Of a stretch of DNA of 64,000 nt, positions 1 through 64,000 are shown piece after piece. The stretch's first letter is position 1. Every line of letters starts with the position of its first letter. The DNA comes from Candidatus Binatia bacterium. GTDB lineage: Bacteria; Desulfobacterota; Binatia; UBA9968; JAJDTQ01. The stretch lies in contig OY762897.2 in the NCBI GenBank assembly GCA_963666515.2, forward strand, positions 2,944,001 to 3,008,000, written 5' to 3'. The notes under the pieces are model-generated. The model was not told the DNA's origin. It saw only the letters and a list, made by a program, of their open reading frames with translations, and ran no database searches. Both the position numbers and the translations under genes were made by a program.

Positions 1-3000
1 TCGGCGTCAATGACATTTCATCGGCGGTGAGGTGCAGTTTGCCCTGCTCGACGGCGCGCAGCTGGAAGCCACTGCTTCTAGTCCACTCCGGAATAAGCCA
101 CTGGCAAGAGTTGATGAGCGGCGACCCCAGCAACCACGGCTCCGCGTGATACACCATGCCGAAAAGAAGGATGCACCGGTGCTTCCGGGCAAAGGGCACC
201 AAGAGCGGTCCAACGTCATCGGGGTGCACCGCTAGTTCTGGGAAGACCAAGAGATCGATTGTCTGGCCGTCGCCACGGGCCATGCTGCGATGCGTGTCCC
301 GCAGTCGTCGCATCTGATTGACCCCCTCGAGTGCTGCTGCAAGATGCGCTCGGTGCCTAAGTCGAAACGAAGGGTCACCACTAAGATCAGGTGCAGTGGC
401 GTAGCGAAGGTAGTCCCCTAAGTCGGGGATCACCGTCTGGACAACGCCGATGCGCAGTGGCCGCCCCCAAGCAGTGGCATGCTCTGGTCGGTATGGAAGG
501 GGGGCAGACTGCTCCAAGAAAAGCGTTCGGCTGTGGGCCCCATACTGCGCACTAAGTGCGTCTAAACGGGACGCAATCGCTCCCCTGATCTCAGTGAGGC
601 TGCGACTGGGAGACATGACACCGGACCCAGGCCACCGGAGAAGCTCGTATAGCAGATCTTCTAAGAATGATGATATCGGGAGCCACGGAGGGCCGAATGC
701 GCTACGTCCCTGAAACGCTGAGTATCTCTGTTGTTCCCAGTGCGAGATGGGACGGGAATAGCGTGGCCCCATATAGCGCTTGGCATTGGTAGCTCCCACA
801 AAGAAATCGGTGGTCCCACGGATCGCGAATCGCAAGAGAGCCCCAATCTGATACCGTTGGCGCTCCTCGGGCGTCTCGCACCACTCAGGTAGTGTGAACA
901 AACGTGCCCCTGTACTTACGGATCTGCGAACCCGGAACGTGGCCGGGTCGATCCACCCGAACCGGTCACGTTGGTTGTCGGACTTGAGTCTGCACTCGAT
1001 CTGCCAAGGTGTGAGGGGCGTTTCGAATGTGTCTTCCGGGAGCCCAAATAGCCAGTGCGCAAAGTACAGGAGGTTCAGTTCGGTAAAGAACGGATTGTTT
1101 TGCAGGCTGGCGAGATCTGGCAGACAAGCGGCGGCATCTGGTGCCCGACGTGGCTTCAACCCCAGCCGCTCGGCCATCTGAGTGAGCGCATTGCCTGCGC
1201 CAAGTCTCGCCGCTTCCCACAACGCAGCGGCTGTGCTCGGGGAGCATGTCTCAACGCGGGACAGAAACTCCGGCGAAACTCCTTGCTGCGCGATGCGGTC
1301 AACCAATCCGTTAAGCGAGAAACCCGTCCGAGCAATGACGAGGAAACTCGATCGCTCATCCAACCCCGCTGGCCAATCGCCGCTCAGGAACTTGGCAAAC
1401 CGCCGATATAGCGCGAGTAACGGGCCACCCTTTGCGCCCAGTTGGGTCACAGTTTCCGGAAACGCTTCTCGCGCTGAGAGATAGAGAAACACCTGCTGCA
1501 TGAGGTACCACGGCAGACGAGAGCTGCTCGATTGGCCATTCACGAGCTGGTTGAAGATGTCTTGAGCCTCTTCGAGTAGTCGCTGGTGGTAGCGGTCTAA
1601 GCGAACGCCCTGCGGTAGACATTCGTCATCCGACACCATCCCCGTCTCGGTCGCCCCTGCTCGGAACAGTTCGGCCAGACAGTACAGGCGAATCTCGCGG
1701 CGGGCTCCCCTGGAACCATCGACCGCCCACCCTGGCTTGAGCACCCGGAGAACTTCATTCAGGAACTGAGGGTCCGGGTACATGTCGAGTGCCACACGCA
1801 GCAGACGCACGTTTGCCGGGTTGGCGGTCCACTCCTCGATGAGCAGTGCGGCGAAGAGCTTGGCTCGCTCGTCGAGCTGGACCTTGGAGAGCACTAGGCT
1901 TTGCTCGCTCCCTTCGTCGTCCGGCTCTTCGTCCGTAGGCGGCACTTCCCGTCCGACGTCCCGGTCGTCGCCCTCCAGCATGGGGCGCAAAGAGCGGAAT
2001 GTTCGCCGGAAACGGCCCGCTGCGAATCGAGCAGCCGTTTCGTCACGCATGTCGGATAGACCCACCAGCAGACCGGTTCTGCCGACTTCCTCAGGCTTGG
2101 TCTCGGTGGAGTACCTCTTCTGAGTGTGGAAAAAGCCCTCGATGGCACCAATCAGCTCGGTGCCGTGGAGCATGTCAAACACGCCGGATACGTCGCTCTG
2201 AATGCGTTTGGCGGCAAGAGACTGCGGCACGAGGAATCGCCGGTCGCGTCCTTCCACCGTCACAGTCGTCTTGGACTGTTCGACCACGAGCCCGGGAGCC
2301 GTTATATCAAGCTGGCGTTGGAGCCAATTGGATATGGCGTCGCGAACTTCACGCTCTGCAAGGCCGGGGTCGGAACGGGGGATCTGGACAACCAATCGGA
2401 AGTCGTCAACGTAATAAGCCGCATCCAGTAGCTTGATGCCTAGGGCTTCGTCAATGACCCGTCCGATCGCATCGCGGAGTCTCGTCTCAAAGTCCTGCAT
2501 CACGACATTCGCGAAGAAGCCTGATGCGACCAGCCCCTGTGGGAGCGCCACGTTCATAAAACCGTCAAGGTCGTGCTCGAGGGAATGGCGGGACGCGCGC
2601 TTCGTGTCCGCCCACCGCCAATCGAAGACACGGCCTGCGAACTCGAAGAACCTTGGATCATCACCGTCTCGTCCGAGTTGCTCGATCTTCTGACGGAGCA
2701 AGTCCGGCTGCACACGGTCGTAGAACTTCGACAGATCGCTCTGAACAATCGCCATCTCGAACTCCGGCGCGTCCGAGTCCACGCTCTCCGCCACAACTCG
2801 TGGGCGACGAAGAAACGTCTGGTAGTCCTGGAAATACTGGCGATACAGCTTGGAGCTACCCCAACGGTGACGAAGTCCGCCGTCCTCGGTATCATCGCAG
2901 ACGAGTCGGTGGCCATAGGCGAGGACACGGCGCCGATTCTCTTCTGAGTCGATCGACAGCCGAGGGTCATTCATCCGAGTTTCGATGCGGTCGGCTAAGC

Positions 3001-3361
3001 AGAGCATGATGGCCGTCGCCACGACTTGGTCCCGCAGCGCTACATGAGCAAGCGGACGGAGCTCCTTCTGGTAATTCTGATTGGCCCGCGGAATCCAATT
3101 GCCACTGTCATCGAAGCACCATCGCTGCGTCTTCGGAGCCGGAACCAGATCAAGGGGCTCGGGCGTCCAGTCGGAATATGTATCGATTGCTGCCCGGATC
3201 TCCGCGAGAAAGGCCGGGATGCGCAAGGTTTGAAAGTCGATGCCGAGCGTATCGGCATACCAACTGTGCGTCCGCAGATAGGAGGAAGTCTTCTTCCACG
3301 CCTGCATAAGTACGCATTCGAGCCGGAGGTCCTCCAGGGATGGGTTGAGGATCTGCTTCAT
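1..3361 (-). CDS. Reverse transcriptase-nitrilase fusion (defence-associated RT, DRT1/UG1-like); 3' end lies beyond the window
   Basis: Translated by hand from ATG at 3361 (MKQILNPSLEDLRLECVLMQAWKKTSSYLRTHSWYADTL) with no stop down to position 2 (1120 codons). RT motifs: SDLSKFYDRV (2711-2740), LPQGLVASGFFAN (2507-2545), YYVDD (2402-2416), GLVVEQSKT. C-terminal nitrilase motifs: LRIGVVQ, DLLVFPELAVHP (221-256, catalytic Glu), QGKLHLTADE (17-46, catalytic Lys). Absent from the ORF track. Confidence 0.92.
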   Translation of the reverse strand, partial: MKQILNPSLEDLRLECVLMQAWKKTSSYLRTHSWYADTLGIDFQTLRIPAFLAEIRAAIDTYSDWTPEPLDLVPAPKTQRWCFDDSGNWIPRANQNYQKELRPLAHVALRDQVVATAIMLCLADRIETRMNDPRLSIDSEENRRRVLAYGHRLVCDDTEDGGLRHRWGSSKLYRQYFQDYQTFLRRPRVVAESVDSDAPEFEMAIVQSDLSKFYDRVQPDLLRQKIEQLGRDGDDPRFFEFAGRVFDWRWADTKRASRHSLEHDLDGFMNVALPQGLVASGFFANVVMQDFETRLRDAIGRVIDEALGIKLLDAAYYVDDFRLVVQIPRSDPGLAEREVRDAISNWLQRQLDITAPGLVVEQSKTTVTVEGRDRRFLVPQSLAAKRIQSDVSGVFDMLHGTELIGAIEGFFHTQKRYSTETKPEEVGRTGLLVGLSDMRDETAARFAAGRFRRTFRSLRPMLEGDDRDVGREVPPTDEEPDDEGSEQSLVLSKVQLDERAKLFAALLIEEWTANPANVRLLRVALDMYPDPQFLNEVLRVLKPGWAVDGSRGARREIRLYCLAELFRAGATETGMVSDDECLPQGVRLDRYHQRLLEEAQDIFNQLVNGQSSSSRLPWYLMQQVFLYLSAREAFPETVTQLGAKGGPLLALYRRFAKFLSGDWPAGLDERSSFLVIARTGFSLNGLVDRIAQQGVSPEFLSRVETCSPSTAAALWEAARLGAGNALTQMAERLGLKPRRAPDAAACLPDLASLQNNPFFTELNLLYFAHWLFGLPEDTFETPLTPWQIECRLKSDNQRDRFGWIDPATFRVRRSVSTGARLFTLPEWCETPEERQRYQIGALLRFAIRGTTDFFVGATNAKRYMGPRYSRPISHWEQQRYSAFQGRSAFGPPWLPISSFLEDLLYELLRWPGSGVMSPSRSLTEIRGAIASRLDALSAQYGAHSRTLFLEQSAPLPYRPEHATAWGRPLRIGVVQTVIPDLGDYLRYATAPDLSGDPSFRLRHRAHLAAALEGVNQMRRLRDTHRSMARGDGQTIDLLVFPELAVHPDDVGPLLVPFARKHRCILLFGMVYHAEPWLLGSPLINSCQWLIPEWTRSSGFQLRAVEQGKLHLTADEMSLTP

Positions 3362-3383
3362 TCTCGGTTCCTGACGCGGAAAC

Positions 3384-4640
3384 TCATGCCGTTCCCCCCT
3401 CGCCTTGTTCCAGCAGCGCCGTCACGCGGCGGTCTCCCGTCAAGAGGTCCTGCATAAGGCCGACCTTTATTGACCTGAGTTTGTAGAGGTGTTCCCGGTA
3501 GGCATTGAGGATCTCCCTCACAGCCGAGATGCGAACCGCAATCGCCGTCTGTTCATCCAAGTTCCTCGGGAACGCGGCAGGGATCGAACGAAGATTCGTT
3601 GGATTGATGTTCACTTGCTGAACTGCGGGCGTGGCCTGTCGGCGCATAGCGATCTGAATTCGTTCCCAGTTCAGCCAGAAATTAAGCATCTCGGGCAACA
3701 GTTTGTCCGGGTGCGGGTTCAGCCGCACGAGGTACGACGCGAAGGTTGTGCTCTCGATCTGCCCTCTCCAGATACCGGTTCGACCGACATGCTCCCAGCT
3801 ATTGGTTCGATTGAAGAGCACATCCCCATCTCTCAGCCATAAATGCTTGGGCACCGGGCCATCAGTGAACTTGAGGTCAGATAGTTCGGCTTCACCATCG
3901 AGCAGATTGTTCATGCGCAACACGGGATAACCCGATTCTCCGAGCGATGTTGAAATCCCATACTCCGCCGAAGGAACAAACACCGCCAAGGATGCACTTT
4001 CCCACTCCATCGGGATCCGTCCGAGCGGGGAGTCTTTGAACTTGTGGGTCTGTTCGGAGCGGAGGTTGCCGTGCTCGTCGATGCCGCGGGTGAGCAGATC
4101 CTGTACCAGGCCGGTCTTGATGCGCTGCTGCTTGACGATGAGCGCCTCGGTCTCCTCGATTGCCCGATCCATCGTCGAAAGCACCTCAGAGATTTTGGCT
4201 TGCTCGGCCTTTTCCTTCGGGTGCAGGACCGGCCACTGTTTCAATTCCGAAGAGTTGATCGCCTCAAACGTGGAACCCTGTGAAGCGAGCCTGAATCTTG
4301 GCTCCTGGAAGACCAGAAAGTGCTCAAGAAAGTCCTGAGTTACTCGCGTTCCTTTCAACGCGGCCAAGCCGCGACCAATCACATAATCACGGTTGGCGAC
4401 ATTCAGACGTCCGACGGGCGCGCGAACGCTGAGTAGGATCGATCCAGCACACCCAATCTTTTTGCTGTGGCTGCAATAGATGGTATGCATGGGATGCCGG
4501 CCCTGAAACTCCGCGCACCCTTGTAGGAATGGAAGTCCGACTTCCTCCTCAGAGTAGTACTTGGAATCAGGTGACTGGCCCATGACGACTTGGGCGACCT
4601 CCGCGAGCGGTTTGATGTGCCAGCCATCCGGAAGCGTCAT
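3384..4640 (-). CDS. hsdS: Type I restriction-modification specificity subunit
   Basis: Two TRD-plus-helix repeats (LPDGW.../IPMEW...; EQAKISEVL...[10 protein letters not shown] and EQTAIA...GLMQDLLTG); overlaps the hsdM stop. Confidence 0.95.
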
Positions 4641-7324
4641 ACCAGGTACCCCAATCCCGTCAGGGAACCGCCCATCGTGGCCAGCGTGGTCGCTCGATCA
4701 CTTTCCAATTTGTCCGCGGAGATGGCGTACTTCTCCCATAGGCTCTCGACGGCTCGCACGAGCACCCGCTTCTCCGCATTGAGGTAGCGGTCCAGCTCCG
4801 TGCGGGCGATGTCATAGATCTTCTTCAGGATCAGGCGGCGGGCGTCGGTCTCACTGATCTGGCCGCCAATCGCCTTGAGGACCGTATCAGCCTGGGCCAT
4901 GCGGGCGTTCAGTGCCTCCTTGTCCTTGCCCAGCGCGGTGATGGTCTTCTTGTCGGCCTTCTTCTGGGGGTCCAGCCCGGCGAGACGGGCATCGGCCTGC
5001 GCGATCAGCGTCTGTGTCTCGGCCTTGAAGTCGTCTGCCCCGAGGCGCTTGAGTTCGAGCTTGAACTCAAGCACTGCGGCCTTTTCCTTGAGTGTCCCCC
5101 TAACGTCCTTGATGCGCTTCTCGATCGCCTTGATGGCCTTGTCCTGGTCCGTAAGGTTCTTGAGCTCCTTTCTTGCGGAGGCGCCGCTGGTGCTTTTCAG
5201 GTCGTCGATGAGCGCCTTGAGAGTCTTCTTGATTGCGGCTGCGGTGACCTTCTCGTCCTCGTCGAGCTCGTAGCCGCTGACCTCCTGGGCCGTCTCGACG
5301 GCCTCGGACAGCTCGCCTTGGGCTTCGGCGATGGTCGCCTCCAGCGCCTCAATGGCGTCGGCCTCGGCCTGGAAATATTCGGCGATGAGGTACTCATCGG
5401 GGATGAGGGTATGGTGCCAGCCCGTGGAGACGATAGTCTTGAGGTCGTAGCGGATTTGCTTCCACCAGTTGACGAAGACGCCGGCACTCTTGAACTCGTC
5501 GAGCACGCCCAGCGGCACGAGCTTGGCCTTGAGGGTGGTGAGCAGCTCGTGGCGGACTTCGGGCATTTTCTTGCCGCCGTTGCCCGCATGCTGGAGCTGG
5601 GCGAAGTCGTCTCTGGCAACCGTCCACCAGGATTCGAGGGCACCGTGGTGCCGGGTGAGAGTGCCCAGCAGTGCCGGGGCCGCCTCGAGCGTGGCCCTGA
5701 TGGCGGGCCCAGCGTCGACGGACTCGCGAAAGGCGAGGTAGGCGGGACGCTCAGGCTCGAAGAGTGAATCCAGGTTTACGCCGAACTTGGCGAAGTCGTC
5801 CGTGAGCGTAGCGACCTCCGCCTCGGGGATTCCGCCGATGAGGTGCGCCTGGACATCCTCCGGCTCGGGGTCGGGCGTGTTGTCCACGTAGCGACGGATG
5901 TTGAGGTTGTAGTCGTGGGTGTCCACGATCTCGGACTTGGGCACGAGGCGCGAGTACTTGGACAGTTCGCGCTTGTGGGTGAAGACGAAATCTATCTTTT
6001 CGATGTCCTCGGGGCGAAGCCGGTTCTGGTTCTTGCCCTCTGCGTATTCGCGATCGGCGTTGATGAAGAGGACCTTGTCCTTGAGCGCGTCGGGCTTGCT
6101 CTTGTTGCAGACCAGCACGCAGGCGGGAATGCCCGTGCCGTAGAAGAGGCCGGGCGGCAGGCTGACAATGGCCTCGATGCAATCGTCATTGATGAAAAGC
6201 TCGCGGATGAGCTTTTCCTTACCGCCACGGAACAGGACCCCGTGCGGCATGATCGTCGCCATCCGGCCGTTGGACTTGAGGCTGGCGAGCATGTGCTGGA
6301 CGAACATGAGGTCCGCCTTCTTGCCGGACTCCGGGCACCACTCGCGGAAGCGGCTGGTGAACTTCATGTCGGCGCGGCTGTAGTTCTGCGAGAACGGCGG
6401 GTTGGCGAGCACACGGTCGAACTTGCGGATCTGCCCGTTGTCGAGGATGAGCGGGTTCTCCAGCGTGTCGTCGTTCTCGATCGTGGATCGGGTGATGTTG
6501 TGGAGGATCATGTTCATGATGCAGATCGACCAGACCGTGCCGTTGGAGTCCTGGCCGTAGAGGGCGAGGTCGTCAGCGTTCTGGCCCTGTTCTTCCACGT
6601 ACTGGTGGGACTGAATGAGGAAGCCGCCGGAGCCGACCGTGGGGTCGTAGATGGTATTGCCGGCCTCCGGCTGAGTGAGTTGGACGAGCAGGCGGACGAC
6701 CTCGCCAGGAGTATAGAACTCACCGCCCTTCTTACCAGCACTGTCAGCGAAGAACTTGATGAGGTACTCGTAGGCGGCACCGAGCAGGTCGGGAAACTCG
6801 AAGTTATCGTTGACGAGGACGAACCTGGGCTGGCTGAAGTGGTCGAGCAGGTCTTTCCAGTTCTGGTCCGGGATCTTGGTCTTGCCCTTCACCGCATTGA
6901 AGTCGATGTTGTTCTTCAACACCCCGGCGAGCGCATCGTTCTCGTCTTCAATCGCAGCGATGGCCTTGTTGAGCATGTTGCCGATGTCGTGCTTTAAGTC
7001 CTTCACGGCCGGCACGAGAGCGCCGTTGTCGTCCTTCCAGGGCTCGTGCCAGCGGGCTCTGACGGGGACAAAGAAAGTCTCGCCGTAGGACGTCTTGTCT
7101 TCGAGCAACTCGGCGACAAGTTGCGGCTGGTCTTTGAGGTGTGCGAAGGTTTTCGTGCGGAGCTGCTCGCGTTTGCGGTCGAACTCGTCGGAAAGCCGCT
7201 TCAGGAACAGCATGCCGAAGATGAACTCCTTGAATTCCGAGGCGTCCATCTTGCCACGCAGGATGTCGGCGGCCTTCAGGAGGAAGGATTCGAGCTGGGT
7301 GAGGGTGATTTTCTCTTGTTTCAT
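4637..7324 (-). CDS. hsdM: Type I R-M N6-adenine methyltransferase subunit, long form with coiled-coil C-terminal extension
   Basis: [17 protein letters not shown]-terminus, [17 protein letters not shown] (SAM binding), NPPF catalytic motif; 895 aa. Confidence 0.97.
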
Positions 7325-7337
7325 CTTCTGCCCTCTC

Positions 7338-7492
7338 TCACGCTTCCGCCTCTGCGTTCCCCATTTGCTTTCCGAACGCCTGCCGGACCAGACCCATCAC
7401 ATAGGGGGCATCTCTTCCGGCTTGCTTAGGCTCACCTCTAAATCACCATTCCCCCAACGACCAAGGTTGGTGACGCCCGTCGCCAGACCTTT
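7338..7492 (-). pseudogene. 3' remnant of a DUF5655-like domain gene (a domain often found at the C-terminus of GmrSD-type restriction proteins)
   Basis: Reads KGLATGVTNLGRWGNGDLEVSLSKPEEMP, then a frameshift in the C5 run at 7404-7408, then [21 protein letters not shown]. No start codon; in-frame TAG upstream. Family assigned from recalled motif GRWGNGD.EV. Confidence 0.65.
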
Positions 7493-7530
7493 CTAGGCGA
7501 TAGCTTGGAGAGAGTTTAAGGCACCATCAA

Positions 7531-7588
7531 TGGTGGAGGCGAGGGGAATCGAACCCCCGTCCGAAGGCTTTCCGCCAGAAGTGACTAC
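7531..7588 (-). repeat. att-like duplicate of the tmRNA 3' end (58-bp direct repeat of 8251-8308)
   Basis: tggtggaggcg(a/g)ggggaatcgaacccccgtccgaaggctttccgccagaagtgactac occurs at 7531 and 8251 with one mismatch. Confidence 0.95.
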
Positions 7589-7594
7589 GTGGGT

Positions 7595-7876
7595 TTACTG
7601 GGTGCGCGCTGTCCGTGGCACACTATGCGTCGCCATTGACTGGCCACTTTCTGAAATCGGCTGCTGTTGGTTCTGCGAAGCGGGAAACGGCAGACCGTCT
7701 TCTTTCAAGACTTCAAGCCAAGCGCATACGGCGATTCGTATCTCGTGGAGCGCTTCTTCTGGCGTATCGCCGTAGGCTGACAAATCGGGCACTTCGACAC
7801 ATCCTGCCTCAAAGCCCTCCGACTCGTCGCACTTTTTCCACCGATACGTGTAAGGCGGCAAATCGTGAACATCCAT
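7595..7876 (-). CDS. hicB: HicB family antitoxin (short form)
   Basis: GGAGG then ATG at 7876 (alternative start 7882); VEVPDLSAYGDTPEEALHEIRIAVCAWLEVLKEDGLPFP matches the HicB N-domain; follows hicA. Confidence 0.85.
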   Translation of the reverse strand: MDVHDLPPYTYRWKKCDESEGFEAGCVEVPDLSAYGDTPEEALHEIRIAVCAWLEVLKEDGLPFPASQNQQQPISESGQSMATHSVPRTARTQ

Positions 7877-7893
7877 GGCCATGCCTCCCCAAT

Positions 7894-8160
7894 CTAAATT
7901 AAACCCATGTACCTCGCCCGTTTCAACACCTCTTTGACTTGCTCCGGCTTCGCCTTTCCGGTCTTCAAGCGTTGCAGATTGAGCGGGTGCGGGTAAACGT
8001 CCTTCGCCCCTGTCGCCAGCGGATGGGTGAAAATATGGTGGCTGCCTTTGCGGTTCCGAAGCTTCCAGCCAAGTTGCTCCACGAGTTTCAGCAAGTCGTT
8101 GAAAGGGCAATTCGATGGAGAATTCTCCGCGTTTTCCAGCAGTTTCTTGCCCACTGCCAT
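7894..8160 (-). CDS. hicA: HicA family mRNA interferase toxin
   Basis: 88 aa, basic; LLKLVEQLGWKLRNRKGSHHIFTHP contains the GSH motif. Confidence 0.88.
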   Translation of the reverse strand: MAVGKKLLENAENSPSNCPFNDLLKLVEQLGWKLRNRKGSHHIFTHPLATGAKDVYPHPLNLQRLKTGKAKPEQVKEVLKRARYMGLI

Positions 8161-8250
8161 AACTTGAGAATCGTCCTACTACCTTTGGGCGCAGGCGGCG
8201 CAGGGTTTCCAAACGGATTGTCGGCCCCAGCGTCATAGTCCGTAACCGAT

Positions 8251-8600
8251 TGGTGGAGGCGGGGGGAATCGAACCCCCGTCCGAAGGCTTTCCGCCAGAA
8301 GTGACTACATGCTTAGTCGCCGTTTGAGTCTCGCCGCTCAAGCTCCCGACGACAGGGGCGTGAGCGGCCAGCCGGTTTGAATCTCGACCTCAACCCCTCC
8401 GGCAGGAGAATCGGTCCATCCCGCTGAATGACGCCTTGTCCGGCCCCGCGGGAGAAGGCCGGCAAGACGCTGGCTGTCTAAGCAGCCAGAGCGTACTCTT
8501 GTTCGTCTGCAGTTACTTGCAGTCCTGCGTTTTTAACGGGGCCGCAGGACCCCGGCATGCCACTTTGACTTCCCACCCCCGTCGAACCCATATCGCCCCC
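8251..8600 (-). ncRNA. ssrA: tmRNA
   Basis: 5' GGGGGCGA...GGTTCGAC; 3' T-arm GGTTCGATTCC...CTCCACCA; tag ORF at 8478-8510 encodes ADEQEYALAA*; directly downstream of smpB. Confidence 0.97.
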
Positions 8601-8622
8601 AATGATAGGCCCGGCCCGGCGG

Positions 8623-9096
8623 TCAACTTCTGCGGCTCTTCATGGAGCGTTCCATCTCCCGCCGGACCATCTTTTCCTTGACCGTGGCGCGCTTGTCGTA
8701 GAGCTTCTTGCCTCGGGCCAGGCCCAGCTCCACCTTGGCGCGCCCATCCTTGAAGTATAGCTTCAGGGGAATCAGGGTCAAGCCGCGCTCCTTGACCTTT
8801 CCCGTGAGCCGCATGATCTCTCGCTTGTGCATGAGCAGCTTCCGCGGCCGGGTGGGCTCGTGGTTGAACATGTTGGCCGCGGGATACGGGCTGATGTGAG
8901 AGTTGACCAGCACCACCTCGCCCTTGTCGACGCGGGCGTAGCTGTCGGCCAGGTTCGCGCGTCCGTCCCGCAGCGACTTGACCTCGCTGCCCAGGAGCAC
9001 CATGCCGGCCTCGAAGGACTCGTCGATGAAGTACTCCCGGCGCGCCCGCCGGTTGACGGTGACGGTCTTGACGGAGGTTTCCTTGGCAGAGGCCAT
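8623..9096 (-). CDS. smpB: SsrA-binding protein
   Basis: NRRARREY, EAGMVLLGSEVKSLR, RKLLMHKREI, GKKLYDKR. Confidence 0.98.
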   Translation of the reverse strand: MASAKETSVKTVTVNRRARREYFIDESFEAGMVLLGSEVKSLRDGRANLADSYARVDKGEVVLVNSHISPYPAANMFNHEPTRPRKLLMHKREIMRLTGKVKERGLTLIPLKLYFKDGRAKVELGLARGKKLYDKRATVKEKMVRREMERSMKSRRS

Positions 9097-9165
9097 GGGA
9101 TGGGTCTTCTTTCTTCGTTCTGGCGGTTCCGCGGCCGCCGGACCCGGCGGCGGGCGGAGGCTCGC

Positions 9166-10029
9166 TTACGGCTCGCGCCCTCCCAGTATCCTGTTGTCGA
9201 TGAGGCGGGCCTCGCCCACCCAGGCGCACAGCGCCAGCAGCGTGGGGCCGTTCACCTCTTCCACCGGATGCAGTTCCCCGGGGTCGCAGAGGTCGGCGTA
9301 CTCCAGCCGGACCAGGGATTGGCGGGATATCTCCTCCACCACGGCCTCCCGGATCCGCCGGGCCGCGGTCTCGCCGCCGCGCACCAGCGCCTCCGCCTTC
9401 GCCAGGGCGCTTTGAAGGCACTGCGCGGCCTCGCGTTCGGCCGGCCCCAGGTAGCGGTTGCGGGAACTCATGGCGACGCCGTCGGGCTCACGCACGGTGG
9501 AGCACTCGACGATGTCCACGTCCACGTTCAGGTCCTCGGTCATCCGCCGGATCACCCGGAGCTGCTGATAGTCCTTCAGCCCGAACACGGCCGCGTGGGG
9601 CCGCACGATGTTGAAGAGCTTAAGCACCACCGTGGCCACGCCGCGGAAATGGCCCGGCCGGTGGGCGCCGCAGAGCGGGCGGCTGACCTCCTCCACGTCC
9701 ACGTAGGTCTGATACCCGCGCGGGTACACGTCCTCGGCCGCGGGATTGAACAGCAGGTCCACTCCTTCCTCGGTCAGCAGACACACGTCACGCTCCAGGT
9801 CCCGCGGGTAGCTGTCGAAGTCCTCGGAGGGAGCGAACTGCGTCGGGTTGGCGAAGATGGACACCACCAAGGAGTCGCCGTGGCGCCTGCCCTGGCGCAC
9901 GAGGCTCAGGTGGCCTTCGTGCAGGAAGCCCATGGTGGGTACCAGGACGACGCGCTTCCCCTCGCGCCGGGCGTTGCCGCTCCATGCCTGCATTTCGGGG
10001 ACGGCGCGGATGATGGGGAGTGTGTCCAT
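9166..10029 (-). CDS. panC: Pantoate-beta-alanine ligase
   Basis: VPTMGFLHEGH, RPGHFRGVATVV, FGLKDYQQ, AMSSRN; start set at MDTLP. Confidence 0.96.
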   Translation of the reverse strand: MDTLPIIRAVPEMQAWSGNARREGKRVVLVPTMGFLHEGHLSLVRQGRRHGDSLVVSIFANPTQFAPSEDFDSYPRDLERDVCLLTEEGVDLLFNPAAEDVYPRGYQTYVDVEEVSRPLCGAHRPGHFRGVATVVLKLFNIVRPHAAVFGLKDYQQLRVIRRMTEDLNVDVDIVECSTVREPDGVAMSSRNRYLGPAEREAAQCLQSALAKAEALVRGGETAARRIREAVVEEISRQSLVRLEYADLCDPGELHPVEEVNGPTLLALCAWVGEARLIDNRILGGREP

Positions 10030-10063
10030 GGAGCGAGGTTTGGAATGGCGCCCTGGCCCGGGC

Positions 10064-10867
10064 TCACTGGAAGGCGTGCTCCTCCGCCGGGAAGGCCTCC
10101 GTCCGCACCTCTTCCATGTAGCTCTGCACCGCGCCGCCGATGGTGTCCTTGAGGTTGGCGTAGCGTTTGACGAACTTGGGCGTGAAGTCGTCGAACAGGC
10201 CCAGCATGTCGTGGACCACGAGGATCTGCCCGTCGCAGTGCACGCCGGCGCCGATGCCGATGGTGGGAATGGACAGGCGCTGGGTGATCTCCCTGGCAAG
10301 CTGTACCGGAATGCCTTCCAGCACCACCGAGAACGCCCCGGCCTGCTCCACCGCCATGGCGTCGTCGAGGATGGCCCGGGCATCGGCCTCGCCGCGGCCC
10401 TGGATCCGGTAGCCGCCGAACTGGTGCACCGACTGGGGGGTGAGGCCCACGTGGCCCATGACCGGCACGCCCATCTTCACCAGCGCCTCGATGGTGGCGG
10501 CCTGGGTGACGCCTCCTTCCAGCTTGACGGACTCCGCGCCCCCTTCCTGGACCAGCCTGCCGGCGTTGCGCTTGGCGTCGTCCACGCCGAGTTGGAACGT
10601 CATGAACGGCATGTCCGCCACCACCAGGGCGCGCCGCCGTCCCCGGATCACCGCCCGGGTGTGGTAGATGATGTCTTCGACCGTTACCGGCAGCGTGCTG
10701 TCGTGTCCCTGCACCACCGAGCCCAGGGAGTCGCCGACCAGGAGGAGTTGGACGCCGGACTCGTCCAGGATGCGGGCGAAACAGTAGTCATAGGCCGTGA
10801 GGCAGACGATCTTCTCGCCTCGTTCCTTCATGTTCCGTATTTCCGGCACGGTCATTTTCCGTCCCAT
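10064..10867 (-). CDS. panB: 3-methyl-2-oxobutanoate hydroxymethyltransferase
   Basis: [27 protein letters not shown]; AGGAGG ribosome-binding site. Confidence 0.97.
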
Positions 10868-10896
10868 CGGCAATCCTCCTCAAGACGACCCTCAAC

Positions 10897-10926
10897 AAAA
10901 AAGCCTCCCGGACCGATCCGGAAGGC
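10897..10926 (-). terminator. Intrinsic terminator/attenuator in the panB leader
   Basis: GCCTTCCGGA-TCGG-TCCGGGAGGC-TTTTTT, about 30 nt before the panB start. Confidence 0.85.
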
Positions 10927-11007
10927 CATCCCGCTACCGTTGGAGACGATAGGCGCCAGAATGTCTCATCCGTCTCGGTCCGGCTCCCCCGGATCCAAGC
11001 GGCAGTT
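10927..11007 (-). promoter_or_regulatory. pan RNA motif-like cis-regulatory leader
   Basis: AACTGCCGCTTGGATCCG...CGGACCGAGACGG stem plus a second GAGAC...GTCTC stem, upstream of the terminator and panBC; candidate promoter TGGACT-17-TAGTAT at 11086-11114. Confidence 0.7.
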
Positions 11008-11166
11008 CCCGTCCTCCCGGCTCTCCCTTCGTGGAGTCGGCCGGCTCAGCCTGGCCGCTCCGGAGCTTTCCGGAAAGATGGAGGGATACTAGCGCGAAGC
11101 GCGCGGAAAGTCCAGCGTCGATTCGTCTCGTTCGGGACCGAAGTCGCGAGGGGCGGCGCGACCGGT

Positions 11167-12510
11167 TCACGGCAGCTTGTAGGAGCTGTCCTCGATGAGC
11201 CTTCGGAGGTCCTGGCGGAACTCGCCGCGCCACTTGGAGAGGATTACGTCGGCGGGGCACAGCCCTTGCTGCACGAGGTCGCGCAACGCCTTCAGGTGGA
11301 TGGTCTCGTCCTCGCCGCGCTTGTTCAGGGCGCGCTGGCGCACCAGCCCTTCCCAGGCGATGTCGACCATCTCCTTCGCCAGGTCGCCGAGGGAGTAGCG
11401 GCGGAACCGGGCCGCCACGCCGTCCCGGTGAGAGTCGTGATACGCGGTCATCCGCTCGTCGAAAGACCACCCCTTGACCAAGTCCCACGCGGCTCCGAGG
11501 CAGTCGCCGTCGTAGAAGATGCCCTTGATGAGCGCCGGCAGCGCCGGCATCAGCTCCGGCGCCTGGCTGTCGGCGGAGCGGAACTCCATGTAGTGCTTCA
11601 GCCGCACCTCCGGGAACAGCGTGGTCAGATGAAGCTGCCAGTCCGCCATGGTGGCGTGGTGGCCCTGGTGCCCCTGCTCCAGGAAGTGGCGGAACGGAAT
11701 CCCGGTCATGTCCAGGTACTGCCCGTCCCGCGAGATCAGGTACATGGGCACGTCGAGGGCGTACTCCACGTAGTGGTGGAAGGTCGCGTCGGGGGAGAAG
11801 CAGAACTCCAGGAGCCCGCACCGGTCCGGGTCCGTGCGGGTCCAGATGTGGCCCCGGTAGCTCTTGAAGCCGTTGGGCTTGCCGTCCGAGATCGGCGAGT
11901 TGGCGAACGCTGCGCCGATGACCGGCGCCAGACCCATGGCGGTCCGCAGCTTGGCCATGCCGTCCTGCTCGTCGCCGTAGTCGATGTTGGCCTGGACGGT
12001 GGCGGTCTGCTTCATCATGCGGTGGCCCAGGGCGCCCACCCTGGCCATGTACGGCCCCATGATGCGATAGCGCCGCTTGGGCAGCCACTCGATCTCGTCG
12101 ACGCGGCTGAAGGGCTGGATCCCCAGACCCAGGAATACCACGTCGAACCGGCCGGCCACGTCGATCAATTCGCGGATGTGCTGGGAGAACTCGGCGTTGC
12201 TGCAGTGAATGTCGTCGCAGGGTTCCCCGCTCAACTCGATCTGCCCCCCGGGCTCCAGGGTGACGGCGTGGTTGCCGCGCTTCAGCCCGATGATGAAGCC
12301 TTCTTCCTCCTGCGGCTCCCAGCCGTAGTCGCTCACCAGGCCTTCGAGGATGATCCGCACGCCGCGCGGCCCGGAATAGGAAAGCGCCCTGGCCGTGTCC
12401 CGCTCGATGCCCACCTTCTCGTACTCGGTGCCCACGCGCCACTGCTCTCGGGGCTTGCCGGAGTCGTGGAAGAAGGCTTCCAACTCGTTCTGTCGCTCGA
12501 TCACGGACAT
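11167..12510 (-). CDS. gshA: Glutamate-cysteine ligase (GCS2/plant-like family)
   Basis: VGTEYEK, TLEPGGQIELSG, TATVQANID, FANSP, HLTTLFPEVRLK, EFRSAD. Confidence 0.92.
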   Translation of the reverse strand: MSVIERQNELEAFFHDSGKPREQWRVGTEYEKVGIERDTARALSYSGPRGVRIILEGLVSDYGWEPQEEEGFIIGLKRGNHAVTLEPGGQIELSGEPCDDIHCSNAEFSQHIRELIDVAGRFDVVFLGLGIQPFSRVDEIEWLPKRRYRIMGPYMARVGALGHRMMKQTATVQANIDYGDEQDGMAKLRTAMGLAPVIGAAFANSPISDGKPNGFKSYRGHIWTRTDPDRCGLLEFCFSPDATFHHYVEYALDVPMYLISRDGQYLDMTGIPFRHFLEQGHQGHHATMADWQLHLTTLFPEVRLKHYMEFRSADSQAPELMPALPALIKGIFYDGDCLGAAWDLVKGWSFDERMTAYHDSHRDGVAARFRRYSLGDLAKEMVDIAWEGLVRQRALNKRGEDETIHLKALRDLVQQGLCPADVILSKWRGEFRQDLRRLIEDSSYKLP

Positions 12511-12547
12511 CGTGCGGGTCCCGAAAACACCGTGCCGCCCGGCGCGC

Positions 12548-13585
12548 CTAGCGCGCGCAGACCTCCCGCAGACTCTTCCGGTAGGGCGCGGTGACCACCG
12601 CCTTCTCCGTGATGATGGCCGAGACCAGCGAATGATCGGTTACGTCGAAGGCCGGGTTCAGGATATTCACCCCGTCCGGGGCGATGCGGCTCCCGCCGAT
12701 GTGAGTGACCTCATCGTCGCTGCGCTGCTCGATGGGTATGTCGGCCCCGGACGGACAGCCCAGGTCCACGGTGGAGGTGGGGCACGCCACGTAGAAGGGG
12801 ACGCGGTGCCTTCGGGCCAGCACCGCCACCGTGTAGGTGCCGATCTTGTTGGCCACGTCACCGTTGGCGGCCACACGGTCCGCTCCCACCACCACGGCGT
12901 CGACGCGGTTCTGCTTCATCACGTAACCCATCATGTTGTCGGTGATGAGGGTTACCGGGATGTCCTCCTTGCGCAACTCCCAGGCCGTCAGCCGGGCGCC
13001 CTGCAGGAAAGGGCGGGTCTCGTCCACGAACACTTCGTCGATGGCCGCGCCGGATTCCTTCATCGCCCGCAGCACCCCCAGGGCGGTGCCGTAGCCGGCG
13101 GTGGCCAGGGCGCCGGCGTTGCAGTGGGTCAGAATGCGCCGGGAGTCCTTCAGCAGAGCGGCGCCGAAGCCGCCGAGCCTGCGGTTGGCGGCGATGTCGT
13201 CCTCGTAGATATCCAGGGCCTCTTCCTCCAGCCGCCGCTTCAGCGACTCCAGATCGCCGTTCCTGTTCTCCTCGTAGACCCGCCGCATGCGCGCCAGCGC
13301 CCAATGAAGGTTCACCGCGGTGGGCCGGGTGTCTTCCAGGGTGCGGAAAACCCGTTCCATGATCGACTCGACGGACTTGGGATGCCTGATGCGGTACGCC
13401 CCCAGGGCGACGCCCATGGCCGCGGCGACGCCGATGGCAGGAGCGCCGCGAACGACCATGGTGCGGATCGCCTGGGCAACCTGCCGGTAGGTGCGGCAGA
13501 CCCGGTACTCCTCCTTGCGGGGGAGCCGCCGCTGGTCGATGAGGCTCACCTCGCCGGGCCGCCATTGAATCGTCCGTACGTTCAT
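12548..13585 (-). CDS. mtnA: S-methyl-5-thioribose-1-phosphate isomerase
   Basis: [47 protein letters not shown]. Confidence 0.96.
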
Positions 13586-13620
13586 GTCCGGTCTCTCGAA
13601 AAACTCGAAGAAACAACTCG

Positions 13621-13648
13621 AATATAGTACGCAGAGGACGGCGGTCAA
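13621..13648 (-). promoter_or_regulatory. Putative sigma70 promoter of mtnA-gshA
   Basis: TTGACC-16 nt-TATATT. Confidence 0.55.
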
Positions 13649-13741
13649 GGGGCGCTCAAGGACGCTGCCGCACCAGTCGATGCGGGCGCCCTCACCCGGC
13701 CCTCGGCCACCCTCTCCCGGAGGAAGTGGGGCTGGATGCTC

Positions 13742-14971
13742 CTAGTCCATCCGTTTGCGCAGGAACGTCGGGATGTCGAATTCGTCGTCGGCCACCTCGT
13801 CTTCCTTCAGCTCGTAGGTGACCTGTGCCGCGCTCGAATCCTGGCCCTGGTCCCCCGCCGCCCAACTGGGCTCGCCGAACCCGTCGTCCTCCAGAGTGCC
13901 CAGGTGGACGACCTTCTTGCCCCTGGTATCCTTGGTACCCAGCCCCAGCGATCCCTGCTTCTGCGCCGGCGCCTGCCGCTGTTCCGCGGGCGCGGGGACC
14001 GGCTCCCGGACCCCGCCGTCGCCGAACCCGGTGGCGATGACCGTGATCCGAAGCTCCTCCCCGAGCGTTTCGTCGATGACGGCGCCGAAGATGATGGTCG
14101 CGTCGTCGTGGGCTTCACCCTGGATCAGGGTGGCGGCCTCGTTGACCTCGAACAGGCTCATGTCCGGGCCGCCGGTCACGTTGATCAGGACGCCGCGGGC
14201 GCCGTTGATGGAAACGTCCTCCAGCAACGGACTGGAGATGGCCTGCTGGGCCGCCTCCAGCGCGCGGTTCTCGCCCGAAGCGACGGCCGCTCCCATGAGG
14301 GCGAATCCCATTTCCTTCATCACCGTGCGGACGTCCGCAAAGTCGAGGTTGATCAGCCCGGGCGTCACGATGAGGTCGGCGATGCCCCGGACCGCCTGCT
14401 TCACCACGCTGTCGGCCACCTTGAAGGTCTCCAGCAGGGTCGTGGACTTGCCGGCGATGCTGAGGAGCCGCTGGTTCGGGATGACCACGAGGGTATCCAC
14501 CTTCTCCTTGAGTTCCCGGATCCCTTCCTCCGCCTGTTGCATGCGCCGCTTCCCTTCGAAGATGAAGGGTTTGGTCACCACGCCGACGGTGAGCGCGCCC
14601 ACTTCCCGCGCCACGCTGGCGATGACCGGCGCGCCGCCGGTGCCCGTGCCTCCGCCCATGCCGGCGGTGATGAAGATCATGTCCGCGCCCGAAAGGTATT
14701 CGCGGATGCGCTCCTTGTCCTCCATCGCCGCGCGCCGGCCCACGTCGGGGTTGGCGCCGGCGCCGAGTCCCTTGGTCAGGGAGTCGCCGATCTGTATCTT
14801 GATCTCCGCCCTGCTGGCGTCCAGCGCCTGGCTGTCCGTGTTGGCCACGATGAAATCCACACCCTTGAGCCCTTCCTCGATCATGGTGTTGATCGCATTG
14901 CCGCCGCCGCCGCCGATGCCGATGGCCTTGATCCGCGCACCGGAATCAATCGGTTCCACCATCTCGAACAT
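13742..14971 (-). CDS. ftsZ: Cell division protein FtsZ
   Basis: [25 protein letters not shown]-terminal DIPTFLRK. Confidence 0.99.
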
Positions 14972-15066
14972 TGCACTTCCTCCTTTTGTCCCCTGGCAAG
15001 CCGTCGTTGCCGTCTCGCCCCTGTCGTTTCATCGGGAGCGGACCCAGTCCGTTCCCGCCTTTTTCC

Positions 15067-16296
15067 CTAGAAGAATTCCTTGAACCACTCCGTCATGCGG
15101 CCCCGGACCTTGTAGAACAGGTGGTCGTTGTCGCGGATCCGGAACAGGTTCCTGTCCTGCTGTCCGAGGCCGTACAGGAGCAGCCCGGTGCCGGTGGCGT
15201 AGACCGGACTGGACACCACGTCCACCAATCCCGTGATGTTGGCGGGCAGGCCCTGGCGCACCGGCACGTTGAAGATCCGCTCCGCCATCTCGATGATCCC
15301 GGGCAGGAGCGTGGAGCCGCCGGTCATCACGACGCCCGACACCAGGAAGTCCTCGCAACCGGACTTGGCGATCTCCCGCTGCACCAGGTGGAAGATCTCC
15401 TCCAGGCGCGGCTCGATGATCTCGCACAGGATCTGACGCGACACCGAGCGCGGGCTCCGCCCCCCCACGCTGGGCACTTCCAGCGTCTCGTTGCGGTTGG
15501 CCACGTCGGTCTCCACGCACCCGTAGCGCTGCTTCAACTGCTCCGCGGCCGCCATCGGCGCATGCAGGCCGGCGGCGATGTCGCCGGTGAGGTGGTTCCC
15601 TCCCACGCTCAGCACCGCGGTGTGCTTGACCGAGCCGCCGTGGAACAGCGCGATGTCGGTGGTGCCGCCGCCCATGTCCACCAGCGCCACCCCCACCTCC
15701 TTCTCTTCCTGGGTCAGGGTGGCGTCCGCGGACGCCAGCGGCTCGAGCACGAAGTCCGCCACGTTGAGCCCGGACCGATTGCAGCACTTGATGACGTTCT
15801 GTGCCGCGGCCACGGCGCCGGTGACGATGTGCACGCTGGCCTCGAGCCGCACCCCGGCCATGCCCCGGGGCTCCTGGATGCCGCCCTGGCCGTCGAGGGC
15901 GAATTCCTGCGGCAACACGTGGAGCACCTCCCGGTCCATGGGGATGGCCACCGCCTTGGCGGCGTCGATGACCCGGTCCACGTCGGCGTCGGTCACTTCC
16001 CGGTTCTTGACCGCCACGACGCCGTGGCTGTTGAACCCGCGGACGTGGCCGCCGGCGATGCCGGCGAAGACGGTGTTGATCTCGCAGCCGGCCATGATCT
16101 CGGCCTCCTCCACCGCCTTCTTGATGCCTTCCATGGTGGCCTCGACGTTGATCACCACGCCCTTCCGCAAGCCGCGCGACGGGTGTATCCCGACCCCCAC
16201 CACCTCCGGCCCCTGCTCGGTCTGCTCTCCCACCACCGCGCAGATCTTGTGGGTCCCGATATCGAGCCCGACAACGACGTTGGTCTTCTTAGCCAT
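15067..16296 (-). CDS. ftsA: Cell division protein FtsA
   Basis: GLDIGTHKI, VDMGGGTTD, VMTGGS; position in dcw cluster. Confidence 0.98.
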   Translation of the reverse strand: MAKKTNVVVGLDIGTHKICAVVGEQTEQGPEVVGVGIHPSRGLRKGVVINVEATMEGIKKAVEEAEIMAGCEINTVFAGIAGGHVRGFNSHGVVAVKNREVTDADVDRVIDAAKAVAIPMDREVLHVLPQEFALDGQGGIQEPRGMAGVRLEASVHIVTGAVAAAQNVIKCCNRSGLNVADFVLEPLASADATLTQEEKEVGVALVDMGGGTTDIALFHGGSVKHTAVLSVGGNHLTGDIAAGLHAPMAAAEQLKQRYGCVETDVANRNETLEVPSVGGRSPRSVSRQILCEIIEPRLEEIFHLVQREIAKSGCEDFLVSGVVMTGGSTLLPGIIEMAERIFNVPVRQGLPANITGLVDVVSSPVYATGTGLLLYGLGQQDRNLFRIRDNDHLFYKVRGRMTEWFKEFF

Positions 16297-16334
16297 GTAT
16301 CTTCCCGCCTCTTTCGTTGCTCCCGTACATCGGA

Positions 16335-17174
16335 TCAGGCCCTTCCCCTCCGGCGCGCCACCACCCGCCCGCTGAAGCTCAGGTCAACCGCCCGGAAACG
16401 GACCTCCCGTCCCTGGAACTCCTTCAGGAACCACTGCAACCGGCTCAGCTTCCCGTCCCAGTCGCCCCAGCCCATGTGGAACGGCACCGGGTAGGAAACC
16501 GGATAGAGGACGACGCCGCCGCCGGGCTGGAAACGGATCTCGGACACGCCAAGAGCGGTCCGCTCCACCGTCCGTCCCAGGGCCACGGCCTGCGACAGCT
16601 TCTTCCGCGTGGCCGGCTCCCGCGGCGGAAGCTGCGCGGCCCGCAGGCCGGTGATGAAGGGAAAGTCCACGGACTCCTCTTCGTCGAGGGCCTTGAAGAT
16701 CACGCCGCCGTCGGACACGTAGTACAGCTTGTCCAGGGCGACGATGGCCGCAGGGCTCCATTCCTCGATGGTGATCACCAGGCGCGCCGGCAGTTCCCGC
16801 CGTATCAGCACCGTCTTGACCCAAGGATGCCGCCGCACCCGCTCCTCCAACTCGGTGGGGTCGATGCTCCAGATCCGGGTGTGCGCCCCCAGCCCCGACA
16901 TCACCACGATGTCCGCGCCCTTGACCTTCTCCGCCCCCAGCACCTTGACCTCCCGGATGGCGAAATAGGGGTGCGCCAGAAAGAAGCCCGAAGCCTTCCG
17001 GGCCGCGGTCTTCACGCCGCCGGCGGCGTTTTCCAGCGACCACCGCGCGTGGCGGTAGATCTCCGCGGCGTATCCGAGGCACAGCCACCCGAGCAGCACC
17101 AGCGCGCACAGCGCCGCCAACGGTCTCGCGCGACGGCCGCCGGCCTTGACCCACCGGATCAAGCGCTCATCCAT
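16335..17174 (-). CDS. ftsQ: Cell division protein FtsQ/DivIB
   Basis: Single TM, POTRA-like PWVKTVLIRRELP, C-terminal VDLSF; between ddl and ftsA. Confidence 0.9.
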   Translation of the reverse strand: MDERLIRWVKAGGRRARPLAALCALVLLGWLCLGYAAEIYRHARWSLENAAGGVKTAARKASGFFLAHPYFAIREVKVLGAEKVKGADIVVMSGLGAHTRIWSIDPTELEERVRRHPWVKTVLIRRELPARLVITIEEWSPAAIVALDKLYYVSDGGVIFKALDEEESVDFPFITGLRAAQLPPREPATRKKLSQAVALGRTVERTALGVSEIRFQPGGGVVLYPVSYPVPFHMGWGDWDGKLSRLQWFLKEFQGREVRFRAVDLSFSGRVVARRRGRA

Positions 17175-18150
17175 GGGCCACCTCCCGCGGCGGCCCGCCT
17201 TTCGAGCCCGCGGCCCGGTTCTTCAAGGCGGCGAGGTCGAGGATCCGCTCGACCAGCTCCCCGAAGCCGATGCCCGCTCCCGCAGCCATCTCCGGCAAGA
17301 GGCTCAGGGGGGTCATCCCCGGCAGCGTGTTGACCTCCAGGGCGTACAGCCGCCGTTCGGGCGAGACCCGGAAGTCCACCCGGGGGGCGCCTTCACACCC
17401 CAGCACGGCGCAGGCCCTGGCGGCCAGCCGCATGGCCTTGCGGTAGAGCGGACCCGGCAGCGGCGCCGGAAAGACGTGGGAGGCCATGCCCGAGGTGTAC
17501 TTGGTCTTGAAGTCGTAGAAGCCCTTCTTCGGCCTTATCTCGGTGACCCCCAGCGGCTCGCCGTTGAGGATCCCCACGGTGATTTCCTTGCCCGCCACGT
17601 AGCGCTCCACCAGCGCGTCCCGGTCGAATCTGCACGCCTCCGACACGGCCCGCGCCATGTCGCGGCGGCGGCGCACGATGGTGACGCCGATGCTGGAGCC
17701 CTCGGCCCGCGGCTTGACCACCACCGGCAGCGGCAGCGCCGACTCCTTCCAGCGGTCCCCGGCCACCACTTCGTAGGGCGGCGTGGGAATGCGGTTGCGC
17801 ACCAGCACCTGCTTGGCCAGCACCTTGTCCATGCACACCGCGGAGGCGGTGGCCCCCGAGCCGGTGTAGGGAATCCCCATGACCTCCAGCAGCCCCTGCA
17901 CGCAGCCATCCTCGCCGATCTTGCCGTGAAGCGCGTTGAAGACCACGTCGATCCGCCGCCTGCGGAGCTGCGCCGGCAGGTCCGATCCCGCGTCGATGAG
18001 AGACACCCCCCGGTAGCCGCGCCCGCGCAAGGCGCCGGCCACCTCCCGGCCCGATACCAGCGACACCTCACGCTCCGCCGAAGGGCCGCCGTACAGGACG
18101 CCTACGCGCCGGCTGCGATGCGTTCCCTGCCCCATGCTCATTGCGGCCAC
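17167..18150 (-). CDS. ddl: D-alanine-D-alanine ligase
   Basis: GGPSAEREVSL, ALHGKIGEDG, EVNTLPGMT; exact start uncertain. Confidence 0.96.
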   Translation of the reverse strand: MAAMSMGQGTHRSRRVGVLYGGPSAEREVSLVSGREVAGALRGRGYRGVSLIDAGSDLPAQLRRRRIDVVFNALHGKIGEDGCVQGLLEVMGIPYTGSGATASAVCMDKVLAKQVLVRNRIPTPPYEVVAGDRWKESALPLPVVVKPRAEGSSIGVTIVRRRRDMARAVSEACRFDRDALVERYVAGKEITVGILNGEPLGVTEIRPKKGFYDFKTKYTSGMASHVFPAPLPGPLYRKAMRLAARACAVLGCEGAPRVDFRVSPERRLYALEVNTLPGMTPLSLLPEMAAGAGIGFGELVERILDLAALKNRAAGSKGGPPREVAHG

Positions 18151-19058
18151 TCCCCGGCGAAACGGACCTCGGTCTGCAAGGTCACGGAGAACCGGCGCTC
18201 CACCTCGCGGCCCACCTGCTCGATCAGCCGGCGGACGTCCCGGGCGCTGGCGCCGCCGAGGTTGACGATGAAGTTGGCGTGCCGCGGGGACACCTCGGCC
18301 GCGCCCACGCGCAGCCCCTTGAGCCCCGACGCCTCGATCAGCCTTCCGGCGTAGTCTCCCGGCGGATTGCGGAAGACCGATCCGAAGTTCGGGTGCCCGG
18401 ACGGCTGGCTCTCCCTGCGCCGGGCCATGATGGCCCGCATGCGTCCATCCACCGCCTCCGGCGTCTCCGGCGTCAGCGCCATGCCGACGCGGGTGACGAT
18501 GGCCCCCTCGGGCAGCCGCGCCTGGCGATAGGAGAACCGCAGCTCGTCGCGTCCCAAGGCCAGCGGCTCACCGGCTGCGGTCATGGCATCAACCCTGCTC
18601 ACGACCCGCTCCATTTCCGATCCATAGGCGCCGGCGTTCATCACCAGCGAGCCGCCCACGCTGCCGGGAATGCCCTCGGCGAACTCCAGCCCGCCCAGCC
18701 CGCGGCGCACCGCCTCCCGCACCAGCCGGCTCACCGCCAGGGCGGCGCCCACGTCGGCCCCGGCCGCGTGCGCATGCCAGCGCACCCTGCGGAACTCTCC
18801 CCGCAGCCGCAGCACCGCGCCGCGCACGCCCCGGTCGCTGACCAGCAGGTTGCTGCCGTTGCCCAGCAGCAATACCGGCACGCCGCGGCCCTCCAGGACC
18901 CGCAGGCAGGCGGCCAGGCCCCGGCTCGTGTGCGCCTCGACGAAATAGTCCGCGGGGCCGCCGACCTTGAAGGAGGTGTAGCGGGCCAACGGCTCGCGCA
19001 CCTTGACCGAGGCGCCGGCGATGCGGCTCAACTCCCCGCTCAACCGGTCGGCCGTCAT
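18138..19058 (-). CDS. murB: UDP-N-acetylmuramate dehydrogenase
   Basis: GNGSNLL, GIPGSVGG, MNAGAYG, GSVFRNP, HANFIVN. Confidence 0.97.
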   Translation of the reverse strand: MTADRLSGELSRIAGASVKVREPLARYTSFKVGGPADYFVEAHTSRGLAACLRVLEGRGVPVLLLGNGSNLLVSDRGVRGAVLRLRGEFRRVRWHAHAAGADVGAALAVSRLVREAVRRGLGGLEFAEGIPGSVGGSLVMNAGAYGSEMERVVSRVDAMTAAGEPLALGRDELRFSYRQARLPEGAIVTRVGMALTPETPEAVDGRMRAIMARRRESQPSGHPNFGSVFRNPPGDYAGRLIEASGLKGLRVGAAEVSPRHANFIVNLGGASARDVRRLIEQVGREVERRFSVTLQTEVRFAGEWPQ

Positions 19059-20449
19059 GGCCTCTGTTCCCGCAACGACTCAAGCAGCGTCTCCCCTACC
19101 TTGTAGACGTCCCCGGCCCCGAGGGTGAGGACCATGTCCCCGTCCGCAAGCCGCGGCAGCAGCCCGCCGGCCACGTCCTCCTTCGCGGCCACGAACTCCA
19201 CGTCCATGTGGCCCCGGCGCCGGATGGCGCGGTACAGCTCCTCGCCGCTGGTCCCCGGCACCGGGTCCTCCCCGGCGGCGTAGATGTCCGTGAGGATCAG
19301 CCGGTGGGCGCGGTCGAACGCGGAGACGAAGTCCTCGAAGAGGTCCTTCGTGCGGCTGTAACGGTGGGGCTGGAACACCACCGTCAGGGGCCGCCCCCAG
19401 CCCTCGGTGAGGGCCTGCAGCGTGGTCTCGATCTCCGTGGGATGGTGTCCGTAGTCGTCCATCACCAGGACCCCGGCAGCCTCTCCCTTGATCTCCGACC
19501 GGCGATGGATGCCGGCGAAGACCTCCAGGGCCGCGGCCGCGGCGGCGAAGTCGACGCCCAGCTCCGCGGCGACGGCAATGGCCGCCAGCGCGTTGGCGAC
19601 GCTGTGCCGTCCCGGCATGGGCAAGGTCACCTCTCCCAGCGCCCGGCGGTGGTGCAGGACCGAGAAGGTGGACTCCATCCGCCGGGTGCGGACGCCTTCG
19701 GCGCTGAAGTCCGCGTCCCCCGAAAGGCCGTAGGTGACCATCCGCTTCTTCACCCGGGGCAGCAGGCCGCGCACCGCCGGGTGGTCGAGGCAAAGCGCGG
19801 CGACCCCGTAGAAGGGCACCTTGTTGATGAACTCCAGGAACGCGTCCGCCAGTTCTTCGGTGCCGCCGTAGTACTCGATGTGCTCGCGGTCGATGTTGGT
19901 CACCACCGCCACCGCCGGCGACAGCAGCAGGAAGGTGCCGTCGCTCTCGTCGGCCTCGGCCACCAGGATGTCGCCCCGGCCCATCTGGGCGTTGCCGGCC
20001 AGGGAACGTACCCGCCCGCCGATGACCAGGGTCGGGTCCATCCCCGCCTCGGTGAGCACGTGGCCGATCATCGACGTGGTGGTGGTCTTCCCGTGGCTTC
20101 CCGCCACCGCGACGCCGTACTTCATGCGCATCAGCTCGGCGAGCATCTCGGCCCGCGGGATCACCGGAATCTGCCGCTCCTTCGCCGCGGTCACCTCCGG
20201 GTTGGAGAACTTCACCGCGGTGGAGATCACCACCACCGAGAGGGCCTCGGCCAGGTTCGCGGCGTCGTGGCCGATGTGGACCTCGGCGCCCAGCGAGCGC
20301 AGCCGCCGGGTGGCGTCGCTCTCCTGGAGGTCGGAGCCGCTGATTTCATAGCCCAGGTTCAACAACACCTCCGCGATACCGCTCATCCCGACGCCGCCGA
20401 TGCCGACGAAATGCACCCGGTGGCGTCTTTCGAAAGTCCCCGGACCCAT
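19055..20449 (-). CDS. murC: UDP-N-acetylmuramate-L-alanine ligase
   Basis: HFVGIGGVGMSG, GSHGKTTTT, EADESD, DDYGHHPTE, FQPHRYSR. Confidence 0.97.
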   Translation of the reverse strand: MGPGTFERRHRVHFVGIGGVGMSGIAEVLLNLGYEISGSDLQESDATRRLRSLGAEVHIGHDAANLAEALSVVVISTAVKFSNPEVTAAKERQIPVIPRAEMLAELMRMKYGVAVAGSHGKTTTTSMIGHVLTEAGMDPTLVIGGRVRSLAGNAQMGRGDILVAEADESDGTFLLLSPAVAVVTNIDREHIEYYGGTEELADAFLEFINKVPFYGVAALCLDHPAVRGLLPRVKKRMVTYGLSGDADFSAEGVRTRRMESTFSVLHHRRALGEVTLPMPGRHSVANALAAIAVAAELGVDFAAAAAALEVFAGIHRRSEIKGEAAGVLVMDDYGHHPTEIETTLQALTEGWGRPLTVVFQPHRYSRTKDLFEDFVSAFDRAHRLILTDIYAAGEDPVPGTSGEELYRAIRRRGHMDVEFVAAKEDVAGGLLPRLADGDMVLTLGAGDVYKVGETLLESLREQRP

Positions 20450-21522
20450 CACGACCACCCGGGGACGAAGGCATGGCACTCGTCGACGATCCGTTCGGCC
20501 GCGTCCCCCCGGCCGAGGGCCGCCGCGGCCCGGCCCATGGCGGCTCGCCGCGCCGGGTCGGCGTGGAGCGCGCGGATGGCGCCGGCCAGGCCCGCGGGGG
20601 TCAGCTCCCGCTCCACGATCACTTCCGCGGCGCCGGCTTCCCCGACAGCCAGCGCGTTGAGCCGTTGATGGTCGTGGGCCGCGTAGGGGTACGGGATCAG
20701 CACCGAGGGCTTGCCGAAGACCGCAAGCTCGGACAGGGTCGAGGCGCCGGCGCGGCAGATCACCAGGTCGGCCGCGGCATACGCGACGTCCATCCGGTCG
20801 ATGAACGGCAGCACCTCGGCGCCGCACGGCAGCGACTCGTAGCCCTTTCTCACCAGGTCCTCGTCCGCGCGTCCGGTCTGGTGCGTGACCCGGAACCGGG
20901 CCGCGGCCTCGCCCAGGTGCGCCAACGCGCCCAGCACCGCCTCGTTGATCCGGTGGGCGCCGGCGCTGCCGCCGAAGACGAGCAGGTGGAACCCTTCCTC
21001 CCGCTCCACCTCGGGGAGCTTGCGCCAGCGGACCGGCGTGCCCGTCAGCACCACCTTGGCGCCGGGAAAATATTCGACGCTCTCGCGAAAGCTCGTGAAG
21101 ATCCGGTCCACCAGCCGCCCCAGGATGCGGTTGGTGAGTCCCGGGCGCAAGTTCTGCTCCAGGATGGCGCAGCGGATGCGCCGCGACACCCCGGCCAGCA
21201 AGAGCGGCCCCGAGGCGTAGCCGCCGAGCCCGATGATGCACTGGGGGTCGAACCGGCGGATGATCGCGCGCGAGCGCCACAGGCTCAGGGGTATTCCGTA
21301 GAAGCCCTCCAGCAACCCCTTGAGGCCGCGTCCCTTGAGGCCGCGGATCGGCAGCAGCTCCAGGGGGAACTCCGTCTCCGGGATGACCCGGCTCTCGATG
21401 CCCCAGCGGCTGCCCACGAAGAGGATGCGGGCGTCTTCGTTGCGCCGGCGGAATTCCCGCGCCACGGCGAGGCCGGGGAAGAGGTGTCCGCCGGTGCCGC
21501 CGCCGGCCACGATCAGTCGCAT
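20449..21522 (-). CDS. murG: Lipid II GlcNAc transferase
   Basis: GGGTGGHLFPG, GGYAS, GGSAGA, RAGASTLSEL, HQRLNA. Confidence 0.97.
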   Translation of the reverse strand: MRLIVAGGGTGGHLFPGLAVAREFRRRNEDARILFVGSRWGIESRVIPETEFPLELLPIRGLKGRGLKGLLEGFYGIPLSLWRSRAIIRRFDPQCIIGLGGYASGPLLLAGVSRRIRCAILEQNLRPGLTNRILGRLVDRIFTSFRESVEYFPGAKVVLTGTPVRWRKLPEVEREEGFHLLVFGGSAGAHRINEAVLGALAHLGEAAARFRVTHQTGRADEDLVRKGYESLPCGAEVLPFIDRMDVAYAAADLVICRAGASTLSELAVFGKPSVLIPYPYAAHDHQRLNALAVGEAGAAEVIVERELTPAGLAGAIRALHADPARRAAMGRAAAALGRGDAAERIVDECHAFVPGWS

Positions 21523-22619
21523 GGCTCCGCCCTCCGCCGGGAGACGCCGAGGAGCATCCCCGCGACCGTCAGGTGGACCACCAGGGCCGAGCCGCCGTAG
21601 CTCACGAACGGCAGCACCAGCCCCTTGGTGGGCACCAGGCCCATGACCACGCTCATGTGGACCAGCGCCTGGAGTCCCAGGAGGAGGGTGAGGCCGAACA
21701 CCATCAACCGGGTGAAAAGGTCCTCCCTTTCCAGGGCCAGCCGCATGCCGCGGAACAGCAGCACGCCGAAGAGTCCCACCACCAGCAGCGCGCCCCACAG
21801 GCCCAACTCCTCGCCGATGACCGAGTAGATGAAGTCCGTGTGCGCTTCGGGCAGGTACAGGAGCTTCTGCCGGCTCTGTCCCAGCCCCCGGCCCCACAAC
21901 TGGCCGGAGCCGAAGGCGATGTAGGACTGGATGATCTGGAAACCGCTGTTCGCGGAGTCGCTCCAGGGGTCCATGAAGGCCAACAGCCGCTTCACCCGGT
22001 AGTCCGCGGACATGACCAGGAAGGCGGCGGCCGGAAGCGCCGCCGCGGCCACCCCGGCCAGGTGTTTCACCCGCCCGCCGGCCACGAACAGCATGGCCAT
22101 GGCGACGACGGCCAGGATGAACGCCGAGCCGAAATCGGGCTCGGCCATCAGGAGGCCCACGAACACGCCGGTCACCAGCAACGGGGGCAGAACGCCGGAC
22201 AGGAACCCGTCCAACCGGTCGGTCCTCCTGGAGAGGGCCCAGGCCAGGTACAGCACGAAGCCCACCTTGGCCGGCTCCGAAGGCTGGAACACGAACGGAG
22301 GCACGCCCAGCCAGCGCTGGGCGCCGCCGCGGACCACGCCGACCTCCGGGACCAGCACCAGCACCAGGGCGGCAAGGGCGAGGACGAGCGACGGGAGCGC
22401 CAGGCGGCGCCAGATCGACGGCGGCAGCAGCAGGGCAAGGTAGAGGCCCAGCAGGCCGAGGCCGGCCGCCGCCAACTGCTTGCGGAATAGATAGGTGCCG
22501 TCGCCGAAACGCTCGTGGGAAAAGAGGTAGCTGGTGTTCAGCACCATGGTGACACCGATGGCGAGCAGCGCCATCAGGCTCACGAGCATCCAGCGGTCCA
22601 CGTTGCGAATCGCGCTCAT
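21513..22619 (-). CDS. ftsW: Peptidoglycan glycosyltransferase FtsW
   Basis: Multi-TM; GAQRWL, FQPSEPAK, EPDFGS, LPEAHTDF, PFVSYGGS. Confidence 0.97.
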   Translation of the reverse strand: MSAIRNVDRWMLVSLMALLAIGVTMVLNTSYLFSHERFGDGTYLFRKQLAAAGLGLLGLYLALLLPPSIWRRLALPSLVLALAALVLVLVPEVGVVRGGAQRWLGVPPFVFQPSEPAKVGFVLYLAWALSRRTDRLDGFLSGVLPPLLVTGVFVGLLMAEPDFGSAFILAVVAMAMLFVAGGRVKHLAGVAAAALPAAAFLVMSADYRVKRLLAFMDPWSDSANSGFQIIQSYIAFGSGQLWGRGLGQSRQKLLYLPEAHTDFIYSVIGEELGLWGALLVVGLFGVLLFRGMRLALEREDLFTRLMVFGLTLLLGLQALVHMSVVMGLVPTKGLVLPFVSYGGSALVVHLTVAGMLLGVSRRRAEPCD

Positions 22620-23950
22620 AGCGCCTGCACCATCTCCTTGAACGCTCGGCCGCGCTCGGCGTAGTTCTCGAACATGTCGAAGCTCGAGCACGCCGGCGAC
22701 AGCAGCACCACGTCTCCGGCGCGCGCGGCGGCCCGCGCCTCCTCCACCGCTTCCCGGAGGTCCTTCACCACCGAGGTGTCGGTCAAGGTTCCCAGGGCCT
22801 TCTTCATGAGGCCGGCGGCCTCGCCCAACAGGATCAACTTCCGCACCCGCTCCCGCACCAGCGGTTCCAGGTCCCGGTAGCTGCCGCCCTTGTGGACTCC
22901 GCCGGCGATCAGCACGATGGGATCGTCGAAGCTGGCCAGCGACTTTCGGACGGCGCCGACGTTGGTGCCCTTGGAGTCGTTGAAGTAGCGCGTGCCGCCG
23001 ACCTCCCGCACGAACTCCAGCCGGTGCTCGATGCCGGGGAACCGCTTGGCGGCCGTCCGGACGTGGCCTGCCTCGACGCCCACGGCCTTGGCCGCGCACA
23101 CCGCGGCCATGACGTTCTCGACGTTGTGGACCCCGCGCAGCCTGACGTCCCGCAACGGGAACCGATCTTCGGCCCCGCCGCCGCGCCAGACGACGGCGTC
23201 GTCCGTGGCGAAAGCCCCTTCCTCCACCTCCGACCAGCCGAAGGAGACCACCCGGGCGGCCAGCTCGTGGCGCAATTCCCACACCCAGGGGTCGTCCCGG
23301 TTCAGCACGGCGACGTCGCCGGGATGCTGGGCGGCGAAGATCCGGGCCTTGGCCGCGCCGTAGCTCGACAGGCCGTCGTAGCGGTCGAGGTGGTCCTCGC
23401 TGAGGTTCAGGAACAGCGCCACCCGCGGCCGGAAATCCCGCACCCATTCGAGCTGGAAGCTGCTCACCTCCACCACCCCCCAGTCCCAGTCGCCTCCGGC
23501 GTACTCGATGAGCGGGCTGCCGATGTTGCCGCCCGCGAACACTCGCAGGCCCGCCGCCTCGATCATCGCCGCCGCCAGCCGGGTGGTGGTGGTCTTCCCG
23601 TTGGTGCCGGTCACGGCCACCATGGGCGTGGCGCTGAAACGGACGGCCAGCTCGATCTCGCTCAGCACCTCGATGCCCCGGCCGGCGGCTTCCACCAGCA
23701 GCGTGTTGTCCTGCGGCACTCCCGGGCTGGGGACCACCGCGTCCACGCCGTCGAGCCAAGCCGTCTCCTCCGGCCCGAAATGGCAGATGGCGGACAACCG
23801 CGACAGCTCCGCGCTGGCCTGCCGCATCTGGTCTTCACCGCGGGCGTCAACGCCTATCACGCGCGCGCCGCGGCCGGTCAGAAACCGCGCCACCGCCAGT
23901 CCGGTGCGGGCAAGACCCAACACCAGTATCTTTCTGCCTTCGAGTTCCAT
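22616..23950 (-). CDS. murD: UDP-MurNAc-L-Ala-D-Glu ligase
   Basis: VTGTNGKTTT, EVSSFQLE, DHLDRY, NDSKGTN, LLSPACSSFD. Confidence 0.97.
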   Translation of the reverse strand: MELEGRKILVLGLARTGLAVARFLTGRGARVIGVDARGEDQMRQASAELSRLSAICHFGPEETAWLDGVDAVVPSPGVPQDNTLLVEAAGRGIEVLSEIELAVRFSATPMVAVTGTNGKTTTTRLAAAMIEAAGLRVFAGGNIGSPLIEYAGGDWDWGVVEVSSFQLEWVRDFRPRVALFLNLSEDHLDRYDGLSSYGAAKARIFAAQHPGDVAVLNRDDPWVWELRHELAARVVSFGWSEVEEGAFATDDAVVWRGGGAEDRFPLRDVRLRGVHNVENVMAAVCAAKAVGVEAGHVRTAAKRFPGIEHRLEFVREVGGTRYFNDSKGTNVGAVRKSLASFDDPIVLIAGGVHKGGSYRDLEPLVRERVRKLILLGEAAGLMKKALGTLTDTSVVKDLREAVEEARAAARAGDVVLLSPACSSFDMFENYAERGRAFKEMVQAL

Positions 23951-24024
23951 CACGGGTTCCCCACCCGTTTCAGGCTCCGTGTTGCGCGCCTCCGCCGTTG
24001 CCGTCGACCTCACTCCAGGACCCT

Positions 24025-25101
24025 TCAGCGCAGCTTCAACGTGCTCAGCGCGACCAGCGCGCAGATGATCGACACGATCCAGAACCGCACGATGATCTGC
24101 GGCTCCGGCCAACCCTTCAACTCGTAGTGATGGTGTATGGGCGCCATGCGGAAGACCCGTTTGCCGCGCAGCCTGAAGGAGGCCACCTGGACGATCACCG
24201 ACACGGCCTCCACCACGAAGACGCCGCCCACCACCACCAGCAGGATCTCGTTCTTGCTGATGACCGCGACGATCCCGAGCGCGGCTCCCAGCCCCAGGCT
24301 TCCGACGTCGCCCATGAAGATCTGCGCGGGATAGGTGTTGAACCAGAGGAAGCCCAGGCCCGCGGCCACCACCGCGGCGCAGAACACCGACAGCTCGCCC
24401 ACCCGGGACACGTAGGGGATCTGGAGGTACTCGGCGAACTTCACGTGGCCCGCCAGATACACGATCAGGGCGTAGGCGCCCGCCGCGGTCATCACCGGCC
24501 CGATGGCCAGCCCGTCCAGCCCGTCGGTCAGGTTCACGGCATTGGAAGCCCCCACCACCACCACCACCGCGAACGGGATGTACCAGAACCCGAAGTCCGG
24601 CTGCACGTTCTTGAGAAAGGGCACCGCGACCGTGCTGCTGAAATCGGACTGCATGAGCAGCACCACGGCCGCGGCCGCGGCCACCGCCATCTGCGGGACG
24701 AGCTTGCTCCACATGCCCAGCCCGCGGCTGCTCTTGCTGCGGACCTTGATGCAGTCGTCGATGAAGCCGATGCCGGCGAAGGCCACCGTCACGGCCAGGG
24801 CTACCAGCACGTACACGTTGGTGATGTCGCTCACCAGCACCGTGGACAGCGCCAGGGAAAGCACGATCAGGGTCCCGCCCATGGTGGGGGTGCCGGCCTT
24901 GCCGGCGTGGTGGGCCGGGCCGTCGTCCCGGATCGGCTGTCCGATCTGCCACTGCTTGAGCGAGCGGATCAGGTAGGGGCCGATGACGAACGAGAGCAGC
25001 AGGGTCACGAGCGCGGCCAGGGCCGCCCGGAACGTGATGTAACGGAACACGTTGAAGACCGGGAAGGTCGAGTGCAGCGGGAACAGCAGCAGGTACAGCA
25101 C
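24025..25101 (-). CDS. mraY: Phospho-MurNAc-pentapeptide transferase
   Basis: KAGTPTMGG, NAVNLTDGLDGL, FMGDVGSL, MAPIHHHYE. Confidence 0.98.
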   Translation of the reverse strand: MLYLLLFPLHSTFPVFNVFRYITFRAALAALVTLLLSFVIGPYLIRSLKQWQIGQPIRDDGPAHHAGKAGTPTMGGTLIVLSLALSTVLVSDITNVYVLVALAVTVAFAGIGFIDDCIKVRSKSSRGLGMWSKLVPQMAVAAAAAVVLLMQSDFSSTVAVPFLKNVQPDFGFWYIPFAVVVVVGASNAVNLTDGLDGLAIGPVMTAAGAYALIVYLAGHVKFAEYLQIPYVSRVGELSVFCAAVVAAGLGFLWFNTYPAQIFMGDVGSLGLGAALGIVAVISKNEILLVVVGGVFVVEAVSVIVQVASFRLRGKRVFRMAPIHHHYELKGWPEPQIIVRFWIVSIICALVALSTLKLR

Positions 25102-25105
25102 GACG

Positions 25106-26503
25106 CTACGCTCCTTCGTCCTTCATCGCAGCGATCACCTTCTCCATGGCCGCGCCCCGGGAACCCTTGACCAGCAGCCAGTCGCCCTTGCGGACCTCCG
25201 CCCGCAACGCCGACCCCAGCTTCCGGTGGCTCCGGGCCACCCGGACGGCGGCCGGGTCCATGCCGGACCCGACCGCTCCCTGCAGGGTGTCGCGGGCGAA
25301 GCGCCCCAGGAGGTAGAGGGCGTCCAGCCCGCAACCGGCCGCAACCGCCCCGATCTCACGGTGGCACGCGGCCTCGTCCGTTCCCATCTCCCGCATCTCA
25401 CCCAGCACGGCGATCCTCCGCCCCCGTCCGGGAATCGTTTTCAGCGTTGCCAGCGCCGCCTCCATGGAGGCGGGATTGGCGTTGTAGGCGTCGTTGATGA
25501 TGCCGATGCCGGCCCAGCGCTCCACCTGCATGCGCATGGGCGCCGGCCGCACCGCTTCGAGGCCCTGCCGGATGGCCGCCACGTCGGCCCCGAAGGCATG
25601 GGCCATGGCCGCGGCTCCCACCGCGTTCCGCACGTTGTGCATGCCGCACAGGCGCAGCCGCACCGGCTCCCGGCGGCGCCCCACCCGCAGGTTGAACCGC
25701 AGCCGTCCGCCGGCCAGCATCTGCGGGTCCTCGCCGCGGACGAAGCCGCCGGCGCCGTAGGTCACCACCCGGCCCTCGAAGCTCCTGCTCTGGCGCACCA
25801 CCCGGCTGTCGTCCAGGTTCACCACCGCGGTTCCCTGCCGGTTCAACCCCCGGAAGATCGCCCCTTTCTCGCGCGCGACGCCCGCCACCGTCCCCAGCCC
25901 CGCAAGATGGGCCGGCGCCACCGACGTGATGAGGGCCACGTCCGGGTCGGCGATGGCCGTGAGCCGCCGGATCTCTCCCGGCCGGTTGGTGCCCAACTCC
26001 ACCACGGCCGCCCTTTCGTTCCCCCGCAGACGCAGCAGCGTCAGCGGCAGTCCCACCAGGTTGTTGTAGTTGCCCTCGGTCTTGAGCACCTTGCCGCGCA
26101 ACGGACGGTCCTCCATGCGAGCGCGCTGCAGGATGGAGAAGACCATTTCCTTGGTCGTGGTCTTCCCGTTGGAGCCGGTGATGGCCAGCACCCGGGGCGC
26201 CAGCTTTTGCCGGCGGAAACGGGCGATGTCGCCCAGCGCCCGCAGCGTGTCGCGCACGCGAATGACCGACGCCCCTTTCGACCCCCGCGCGTCCCGCTCC
26301 ACCACCACGCACGCGCCGCCCCGGCGCACGGCTTCGGACACGAACGCGTGGCCGTCCCGCGATTCTCCGCGAAGCGCCACGAATACTCCGTCCTGCTCCA
26401 CCCGCCGCGAATCCGTGCTGACGCCCCCGAGCGCCGTCACGGCGCCGCGCCGGACGATGGTCCCATGGGCGGCCCGCGCCAGCTCTTCAAGGGTCCACTC
26501 CAT
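25106..26503 (-). CDS. murF: UDP-MurNAc-tripeptide-D-Ala-D-Ala ligase
   Basis: ITGSNGKTTTKE, GNYNNLVGLP, NDAYNANPASM, LVKGSRG. Confidence 0.97.
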   Translation of the reverse strand: MEWTLEELARAAHGTIVRRGAVTALGGVSTDSRRVEQDGVFVALRGESRDGHAFVSEAVRRGGACVVVERDARGSKGASVIRVRDTLRALGDIARFRRQKLAPRVLAITGSNGKTTTKEMVFSILQRARMEDRPLRGKVLKTEGNYNNLVGLPLTLLRLRGNERAAVVELGTNRPGEIRRLTAIADPDVALITSVAPAHLAGLGTVAGVAREKGAIFRGLNRQGTAVVNLDDSRVVRQSRSFEGRVVTYGAGGFVRGEDPQMLAGGRLRFNLRVGRRREPVRLRLCGMHNVRNAVGAAAMAHAFGADVAAIRQGLEAVRPAPMRMQVERWAGIGIINDAYNANPASMEAALATLKTIPGRGRRIAVLGEMREMGTDEAACHREIGAVAAGCGLDALYLLGRFARDTLQGAVGSGMDPAAVRVARSHRKLGSALRAEVRKGDWLLVKGSRGAAMEKVIAAMKDEGA

Positions 26504-26528
26504 GGCCTCTTCACACCGCGATCCCGCG

Positions 26529-28055
26529 TCAACCGCCCAGGCCGGCGACCTCTTCCCGCAGCACCTGCCGGTCGTCGAAATGGAGCCGCCGGTCTCCCTG
26601 GATCTGGTAGTCCTCGTGCCCCTTGCCGGCCACCAGCACCACGTCCCCCGGCGCCGCCAGCGAGACGCCCAGGCGGATGGCGGAACGCCGGTCGGGCTCG
26701 ATCCAGTATCCGGCCTGGCCGGCGGCGTCTCCCTCCCGAAGCTGCCTCATGCCGCAGCCGCGGACGCCTTCTTCGATGTCGCGAATGATGGCCAGCGGCT
26801 CCTCGCCGCGCGGGTTGTCGGACGTGAGCACCACGCAGTCGCTGTCCGAGGCGGCGATCTCGCCCATGACCGGACGTTTCCCCGCGTCCCGGTCGCCGCC
26901 GCAGCCGAACACCGTGATCAGCCTCGCGCCGGTCAACGCCCGCAGCGCCCGGATGACCTTGGCCAGGGCATCCGGCGTATGGGCGTAGTCCACCACCAAG
27001 GTGATCCCCAGGCCGTTGGGCACCGGCTCGAGCCGTCCCGGCACGCGTTCCAGCCGGGCGAGCCCCGCGGCGATGGCGCCCGGATCGACCCCCAGTGCCC
27101 ACGCGGCTCCCGCGGCCGCCAGGATGTTCTCGAGGTTCGGCTCGCCCATGAGCGGCGACTCGAACTCGATGCGCCGGGGCCCGCACGCAAGGGTCCCGCT
27201 CAATCCCGCGAGCCCGCCCTCCCAGCGCACGGGGTGGATGTCCCACCGCGGCGAGCGGCCGTAGGTGAGGGTCGCCACTCCGGCCTCTCCGGCCAGACGG
27301 ACCAGGTCGAGGCCGCGCGGGTCATCGGCGTTGATGACCGCGAACGGTCTTTCCTTGGCGCCGGCGGGCAGGCAATCGGTGAACAGCCTCGCCTTGCTGG
27401 CAAAGTACGACTCCATGTCGCGGTGATAGTCCAGGTGGTCCCGGGACAGGTTGGTGAATACCGCGCCGTCGAAGTCGAGCCCGTCCGCCCGGTGCAGGTC
27501 CAGCGCGTGGGAGGAGACCTCCATGGCGACGAACCTCACGCCCGCGGCCGCCATGTCGGACAGAAGCTCCTCGACGTCGATGGACTCGGGGGTGGTGAGC
27601 GGCGACGGCCGCTGCCACCGGCCGTAACGCTGGCTGATGGTGCCGATGACCCCGCACGGGTCGCCGGCCGCGGAGAAGATGGCGTCGAGCAGGTACGTGA
27701 CCGTGGTCTTGCCGTTGGTGCCGGTCACCCCCACCAGCACCAGCGCGCGGCTCGGATGCCCGAAGAACGCCGCGGCCGCGTGGGCCACCGCCCGCCGCGT
27801 GTTCGACACCCGCACGCAGGCGGCTTCCGGCGGCGCCGCAACCGGTCTTTCCACCACCACCGCGGCCGCCCCCCGCTCCACGGCATCGTCGACGTAGTCA
27901 TGGCCGTCCGCGAGCTGTCCCGCGAGCGCGAAGAAGGCGTAGCCGTCCCGGACCTTCCGGGAGTCGCAGGCGAGACCCTGGACGGGGCGGTCCAGGAACC
28001 CCCTTCCGTCGCGGATGTCCCGCGTGTGCAACAACTCCCGGAGCAGCATCGGCAT
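26529..28055 (-). CDS. murE: UDP-MurNAc-dipeptide-meso-DAP ligase
   Basis: GVTGTNGKTT, MEVSSH, DHLDYH, VDYAHTPD, DNPR (DAP specificity), GKGHEDYQ. Confidence 0.97.
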   Translation of the reverse strand: MPMLLRELLHTRDIRDGRGFLDRPVQGLACDSRKVRDGYAFFALAGQLADGHDYVDDAVERGAAAVVVERPVAAPPEAACVRVSNTRRAVAHAAAAFFGHPSRALVLVGVTGTNGKTTVTYLLDAIFSAAGDPCGVIGTISQRYGRWQRPSPLTTPESIDVEELLSDMAAAGVRFVAMEVSSHALDLHRADGLDFDGAVFTNLSRDHLDYHRDMESYFASKARLFTDCLPAGAKERPFAVINADDPRGLDLVRLAGEAGVATLTYGRSPRWDIHPVRWEGGLAGLSGTLACGPRRIEFESPLMGEPNLENILAAAGAAWALGVDPGAIAAGLARLERVPGRLEPVPNGLGITLVVDYAHTPDALAKVIRALRALTGARLITVFGCGGDRDAGKRPVMGEIAASDSDCVVLTSDNPRGEEPLAIIRDIEEGVRGCGMRQLREGDAAGQAGYWIEPDRRSAIRLGVSLAAPGDVVLVAGKGHEDYQIQGDRRLHFDDRQVLREEVAGLGG

Positions 28056-30004
28056 CAGTCCTTCAACGTCAACACCAGGCGCCCGCCGGGGCCGTCGGTC
28101 CGCTGGTTGACCACGTAGCCGTGGCCGCGGAGAACCAGGGAGAACTTGTGCCGTCTGGCCTTGTCCACGGCCTCCCGCATGCTCATGCCGACGAGGTTCG
28201 GTCCCGCTTCGGCGCCGGCCGGCTTGCGGCGCCGCGGGGTCTTGCGGGAAACCCGGATGACGCCGTTGCTTTCCGCCGGGAGGTCCGGCAGGAGCCGGGG
28301 GTTCGGCTTCGCCCCGAGAGCGTGGAGCGCGGGAGCCGCGATCCGGCGGAACAGGGGCGCGGCCACCACGCCCCCGTACACGTTGACCGTGGGTTCGTCC
28401 ACCAGGGTCAGGAGCACGAAACGGGGCTCGGCCGCGGGCACGAAGCCGACGAACGAGGCGACCCGCTTGGTCTTGGAGTAGCCGCCCTTGACCGTATCGG
28501 CCTTCTGGGAGGTGCCGGTCTTGCCGGCCGCTTCGAACCCGGCCACCGCGGCCCGCGTGCCGGTGCCGCCCTGGGCCACCACCCCCTTCAGGATGTCGGC
28601 CACGGTGCGGGCCGTGGCTCTGGAGACGACTCGCCGCACCAGTTCCGGCCGTTGCTGCAGCAGGACCCTGCCGTCTTCGTCCACCACATGGTCCACGACG
28701 TACGGCTTCATGAGCAGACCGCCGTTGGCGATGGCGGAGAAGGCCATGACCATCTGCAGGGGCGTCACGGAGACGGACTGCCCGAAGGAGACCGCGGCGA
28801 GGTCGATGTCGTACCACGTCCGGTGCGGCCGCACCTTGCCCGACACCTCGCCGGGGAGGTCGACGCCCGTCTTCGCGCCGAAGCCGAACCGCCGGATGTA
28901 GCGGTGGTACCGCTCCCGCCCGAGCTTGTCCGCCACCTTGGTCACGCCGATGTTGCTGGAGAGCTGAAGCACCCGGGCGAAGGACAGCCAGCCGTATTCC
29001 TTGAAGTCGTGTATGGTGCGGCCGCCGTATCGGTAACGGCCGAACTCGCAGAAAATCAGGTCCTCCCGCCCGACCACGCCCTCCTCCAGAGCGGCCGCGG
29101 CCAGCACCGCCTTGAAGACGGAGCCCGGCTCGTAGGTGTCGGTGACGGCGCGGATGCGCCACCGGTCCCGGTCCTGATCGCGGAACCGGTTGGGGTTGAA
29201 GAAGGGGTAGCTGGCCAGCGCCAGCACCGCGCCGGTGAACGGGTCCGCCATCACCACCGTGCCGCCCTTGGCGCGAAACCGTTTCACGGTCGCTTCCAGG
29301 TGTTTCTCGGCGAGGTGCTGGAGCGTCGTGTCGAGGGTCAGGCGCACGTCGGCTCCGGGACGGATATTGAGGTCATCCAGACCCGTGACCAGGACGCGAC
29401 GGCCCAACGCGTCCCGCTCCGCCACCGAAGAGCGGGGCTTGCCGCGGATGTGGCGGTCGTAGCTGCGCTCGACCCCCTCCAGTCCCTGCGCGGCCGTTCC
29501 CACCAGGCCCAGGGCCTGCCCGGCGAGGTGACCCTGCGGGTAGTAGCGTTTCGACTCGTGGGCCAGGCCGACCCCTTCGATCTTCAGGGCTCGGACGCGT
29601 TTCGCTTCGCGCGGCTTCACCTGCCGCTTGAGCCACACGAAGCGCTTGCCGGAAGCGAGCTTGCGGCGCACCTCCGCGCGCTTCATGCCCAAGGCGCGCG
29701 CCAGCGCCCGCGCGGCCTTCTCGGGCGACTTCAAACTCCGCGGCCTCACGTACACGGACCGGGACTCGACGCTGATGGCCAACGAGTCTCCGTTGCGGCT
29801 CACGATGTTACCGCGCTTTGGCACGAAGATCCGTTCCTGAAGGTGCTGCTTCTCGCCGAGCCGCGCCAGCCGGGCGCCGTCGAAAGCCTGGAGCTGGACG
29901 GCCCGCACCGCCACCGCCAGCAGCAGCGCCAGCAGCAGACCGGCGGTCAGCCGCAGCCGCAAGCGCAATTTCGCGGTAGGGTCCTGTGTCTCGGTCTTGG
30001 TCAC
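28055..30004 (-). CDS. ftsI: Penicillin-binding protein 3 (septal transpeptidase) with C-terminal PASTA-like segment
   Basis: TM anchor, EPGSVFK (SxxK), SSN, KTGT; GTG start overlaps the ftsL stop. Confidence 0.95.
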   Translation of the reverse strand: MTKTETQDPTAKLRLRLRLTAGLLLALLLAVAVRAVQLQAFDGARLARLGEKQHLQERIFVPKRGNIVSRNGDSLAISVESRSVYVRPRSLKSPEKAARALARALGMKRAEVRRKLASGKRFVWLKRQVKPREAKRVRALKIEGVGLAHESKRYYPQGHLAGQALGLVGTAAQGLEGVERSYDRHIRGKPRSSVAERDALGRRVLVTGLDDLNIRPGADVRLTLDTTLQHLAEKHLEATVKRFRAKGGTVVMADPFTGAVLALASYPFFNPNRFRDQDRDRWRIRAVTDTYEPGSVFKAVLAAAALEEGVVGREDLIFCEFGRYRYGGRTIHDFKEYGWLSFARVLQLSSNIGVTKVADKLGRERYHRYIRRFGFGAKTGVDLPGEVSGKVRPHRTWYDIDLAAVSFGQSVSVTPLQMVMAFSAIANGGLLMKPYVVDHVVDEDGRVLLQQRPELVRRVVSRATARTVADILKGVVAQGGTGTRAAVAGFEAAGKTGTSQKADTVKGGYSKTKRVASFVGFVPAAEPRFVLLTLVDEPTVNVYGGVVAAPLFRRIAAPALHALGAKPNPRLLPDLPAESNGVIRVSRKTPRRRKPAGAEAGPNLVGMSMREAVDKARRHKFSLVLRGHGYVVNQRTDGPGGRLVLTLKD

Positions 30005-30348
30005 GGGAGCACCACCACCTGTCCGTTCTCGGGGTCCCTCAGCCCCAGCCGTTTCCGGGCCATGACCTCCAGGCGCTCGGACGCGGTCAGGGTCGCCAGC
30101 TCCAGCTTCAACTCGCGGTTCGTCTGCTCCAGGCGCCGCTCCAGCTTGGCCGCGGTGGACAGCACGTAGCCCAGTTGCACCACGCGCAGGCGCTGCCACA
30201 CGAGCAGCAGGGCCAACGCCACCAGCAGACAACTCAGCGCGACGGGCAACGGCGCGAAGCGGCGCGGCGCCGGCGGCGCGGCCTCGGCCACCTGCTGGTT
30301 GTCGAGGACGCTTGTCTCACCCGTCGGTTCCTGCCGGGACGCCATCAT
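30001..30348 (-). CDS. ftsL: Cell division protein FtsL
   Basis: TM plus leucine zipper, LEVMARKRLGL; between rsmH and ftsI. Confidence 0.9.
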   Translation of the reverse strand: MMASRQEPTGETSVLDNQQVAEAAPPAPRRFAPLPVALSCLLVALALLLVWQRLRVVQLGYVLSTAAKLERRLEQTNRELKLELATLTASERLEVMARKRLGLRDPENGQVVVLP

Positions 30349-30385
30349 GTCCCCTCCTTGCGCGCCGCGCCGCAGGCGAAGCGCG

Positions 30386-31339
30386 TCATATCCTTTCGAC
30401 GGCCCTCAGCCTGGCCGAGCGCGCCCTGGGGTTGGTCCGCACCTCGTCGGCGCCGGGCACCCGCGGCCTGCGGGTGAGCGACGTCGCCTTGCGGTCCCAG
30501 CCGCAAACGCACGCGGGAAGGCGCGGCGGACAGACGCAGTCGAGGCCCCACCTGTGAAACGCGCGCTTGACCAGCCGGTCCTCCAGCGAATGGAACGAAA
30601 TGATCACGAGGCGCCCCTTGGCGCGCAGCAGCTCGTAGGCCGACTCCAGGAACCGCTCCAGGTTCTCCAGTTCCCGGTTCACCGCGATGCGCACCGCCTG
30701 GAACGTCCGGGTCGCCGGATGGGTCGCGGGGGCGCGGGCCTTTCCGGGCCGGCGCGCCGCGCCCCCCATGGCCCGGGCTACCGTCTCCGCCAGTTGCCGG
30801 GTCGAGTCGATGGCTCCCTTTCGACGCCGGGCGTCGATGGCCGACGCGATCCGGCGCGCCCTCGGCTCTTCCCCGAAGTCCCGGATGATTTTCTCCAGCT
30901 CGCCCACGGGCAGGCCGTTCACCAGCTCGTGGGCGTCCACCGGGCGGCGCCGGTCCATGCGCATGTCGAGCCGGGCGTCGTTCAGGAAGCCGAATCCCCG
31001 CCCCGGCGTATCGAGCTGGTGAGAAGACAGGCCCAGGTCCAGCAACACGCCGTCCACGCCCGCCCAGCCCACTTCGTCCAGGACCTCCCGCGCCCGGGTG
31101 AAACCCGCCCGGCGCAGGATCACCCGCTCGCCGAAGCGGGCCAGCGCGCGCCCGGCTGCGCCGATGGCCTCGTCATCCCAGTCCAGGCCCAGGAGCGCTC
31201 CGTCCGGAGCCGACCGGCGCAATATCTCCCGCGCGTGTCCGGCTCCGCCCACGGTCGCATCCAGGTACCTTCGCGCCGGTTTCGGTGCGAGGATCTCCAG
31301 GACCTCGCGAAGCATCACGGGCTGGTGTGCGTAGCTCAT
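30386..31339 (-). CDS. rsmH: 16S rRNA C1402 N4-methyltransferase
   Basis: HQPVM, DATVGGAGH, DLGLSSHQLD, LDMRMD, SFHSLEDR, NPRARSARLR. Confidence 0.97.
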   Translation of the reverse strand: MSYAHQPVMLREVLEILAPKPARRYLDATVGGAGHAREILRRSAPDGALLGLDWDDEAIGAAGRALARFGERVILRRAGFTRAREVLDEVGWAGVDGVLLDLGLSSHQLDTPGRGFGFLNDARLDMRMDRRRPVDAHELVNGLPVGELEKIIRDFGEEPRARRIASAIDARRRKGAIDSTRQLAETVARAMGGAARRPGKARAPATHPATRTFQAVRIAVNRELENLERFLESAYELLRAKGRLVIISFHSLEDRLVKRAFHRWGLDCVCPPRLPACVCGWDRKATSLTRRPRVPGADEVRTNPRARSARLRAVERI

Positions 31340-31361
31340 GCGAACCGCGCGGTTCAACCAT

Positions 31362-31730
31362 TCAATGACAGGTGGCCGCGCCCTCCCAGTCGTCGTCGAA
31401 ACTCTCGATGGCCTCGTCCAGCGAAGCGTAGAACTCGAAGACCCCGTCCATGCCCACGACGCGGAAGATATCCTTCAGGTGGGGGTGCATGCCCGAGAGC
31501 TTGAGGTCGCCGTTCATCTCGCGCAGCAGCCGCAGGCGGTCCAGCAGCACCCCGATGCTCAGGTAGTTGATGTGGTCCACCGCCTTGAGATTCAGAACGA
31601 CCTTGAGACGCTCCTTCTCGATCATGCCTCCGATCATGTCCTTGATCCGCACCATCTCCCGGAGGTCGATATCGCCGTTCACGTCGATCACCGCGATATC
31701 CTGAATGGGTTTCCTGTCGAGTCCGATCAT
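31362..31730 (-). CDS. STAS-domain / anti-sigma factor antagonist-like protein
   Basis: VIDVNGDIDL...VVLNLKAVDHINYLSIGVL...GDLKLSGM...IFRVVGMDGVFEFY. Confidence 0.85.
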   Translation of the reverse strand: MIGLDRKPIQDIAVIDVNGDIDLREMVRIKDMIGGMIEKERLKVVLNLKAVDHINYLSIGVLLDRLRLLREMNGDLKLSGMHPHLKDIFRVVGMDGVFEFYASLDEAIESFDDDWEGAATCH

Positions 31731-31765
31731 GGATCGCTCCTTTCTTCCGGCGCCCGTCCCCGGAC

Positions 31766-32221
31766 TCACAACCCCAGGTCGGAGAAGTAGTCGGGATCTT
31801 CCATGAGTTGCCCTTCAGCCTCCGTGAACACCTCGTCCCAGGCGTCCTTGTCCCAGATGCGAAACTTCTCGCCCGCCGACACCAGCATCACGTCGCGCTT
31901 CAGCTCGGCGTAACTGCGCAACGTGGGCGGGATGAGGATGCGCCCGGGGTCATCCACGACGCATTCCGTCGCTCCGCCCAGGTAGTAGTTCTGAAACCGC
32001 ACCATGCGGGCGTCGAACTTGGGCTTCTGGCGCACCGCATTCTCCAGGGTGAGCCACTCGTCCAGCGGATAGACGTCCAGGCAGCGCTTGGAGCTGACGA
32101 CGAAATTTGTGATAATAAGACGTCCGCCGTCACCCTTTCCCCGGAGGTATTCGCGATACTTGGCCGGAATGCTGAGACGCCCCTTGGTATCGACCGTATG
32201 CTCGTATTTGCCGCGGAACAT
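31766..32221 (-). CDS. mraZ: Division/cell wall cluster transcriptional repressor
   Basis: MFRGKYEHTVDTKGRLSIP, GRILIPPTLR, FRIWD. Confidence 0.96.
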   Translation of the reverse strand: MFRGKYEHTVDTKGRLSIPAKYREYLRGKGDGGRLIITNFVVSSKRCLDVYPLDEWLTLENAVRQKPKFDARMVRFQNYYLGGATECVVDDPGRILIPPTLRSYAELKRDVMLVSAGEKFRIWDKDAWDEVFTEAEGQLMEDPDYFSDLGL

Positions 32222-32245
32222 GACCTGACCATCTATGGGAAATCA

Positions 32246-32299
32246 TCCCACTTTATCCCACCAGACGGGACTATAGCCAGACCGTCTCGCGCCTGTCAA
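32246..32299 (-). promoter_or_regulatory. dcw promoter with MraZ-binding repeats
   Basis: TTGACA (32294-32299)-18-TATAGT (32270-32275), followed by GTGGGA repeats at 10-nt spacing (32246-32261). Confidence 0.7.
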
Positions 32300-32439
32300 C
32301 CACAAAAACGCAATATTTCCCGCCGCGAAAACGGCGCGAATCTGCCAGGAAACCTGAAGTTTTACCTACATCTGGGTGTATTCGAGGCCCAGGGAGGGCT
32401 TGTGCTACAAGATATGGGAGCGGGCGGTGGGATGGGGGC

Positions 32440-32812
32440 CAGTGGATCGTTAAGCCGGATTCTGTAACGCTTCCCAACAGGAAGCGGGACGGTCATTCAT
32501 CTTGCCCCGCGATTGCTCGCGGGGTCCAGCGACCTTACCCGAGGGTGTCAGGCGGACGACCCAACCCTCCTATTTGGTCTTGCTCCGGGTGGGGTTTACC
32601 ATGCGCCCGCCATCACTGGCGGACCGGTGAGCTCTTACCTCGCCTTTTCAACCTTGCCTGACGGCCCGGCGTGACCGGAACGCGTCGGGCGGTATGTTTT
32701 CTGTGGCACTTTCCCCCGATCGCCCGGGGCCGCCGTTAGCGGCCACCCTGTCCTTTGGAGTCCGGACTTTCCTCCTCCGCGTCGACCGCGGAAGCGACCG
32801 TCTGATCCACTG
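32440..32812 (-). ncRNA. rnpB: RNase P RNA (type A)
   Basis: GAGGAAAGTCCGGACTC, AGTGCCACAGAAAA, GGTAAACCCCACCCGGAGCAAG, ACAGAATCCGGCTTA; P1 helix CAGTGGATC/GATCCACTG. Confidence 0.96.
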
Positions 32813-32880
32813 TGCCCCTGGACACAGTTTCCCGGTTGCGGGGCGCGGTTGCAACCCCTGGAGACGGTAGACTTCGTATG

Positions 32881-33615
32881 CTACGGCTGATTCTCCTGCT
32901 CGGGGGCGGGCGGGTTGTAGAAGAGTATCCTCTGGCAGCTCGGACAGAGGTTCACGCGTTCGTTGCGCAGGACGTCGTTCCATAGCTGGGGCGGGATGTT
33001 CATGTAGCAGGCCCGGCAGATGGCGGAAGACACCGACACCACCGCGGTGCCGTCGCGGCGGTCGAACAGCAGCTCGTACTTTCCCATGAGGTCGCCGTCG
33101 AGACGCGACGCCGTGTCCTCGCGCACTTGGCGCGTCTGCGCGATCTTGTCGTCGATCTCGGCGATCTCGCCCTCCAGCGGCCCCTTTCGGCCGTCCCAGT
33201 CGTTCTTCCGCTCCGTCAGCTCCGACTCTTTCTGGTTCAGGACGCTCTCCTGTTCCTCCAGGTCGGTCATCACCTCGATCAGCTCCTCCTCGAGGATGGC
33301 GTTGGATTCCTTGATCTGCGCGATCTCCCGTTGGAGCGCCTGCAACTCCTTGATGTTCTTGACGTGGCTCATGCGCATGCGCCTGTCGGTGGCCTTCCGG
33401 TTGGCGTCCAGCACCGTCTGTTCCTTGCCGCGCCGGACCGCCTCCCTTTCCTGCCAGGCCTCCCTCAGCGCGTTGACCTCCGCGGTCAGCTTGGCGATCT
33501 CGCCTTCACACCTTTCGATTTCCTCGATTCGCTCCGTCCGCGCGGTCCTGTGCTTCTTCACTTCCAGATCGATGCCCTGAAGCACCGCCAAGGTCTCCAA
33601 CTGCTCCTGCAACAC
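32881..33615 (-). CDS. Coiled-coil protein with C4 zinc ribbon (CT398/DUF164-like)
   Basis: LAVLQGIDLE start, long coiled coil, CRAC...CPSCQRILF; GGAGG then GTG. Confidence 0.88.
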   Translation of the reverse strand: MLQEQLETLAVLQGIDLEVKKHRTARTERIEEIERCEGEIAKLTAEVNALREAWQEREAVRRGKEQTVLDANRKATDRRMRMSHVKNIKELQALQREIAQIKESNAILEEELIEVMTDLEEQESVLNQKESELTERKNDWDGRKGPLEGEIAEIDDKIAQTRQVREDTASRLDGDLMGKYELLFDRRDGTAVVSVSSAICRACYMNIPPQLWNDVLRNERVNLCPSCQRILFYNPPAPEQENQP

Positions 33616-33643
33616 GTTACCCTCCAGTCGCCGGACACGGGAC

Positions 33644-33677
33644 AAAAAAAGAACCGCACCCTTGAGTGCAGTTCTTT
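33644..33677 (-). terminator. Intrinsic terminator inside the leader of the zinc-ribbon gene
   Basis: AAAGAACTGCAC-TCAAGG-GTGCGGTTCTTTTTTT. Confidence 0.75.
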
Positions 33678-33737
33678 CCATTCCGGTCCCGGCTGTCTGA
33701 TCGTGTTCGATAGGCGCTTACGTTCATGCTTGAGAGT

Positions 33738-33766
33738 ATATTATCGACATCCCGTTTGATTGTCAA
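33738..33766 (-). promoter_or_regulatory. Putative sigma70 promoter
   Basis: TTGACA-17-TAATAT. Confidence 0.7.
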
Positions 33767-33801
33767 AGGCAGGCGGGCGGGCTGGGGCGGGCCGGCGGCC
33801 G

Positions 33802-35214
33802 TCACAGGCCGAGCTTGCCGGGGTTCATGATGTTGTCGGGATCCAGAAAGCGCTTCATGGAGCGCATCAGATCCAGGCCGTCGCCGTGCTCATGGGCCAT
33901 GAGCGGAGCCAGCTTGACTCCGACCCCGTGGCAGTACTCCACGGACCCGCCGAAGCGGTGAACCGTCCGCAGCAGGGCGACGATGGCGTCGCCCAACTCC
34001 GCCCGGGCCTGCTCGCCGCCCTCCGTGGACAGCCGCAACGAGAAAAGCTCCGGGCCGGTCCAGAGTCCGCTCTCCCGGAAACGCACCTTGCGGGCCGCGG
34101 CCACGGCGATGGCCTCGCGCCTGAAGGCCAGCACCTGCGACGCCGGCAGGGCGACGTGCACCCAGTCCTGGTGCACTCCGGTTTCGCTGCGTTTCCGGCG
34201 CTCGCCGCGGTTGGCGGCGAACCGCCGGGCCGCGGCGTGACGGTCACGCCAGAACCGCTGGGCCTTGTCCGGGGCCAGCCTCTCGCCGCCCCGGTCGAGG
34301 TACGCCCCGAGAGCTACCCCGTCCTCCGCGGCCACCACCTCCGCTTTTCCCTCGAAGCCCAGGTAAAGGATCGCCGGCCCTTCCGGATCCTCGGTCTCGT
34401 CGCCGTAGTCCAGCAGGACGGGCCTCAGGCCGGCGGCAGAGAACGCCCGGACGGCCTCGAAACCGGGGGCGAAGGAGTCGAACCGGACCGCGTGGAGCGA
34501 CCTCGTCTCCGGAACCGGGAAGACCCGGAGGGTCGCTTCCGTGAGGATGCCGAAGCAGCCCTCGCCACCGATGAACAGGTGGTTCAGGTCGATGCCGGTG
34601 GAAGTCTTGGCGACGGCGCGGGTGCGGCACACCTGCCCCTGGGGCAGCACCGCCTCCACCCCCAGCACCTGGTCCCCCATGGAGCCGTATTTTCCACCTC
34701 GGTAGCCGAGGCTGTTGGTGGAGACGGCTCCGCCCACCGTGGCCACCGGCAGCGTCCAGGGGTCGTGGCCCAGCATGAGGCCGGACTCCTGGAGGCGGGC
34801 TGCGAGATTCTCCAGCACCGCCCCGGCCTGGACACGGGCCGTGAATGCCGCCGGGTCGATCTCCAGCACGGCGTTCATCCGCCGGAGGTCCACGACGATG
34901 CCGGGGGTCAACGAAACGGCGGCGCCCATGAGCCCGGACCCGCCGCCGTAAGGCACCAGCGGCACCCGGGCCTCGTTGGCCACGCCCACTACGGCCTGCA
35001 CCTCGGCCGTGGAAGCGGGGGTGCAGACGCACAGCGGATGAACGGGGAGTATGGGATGTCCGGGATGGATGCGGCTTCGGCTCAACGCATCCCAGGAATG
35101 CAGGTCTATCTCATCTGGATCCGTGAGGACGGCGCCGGCGCCCAGCAGGTCGGCGAGCCGGCGAATCGTATCGCCGTGTGTTCCGGCAAACCCGGATACT
35201 GGTATTCCCGTCAT
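33802..35214 (-). CDS. FAD-binding oxidoreductase (GlcD / alkyl-DHAP synthase-like)
   Basis: PYGGGSGLMG, ATVGGAVSTN, GGEGCFGILT, HGVG, DPDNIMNPGKL; start uncertain. Confidence 0.9.
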   Translation of the reverse strand: MTGIPVSGFAGTHGDTIRRLADLLGAGAVLTDPDEIDLHSWDALSRSRIHPGHPILPVHPLCVCTPASTAEVQAVVGVANEARVPLVPYGGGSGLMGAAVSLTPGIVVDLRRMNAVLEIDPAAFTARVQAGAVLENLAARLQESGLMLGHDPWTLPVATVGGAVSTNSLGYRGGKYGSMGDQVLGVEAVLPQGQVCRTRAVAKTSTGIDLNHLFIGGEGCFGILTEATLRVFPVPETRSLHAVRFDSFAPGFEAVRAFSAAGLRPVLLDYGDETEDPEGPAILYLGFEGKAEVVAAEDGVALGAYLDRGGERLAPDKAQRFWRDRHAAARRFAANRGERRKRSETGVHQDWVHVALPASQVLAFRREAIAVAAARKVRFRESGLWTGPELFSLRLSTEGGEQARAELGDAIVALLRTVHRFGGSVEYCHGVGVKLAPLMAHEHGDGLDLMRSMKRFLDPDNIMNPGKLGL

Positions 35215-35283
35215 TCCGGCGAAAGCCGGAATCCGGAGCCGCGTTGAACGCTCCTGGATTCCGGCTTTCGCCGGAATGACGGG
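35207..35283. repeat. REP-like palindrome family A, inverted pair
   Basis: cccgtcattccggcgaaagccggaatcc...ggattccggctttcgccggaatgacggg. Confidence 0.9.
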
Positions 35284-35371
35284 TCAGAGTTTCGTGCCTG
35301 TTGCGTCCCAACAATCTGCAAGAGGCATCCTGCTTGAGTCCGTCGGACGGCCATTCTGCATGAAGCTGGCG

Positions 35372-36142
35372 TCAGTGCATGTTCTGGCCGCCGTCCACCA
35401 CCAGGGTCTGCCCGGTCATGAAATCGGCCAGCGGGGACGACATGAACAGGACCCCGCCGACGAGGTCCTGGGGCACCTGGACCCGCTTGAGCGCGCGCGA
35501 GCCGATGTTGCTCTGGCGCATCTTGAGGATCTCCTCGGTGGGGTTCTCCTCGGACAGGGTCGAGCCCGGACAGAGGATGTTGACCTGGATGTTGTCCTCG
35601 CCCACCTCCCGCGCCAGGGTGCGGCTGAAGCCCATGACCCCGGCCTTGGAGGCGACGTAGTGGATGCGTCCCGGAGGGCCGTAGAGCGCGGTGCCGGAGG
35701 CGATGTTGACGATCTTGCCGGACTTCTGCTGGCGCATCTGCGGCAGCACCGCGCGGCAGCAGAGGAACACGCCCTTGAGGTTCACCGACATGAGCTTGTC
35801 CCATTCCTCGATGCTTATCTCCTCGATGCGGCCGCGGCTCATGGGAATGGTGGCGAAGATCGAGGCGTTGTTGATGAGCACGTCCACCCGGCCGAAGCGC
35901 TCGACGGTCCTGGCCACCATCTGGTTGGCGGACTCCTCGTCGGACACGTCCACGGTTACGGCCATGGAGCCTGCCTCGCTCAGCTTCGCCAAGTCTCCCG
36001 CTACCTTCTCTGCCGCCTCGCCGTCGATGTCCGCCACCACCACCCGGGAGCCGGACTTGGTAAAGCCCTCGCAGTACGCCTTGCCGATGCCGTGCCCTCC
36101 GCCCGTGACGATCACCACCTTGCCCTGCAACCCTTCGATCAT
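35372..36142 (-). CDS. Short-chain dehydrogenase/reductase
   Basis: TGGGHGIG, INNAS, YVASK, TGQTLVVDGG. Confidence 0.93.
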   Translation of the reverse strand: MIEGLQGKVVIVTGGGHGIGKAYCEGFTKSGSRVVVADIDGEAAEKVAGDLAKLSEAGSMAVTVDVSDEESANQMVARTVERFGRVDVLINNASIFATIPMSRGRIEEISIEEWDKLMSVNLKGVFLCCRAVLPQMRQQKSGKIVNIASGTALYGPPGRIHYVASKAGVMGFSRTLAREVGEDNIQVNILCPGSTLSEENPTEEILKMRQSNIGSRALKRVQVPQDLVGGVLFMSSPLADFMTGQTLVVDGGQNMH

Positions 36143-36401
36143 GAGTGCTCCTCTCCGGACCGGCCGATAGCCCACATGAAGACGGGTTCGGGACGGCCGC
36201 AAACGATTATGGCACTGCTCTATCGGGAAACCGAGGCCGGTGTCAAGCAAACCGCGCCGGTCCCCGGCCGGGGCCGATCGCCGGACGCGGAGGCGGGTTT
36301 CGAACCCGGTCCAAGCCTGTTTCGACGCGGTTCTCCGGCCCGCTGGCGTCCTTCCCGGGGCCGATTTGAACCCCCTGGCGAATCGTGTTAACGCAACTCC
36401 G

Positions 36402-38471
36402 ATGGCGCGATATCGGGTAGCGGTGGACACCGGAGGGACCTTCTCCGACTTCGTTTTCTTCAACGAGGACAGCGGCGAGATCAGCATCACCAAGGTGCCC
36501 TCGACCCCCAGGGAGCCGTTCCAGGCGGTGCTCAACGGCGTGCAGGAACTGCTCGACCGGGGCGTGCCGGCGGGGGACGTGAGCTTCTTTTCCCACGGCA
36601 CCACCGTGGGCACCAACGCGCTGCTGGAGGAGAAGGGCGCGGTCACCGGGCTGCTGGTGACCGAGGGCTTCCGCGGCATCTACGAGGTCATGGAGCAGAG
36701 CCGGGGCTACGGTCCGGTGACCTACGACCTGTTCTTCGAGAAACCCCGGCTGCTGGCTTCCCCGTACACCACCGAGGAGGTCCGCGAGCGGGTGGACTTC
36801 CAGGGCAACGCGCTCACCCCGGTGGACCCGGCGCAGGCGGCCGGGGCCGTCCGCCGCCTCAAGGCCAAGGGCGTCGAGTCCGTGGCCGTCTGCTTCCTGT
36901 TCTCGTTCCTGAACCTGGAGCACGAGCTGGCAGTGAAGAAGATCATGGCCGAGGAGTTCCCGGAGGCCAGCCTGTCGCTGTCGTGCGAGGTGCTGCCGCA
37001 GATCCGCGAGTTCTACCGGATGAGCACCACGGTTATCAACGCCTACATCGCGCCGGTGATGAGCCGCTATCTGAACGCGCTGGAGGACCGCCTGCGGGAG
37101 ATGGGCGTCACCACGCCGCAGCTCTACATCATGCAGTCCAACGGCGGCGTGTCCACCTTCCGGACCTCGGCGCGCATCCCCGTGGCCACGGTGCTCTCCG
37201 GGCCGGCGGGCGGCGTGATCTCGTCGCTGGGCGCCAGCGGCAAGGTGGGCATCGACAACATCATCACCTTCGACATGGGCGGCACCAGTTGCGACGTGGC
37301 GCTGATCCACCAGGGCCGCCCGGTGGTCACCACCCAGGGGCGCATCAGCCAGCGGCCCATCAGCCTGCCCATGCTCGACATCCACACTGTGAGCGCGGGC
37401 GGCGGCACCATCGCGCGCATCGACTCGGTGGGGGCGCTCCAGGTGGGACCCGACAGCGCCGGCGCCGATCCCGGCCCCATCTGCTACGACCGCGGCGGCG
37501 AGAACGCCACCGTCACCGACGCCAACGTCATCCTGGGGGTGCTGGACCCCGACCACTTCCTCGGCGGCCGCCTCACCCTCGACAAAGCCAAGGCCGAGTC
37601 GCTGGTGGAGGAGCGCATCGCCAAGCCGCTGGGGCTGAGCCTGCACGAAGCCGCGGACGGCATTCTCAGAATCATCAACGTCAAGATGGAGGAAGCCATC
37701 AAGGCGGTGTCGTCCCAGCGCGGCTACGACATCCGGGAGTTCACCCTGGTGGCCTTCGGCGGCGCCGGTCCCATGCACGCGGGACGGCTGGCGCTGGACC
37801 TGGGCATCCCGACGCTGCTGGTGCCACTGACGCCGGGGGTCAACTCGGCGCTGGGCCTCCTCATGTCGGACGTGAAGCACGACCACGTGCGCTCCAAGCT
37901 GGCGCCGATGCAGGAGCTGGAGTCCGGCGACATCAACGTCCTGTTCGACCAGCTCGTGCGGCAGGCGCGGGAAGAATTGTCGGAAGAGGGCTTTTCGGAC
38001 CGGGACATCGTGCTGACGCCGTACCTGGACCTGCGCTACGCGGGACAGGGTTACGAACTGACGGTGCCGTGCCCGAACCCGCCGCTCAAGCCCGAGGACA
38101 TGGAGCTGGTGCAGCAGCGCTTCCACGAGGTCCACGAGCAGGCGCACGGCCACAAGGCCGAGTCCGAGCCGGTAGAGCTGGTGAGCGTGCGGCTGGTGTC
38201 CGAGGGGCGGGTGCCGCAGACCCGGCTGTCGCCGTTCAAGGCCACGGGGCTGCGTGTGGCCGACGCACGCACCGGCGAGCGCCGGATCTTCTTCGGCCGT
38301 GACCAGGGCTTCCAGGACACGCCCATCTACGACCGGGACCGCCTGGAGCCCGGACACGAGCTGGCCGGCCCCGCGGTGGTGGAGCAGATGGACACCACCA
38401 CCGTCATTCATCCGGAGCAGCAGGCGCGGGTGGACGACTACAAGAACCTGATCATCACGGCGAAAGATTAG
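36402..38471 (+). CDS. Hydantoinase A / 5-oxoprolinase ATP-binding subunit
   Basis: VDTGGTFSD, HGTTVGTN, SGPAGG, DMGGTS, GPDSAGADPGP, FGGAG. Confidence 0.95.
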   Translation: MARYRVAVDTGGTFSDFVFFNEDSGEISITKVPSTPREPFQAVLNGVQELLDRGVPAGDVSFFSHGTTVGTNALLEEKGAVTGLLVTEGFRGIYEVMEQSRGYGPVTYDLFFEKPRLLASPYTTEEVRERVDFQGNALTPVDPAQAAGAVRRLKAKGVESVAVCFLFSFLNLEHELAVKKIMAEEFPEASLSLSCEVLPQIREFYRMSTTVINAYIAPVMSRYLNALEDRLREMGVTTPQLYIMQSNGGVSTFRTSARIPVATVLSGPAGGVISSLGASGKVGIDNIITFDMGGTSCDVALIHQGRPVVTTQGRISQRPISLPMLDIHTVSAGGGTIARIDSVGALQVGPDSAGADPGPICYDRGGENATVTDANVILGVLDPDHFLGGRLTLDKAKAESLVEERIAKPLGLSLHEAADGILRIINVKMEEAIKAVSSQRGYDIREFTLVAFGGAGPMHAGRLALDLGIPTLLVPLTPGVNSALGLLMSDVKHDHVRSKLAPMQELESGDINVLFDQLVRQAREELSEEGFSDRDIVLTPYLDLRYAGQGYELTVPCPNPPLKPEDMELVQQRFHEVHEQAHGHKAESEPVELVSVRLVSEGRVPQTRLSPFKATGLRVADARTGERRIFFGRDQGFQDTPIYDRDRLEPGHELAGPAVVEQMDTTTVIHPEQQARVDDYKNLIITAKD

Positions 38472-38476
38472 AAATG

Positions 38477-38516
38477 GCGTCCTTCGACTTCGCTACGCTA
38501 CGCTCAGGACGAACGG
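38477..38516. repeat. REP-like palindrome family B, single copy
   Basis: gcgtccttcgacttcgctacgctacgctcaggacgaacgg; related to copies at 52698 and 53303. Confidence 0.8.
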
Positions 38517-38563
38517 AAAATCGTTTCGCGACTACGGGCCAACCGCCTGCCGGGAGATAGGCC

Positions 38564-40351
38564 ATGGCACATCCGGAATCCAGCATGGACACCGCCTCCT
38601 CCGCCGATCCCATCACCATGCAGGTGATCCAGGCGCGGCTGGCCGGCATCGTGCAGGAGATGCAGAACTCGCTCTTCCGCACCGGCTTCTCCACCATCAT
38701 CCGCGAGTCCCAGGACGCGAGCTGCGCGCTACTCACCTGCGACGGCGAGGTGGCGGCGCAGCACGTGGTGCTGCCGCTCCACATGGGGGCCTTCCCGGCC
38801 TGCGCCCAGGGGGTGCTACGGAACTACGGGCCGGAAGATATCCACGAGGGCGACGCCTACATCACCAACCACCCCTACCTCGGCGGCAGCCCCCACGCCC
38901 CGGACATGTGCGTGATGACGCCGATCTTCTTCGACGGCGAGTGGGTGGGCTTCTCCGCCACCATGGCGCACAAGAGCGACATCGGCGGGCCGGTGCCCGG
39001 GAGCTGCTGGAGCCAGGCCCGGGAGGTGTACCAGGAGGGGCTCCAGGTGCCGCCGGTCAAGTACATCGACCGCTTCAGGACCAGCAAGGACATCGAGGAG
39101 ATCATCGGCTGCAACAGCCGCACACCCGAGCTGGTGGTGGGCGACATCCGCGGGCAGGTGGGCGCGGCGCGCCTGGGCGAGCGGCGCTTCGGCGAGATGA
39201 TGGCCAAGTACGGCCGCGAGACGGTGCTCGCCTGCTACGACCGGCTGTTCCGCCTCACCGAAGAACGGGTGCGCAACGAGATCGCCACTTGGCCCGACAG
39301 GAGCGCCGAGGGCGAGCGCTTCCTGGACAGCGACGGCATCGACCTCGACAAGCCGGTGCGCATCCGGGTGCGCATCGACAAGAAGGGCGACCGCCTGCTG
39401 TTCGACTTCACCGGCAGCGCGGACCAGACCCGCGGTCCGGCCAACATCCGGCCGTCGGTGGTGCGGGCGGCGTGCTCCTACTGCCTCACCGCCCTTACCG
39501 ACCCGGCGCTTCCCACCAACCAGGGGCTGGCGCGGGTGGTGGAGGTGAATTGCCCCGAAGGAAGCGTGCTCAACCCCCGCTTCCCGGCGCCCGTAAACAC
39601 CTACAACCCCACCGTGCACGCCCTGGTGGAGGCGCTGTTCGAGGCCCTGAGCCAGCTCACCCCGGTCAAGAAGATCGCCGACGGCTGCGCCAGCCGCTCC
39701 ATCATCATCGGTGGGAAGAACGAGAAGACCGGCCGGAGCTACGTCCAGTACGAGATCTTCGGCGGCGGCTCCGGCGCCCGCTCCGGCAAGGACGGCGTCT
39801 CCGGCACCAACGTCAACCAGTCCAACGCCCGCATCGCCCCCATCGAGATCATCGAGTCGGAGTTCGATACCCGGCTGCGCCGTTTCGAGTTGGTGCGGGA
39901 CTCCGGCGGCACCGGCCAGTTCCGCGGCGGCTTGGGCTTCGTCCGGGAGTACGAGTTCCTCAACCCCGAGGGCCGCTTCTCCCTCCGCTCCACCAAGCAC
40001 GTGGTGGCGCCCAAGGGCGTGGAAGGCGGCGGCAACGGCCGCACCGGCAAGGGCATCCTCAACCCCGGCTCCCAGGAAGAACGGGAGATCCCCTCCCGGT
40101 GCTCCGACGTCGCCGTGCGCCGGGCCGACGTGTTCCGCCTGGAAACCCCCGGAGGCGGGGGCCTGGGCGAGCCCCTGGACCGCGACGCCGAAGCGGTGCT
40201 GAGAGACGTCAGGAACGGCTACGTCTCGCCGGAGAACGCTCTGGAGACTTACGGCGTGGCAGTGCTGGAAACGGGTGGCACCTTCGTGCTGGACGAGGCG
40301 CGGACGGAGACGGCGCGGCGGGAACACGGACGGGCGGCCCGGTACTCCTGA
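38564..40351 (+). CDS. Hydantoinase B / oxoprolinase subunit, copy 1
   Basis: NHPYLGGSPHAPD, AHKSDIGG, QEGL, DSGGTGQFRGG, PGGGGLG. Confidence 0.95.
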   Translation: MAHPESSMDTASSADPITMQVIQARLAGIVQEMQNSLFRTGFSTIIRESQDASCALLTCDGEVAAQHVVLPLHMGAFPACAQGVLRNYGPEDIHEGDAYITNHPYLGGSPHAPDMCVMTPIFFDGEWVGFSATMAHKSDIGGPVPGSCWSQAREVYQEGLQVPPVKYIDRFRTSKDIEEIIGCNSRTPELVVGDIRGQVGAARLGERRFGEMMAKYGRETVLACYDRLFRLTEERVRNEIATWPDRSAEGERFLDSDGIDLDKPVRIRVRIDKKGDRLLFDFTGSADQTRGPANIRPSVVRAACSYCLTALTDPALPTNQGLARVVEVNCPEGSVLNPRFPAPVNTYNPTVHALVEALFEALSQLTPVKKIADGCASRSIIIGGKNEKTGRSYVQYEIFGGGSGARSGKDGVSGTNVNQSNARIAPIEIIESEFDTRLRRFELVRDSGGTGQFRGGLGFVREYEFLNPEGRFSLRSTKHVVAPKGVEGGGNGRTGKGILNPGSQEEREIPSRCSDVAVRRADVFRLETPGGGGLGEPLDRDAEAVLRDVRNGYVSPENALETYGVAVLETGGTFVLDEARTETARREHGRAARYS

Positions 40352-40399
40352 GTGACTGCATGATCGCCATGTCCGCCAAGCCGGCGCAGATGCCCGCGT

Positions 40400-40428
40400 C
40401 CGTCATTCCGGCGAAAGCCGGAATCCAG
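40400..40428. repeat. REP-like palindrome family A, single copy
   Basis: ccgtcattccggcgaaagccggaatccag. Confidence 0.85.
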
Positions 40429-40472
40429 GGGGCGAAGGGCCTGGGCTCCAATGACGATATGAACCCGTGTCC

Positions 40473-42239
40473 ATGACCCACACCGCCGACCCCATCACCG
40501 TCCAGGTCATCCGCGCCGCCCTCGACGGCATCGTGCAGGAGATGCAGACCTCGCTCTTCCGCACGGGCTTCTCCACCATCATCCGGGAATCCCACGACGC
40601 CAGTTGCGCGATCCTGAACACCAACGCCGAAGTCATCGCCCAGCACGTCGTGCTGCCGCTCCACATGGGCGCCTTCCCGGCCTGTACCGAGGGGTTGCTC
40701 GAACGGTTTTCGCCGGACGAGCTGCGGGAAGGCGACGCCTACATCGTCAACCACCCCTACCGCGGCGGCAGCCCACACGCCCCGGACATGGGCGTGCTGA
40801 CACCTGTCTTCTACCAGAGCGAATGGGTGGGCTTCTGCGCCAGCATGGCCCACAAGAGCGACATCGGCGGCACCGTGCCCGGCAGCGGCTCGGGTACTGC
40901 CAGGGAGATATTCCAGGAAGGGCTCCACCTGCCGGCGGTGAAGTTCATGGATGCGGGCCGGCCCGTGCGCGAGTTGGAGTGGTTCATCCATGCCAACAGC
41001 CGCACACCGGAGGTGGTGGTGGGCGACATCCGCGGCCAGGTGGGCGCCAACCGGCTGGGCGAGAGGCGGCTGGCCGAGCTGCTGGACAAGTACGGCAAGG
41101 ACACGGTGGTGGCCTCCACCGAGGAGCTGGCCGGACACGCCGAGCGCCGCCTGCGCCAGGTCATCGCCTCATGGCCCGACGGCCGTTACCAGGGCGAGGC
41201 CTGTGTCGACAACGACGGCATCGACCTCGACAAGCCCGTGCGCATCCGCGTCACCGTGGAAAAGACCGGCGACCGCATCCTGTTCGACTTCTCGGAATGC
41301 AGCCCCCAGACCACCGGCCCGGCCAACATCCGCCCTCCCCTGGTGCGGGCCTGCTGCTACTACTGCCTCATCGCCCTCATCGACCCGTTCCTGCCCATCA
41401 ACCAGGGGCTGGCGCGGGTGGTGGAAACCCGATTCCGCCAGGGCAGCGTCGTCTGCCCCGACTTTCCCGCCGCGGTGAACGCCTACATGCCCACCGCGCT
41501 GGTGGTGGCCGAGGCCGTCCTACAGGCCATGAGCACCCTGGTGCCCGACAAGACCATCGCCGAGGGCTCCGGCAGCGGCGCCATCGCCCTGGGCGGCCGC
41601 GCCCGCGACGGCAAGCGCAGCTACGTCCAGTACGAGATCTTCGCCGGCGGCGTCGGCGGCCGGAACGGCAAGGACGGCGCCTCTGCCACCTCCTTCCACC
41701 TGAGCAACGGCAAGATCGCCCCCGTCGAGATCATCGAGTCCGAGTTCCCCACCCAAGTGGAGCGCTTCGAGCTGCTGCCCGACTCCGGCGGTCCCGGCCG
41801 CCACCGAGGCGGCCTCGGCTTTGTCCGCGAGTACCGCATCCTCCAGGACGAGGTCCGCTTCTCCATGCGCACCGACAAGCACGCCCTCGCCCCCCAGGGC
41901 ATCGACGGCGGCCACCCCGGCGGCACCGGCGGCTGCATCATCAACCCCGGCGCCGACGACGAGCGCAGCATGCCGTCCCGCTTCGGCGACCAGCGGTTGA
42001 AGACCGGCGACGTGCTACGAGTGGAGCGGCCGGGTGGCGGGGGCGTGGGAGCGGCGTTCCGGCGAAATCCGGAGGCCGTGCTGGACGACGTGCGGCAGGG
42101 GTATGTTTCCGTCGAGAGGGCACAGAGTGACTACGGCGTCATGATCCGTGTCGATGGCAGGGAGTTCGCCGCGGATTCGGACGCGACTAAAAAGTTGCGA
42201 GCACGTGGGCGGGACACTCCAATCGACACCCAGGGGTAA
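40473..42239 (+). CDS. Hydantoinase B / oxoprolinase subunit, copy 2
   Basis: Collinear paralogue of 38564-40351 with the same motifs. Confidence 0.95.
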   Translation: MTHTADPITVQVIRAALDGIVQEMQTSLFRTGFSTIIRESHDASCAILNTNAEVIAQHVVLPLHMGAFPACTEGLLERFSPDELREGDAYIVNHPYRGGSPHAPDMGVLTPVFYQSEWVGFCASMAHKSDIGGTVPGSGSGTAREIFQEGLHLPAVKFMDAGRPVRELEWFIHANSRTPEVVVGDIRGQVGANRLGERRLAELLDKYGKDTVVASTEELAGHAERRLRQVIASWPDGRYQGEACVDNDGIDLDKPVRIRVTVEKTGDRILFDFSECSPQTTGPANIRPPLVRACCYYCLIALIDPFLPINQGLARVVETRFRQGSVVCPDFPAAVNAYMPTALVVAEAVLQAMSTLVPDKTIAEGSGSGAIALGGRARDGKRSYVQYEIFAGGVGGRNGKDGASATSFHLSNGKIAPVEIIESEFPTQVERFELLPDSGGPGRHRGGLGFVREYRILQDEVRFSMRTDKHALAPQGIDGGHPGGTGGCIINPGADDERSMPSRFGDQRLKTGDVLRVERPGGGGVGAAFRRNPEAVLDDVRQGYVSVERAQSDYGVMIRVDGREFAADSDATKKLRARGRDTPIDTQG

Positions 42240-42327
42240 CGTCAAGTCACTCTGCGCCAAGCGGGGAGTCAAGATGACCGACGCCATACGCGAACTGCTG
42301 GAGGACAAATTTGGCGAAGCGGAGTGA
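42238..42327 (+). pseudogene. 5'-truncated ribbon-helix-helix (ParG-like) gene remnant
   Basis: NVKSLCAKRGVKMTDAIRELLEDKFGEAE* resembles the two RHH helices, lacks the N-terminal beta strand, and overlaps the methyltransferase start. Confidence 0.45.
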
Positions 42328-43099
42328 CATTCGTCGCGGACAACCTGAGTTGTCGTTTGACGCTGCCGAGCCGGCCGGGTCAGCCGCCGCCCATCCTCCA
42401 GAATCCGAGAAGCGAACGAAGCGCGTCGTTCGGAACGGGGCAGCGACAAATGCACTGGTCTTAAGCGCCTATGAAGAAGGGAACGACCAGATATTTCCAC
42501 GTATTCTCGCGTTGTATGTAAAGCCGGGCAGTATCGTCGCCGACGTAACCCACGGCAAAGGAGTCTTCTGGCGAAACATTCCGCCTGACCTGTACGACCT
42601 TCGTGCAACTGACATTCAGGACGGTGTTGACTGCCGGAGCCTTCCCTATGCCGATGGGACCATCGACTGTGTCGTCCTGGATCCTCCCTATATGCATACC
42701 CCGGGAGGAACCGCCCATCAGTCTCACTCGCCATTCGAGAGCTACTACGCCAACAACCGGTGCAAGGCACCCAGCAAAGCGAAATACCACGACGCCGTAC
42801 TGGAACTCTATCGGGAAGCCGCTCGCGAAGCCTACCGGGTGCTGCGTAAGCGAGGCGTCTTCATCGTGAAGTGCCAGGACGAAGTCTGCGCCAACCGGCA
42901 ACGCTTCACGCATGTCGAGATAATGGAAATGTGCCGCGGCATGAAATTCGTGGCTGAAGACCTGTTCGTCGCGGTTCGGAACAACCGTCCCGGCGTCAGC
43001 CGCGTCGTCAAGCAAGTCCACGCGCGCAAGAACCACTCCTATTTCCTCGTATTCTGGAAAAGCAACGGACGAGATCGTTTGTGGGAGCCACCGAGCTGA
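42311..43099 (+). CDS. Orphan DNA amino-(N6A/N4C)-methyltransferase
   Basis: ADVTHGKGVFW (SAM binding) followed by VVLDPPY; EAYRVLRKRGVFIVKCQD; HARKNHSYFLVF; GGAGG then TTG. Confidence 0.8.
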   Translation: MAKRSDIRRGQPELSFDAAEPAGSAAAHPPESEKRTKRVVRNGAATNALVLSAYEEGNDQIFPRILALYVKPGSIVADVTHGKGVFWRNIPPDLYDLRATDIQDGVDCRSLPYADGTIDCVVLDPPYMHTPGGTAHQSHSPFESYYANNRCKAPSKAKYHDAVLELYREAAREAYRVLRKRGVFIVKCQDEVCANRQRFTHVEIMEMCRGMKFVAEDLFVAVRNNRPGVSRVVKQVHARKNHSYFLVFWKSNGRDRLWEPPS

Positions 43100-43235
43100 A
43101 TCCCATCGACCTGATGGTGGCCGTGATTAGGGATCACCTCCCCGGAGTCGATCTGGAGAGGCTCACCACTGGAGGATACTGCCACGTCGGGAAAGCGGGC
43201 GGCCTGCCCTGGAGAGAGACCGCCCGCAAAGGAGT

Positions 43236-43580
43236 TTATGTTGCTGACGTCGCATTACCGCGATCAAGCAATGCAAGGATGCTGCCCAGCACTGCCAAGG
43301 CCATGAAGATGGCAACGAGTGTGCCACCAACGACCGCCGTAATGACCGACACTACCAACAGCAGGATGCTCGCCAGCTTGCCCTTGGCGGCGATTGTGGC
43401 CGCGCCCAACGCAATGACCAGGAACGAGCAGAAGACGCCAGCCCAGCCAAGGCCGACGACGGTATCCGCGCCTTCGGCTTCGAATGCCCCGCCGACGCCG
43501 CCGATGAACAGCGTGACGAAGGCCGCCATTACGGCCATCACGCCCGCCACGATACCGATGATTCCTCCAGCCTTTTTCAT
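43236..43580 (-). CDS. Small integral membrane protein (about 4 TM)
   Basis: 114 aa, Gly/Ala-rich and hydrophobic; GAGG ribosome-binding site. Confidence 0.75.
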   Translation of the reverse strand: MKKAGGIIGIVAGVMAVMAAFVTLFIGGVGGAFEAEGADTVVGLGWAGVFCSFLVIALGAATIAAKGKLASILLLVVSVITAVVGGTLVAIFMALAVLGSILALLDRGNATSAT

Positions 43581-43584
43581 GACG

Positions 43585-43893
43585 TCACCTCGGCCGGATG
43601 CTGTACTTGATCTTCAAGTTCGCGTATGTGGGAACATCCATCGCCACGGCCTGAAGGGCATGCCCCTCGATGAACCCATTGGCGACGCCCAGGAACTTGT
43701 CCCCATCGTACAGTCGAATCGTGGCGCTGCCCTTGTCGCACGTAGCGCTGCCGTCGATGGAAACACCCATCGAGGACGCCGACGCCCGCCACGCCTCCAG
43801 ATCGCACTTGCCCACGTGATCATCGCAGGCTAGGGCCGTAGCGACACCAAGGAGCACCGTCGCAAGGACGACGGTGAGACAACCTGCTCTCAT
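43585..43893 (-). CDS. Hypothetical secreted protein
   Basis: Signal peptide ending ALA, three Cys in the mature part; GAGGAGG ribosome-binding site. Confidence 0.7.
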   Translation of the reverse strand: MRAGCLTVVLATVLLGVATALACDDHVGKCDLEAWRASASSMGVSIDGSATCDKGSATIRLYDGDKFLGVANGFIEGHALQAVAMDVPTYANLKIKYSIRPR

Positions 43894-44570
43894 TCTTCAC
43901 CTCCTCGCAGTTGGGGGCCATGTCCCGGCGGGATTGCCGGGCCATGTGACCACTGCAACGGAGTTGAAGCGTTCCGCGTATTCGCCGGGCTTGGGGAGCG
44001 ACCCCTTGCCGGGTACAGGCTCTTGTATTCAGCGGATGACCCGACACGGGACTCCGCACAGTGGTCACGGGTGAGACGCTAGGACAGATGTTGGCGGGTT
44101 GTCAAGTACCCAAATGGAGGGAGGGAATCGGGACGAAGCACCCCGACAGCAAGACGCCAAAGACGCTGGAAAGATACTACAGAGACGGACCCGATGAAGG
44201 CCGTGGACGACTTGCTGGAGCGAGTGCTGGCGGGAGCGGGAGTTAGGAAGCCGGATGTTTCCCCGGAACCTCAAGAGACCTGAAACAGAAGGTCGCCGAC
44301 GACCATTTCACTGACGCGCCACAGCGCTTGAATCTGCCCGTCCATCAGAAGATCGCACTTCTGCGACCCCTGATTCCAGCGGGCCCTACCCCGAAGTTCA
44401 GGCTTTCCTTGCGGCGCACGAAAATCACAGTCTCCGTGCAACAAGCAGTAACCACATCGCGGATGGCATTGAGGAAAGTCGACCTGGAAGGCCAGTACAA
44501 GCCAGCAGCCGTCAGCGTCAGGTGAATAACTATCTGTGCACTGGACCCGTCAACGTTTCGCCGTTCCACC

Positions 44571-44948
44571 TCACTTCTTCGTTCCAGCACCCTCTTCCAG
44601 CTGCTTCCTTAGTTTCTCCAGTTGCGTGCTCGTCCTCGCGTGCAAGGCTTGTATACAATTCACCTGTTTCCCCACATTTCTCGCCTCGCCTCCGCATTCT
44701 GACACTTCAGCCCAACTAGTCGAAGGCAGCTCTCCACGCTGTCGTTCAATAGCTGTTCTTTTCGCAACCTCCCTCTTCAGTTCTCTTTGAACTTCCTCTA
44801 GCCGTCGCTGCAAGTCTTCATTCTCACCCCTCAGCGTCGCCAGCGAACCCACCATATTGATGATTACGATAACCAAAACGATCATTGTCGCAAAAACCGC
44901 TGTGCGACTCCCCAACTTGTCGAGCCATGCCTTAATCGCCACTCTCAT
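44571..44948 (-). CDS. Hypothetical membrane-anchored coiled-coil protein
   Basis: One TM, then heptad repeats with a Cys pair; overlaps the upstream gene. Confidence 0.65.
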   Translation of the reverse strand: MRVAIKAWLDKLGSRTAVFATMIVLVIVIINMVGSLATLRGENEDLQRRLEEVQRELKREVAKRTAIERQRGELPSTSWAEVSECGGEARNVGKQVNCIQALHARTSTQLEKLRKQLEEGAGTKK

Positions 44949-45690
44949 CGCCGAACACCTTTCTGAGTTCCCGCCCCAGGATCTCGTCTGCGGTTCGTCC
45001 TTGCGTTATCGTATAATAGCTCGATAGAAACGACGCTAACCCCAAGAAAATTACGTACAGCGCTCTCGTTGACGCTGCCTCGCCATCCTCCATCGGTGTT
45101 GGCCCGTGACCGGCCGTCAGCAGAAAGTACGACACGAAATCTAAAATCAAAGACGCTGTAACTAGTACTGGCCATCGACTCTTCGGCGCGTGTTCTTGGA
45201 GAAAAAAAGATAATTCCATACCAATCATTAACAAAATCAACGCTCTGGTGGCGGCAAAGGACAACTCATAACGAACCGCCACGGTCTCCGCCTCGGGTGC
45301 TGTAATCACCTGTGCAGATAGCACCAATAGTATCGACGCCGCCGGCAGAATCCACTTGGCGAAACTCCTAGGCACTGAGTCCATAGTCGAGTAGTATTGA
45401 CTGTAAACTTCTTCGTAGTCACTCTCTAATTGCTGCTTATACGAATATGATTTGACCAAAATCACGCCGTAAAAAACGATCAGGACAGCAGTCGTACTAT
45501 ATATTGCTTCGGCTTTAGTACCAAGGCCCAAAACAAGAAGGACATCGGAGAAAAAAGAGAGGTACACCACAAGACCGATGACGCATAAAACCAAGAAACC
45601 GGCGGCCGCAGAACTCGCAGTGTCTGTTTCGGTGGCCTCAACTTCATCAACTACGTCAGCACTTTCGTCTGTCAATTTTTCCTCAGGCAT
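44932..45690 (-). CDS. Hypothetical polytopic membrane protein
   Basis: 252 aa, about 6 TM segments, visibly AT-richer than flanking genes. Confidence 0.7.
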   Translation of the reverse strand: MPEEKLTDESADVVDEVEATETDTASSAAAGFLVLCVIGLVVYLSFFSDVLLVLGLGTKAEAIYSTTAVLIVFYGVILVKSYSYKQQLESDYEEVYSQYYSTMDSVPRSFAKWILPAASILLVLSAQVITAPEAETVAVRYELSFAATRALILLMIGMELSFFLQEHAPKSRWPVLVTASLILDFVSYFLLTAGHGPTPMEDGEAASTRALYVIFLGLASFLSSYYTITQGRTADEILGRELRKVFGDESGD

Positions 45691-45885
45691 CGGACACCCA
45701 CTTCATGATCTTGTTGCCATACAAAATGGCCGTAGACTACGGTTGAAACTAACACGCGGCTTAACGTATCACATCGTCCGAATGGGGGCGCAACCTTTAG
45801 TTCGGAGGGGTTGAGAGAGGGGATAAGCGCGTTAATCACGAGTTTTGGCAGAAGAACCAATCATCGGCATCGTGATGCTCGGCCC

Positions 45886-47313
45886 TCACCGCCTACTCAC
45901 CGCCTCGAACAAATGCAACTGCGGCGTCTTCCCGTTGTCGTCCGCCCGCACGGGGTAGTTGGCGGTGAAGCAGGCGTCGCAGTAGCCGGTGTCGTCGCCC
46001 TTGAAGAAGGCGTAGAGGCCCTGGCGGCTGAGGTAGGCGAGGGAGTCGGCGCCGATGAAGGCCTGGATGCCTTCGACGGAGTGGACGGAGGCGATGAGTT
46101 CCTTGTGGGTGGGGGTGTCGATGCCGTAGTAGCAGGGGCTGATGGTGGGAGGGGAGCTGATGCGGACGTGGACTTCGGTGGCCCCGGCCTCCCGCAGCAT
46201 GCGGATGATCTTCTGGCTGGTGGTGCCGCGTACGATGGAGTCGTCCACCACCACCACGCGCTTGCCCTGGAGCACCTCGCGCATGGCGTTGAGCTTGATC
46301 TTGACGCCGAAGTTGCGGATGTGCTGCTGCGGCTCGATGAAGGTGCGGCCGACGTAGTGGTTGCGGATCAGGGCGAGGTCGAGGGGGATGCCCGACTGTT
46401 CGGCGTAGCCGATGGCGGCGGGCACGCCCGAGTCGGGCACCGGGGTCACCAGGTCGGCGTCCACGTGGCTTTCGCGGGCAAGCTGGCGGCCCAGTTCCTT
46501 GCGGTACTGGTAGACGCTGTGGCCGAAGACGTTGCTGTCGGGCCGGGAAAAGTAGATGGACTCGAAGATGCACCGGGCGGGCGGAGTCTCCGGGAAGGGT
46601 CTGAGGGACTCCATGCCCTCCCGGCCGAAGACCAGCACCTCGCCGGGCTCCACCTCGCGCACGTACTCGGCCTCGATCAGGTCCAGCACGCAGGTTTCCG
46701 ACGCCACCACGTAGGACTGGGAGTTGCCGGATCGGGGGAACCGGCCCAGGATCAGCGGCCGGAAACCCGCGGGGTCGCGGGCGGCGATCATCGTGCCGGC
46801 GGTGAGGAATACGAGCGAGTAGGAGCCCTTGACCTGGTGGAGAGCGTCGATGACCCGGTCCGTCAGGGTCTTTTCCCGCGAGGTGGCGATGAGGTGGATG
46901 ATCACCTCGGTGTCGGAGGTGGACTGGAAGATGGAACCGGACTCCTCCAGTTGCTCCCGGAGCTGGTTGGCGTTGATCAGGTTGCCGTTGTGAGACACGG
47001 CGATGGGGCCGTCCGCGTACTCCACCACGAACGGCTGGGCGTTCTTGATGTCGGTTTGCCCGCTGGTGGAATAGCGGTTGTGCCCGATGGCCGAGGTTCC
47101 CTGCAGGTTCTTGATGATGTCCTCTTTGAAGATGTCGGCCACCAGACCCATCTGGCGGTGCGAGATGAGCGCGCCGCCGTCGGACGACACGATGCCCGAG
47201 GACTCCTGGCCGCGGTGCTGCAGCGCGTAGAGCCCCAAGTACACCATGTTGGCGGCTTCCCGGTGGCCATAGACTCCGACCACCGCGCATTCTTCGTGGA
47301 ACTTGTCGAACAT
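45886..47313 (-). CDS. purF: Amidophosphoribosyltransferase
   Basis: EECAVVG, LQHRGQE, GHNRYST, VVVDDSIVRGTT. Confidence 0.98.
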   Translation of the reverse strand: MFDKFHEECAVVGVYGHREAANMVYLGLYALQHRGQESSGIVSSDGGALISHRQMGLVADIFKEDIIKNLQGTSAIGHNRYSTSGQTDIKNAQPFVVEYADGPIAVSHNGNLINANQLREQLEESGSIFQSTSDTEVIIHLIATSREKTLTDRVIDALHQVKGSYSLVFLTAGTMIAARDPAGFRPLILGRFPRSGNSQSYVVASETCVLDLIEAEYVREVEPGEVLVFGREGMESLRPFPETPPARCIFESIYFSRPDSNVFGHSVYQYRKELGRQLARESHVDADLVTPVPDSGVPAAIGYAEQSGIPLDLALIRNHYVGRTFIEPQQHIRNFGVKIKLNAMREVLQGKRVVVVDDSIVRGTTSQKIIRMLREAGATEVHVRISSPPTISPCYYGIDTPTHKELIASVHSVEGIQAFIGADSLAYLSRQGLYAFFKGDDTGYCDACFTANYPVRADDNGKTPQLHLFEAVSRR

Positions 47314-47340
47314 GACGTCCCTGCTACGCAACAAACCCGT

Positions 47341-49550
<2,210 letters not shown>

Positions 49551-49554
<4 letters not shown>

Positions 49555-50255
49555 GCGCCGCTCCCGCGTGCGATCTCAGCGGCCATGGAAGAGAATATCT
49601 TGAGGCCGCTCACGCCGCCGAGGACGGCCTCGGTGGCGTCCTCGGGATGGGGCATCAGCCCGAACACGTTGCGTTGGCGGTTGCAGATGCCGGCGATGCC
49701 GTCCACCGAGCCGTTGGGGTTGGCCTCGTCTGAGACCTCGCCCGCGGCGTCGGCGTAGCGCAGCAGCACCTGCCCGTTGTCGTCCAAATCCCTGAGGGTG
49801 GCGGCGTCGGCGTGGTAGCGGCCTTCGCCGTGCTTCACCGGCATCTCCAGCAACTCGCCGGGTTGCGCCAGACGGGTGAACGGGGAGCGGTTGTCTTCGA
49901 CCCGGAGATGCACCCGCCGGCACACGAAGCGCAGAGAGGCATTGCGGGTCAAAGCCCCGGGCAGCAGCCCGGACTCGCAGAGGATCTGGAAGCCGTTGCA
50001 GATGCCGAGCACCAGCCCGCCGGCCCGGGCGAACTCGACGATGCCCTGCATCACCGGCGAGAAGCGGGCCATGGCCCCGGCCCGCAGGTAGTCGCCGTAG
50101 GAGAAGCCGCCCGGCAGCACGACACCGTCGCAGCCGCCGTCAAAGGGGTCCTTGTGCCAGAGCGTGCAGACGTCCTGCCCGAGCACGTTACGCAGGCAAT
50201 GGACGACATCGTCGTCGTCGCAAGAGCCGGGAAAGACGGCTACGCCCCAACGCAT
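49551..50255 (-). CDS. purQ: FGAM synthase glutaminase subunit
   Basis: [22 protein letters not shown]. Confidence 0.98.
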
Positions 50256-50258
50256 GGG

Positions 50259-50510
50259 CTATTCCGCGGTTCCCGCGATCTCGAAGCGGTAGTCTTCGAT
50301 GACGGGGTTGGCCAGGAGCTTGTCGCACATGCGGCGGGCCTGCTCCTCCGCGTCATCGGCCCCGTCCGCGTCCAGTTGAAGCTCCAGGTACTTTCCCACC
50401 CGCACGTCCTGCACCGCGCCGAAGCCGAGGCTGTGGAGCGAGTTCTGCACCGCCTTGCCCTGGGGGTCCAGGACGCCCTCCTTGAGGGTCACGAAGACTT
50501 TGACGAGCAT
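50259..50510 (-). CDS. purS: FGAM synthase subunit PurS
   Basis: LDPQG, LLANPVIE. Confidence 0.97.
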   Translation of the reverse strand: MLVKVFVTLKEGVLDPQGKAVQNSLHSLGFGAVQDVRVGKYLELQLDADGADDAEEQARRMCDKLLANPVIEDYRFEIAGTAE

Positions 50511-50541
50511 GGTTGGTGCGGACCCCCACCCGCCCCCACCC

Positions 50542-50572
50542 CTGGATTCCGGGTCAAGCCCGGAATGACGGG
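50542..50572. repeat. REP-like palindrome family A variant
   Basis: ctggattccgggtcaagcccggaatgacggg; stem preserved, loop changed. Confidence 0.75.
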
Positions 50573-50601
50573 TGGGTGGGCAGGGGGTTGCAGCAGGCCG
50601 A

Positions 50602-51309
50602 CTAGCTGCCGGTCACCCGGCGGCAGACTTCCTGGTATGCCTCCTCGACGCCGCCCAGGTCGCGGCGGAAGCGGTCCTTGTCCATCTTCTCCAGGGAGCC
50701 CTTCTGCCAGAAACGACACGTATCGGGGCAGATCTCGTCGGCCAGGACGACCTGGTCTCCGCGCTTGCCGAACTCGAGCTTGAAGTCCACCAGGATCAGG
50801 TCCCGCTCGTCGAAGAACGCCGTCATCAGCTCGTTGATGCGGAAGGTGAGACGCTTGATCTCCGCCAACTCCTCCGCGGTGGCATAGCCCAAGGCGAGGA
50901 TGTGGTAGTCGTTGATGATCGGGTCATCCAACTCGTCGCACTTGTAGCAGAACTCCAGGATGGTAGTGGACAGCGACTGCCCCTCCTCCAGCCCCAGCCG
51001 CTTGGCCATGCTGCCGGCGACGATGTTGCGGATGATGACCTCGATGGGCAGCATGTCCAGCTTCCACACCAGCATCTCCCGCTCGTCGAGGCGATCCAGG
51101 AAGTGAGTCGGCACGCCGTTGTCCTCCAGGTGCTTGAACAGCACCTCGGAGATGGCGTTGTTGACGATCCCCTTGGACATCACGGTGCCGAGCTTCTTCT
51201 TGTTGAAGGCGCTGGCGTCGTCCTTGAAGAACTGGATCATCTTGGCGGGATCGTCGGTGGCGTAGAGCTTCTTCGCCTTCCCCTCGTACATGAACTCGCG
51301 CTTTTCCAT
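50602..51309 (-). CDS. purC: SAICAR synthetase
   Basis: YEGKAK, LVDFKLEFG, ADEICPDTCRFW, DKDRFR. Confidence 0.98.
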   Translation of the reverse strand: MEKREFMYEGKAKKLYATDDPAKMIQFFKDDASAFNKKKLGTVMSKGIVNNAISEVLFKHLEDNGVPTHFLDRLDEREMLVWKLDMLPIEVIIRNIVAGSMAKRLGLEEGQSLSTTILEFCYKCDELDDPIINDYHILALGYATAEELAEIKRLTFRINELMTAFFDERDLILVDFKLEFGKRGDQVVLADEICPDTCRFWQKGSLEKMDKDRFRRDLGGVEEAYQEVCRRVTGS

Positions 51310-51365
51310 CTTTCTCCTCGTGCGCGTGCGGCCCCGTATTGAACCCGGTCCGGCGAAGCTGCCGC

Positions 51366-52664
51366 TCACGCTTCGCCGAACACCCTGTCGAAGATCGTTT
51401 CCACGTGTTTGAGGCAGTCCTTGAGATCCCAGATGTCGTCGATCTCCCCTGCGGTCAGGTGCTCCATCACCGCCATGTCTTCCAGGAGCTGCTGCTTGAG
51501 GTCGGTTCCCTCCTTGGCGGCCCGGAGGCCGTGCCGCTGCACGGTCTTGTAGGCCATGTCCCGGGCCATCCCCTTCTCCACCAGGAGCAGGAGCACGCCC
51601 TGGGAGAACACCGCGCCGCCGCTCAACTTCATGTTGCGCTCCATGTTATCGGGGTAAACGCACAGGTTGCGGATCACGTGGGTCATCCGGTGAAGCATGA
51701 AGTGCACCAGGATCGTGGCGTCCGGACCGATGACCCGTTCCACCGACGAGTGGCTGATGTCCCGCTCGTGCCAGAGGGCCACGTTCTCCAGCGCCGACAC
51801 CGAGTAGGAGCGCACCAGCCGCGCCAGACCGCAGACGTTCTCGGTGAGGATGGGGTTGCGCTTGTGGGGCATGGCCGACGAGCCCATCTGCGTCGCCGCG
51901 AACGGTTCCTCGGCTTCCAGCACCTCGGTGCGCTGGAGATGGCGGATCTCCACCGCGAACTTCTCGATGGAGCTGGCGAGCACGGCCAGGACGCTGAAGA
52001 AGTAGGCGTGGCGGTCGCGCTGCACGATCTGGTTCGACACCGGGTCCGGGGTGATGCCGGCGGCCTTGCACACGTACGCCTCCACCTCCGGCGGGACCTG
52101 CGCGTACGTGCCCACGGCTCCGGAGATGATGCCGCAGCCGATCTCGCCGGCGGCGCCCTCCAGCCGCGCCAGGTTCCGGCGCATCTCCTCGTGCCACAGC
52201 GCCATCTTGAGGCCGAAGGTGATGGGCTCCGCGTGGATGCCGTGGGTGCGGCCCATCATCGGCGTGTCCTTGTAGCGGAACGCCTGCTCCCGCAACACCG
52301 AGAGGAACTCCCGCACGGAGTTCAGCAGAAGCTCGCTGGCGTCCTTGAGCTGCAGCGAGAACCCGGTGTCCATGACGTCCGAGGAGGTCATGCCCACGTG
52401 CACGAAGCGGGCGTCGTCGCCGATGGACTCGGCCAGGCAGCGCAGGAACGCGATCACCTCGTGGTGGACCTCGCGCTCGATCTCGCGGATGCGGGCGACG
52501 TCGATACGGGCGTTCTGCCGGATGCGCGCCGGCGCGTCCACCGGAACCTTGCCCATCTCCGCCAAGGCTTCCGTGGCCAGGATCTCGATCTCCAGCCACT
52601 TGTCGAAGCGGTTCTCCTCGGACCATATCCGCGCCATCTCGGGGCGTGTGTAGCGGTCGATCAT
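51366..52664 (-). CDS. purB: Adenylosuccinate lyase
   Basis: MIDRY, GRTHGIHAEP, GSSAMPHKRNP. Confidence 0.98.
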   Translation of the reverse strand: MIDRYTRPEMARIWSEENRFDKWLEIEILATEALAEMGKVPVDAPARIRQNARIDVARIREIEREVHHEVIAFLRCLAESIGDDARFVHVGMTSSDVMDTGFSLQLKDASELLLNSVREFLSVLREQAFRYKDTPMMGRTHGIHAEPITFGLKMALWHEEMRRNLARLEGAAGEIGCGIISGAVGTYAQVPPEVEAYVCKAAGITPDPVSNQIVQRDRHAYFFSVLAVLASSIEKFAVEIRHLQRTEVLEAEEPFAATQMGSSAMPHKRNPILTENVCGLARLVRSYSVSALENVALWHERDISHSSVERVIGPDATILVHFMLHRMTHVIRNLCVYPDNMERNMKLSGGAVFSQGVLLLLVEKGMARDMAYKTVQRHGLRAAKEGTDLKQQLLEDMAVMEHLTAGEIDDIWDLKDCLKHVETIFDRVFGEA

Positions 52665-52697
52665 CTTACACGTGTGCCGTGGGTTGCAAGGGTTTCA

Positions 52698-52748
52698 CGC
52701 CCTTCGACTGCGCTTCGCTGACGCTCCGCCACGCTCGGTGACGAACCG
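52698..52748. repeat. REP-like palindrome family B, degenerate copy
   Basis: cgcccttcgactgcgcttcgctgacgctccgccacgctcggtgacgaaccg. Confidence 0.6.
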
Positions 52749-52776
52749 AAATGGCGCCATCTCGACCGACGGAGCC

Positions 52777-53271
52777 TCACGGCTCGTTGGCATCGTCGGG
52801 AGGGGCCGCCACCGGTTCCTCCGCGTCCGTATGGCCGAACCCGCCGGCTTCCCGCGTCGATGCAGGCAACTCGTCCACTTCCTCCCAGCGCACCCGGGGG
52901 ACCGGCTGCACCACCATCTGAGCGATGCGGTCTCCGTGCCGGATGGTCACGGGCTCCGTGCCCAGGTTGATCATAGCCAGTTGGACCTCGCCGCGGTAGT
53001 CCGAGTCGATGGTGCCGGGGCTGTTCACCAGAGTCACGCCCTGCTTGAGCGCCAGGCCGCTCCGGGGCCGTATCTGGGCTTCGTAACCCGCGGGCAGCGC
53101 CAGCGCGAATCCCGTCGGTATGAGCGCCCGTTCCAGCGGCGCCAGCACGACGTCGTCCTCGAGCGCCGCCGCCACGTCCAGTCCCACCGAGCCGCCGGTC
53201 ATGTACCGTGGCAACGGCACCGCGGCCTTGCCGTGGCGCACCCGCTTGATCTGGACCCTGACTTCGGCCAT
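52777..53271 (-). CDS. dut: dUTP diphosphatase
   Basis: RPRSGLA, GTIDSDYRGE, RIAQ, REAGGFGHT. Confidence 0.97.
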   Translation of the reverse strand: MAEVRVQIKRVRHGKAAVPLPRYMTGGSVGLDVAAALEDDVVLAPLERALIPTGFALALPAGYEAQIRPRSGLALKQGVTLVNSPGTIDSDYRGEVQLAMINLGTEPVTIRHGDRIAQMVVQPVPRVRWEEVDELPASTREAGGFGHTDAEEPVAAPPDDANEP

Positions 53272-53302
53272 GAGCCTGGAGGACTCTGAAACAACTGGAA
53301 CG

Positions 53303-53413
53303 GCGTCCTTCGACTTCGCTCCGCTGACATGGAGCTACGCTCAGGACGAACGGTTGTGGGTACCGTTCGTCCTGAGCGTAGGGAGGCGTCAGCCGACCGA
53401 AGTCGAAGGACGC
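53303..53413. repeat. REP-like palindrome family B, inverted pair
   Basis: gcgtccttcgacttcg...ctacgctcaggacgaacggt / accgttcgtcctgagcgtag...cgaagtcgaaggacgc. Confidence 0.85.
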
Positions 53414-54678
53414 TGTTCCTCCGGGCTGCCGAACGCCAGCCCGTCGACGCTGTGCCCTTCGAGATCGCCCAGCAGGGTGGCGGTCATGGCTTCGGGCACG
53501 AGGGTCTCGCGGGCAAGGGCCGTGACGGCGTCAAGCGTGACGTCACGGACCCCCTGGACGATCTCCTCCACGGAGATCTGCCTTCCGTGGTGCATCTCGC
53601 CGCGGGTCATGTGGGTCATCCACGAATCCGCGGACTCCAGGCCCAGCAGCGTGTTCCCCACGAGCTGGTTGCGGGCCCGATCGAGTTCCTCCCCGGCCAC
53701 CTTCCCCTCGGCGATCTTGAACATTTCCTCGACGGCGAGGTCGATGACCTCCCGGGTCCATTCCGCCCTGGTGCCGACGTAGACGCCGAGATAGCCCGCG
53801 TCACGGTACGCCGACAGAAAGGAATAGACCGAGTAGGCCTTGCCGCGCCGCTCGCGTATCTCCTGGAAGAGCCGCGAGCTCATGCCGCCGCCCAGCAGCG
53901 TGTTGAGCACATGCGCCACGTAGTGCCGGGGGTCGCCGTGGGCCAGCGCCGGCACGCCCAGGCAGACGTGCACCTGCCCCAGTTCCCTGTGATGGACGGA
54001 CACGCCGCGGCCGGTCTCCGGCGGCGCGCCGGCGTCCCCCAACGGCCGCGAAGGCAGCGCGCCGAACTCTCCGGCCACCGCGTCCACCAGGCCGGCATGG
54101 GTCAGATTGCCCGCGCCGGCGATGATGACCCGGCCCGGGAGGTAGCGGTCGCCCATGAAACCCAGCAGGTCGTCCCGGGTGAATCCGGACACCGTGTCCT
54201 TCTCGCCGCACACCGGCCGGCCCAGCGGGTGCTCGCCGAAATAGTCCAGGCTGAAGAGGTCGTGGACGAAGTCTTCGGGGTTCTCGTCCGCGGAGGCGAT
54301 CTCCTGCAGGATCACGGTGCGCTCGCGCTCGATCTCGTCGGGGTCGAACACCGAGTTGAGGAAGATGTCCTTGAGGACGTCGATGGCCAGCGGCAGGTGC
54401 TCGTCCAGCACCTTGGCGTAGTAGCAGGTGGATTCCTTGCCGGTGAAGGCGTTGATGAACCCGCCGACGGAGTCCATCTCCTCGGCGATCCGTTGCGGGC
54501 TGCGCCGCTCGGTTCCCTTGAACAGGAGGTGTTCGAGGAAGTGCGACAGTCCGCCCTGCCGGCGTTCCTCGTGACGGGAGCCGTTCTCCACCCAGACGCC
54601 GAGGCTCACCGCCCGGGTGCCGGGCCGCCGTTCGGTCAGGATTCGGATGCCGTTGTCCAGCAGGGTCTTTTCAAACAT
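53389..54678 (-). CDS. M16 family zinc peptidase
   Basis: HFLEH (HxxEH), NAFT, SSRLFQEIRE; usual position between pnp and dut. Confidence 0.95.
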   Translation of the reverse strand: MFEKTLLDNGIRILTERRPGTRAVSLGVWVENGSRHEERRQGGLSHFLEHLLFKGTERRSPQRIAEEMDSVGGFINAFTGKESTCYYAKVLDEHLPLAIDVLKDIFLNSVFDPDEIERERTVILQEIASADENPEDFVHDLFSLDYFGEHPLGRPVCGEKDTVSGFTRDDLLGFMGDRYLPGRVIIAGAGNLTHAGLVDAVAGEFGALPSRPLGDAGAPPETGRGVSVHHRELGQVHVCLGVPALAHGDPRHYVAHVLNTLLGGGMSSRLFQEIRERRGKAYSVYSFLSAYRDAGYLGVYVGTRAEWTREVIDLAVEEMFKIAEGKVAGEELDRARNQLVGNTLLGLESADSWMTHMTRGEMHHGRQISVEEIVQGVRDVTLDAVTALARETLVPEAMTATLLGDLEGHSVDGLAFGSPEEQRPSTSVG

Positions 54679-54720
54679 CGGAGGGAAGATGGACCTGAGT
54701 TCGGACCGGCGGACTTGGGC

Positions 54721-56820
54721 CTAGACCCGTTCGGACTGCTGCTCTTCCTTGAGGGCCTCTTTGCGGCTGAGCCTGATCTTCCCCTGCCGGTCCACGTCCA
54801 GGACCTTGACCATCAGCTCGTCGCCCTCGTTGAGCACGTCTCTCACCCGGCGCACGTGGTCGTCGGCGATCTGCGAGATATGCACCAACCCGTCGGTGCC
54901 GGGGAGGATCTCGACGAAGGCGCCGAAATCCATCACGCGCCTGACGGTGCCCTTGTAGATCCTGCCGATCTCCACCTCCGCGGCGATTCCCTCGATCATC
55001 TCGATGGCCCTGCGGCTGCCCGCCTCGTCGACGGCCGCCACGGTCACCGTGCCGTCGTCCTGCACGTCGATCTTCGTGCCGGTGGCATCGACGATCCCCC
55101 GGATCACCTTGCCTCCCGGTCCGATGATGTCACGGATCTTGTCCGGCCGGACCTTCAGGGTGGTGATCCGCGGCGCGTGGCGGGAAACCTCCCCGCGCGT
55201 CTCCGACAGGGTGCCGTCCATGATGCCCAGGATGTGCAGCCGCCCTTCCCGGGCCTGGTAGAGGGCCTCCCGCATGATCTCGCGGTTCACTCCGCTGATC
55301 TTGATGTCCATCTGCAGCGCGGTGATCCCGTTACGGGTGCCGGCCACCTTGAAGTCCATGTCGCCCAGGTGATCCTCGTCGCCGAGTATGTCCGTCAGCA
55401 CCCGCACCTCGTCGCCGTCCTTGATCAGGCCCATGGCGATGCCCGCCACCGGCGCCTTGATGGGGACGCCGGCGTCCATCAGCGACAGCGAGCCGCCGCA
55501 GACGCTGGCCATGGAGGTGGAGCCGTTGGACGACAGGACCTCGGAAACCACCCGCAGCGTGTACGGGAACTCGTCCTCATCCGGCAGCACCGCGGCCAGC
55601 GCCCGTTCGGCCAAGGCGCCGTGGCCGATCTCCCGCCGGCCCGGGCTGCGCAGGAACTTGACCTCGCCGGTGCTGAAGGGAGGGAAATTGTAGTGCAGCA
55701 TGAACTTCTTGAACTGCTCGCCGGTGAGCGCGTCGACCCGCTGGGCGTCCTGGGCCGTGCCCAGGGTGGCCACCGCCAGCGCCTGGGTCTCGCCGCGCGT
55801 GAACAGCGCCGACCCGTGCGTGCGCGGCAGCAGGCCGACTTCGCAGGTGATGGGGCGCACGTCCTTGAGCCCGCGCCCGTCGATGCGCTTGCGTTGCTGC
55901 AGCACGAGGTCGCGGAGCTGGAACTTCTCCAAGTCCTTGAAGGCGCCCTTGACCTCCTTCTCGCGCCCGGGGAACTCCTCCGCGCCGGTCGTCATGACGT
56001 CGCCGCCGACCTCGTCGATGCGGGCGTTCCGCTGCTTCTTGTCGGCGATGGTGACGGCTTCCTTGAGCTTGTCCTGGGCGAGTTCCCGCACCCGGGCGGC
56101 CAGCGATTCGTCCCGCACTTCCGGCGGCGGCACCCGCTTGGCCTTGCCGAGCTGGTCCTTGAGCTTCTGCTGCAGGTCGATGAGCGGCTGGATCGCCTGG
56201 TGTCCCTGGAACAGGGCGTCGAGCACGTCCTCTTCGGGGACCATCGAGGCCCCGCCTTCCACCATGACGATGCCGTCCCGGGTGCCGGAGAGGTAGATGT
56301 TGACGTCGCATCGGGGAACCTCGCTCACCAGCGGGTTCATCACCCACTCGCCGCCGATCCGGCCCACCCGGACGCCCGCCAGCGGCCCCTGGAACGGGAT
56401 GTCGGATATCTCCAGCGCCACCGAAGCGGCGAGCATGGACACCATGTCGGTGTCGTTCTCGCCGTCAGCGGACAGCACGGTAACGATGATCTGGGTCTCG
56501 GCCTTGAGCCCGCCGGCGAACAGCGGGCGGATGGAGCGGTCGATGAGGCGGCAGGTGAGGATTTCCTTTTCCGACGGTCGTCCCTCACGCTTGAAGAAGC
56601 CGCCGGGGATGCGTCCGGCGGCGAAGGTCTTTTCCTGGTAGTCGACGGTCAGCGGGAAGAAGTCGATGTCTTCCCGAACGTCCTTGGAGGCCACCGCGGT
56701 GGCGATGACGACGGTCTCGCCGAAACGCACCAGCGCGGCGCCGTCGGCCTGCTGGGCCACCTTGCCCAGGTCGATGCATAGAGGCCGGCCGCAATAATCC
56801 AACTCGATCTTTGTGTGCAT
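54721..56820 (-). CDS. pnp: Polyribonucleotide nucleotidyltransferase
   Basis: [29 protein letters not shown] and S1 domains. Confidence 0.99.
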
Positions 56821-56888
56821 ATGTATCCCCTCTAGGGTAGTGGGGGCTGAAGAGAAGAACGCGGGAAGGGACACCCGCGGCGGGGCAT

Positions 56889-57158
56889 CTATCGGCGGAT
56901 ACCCAGCCGCTGGATCAAAGTCTGATACCTCTGAACATCCCTCTTCTTGAGATAATCCAGAAGCCGCCGCCTTTTTCCGACGAGCTTGAGCAGGCCCATC
57001 CGCGTGTGATGGTCCTTCTTGTGAGTTCTCAGATGCTCTGTCAGGTAAACGATGCGGTGGCTGTGAATGGCGACCTGCACCTCAGGCGAACCGGTGTCGG
57101 TGTCGTGGAGTCTGAATTTCCTGATCGTCTCGCTGGTCTGCTCCCGAGCTGATTCCAT
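56889..57158 (-). CDS. rpsO: 30S ribosomal protein S15
   Basis: [25 protein letters not shown]. Confidence 0.98.
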
Positions 57159-57240
57159 CTGACCCTTTTCTTTCTCCCTTTTTCAATATTTCACAAGTTT
57201 TGTAGCACACGGGTCCCGGCCGTGTAAAGCTGCCCGCTCA

Positions 57241-58158
57241 TCAGGAATCGTTGAGGACGCGCAGGAGCCGCCATGCCTCTGACGCCTTCTCCCACCCGAT
57301 CAGCGCCGCCAGGCGGCCTTCCGGGTCCACCACCCGGCGGGTGGTCTCGCCGGCCGCGGCCTTCTCGACCCCGGCGAGGGCGCTCTGAAGGCCGCGCCGG
57401 AGCCGCTCCACCGCGGCGGCGTCCAGGGTCGCGCACCCCAGGTGCGCGAGGGCGTCGTTCAGAGGCACCAGCGGGACCGCCGCGGCGTCCGCGAGCGCTT
57501 CGAGATCGTCCAGGGCCACGGCGTCGGCGATGCGGAACGGGCCGGAGGCCACCCGGCGGAGACGGCTGAGGTAGGCGCCGCATCCCAGGGACCGTCCGAT
57601 GTCCGCGGCCAGAGTCCTGACGTAGGTGCCCTTGGAACAGGCCAGCTCGAACTCCAGCTCGGCCGGGCCCACCCGCGTGAGCCGTTCGATCTCCACCCGG
57701 ACGCGGCGCGGCTCGCGGCCCACCTCCATTCCCTTGCGCGCCAGCTCGTAGAGCCGCGAACCGTCCTTCTTGAGCGCCGAGTACATCGGCGGCACCTGTT
57801 GGAGGCAGCCGCTGAACTCGCGGCGCAGGGATTCGATCTCGCGCGGGCCGATATCCGGTGCGTCGCGCCGGGACAGCAGCGTGCCGGTGCGGTCCTGGGT
57901 GTCGGTCTCCGCCCCCAGCGTGATGGCGCCGGTGTAGCCCTTGTCCGCGTCCAGGAAATACTGCGCGACCTTGGTGCCCTCGTTGACCGCCAGCGGCAGC
58001 AGGCCGGACGCGAACGGGTCCAGGGTGCCGAGGTGGCCGACCTTGCGCGCGCCGGTGATCCGTTTCGCCGCGGCCACCACTCGCGCCGAAGTCGGCCCCT
58101 CCGGCTTGTCCACCAGCAGGATGCCGCTCCTGGAGAGATGCACGGCGTCCCGCCTCAT
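57241..58158 (-). CDS. truB: tRNA pseudouridine(55) synthase
   Basis: DKPEGPTS, GHLGTLDPFASG, QVPPMYSA, CSKGTYVR. Confidence 0.97.
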   Translation of the reverse strand: MRRDAVHLSRSGILLVDKPEGPTSARVVAAAKRITGARKVGHLGTLDPFASGLLPLAVNEGTKVAQYFLDADKGYTGAITLGAETDTQDRTGTLLSRRDAPDIGPREIESLRREFSGCLQQVPPMYSALKKDGSRLYELARKGMEVGREPRRVRVEIERLTRVGPAELEFELACSKGTYVRTLAADIGRSLGCGAYLSRLRRVASGPFRIADAVALDDLEALADAAAVPLVPLNDALAHLGCATLDAAAVERLRRGLQSALAGVEKAAAGETTRRVVDPEGRLAALIGWEKASEAWRLLRVLNDS

Positions 58159-58520
58159 TCCCCGGGTCCCACCGCCTTGAGGAGGTCGTCGATGCGCCGG
58201 GCCCGATCCGGGGCCTCATCGTAGACGAACTCGATGGCCGGGACGAAACGCAGCTTGAGACCGTCGGCGATGCGTCCGCGAATGAAACCCGTGGCCGCGC
58301 GCAGGCCCTGGAGCGCTTCGTCCTTCGGCGGCGCCCCGTCCCGCACCGTGAAGTAGATCCTGGCGTGCTTGAGATCGGCCCTCACGTCCACGCTCGTCAG
58401 CGTCACCCCGGTGAGCCGCGAATCATCGAGCGTGCGCGCCAGCAGCCGGGAGACGAACTCGATCAGCAGGTCGCCGACCCGCTCCGAGCGGGAACCGCCC
58501 GTCTTTCGACGATTTCTCAC
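58155..58520 (-). CDS. rbfA: Ribosome-binding factor A
   Basis: DLKHARIY, LKLRFVPAIEFVYD. Confidence 0.95.
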   Translation of the reverse strand: MRNRRKTGGSRSERVGDLLIEFVSRLLARTLDDSRLTGVTLTSVDVRADLKHARIYFTVRDGAPPKDEALQGLRAATGFIRGRIADGLKLRFVPAIEFVYDEAPDRARRIDDLLKAVGPGE

Positions 58521-58533
58521 GGGTTCCGTCCGC

Positions 58534-58821
58534 CTATTCGTGCAGGATACGGATGTCGGACTCGCCCAGCTCGGCGAGGCCGAGGCGATCCACGAACTCG
58601 ACCACCTGCCGCAACGTGGCCTCGACGATCCGGGCGTTGCTGCCCACGACCCCGAACCCCAGGAGCGCCCGCTGCCACAGGTCCTGGTCGCCGCACTCCG
58701 TTACCGAGATGTTGAACTTGTTGGAAACCCGGGACTGGATCTTCCGCAGGACCGATCTCTTTCCCTTGAGGGAGTGGTTTTCCGGCAGGATCAACGCGAG
58801 CTTGAGAACGCCGACCACCAT
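58534..58821 (-). CDS. DUF503 (YlxP-like) protein
   Basis: HSLKGKRSV, KFNISVTE, QDLWQ; between infB and rbfA. Confidence 0.9.
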   Translation of the reverse strand: MVVGVLKLALILPENHSLKGKRSVLRKIQSRVSNKFNISVTECGDQDLWQRALLGFGVVGSNARIVEATLRQVVEFVDRLGLAELGESDIRILHE

Positions 58822-58855
58822 GCCGCCACCGCCACGCGAAGCGAGGTCGGGAGGA

Positions 58856-61702
58856 CTAGCGGTCCGCGGAGAGCTGCGCCGCGCCGCCGCCGTCCACCCG
58901 CAGGGCTCCCCGGCTGATGGGGATCTTTTCGAAGCCTTCGATGACGTCGCCGACCTTGACGTCCTGATACCCGTCGAGGGCGATGCCGCACTCGTATCCG
59001 GTGCCCACCTCGCGCACGTCGTCCTTGAAACGCTTCAGGCTCGCGAGCCGGCCCTCGTGCACCACCACCTGGTCCCGCAACAGCCGTATCATGCTGGAAC
59101 GCATGATCTTGCCGTCGGTGACCGAACAGCCCGCGATGGTGCCCACCCCGCGGATGTTGAAGACCTCCCGGACCTGGATACGGGCGTGGAACTCCTCGCG
59201 GAAGACCGGCTCCAGGAGCCCCTCCATGGCCGAGCGGATATCGTCGATCACCTCATAGATGATGGTGTAGAGCCTCACGTCCACGCCCTGCTGCACCGCC
59301 AGGCTCGTGGCCTTGGGCTCGGGACGGACGTTGAAACCGATGACGATGGCGTTGGAGGCGCTGGCCAGCAGCACGTCGCTCTCGGTGATGCCGCCCACCG
59401 AGCCGTGGATCACCCGGATCTTCACCTCGTCGGTGGAGAGCCGGGTCACGGCCTCGTTCAGGGCCTCCACGGAGCCGTGGACGTCGCCCTTCACGACCAC
59501 CCGCAGCTCCTTGACCTCGCTGGCCTTGATCTGGTCGTAGAACTCTTCGAGCGAGACCTTGCTGGTCTTGGCCAGCTCGGCCTCGCGCTGCTGGGTCTCG
59601 CGGTATTCGGCGAACTGCCTTGCCGAGCCCTCGTCGGTGAGCGCCGAGAACGCCTCGCCGGCCTGCGGCACGCCCTGGAGTCCCAGGATCTCCACCGGAA
59701 TGGACGGCGTCGCCGTGTCCACCTTGCGCCCCTGGTCGTCCACCATGGCCCGCACCTTGCCGTGATGAGGCCCGGCGAAGATGGGGTCCCCCACCTTGAG
59801 CGTCCCCTCCTGGACCAGCACGGTGGACACCGGTCCGCGGCCCCGCTCCAGCTTGGCCTCGACGACCGCGCCCCGGGCCAGCTTGTTGGGGTTGGCCTTC
59901 AACTCCAGAAGATCCGCCTGGAGCAGCAGCATCTCCATCAGACCGGGCAATCCTTCGTGGGTCACCGCCGAGACCGGCACGAAGATCGTATCGCCGCCCC
60001 ATGCCTCCGGCACCAAGCCATGGTCGGACAAGCCGCGCTGGACCCGGTCCGGATCCGCGTCGGGACGGTCCATCTTGTTCACCGCCACGATGATCGGCAC
60101 TTCCGCGGCGCGGGCGTGATCCACCGCTTCGATGGTCTGCGGCATCACGCCGTCGTCCGCGGCCACCACCAGCACCACGATGTCGGTGACCTTGGCGCCC
60201 CTGGCGCGCATGGCGGTGAAGGCTTCGTGTCCGGGCGTGTCGAGGAAGGTGACCCCCCTGCCGTCGAGCCGCACGTGGTAGGCGCCGATGTGCTGGGTGA
60301 TCCCGCCCGCCTCCGCGTCGGTCACGTTGGCGCTGCGGATGGCGTCGAGCAGGGACGTCTTGCCGTGGTCCACGTGTCCCATGATGGTGACCACCGGCGG
60401 GCGCGGCTCCAGCGCCTCCTCCGGGTCGGTGACCTCGTGCTGATCCTGGAGCGCGGTCTCGACGTCGAAGGCCACGTTCTCCACCTGGTAGTCGAACTCG
60501 TTCGCCACCAGGGTCGCGGTGTCGAAGTCCAGCACCTGGTTGATGGTGGCCATCATGCCGAGGCCCATGAGCTTCTTGATGACCTCGCCGGCCTTGATGC
60601 CCATGTCCTTGGCCATGTCGCCCACGGTGATGGCCTCGTCCATGCGGATGACCCGCTTGCGGGCCGCGGGCACCGTGATCTCGGTCTTCTTCTGCTCCTT
60701 GCCGGGCAGGGCGCGCTTCTTCCTGAGCACGCGGCCGCGCGGAGAGCGGAACTCGCGCTCCTTCAGCTCGATGACTTCCTGCTTCCGGATGACCCGTTTC
60801 CTGCCTTTGCCGCCCTTGCCTTGCCCGTCCGCTTCCGCCGGCGGCTGTCCGCCGTCGCGCGGCGCGCCCGGCGCCGCCGGCTTCGCGGAAGCGGTTTTCG
60901 AAGGCGCCGGCGCCGGCTTCCGGTTCAGGTCGATGCGCCCGAGGATTCGGGGGCCGGTCAGCCCGGTGGTTTGTCCCGGCGTCTCCGCGGCCTTGTCGTC
61001 GGCGGGCGCGGCGGCGCCGTTGGCGGCGCTCGCGGCCTCGGGCGCCGGCTGCGCGGGTTCTTCCACCGCGGCGGGCGCTACGGGCTCCTCCGGCTGCTCC
61101 TCCTGCGCCTGGGCTTCGGCGGCGCCCGCGGCCTCGGGCTCGGCCGCGGCTTCCTCCGGGGAGGCCGCCTCCGCGGCCTCGGGCTGCCGGTCCGCCTGAT
61201 CCGCCTCGGGCGCGGGCTCCTGGACCGCGGACTCCTCGGCCGCGGCCTCCGCCGGCGCCGTTTCGCGCGGCGCGGTTTCCTGAAGCGGCGCTTCGCGCGG
61301 GACGGCTTCCTGAGCCGCCGCCTCCTCGGCCGCTTCCTCCTCCTGCGGCGGGTGCTCCACCGGATGAATGGGTCTGCGAGTGACCAGCTCGACCGTGCTT
61401 CTGCGGCGCCGGATGACGTTGGCGCGAACGCGGCGCTCCACCACCTTCTCGTGCGCCTGCACCTCGCCCATGTCCTCGTCCTCGGCGGTGATCGTGCGAT
61501 CGACCACGACCCGTTCTTCGCCGACCGTCACCTTCGGCTTCTCGGTGGCGGCAATCGCCGCCTTGACGGCCTCGATCTCCGAATCGTCGAGGGAGCTTTG
61601 CGATTTCTTGCCACGGATCCGGATCTTCTCGAGTTGAGCGATGAGATCCCTGGTCTCGAGATCGAGCTGCCTGGCCAGTTGATGCACTCTCACTTTGCTC
61701 AT
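58856..61702 (-). CDS. infB: Translation initiation factor IF-2
   Basis: [10 protein letters not shown] start, [17 protein letters not shown]. Confidence 0.99.
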
Positions 61703-61962
61703 TTCCCACTCCGTTGAGCGCGAAGCCTTCCCAACAGGTCCTCGCGATCCTTGCGGGACAGATCGCGACGAAACGCCCGGTAGACGCTCTTGCGCTTCAG
61801 GAAAGCCCGCCAGCAATCCTCGCTGTCATGCAGATAGCCTCCTCGTCCGCTGTGTTCTTCGGGCCGCAAGCCTTCCGCGGTCACCGCCACCCGGCGCATC
61901 ACGGCCTTCTCGTCGCGCTGACCGCAGCCCAGACAGGTCCGTACGGGCGAACGGCCGCTCAC
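61699..61962 (-). CDS. ylxR: YlxR/DUF448 family RNA-binding protein
   Basis: [15 protein letters not shown]; between nusA and infB. Confidence 0.9.
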
Positions 61963-63374
61963 GCGCCTTGCTGAGGAGTCGGCTCCGCTTCCTCCTCGCC
62001 GGCCGCGGAGGCGGGCTCTTCGGAAGCCTCGCTTGCCGCAGGCTCCGGCTCGGAAGCCGCTGCCTCGGACTCTGCCGTCTCCGCCGCGGCCTCGCTCGCC
62101 GCAGCCTCCTCCGCCTCCCGGGCCGCACGCTCACGCTCTTCCTCCAGGTGCTTCGCGCACGCCTCCAGGATGACCTGGGCCTTCTCCGGCTCGATGCCGG
62201 TGATCTCGTTGATGGTGGCGGCCTCGGCCTCGGACAGGTCCTCGGCCGACTTGAAGCCCGACTGATAGAGCAGCTCCGCCATCACCTCGCTCACGCCGGG
62301 GATCGCGGACAGCGACTGCCTCGCCTGCCGGCTCTCCTCGTCCGCCTCCGATTCGCTGCGGGCGTCGATGCCCCAGCCGGTGAGGCGGGAAGCCAGCCGG
62401 ACGTTCTGACCCTTGCGGCCGATGGCCAGGGAGAGCTGCTCGTCCGGCACGATCACCTCCATGGTGTGGGCGTCGTCGTCCAGCAGTATCTTGGTGACCT
62501 TGGCCGGGGCCAGCGCCCGGCATACGTATTCGGCCTGTTCCGGGATCCAGTGGACGATGTCGATCTTCTCTCCCCGAAGCTCCTGCACCACCGACTGCAC
62601 CCGGGTGCCCTTCATGCCCACGCAGGCGCCCACCGGATCGACGTCGGGGTCGTTGGAGGTCACGGCGATCTTCGCCCGTCCGCCCGGCTCCCGGGCCGCT
62701 CCCTTGACCTCGACGATCCCTTCGTAGATCTCGGGGACTTCCTGCTCGAACAGCTTGATCAGCATGCCCGGGTGGGTGCGCGACAGCACGATCTGGGGTC
62801 CGCGGCTGGTCATCTCGACGCTGACGATGTAGGCCCGGATGCGGTCGCCCTGCCGGTAGCGTTCCCGCGGGACCTGCTCCTTTTCCGGCAGGATCGCGTT
62901 GGTCCTGCCCAGGTTCACGATGATGTTGTTCTTCTCGAAGCGCTGCACGATGCCGTGGACCAGCTCGCCCTGGCGGTCCTTGAACTCGTTGAAAATGATC
63001 TCGCGCTCGACGTCCCGCACCCGCTGCACGATGTTCTGCTTGGCCGCCTGGGCCGCGATCCGGCCGAACACCGTGGCGTCGATCTTCATGAGCAGCTCGT
63101 CGCCCAGCTCCACGTCCGGGTCCAGCGTGTCACGGGCCTCGTCGAGATCGATCTGGGTGTCGGGGTCGGCGACGTCGTCCACCACCACCTTGGCCTCGAA
63201 GATCTCGATCTCCCCGATATCGGGGTTGTACTGGGCCTCGAAGCTCCGCTCCGCGCCGAAGGTCTTCTTGGCCGCCGACACCATGGCGGACTCGATGGCC
63301 TCGACCAGGATTTCCCTGTCGATGCCCTTTTCCTTGGTCACCTGCTCGATGACCCGACTCAGATCCTGCTGCAT
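61959..63374 (-). CDS. nusA: Transcription termination factor NusA
   Basis: FGRIAAQAAKQ, DPVGACVG, AIGRKGQNVRLA. Confidence 0.99.
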   Translation of the reverse strand: MQQDLSRVIEQVTKEKGIDREILVEAIESAMVSAAKKTFGAERSFEAQYNPDIGEIEIFEAKVVVDDVADPDTQIDLDEARDTLDPDVELGDELLMKIDATVFGRIAAQAAKQNIVQRVRDVEREIIFNEFKDRQGELVHGIVQRFEKNNIIVNLGRTNAILPEKEQVPRERYRQGDRIRAYIVSVEMTSRGPQIVLSRTHPGMLIKLFEQEVPEIYEGIVEVKGAAREPGGRAKIAVTSNDPDVDPVGACVGMKGTRVQSVVQELRGEKIDIVHWIPEQAEYVCRALAPAKVTKILLDDDAHTMEVIVPDEQLSLAIGRKGQNVRLASRLTGWGIDARSESEADEESRQARQSLSAIPGVSEVMAELLYQSGFKSAEDLSEAEAATINEITGIEPEKAQVILEACAKHLEEERERAAREAEEAAASEAAAETAESEAAASEPEPAASEASEEPASAAGEEEAEPTPQQGA

Positions 63375-63402
63375 CTCTGTCCCCCAACTACGCTTTCCCC
63401 GG

Positions 63403-63897
63403 TCATCCCGGCGACGCCCAGTCGTACTCGACGTTGGCCTTGACGATGGCGCCGAACGGGATGAAAACCTCGCGACCGTCCTGCAGCACCACCACGCCGT
63501 CTCCGGCGGCGCCGTGCAGCGGTCCGAGAAAGTTCTTCCGGCCGCCGATCATCTCGCCGGTATGGACCCGGACCCTCTGCCCGACGAACCGGGCGAAATG
63601 CTCCGGTCTCCTGAGCGGACGGTTGATGCCGGGAGACGAGACCTCCAGGGTGTAGGAACCCGCGACCACGTCATGGACGTCCAGAAAGTCGCTCAACTCG
63701 CGGCTGACCCGGCCCAACTCCTCGATCCCCGGCGCCTCGGTCTCGTCCCGCTTCCCGACCCTGTCCAGGTACACGCGCAACACACGGCCCGACCTCCCCT
63801 CGTGCCGGAGCTCGATGTCCACCACCTCCAGCCCCTCGCCGGCGGCCAACGGCTCCACGAACTCCCAGAGGCGATCCAGTGTCTCGCTCGTCGCCAT
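63403..63897 (-). CDS. rimP: Ribosome maturation factor RimP
   Basis: LRVYLD, YTLEVSSPGINRPL. Confidence 0.96.
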   Translation of the reverse strand: MATSETLDRLWEFVEPLAAGEGLEVVDIELRHEGRSGRVLRVYLDRVGKRDETEAPGIEELGRVSRELSDFLDVHDVVAGSYTLEVSSPGINRPLRRPEHFARFVGQRVRVHTGEMIGGRKNFLGPLHGAAGDGVVVLQDGREVFIPFGAIVKANVEYDWASPG

Positions 63898-63923
63898 CGG
63901 CACCTCGAACAAGCACCTCAAAT

Positions 63924-63947
63924 AAAAAAGCGGGCAAGCTGCCCACT
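63924..63947 (-). promoter_or_regulatory. rimP leader terminator-like hairpin
   Basis: AGTGGGC-AGCTT-GCCCGC-TTTTTT just upstream of rimP, matching the known GGGc...gCCC rimP-leader hairpin. Confidence 0.75.
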
Positions 63948-64000
63948 GATGCTTGATGTTTTACAACATTGACGCCGCCCAATGCAAACCACGCGCCGCT

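Follow-up and report, generated by a model that had tools for sequence, protein, structure and literature searches.

Published DRT1 (UG1) is a reverse transcriptase (RT)-nitrilase of class 3 of the UG/Abi RTs. In the part of the DRT1 study drawn on here, the protein makes DNA without a template or a non-coding RNA (ncRNA) and protects Escherichia coli by itself, and drt1b occurs in about 18% of drt1 loci, most drt1 genes being found without it (PMC13275509). For the homologue with PDB entry 9YFD, the same part of that study describes D324/D325 and C1116 as essential and S402 as the residue that primes (PMC13275509). The biochemistry of DRT1 dates from 2026.

The embedding of defence genes in restriction-modification (R-M) operons is already known, and no example other than PrrC is known to have had its guard mechanism worked out. 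The gene order of EcoprrI is hsdM-hsdS-prrC-hsdR. According to the sections of the preprint by Payne et al. used here, PrrC is hardly ever found other than nested within type I R-M systems, and Stp releases it. The main text of that 2024 preprint gives a single embedded case of DRT type III and makes no mention of DRT1. In the main texts searched, we found no description of DRT1 nesting in type I R-M systems.

Results

We analyzed a 64,000-nucleotide stretch of contig OY762897.2 from a Candidatus Binatia bacterium (the window), together with the sequence that adjoins it on the left. At the left end lay an operon of five genes on one strand in the order hsdM-hsdS-drt1a-hsdR-ygjP. The hsdM gene (4637-7324, minus strand) encodes a type I R-M methyltransferase of 895 aa (Pfam N6_Mtase, 1.3e-100, and HsdM_N, 3.3e-28; PADLOC MTase_I, 2.5e-277), and a Pfam search with its C-terminal ~395 aa matched no family. 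The hsdS gene (3384-4640, minus strand) encodes a specificity subunit of 418 aa (Pfam Methylase_S, 1.4e-13; residues 3-406 against PADLOC Specificity_I, 5.7e-51). Reading of the sequence confirmed the original prediction that these two genes overlap and that the RT-nitrilase begins 22 nt past hsdS. The overlap is 4 nt (ATGA; hsdS ATG at 4640-4638, hsdM TGA at 4639-4637), and with the hsdS stop at 3386-3384 and the drt1a ATG at 3361, the gap is exactly 22 nt (3362-3383, minus strand), with an AGGA ribosome-binding motif 7 nt before the drt1a ATG. The same spacing and a similar spacer sequence were present in L003, L004, L006, L008, L011 and L019. On the coding strand, no terminator-like site was detected from hsdM to the 3' part of ygjP, and no Rfam family other than tmRNA exceeded the threshold in the 18-kb stretch searched. 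Judged from this anatomy, drt1a would have no promoter of its own and be transcribed with hsdS, to which it is probably also translationally coupled. Because of this shared transcription, restriction as the first line and DRT1 as the second would be expressed and transferred together. The lack of room for an ncRNA, noted in the original prediction, is no puzzle for a protein type described, in the part of the study used, as needing neither template nor ncRNA (PMC13275509).

The first 1120 of the 1285 codons of drt1a lie in the window (1-3361, minus strand); the whole gene (1285 aa; L001:1004-4861, minus strand) ends 496 nt to the left of it. Its product matched the PADLOC Drt1a model PDLC03745 over the full length of both (residues 4-1277; profile positions 5-1175 of 1176; E=0, 1106 bits), in accord with the earlier assignment to the DRT1 type, and the next-best non-Drt1a RT model, RT_UG5-nitrilase, reached merely 2.1e-23 in PADLOC. 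No homology to PrrC/RloC (ABC-ATPase plus anticodon nuclease) was seen, RT and nitrilase models being the only ones that matched. A phmmer comparison with chain A of 9YFD gave E=2e-109 over three aligned stretches only. D319/D320 of the RT active site YVDD (at about 2407-2402) aligned with D324/D325, and the nitrilase Cys1152 (CYDATD), whose codon is outside the window, aligned with C1116. With Cys1152, Glu1042 (PEL, 238-236) and Lys1108 (QGK, 40-38) make up the Glu-Lys-Cys triad of the C-terminal C-N hydrolase (nitrilase) domain; by analogy with other members of the nitrilase superfamily, the Glu and Lys are presumably the catalytic pair. The spacing between YVDD and the candidate priming residue, Ser392 (SG motif, 2188-2186), is as expected; its equivalence to S402 is presumptive, because the loop that contains it failed to align with 9YFD around S402. 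D319, D320, S392, E1042, K1108 and C1152 were invariant in 20/20 diverse family members, which argues for maintained function. As read from its sequence, the drt1a product is a complete DRT1 (UG1) RT-nitrilase with its catalytic residues, and is predicted to be catalytically competent.

Leftward extension of the window revealed the drt1a stop and then hsdR, which starts 16 nt past that stop, just left of the window, with an AGGA in the gap. Because the two genes are this close, no gene lies between them, and neither a Drt1b membrane-partner gene nor any other small membrane partner was found there. The hsdR gene, which the original prediction considered possibly missing, is in place and broken by an insertion sequence (IS) alone, and drt1a occupies the PrrC slot, between hsdS and hsdR on the same strand, as had been proposed. 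A YgjP-like peptidase gene comes next after hsdR. The N part of hsdR matched HSDR_N (4.3e-39) and SWI2_SNF2 profile positions 1-139, and its C part matched SWI2_SNF2 positions 131-220, T1R_D3 and T1RH-like_C; the frame is otherwise full length and is broken by a 1389-bp IS256-family element. The transposase belongs to the Mutator family (Transposase_mut, 8.1e-71), the ends of the element are 26-nt inverted repeats (81% complementary), and the 8-bp target duplication CTTGTACT flanks it on both sides; target duplications of 8-9 bp are typical of the IS256 family. The insertion point is directly past the DEAH box of hsdR; the QYK codons occur twice there, and relatives show an uninterrupted sequence at this site. 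Three full-length copies of the IS, 100% identical, were present in the genome, and the IS-free joint (4791 to 6189) was present in contigs of public runs. The insertion is clean and recent. Because hsdR is split, only methylation and DRT1 are likely to be active in the strain, which would make it an example of an IS that removed restriction and left methylation and DRT1.

The operon is located on an island of ~13.4 kb with a GC content of 52-63% versus 66-69% in the flanks. The island adjoins the tmRNA gene ssrA (8251-8600, minus strand; ARAGORN; Rfam RF00023, 209 bits), whose 3' end points toward it. The 3' end of the tmRNA gene is repeated over 61 nt at 7531-7591 (minus strand), 205 nt upstream of hsdM; this att-like direct repeat has 97% identity to 8251-8311, and a search with a 25-nt repeat pattern gave 2 matches versus 0 in shuffles. 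Between the two tmRNA-end repeats is a toxin-antitoxin islet (7595-8160, minus strand) composed of hicA (7894-8160; HicA_toxin, 2.8e-09) and a HicB-like gene with a weak match (HicB_lk_antitox, 0.0057). Drt1a was found in only 4/60 relatives, all of the same genus, and these proteins belonged to the other Drt1a clade (44% identity). The GC content, the tmRNA position, the tmRNA-end repeat and the sparse occurrence of Drt1a among relatives indicate that the island was horizontally acquired.

The placement directly after hsdS was not a one-off. Counting loci in which the flank or flanks in question were readable, clade A, to which the Drt1a of the window belongs, had hsdS directly upstream in 14/25 genome loci, hsdR downstream in 17/24, and both in 14/22; the corresponding figures for the sister clade were 0/43, 0/42 and 0/38, and those for metagenome clade A loci were 10/23, 6/14 and 4/11. 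On the Drt1a tree, the slot label required 4 changes versus a shuffled mean of 16.2, and 0/500 shuffles were as low. The gaps between hsdS and drt1a ranged from -4 to +34 nt in the 14 clade A loci, with an ATGA overlap in 6. Clade A hosts were labelled as nine phyla, and the slot placement also occurred with type I families at only 26-38% Hsd identity to those of the window. In L009 and L010, the R-M system was of the same family as that of the window (HsdM 77-78% identical) and Drt1a was only 55-56% identical, a pattern that fits exchange of one partner with the slot kept; an AU test of this Hsd versus Drt1a incongruence was borderline (p 0.042), the group having been named after the tree was seen. 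The results indicated that the clade A association, counted over related loci that are not independent of one another, exceeds mere proximity within a defence island in both strength and precision of position. This hsdS association across divergent Hsd families could reflect selection for joint function.

Discussion

We consider it likely that Drt1a functions autonomously in abortive infection and that its gene travels, and is expressed along with its neighbours, as cargo in the variable hsdS-hsdR slot of a type I R-M operon. By analogy with published DRT1, it would use one of its own serine residues to start untemplated DNA synthesis; a short A-rich single-stranded DNA adduct would keep nitrilase filaments dormant, and phage infection would free the filaments, resulting in abortive infection. 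DRT1 would work alone, and R-M proteins would not be required. The source of this mechanism is a homologue whose alignment with Drt1a covers only part of its length, in three stretches.

It is possible, though we think unlikely, that clade A Drt1a is a PrrC-like guard tied to the R-M complex, which fires once restriction is disabled. Drt1a could be silenced by the complex, or it could sense phage anti-restriction factors aimed at the complex. We give the same low probability to the more specific form, in which this DRT1 branch is made in step with HsdS and its dormant filament, stabilised by the single-stranded DNA adduct, is freed when anti-restriction factors of phages attack the R-M system. 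For instance, Ocr- or ArdA-like acidic DNA mimics might compete with the adduct for binding in the filament's basic groove, and the operon would switch from restriction to abortive infection. Such a guard would have a defined trigger class, which the published DRT1 work leaves open. A guard is consistent with the slot, which is the one used by PrrC, itself Stp-released in the sections of the preprint used (Payne et al.), and with the clade-wide position directly after hsdS across R-M families and nine labelled host phyla. Against it, 7/26 clade A tree rows had no nearby hsd gene; such counts are upper bounds, because the HsdR profile missed the EcoEI-type HsdR in L107. Further clade A genes adjoin DISARM, type III R-M or Ssp genes instead. 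The R-M family of the window also occurs as an operon without drt1a: among 7 evaluable same-type operons in the phylum, 4 had an empty slot, 2 had other cargo, 1 had an interrupted hsdS and 0 had drt1a. The embedded clade showed no clade-specific extra domain or long insertion, drt1a is intact beside the broken hsdR of this genome, although that insertion is recent, and published DRT1 is described as acting alone in the part consulted (PMC13275509). These observations point to the R-M and DRT1 modules being separable. In relatives, the hsdS-hsdR slot held GmrSD, RhuM, DUF3800, Schlafen/AlbA_2, SoFic and YhcG, and the recurrent placement is most probably due to a common slot for cargo and not to an established partnership.

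Pure hitch-hiking, that is, a single landing in an R-M operon without benefit and shared ancestry of one mobile cassette, seems improbable to us. In its favour, conservation within the subclade of the window is similar for Hsd proteins (77-94%) and for Drt1a (73-88%), which implies that the cassette moves between phyla as a unit, and related loci are not independent. However, the slot association persists with type I families as divergent as those noted above, tight coupling to hsdS is retained in both R-M groups, and the invariant catalytic residues argue for maintained function. The proposal that the RT-nitrilase takes over the killing role of HsdR beside the M2S methylase, for which one could cite that in this strain nothing but M2S and Drt1a is intact, falls because hsdR is not missing (it is full length save for the clean, recent IS insertion, the joint is IS-free in public runs, and hsdR is retained downstream in 17/24 clade A genome loci with enough sequence), and we regard it as extremely improbable.

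Clade A, in which drt1a comes right behind hsdS in roughly half of the loci whose upstream flank can be read, across distant hosts and different type I families, is a natural test case for whether nesting provides linked transfer and expression only, or cross-talk between restriction and abortive infection. If Drt1a is cargo only, the locus still illustrates clearly how the hsdS-hsdR slot serves as a site of defence-gene exchange.

Comparison with known systems

Compared with DRT1 of 9YFD, the Drt1a of the window has the same order of RT, helical-repeat and nitrilase regions and the same size class (1285 aa versus 1229 aa). An invariant serine is found in the post-RT loop, where S402 primes in 9YFD, the two loops being unaligned, and drt1b is absent, as in most drt1 loci. 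Unlike 9YFD, from which it differs enough that only three stretches align, the Drt1a of the window belongs to a distinct clade, and its gene lies inside a type I R-M operon, apparently without a promoter region of its own.

Like prrC in EcoprrI, drt1a is a same-strand gene between hsdS and hsdR, and in both cases an abortive-infection effector stands behind a restriction system. The proteins are unrelated, PrrC being an ABC-ATPase anticodon nuclease and Drt1a an RT-nitrilase. That the R-M enzyme masks PrrC has been demonstrated by experiment, whereas the relation between Drt1a and the R-M system of the window is one of gene arrangement, and the Drt1a clade occurs without hsd genes as well.

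As in the 'guilt by embedding' cases of Payne et al. 2024 (type I R-M, BREX, DISARM and Hma), a defence gene is nested here in a multi-gene, methylation-based system, and families typical of such embedding were seen in related operons (PDC-S02/YhcG, PDC-S05/RhuM, SoFic and GmrSD-like). Sister-clade Drt1a genes adjoin type IIG, DISARM, Hma and Ssp genes. The difference is that, in the present case, an entire DRT1 clade is mostly found embedded, immediately behind hsdS.

Gene order and identity of the RT-nitrilase

Three minus-strand genes take up positions 1-7324 of the window. hsdM (4637-7324, 895 aa) and hsdS (3384-4640, 418 aa) are clear type I restriction-modification (R-M) genes joined by an ATGA overlap, and the ATG of the RT-nitrilase gene, drt1a, lies at 3361 on the same strand, 22 nt past the hsdS stop and preceded by AGGA; the overlap and spacing described in the original prediction were thus confirmed. 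In the neighbouring DNA, the sought stop codon of drt1a was reached 496 nt left of the window, giving a frame of 1285 aa. No promoter was found on the coding strand ahead of hsdM in a scan limited to the sigma-70 type. HsdM has a C-terminal extension of ~395 aa (residues about 500-895; window 4640-5824) with many predicted helices and no matching Pfam family, which is common to the long-HsdM R-M family (about 870-940 aa).

The PADLOC Drt1a profile covered the window protein end to end (E=0, 1106 bits), and the UG5-nitrilase model matched it at only 2.1e-23. Mestre et al. equate DRT type 1 with UG1 and place it among the class 3 UG/Abi RTs, at 1200-1300 aa. It is a large family: 652 clusters at 50% identity matched at E up to 0.001, and among 8000 candidates scored, 1510 proteins matched Drt1a at E up to 1e-10. 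The sole solved relative was 9YFD, annotated 'Defense-associated reverse transcriptase 1' (E=2e-109). D319/D320 of the YVDD motif aligned with D324/D325 of 9YFD, and Cys1152 aligned with its C1116; in the accessible text of PMC13275509, a 2026 study, mutating D324/D325 or C1116 of the studied DRT1 abolished defence. YVDD, Glu1042, Lys1108, Cys1152 and Ser392 were invariant in all 20 sequences of an alignment of the window protein with 19 diverse family members. The Ser392 loop did not align directly with the Ser402 priming loop of the studied enzyme; we infer that Ser392 is the equivalent of that serine, in the same loop.

The available portion of the same study (PMC13275509) reports that DRT1 makes short, A-rich ssDNA in a template-free, protein-primed reaction, that stacked tetramers form dormant filaments, that both catalytic sites are needed, and that the outcome is abortive infection. 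T4 Dda was necessary, not sufficient, and drt1b accompanies about 18% of drt1 genes. Because the published DRT1 is template-free and defends alone, the lack of space for an ncRNA at drt1a is expected.

hsdR and its interruption by an IS element

The original prediction raised the possibility that hsdR was missing. This did not hold: hsdR starts 16 nt past the drt1a stop and is in two pieces, and a YgjP-like metallopeptidase gene (8.3e-55) closes the operon. The SWI2/SNF2 ATPase is divided between them: its first half lies with HSDR_N in the N part (433 residues up to the break), its second half with T1R_D3 and T1RH-like_C in the C part (633 residues). The gene is split just past the DEAH box by an IS256-family element of 1389 bp (L002:14800-16188, 1.8-3.2 kb left of the window) with 26-nt inverted ends, whose transposase, of the Mutator family (8.1e-71), is encoded on the opposite strand. 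The octamer CTTGTACT on both sides of the element is an 8-bp target duplication and encodes QYK, with which one hsdR piece ends and the other starts. Besides three full copies at 100% identity, the genome has a partial one at 94% and two short fragments; the element looks active because the three full copies are identical.

hsdR was uninterrupted at the insertion point in eight relatives. In contigs from public runs, a joint 4791->6189, which skips exactly the IS element and one repeat copy, was present in two data sets from DNA and one from an RNA library. The clean duplication, the read-through relatives and the IS-free joints therefore indicate that hsdR was whole until recently. An intein or in-frame insert was rejected. 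The two hsdR parts are separated by a 369-aa frame that continues the phase of the N part but reads as the Pro/Arg/His-rich reverse of a high-GC gene; the gene actually encoded there is the transposase on the opposite strand.

Recurrence of the drt1a placement

We sampled 76 Drt1a loci from species-representative genomes and 61 from metagenomes, seeking Hsd and YgjP genes by profiles that were made from the proteins of the window and put through one iteration. The Drt1a tree had 73 rows (L019, L023, L047 and L077, with a longest piece of <900 aa, were omitted) and resolved two well-supported clades. In the window's clade (clade A, 26 rows), 18 were labelled as slot loci, one was near hsd genes in another order and seven had no hsd gene nearby. 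The sister clade (47 rows) had no slot locus, and four of its rows lay near hsd genes arranged differently. The tree requires four changes of the slot label; across 500 shuffles the mean was 16.2 and none was as low, a figure inflated by relatedness.

Flank counts were made with near-identical loci removed and under stated flank requirements, and the 27 clade A genome loci were those sharing 47% identity or more with the window's protein. The placement directly after hsdS, singled out in the original prediction, was common in clade A (14/25) and absent from the 49 other genome loci (0/43). hsdR lay downstream in 17/24 versus 0/42, both genes were in place in 14/22 versus 0/38, and any same-strand hsd gene was present in 20/27 versus 2/49. 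Among the metagenome loci (32 in clade A, 15 others), the corresponding counts were 10/23 versus 0/5 for hsdS, 6/14 versus 0/4 for hsdR, 4/11 versus 0/2 for both, and 18/32 versus 0/15 for any hsd gene. Clade A is specialised for type I R-M operons. The slot loci belonged to hosts labelled as nine phyla in the record titles. Of the 14 genome loci with hsdS immediately ahead of drt1a, six have a gap of 22 nt, one of 34 nt and one of 17 nt, and in the other six the two genes overlap by ATGA; the junction survey took in 25 loci, one of which gave no result.

At L107:4637-7951, the genes ahead of a clade A drt1a are hsdM-hsdS, an EcoEI-type hsdR and an HNH gene. Since the HsdR profile did not pick up this hsdR, other type I families may be hidden in some of the loci counted as having no hsdR.

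The slot as a cargo site

The slot of related operons, with or without drt1a, holds a GmrSD-like type IV enzyme, RhuM (PDC-S05), DUF3800, Schlafen/AlbA_2-HATPase_c_4 proteins, SoFic/Fic, YhcG (PDC-S02) and an AAA/SMC-like ATPase. Of 401 genomes sampled across the phylum, 11 had window-type HsdM, the window's own included; nine loci were fetched and seven were evaluable. Four of these seven were hsdM-hsdS-hsdR-ygjP with an empty slot, two held YhcG, Fic, a fourth gene with weak Pfam matches only, or a Schlafen-type gene, one had an interrupted hsdS, and none carried drt1a. The slot is a general cargo site.

Some further features were seen in related operons. At L151:4029-7397, in the same phylum, a 1123-aa opposite-strand ORF without a Pfam match interrupts hsdS. 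Three close relatives have HsdR-N-terminus-like fragments of about 100-125 aa between drt1a and the GmrSD-like gene, ahead of a full hsdR (L003:13972-14343, L006:13842-14219 and L008:13762-14144), which resemble a remnant left when cargo was exchanged through recombination at the 5' end of hsdR.

Clade A genes without hsd lay after DrmABC (L094/L095), a type III R-M unit (L087) or SspH (L048). Sister-clade neighbours were a type IIG enzyme with an SNF2 helicase, DrmMI, or HmaB/HmaC, often with PDC-S68 next. From these neighbourhoods, Drt1a in general tends to be found within defence operons based on methylation and helicases. Directly after drt1a and on the same strand, L044, L030, L033, L037, L041 and L048, which span sister-clade and some clade A genes, encode a RecD-like protein of about 1240-1325 aa; that of L044 matches PADLOC PDC-S68 (E=0). 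This protein may be a recurrent drt1a partner.

Inheritance and genomic setting of the cassette

Within the window's subclade, HsdM (77-91%), HsdR (78-94%) and Drt1a (73-88%) were similarly conserved across records from Gemmatimonadota, Alphaproteobacteria, Pseudomonadales and Planctomycetota, and HsdS was variable, as expected for specificity subunits. At other slot loci, the Hsd proteins were only 26-38% identical and Drt1a 48-56%. L009 and L010 combine the window's R-M family (HsdM 77-78%) with a Drt1a of 55-56%. These uneven identities suggest that one partner may have been exchanged with the position kept. FastTree placed L009 and L010 with the group having other R-M enzymes, and a better model left the deep forks open; an AU test of Drt1a/R-M incongruence was borderline (p 0.042), the group having been named after the tree was seen.

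The G+C content of the operon was 52-63% versus 66-69% on both flanks. The hsdM side carries, going outward, a 61-nt repeat of the tmRNA 3' end, then the small hicAB islet, the tmRNA gene and smpB; the ygjP side adjoins msrA. Drt1a of any kind occurred in only 4 of 60 relatives (27 of the same genus), at 44% identity. The low G+C, the tmRNA site and this rarity mark the island as recently acquired at a classic integration site. The tmRNA gene and the 61-nt copy lie 720 nt apart and flank the hicA/hicB-like islet (window 7531-8600), and the R-M/DRT1 island begins directly after the copy; this layout points to insertions in tandem at ssrA. The island showed no integrase, and no copy of the tmRNA 3' end was found at the ygjP end with up to 3 mismatches in 25 nt or by repeat search.

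One contig each of the public sequencing runs X2 and X3 contained a joint L079:2088->15531 whose matching sides were only 28-29 letters, a weak hint of a form without the whole 13,442-bp island, with msrA directly at the tmRNA-end copy. Contigs of X20, an RNA library, covered parts of ygjP, hsdR, drt1a and hsdM at 90-97% likeness; they come from a relative and are no sign of transcription.

Interpretation and comparison with known systems

Of the original interpretation, the slot and the recurrence of the placement were upheld, and the absence of hsdR was not, hsdR being present. The most probable reading, to which we give fairly good confidence, is that drt1a encodes a DRT1 module able to act on its own and is carried as cargo in the variable slot of a type I R-M operon, sharing that operon's transcription and transfer. 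In the window's strain, IS-mediated loss of HsdR would leave DRT1 beside a methylase.

A guard role like that of PrrC seems unlikely for Drt1a. The gene occupies the place that PrrC has in EcoprrI, where, according to the Payne et al. preprint, inactivation by Stp frees PrrC. DRT1 alone gives defence according to the accessible text of PMC13275509, and in clade A a search for a clade-specific domain that might contact the R-M enzyme turned up nothing beyond indels of 4-6 residues. The guard role is directly testable.

A literature search found no paper on a DRT embedded with hsdS and hsdR. The main text of the Payne et al. preprint, as available, names DRT type III once and leaves DRT1 unmentioned, and the available parts of Mestre et al. 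and of the UG5 paper say nothing of UG1 lying within R-M operons. An arrangement in which DRT1 is nested clade-wide and coupled to hsdS thus appears not to have been described in searchable papers. The gene and the kind of arrangement are already known: in the available text of the Payne et al. preprint, defence genes are embedded in Hma, BREX, DISARM and type I R-M operons, and PrrC is embedded almost exclusively in type I R-M.
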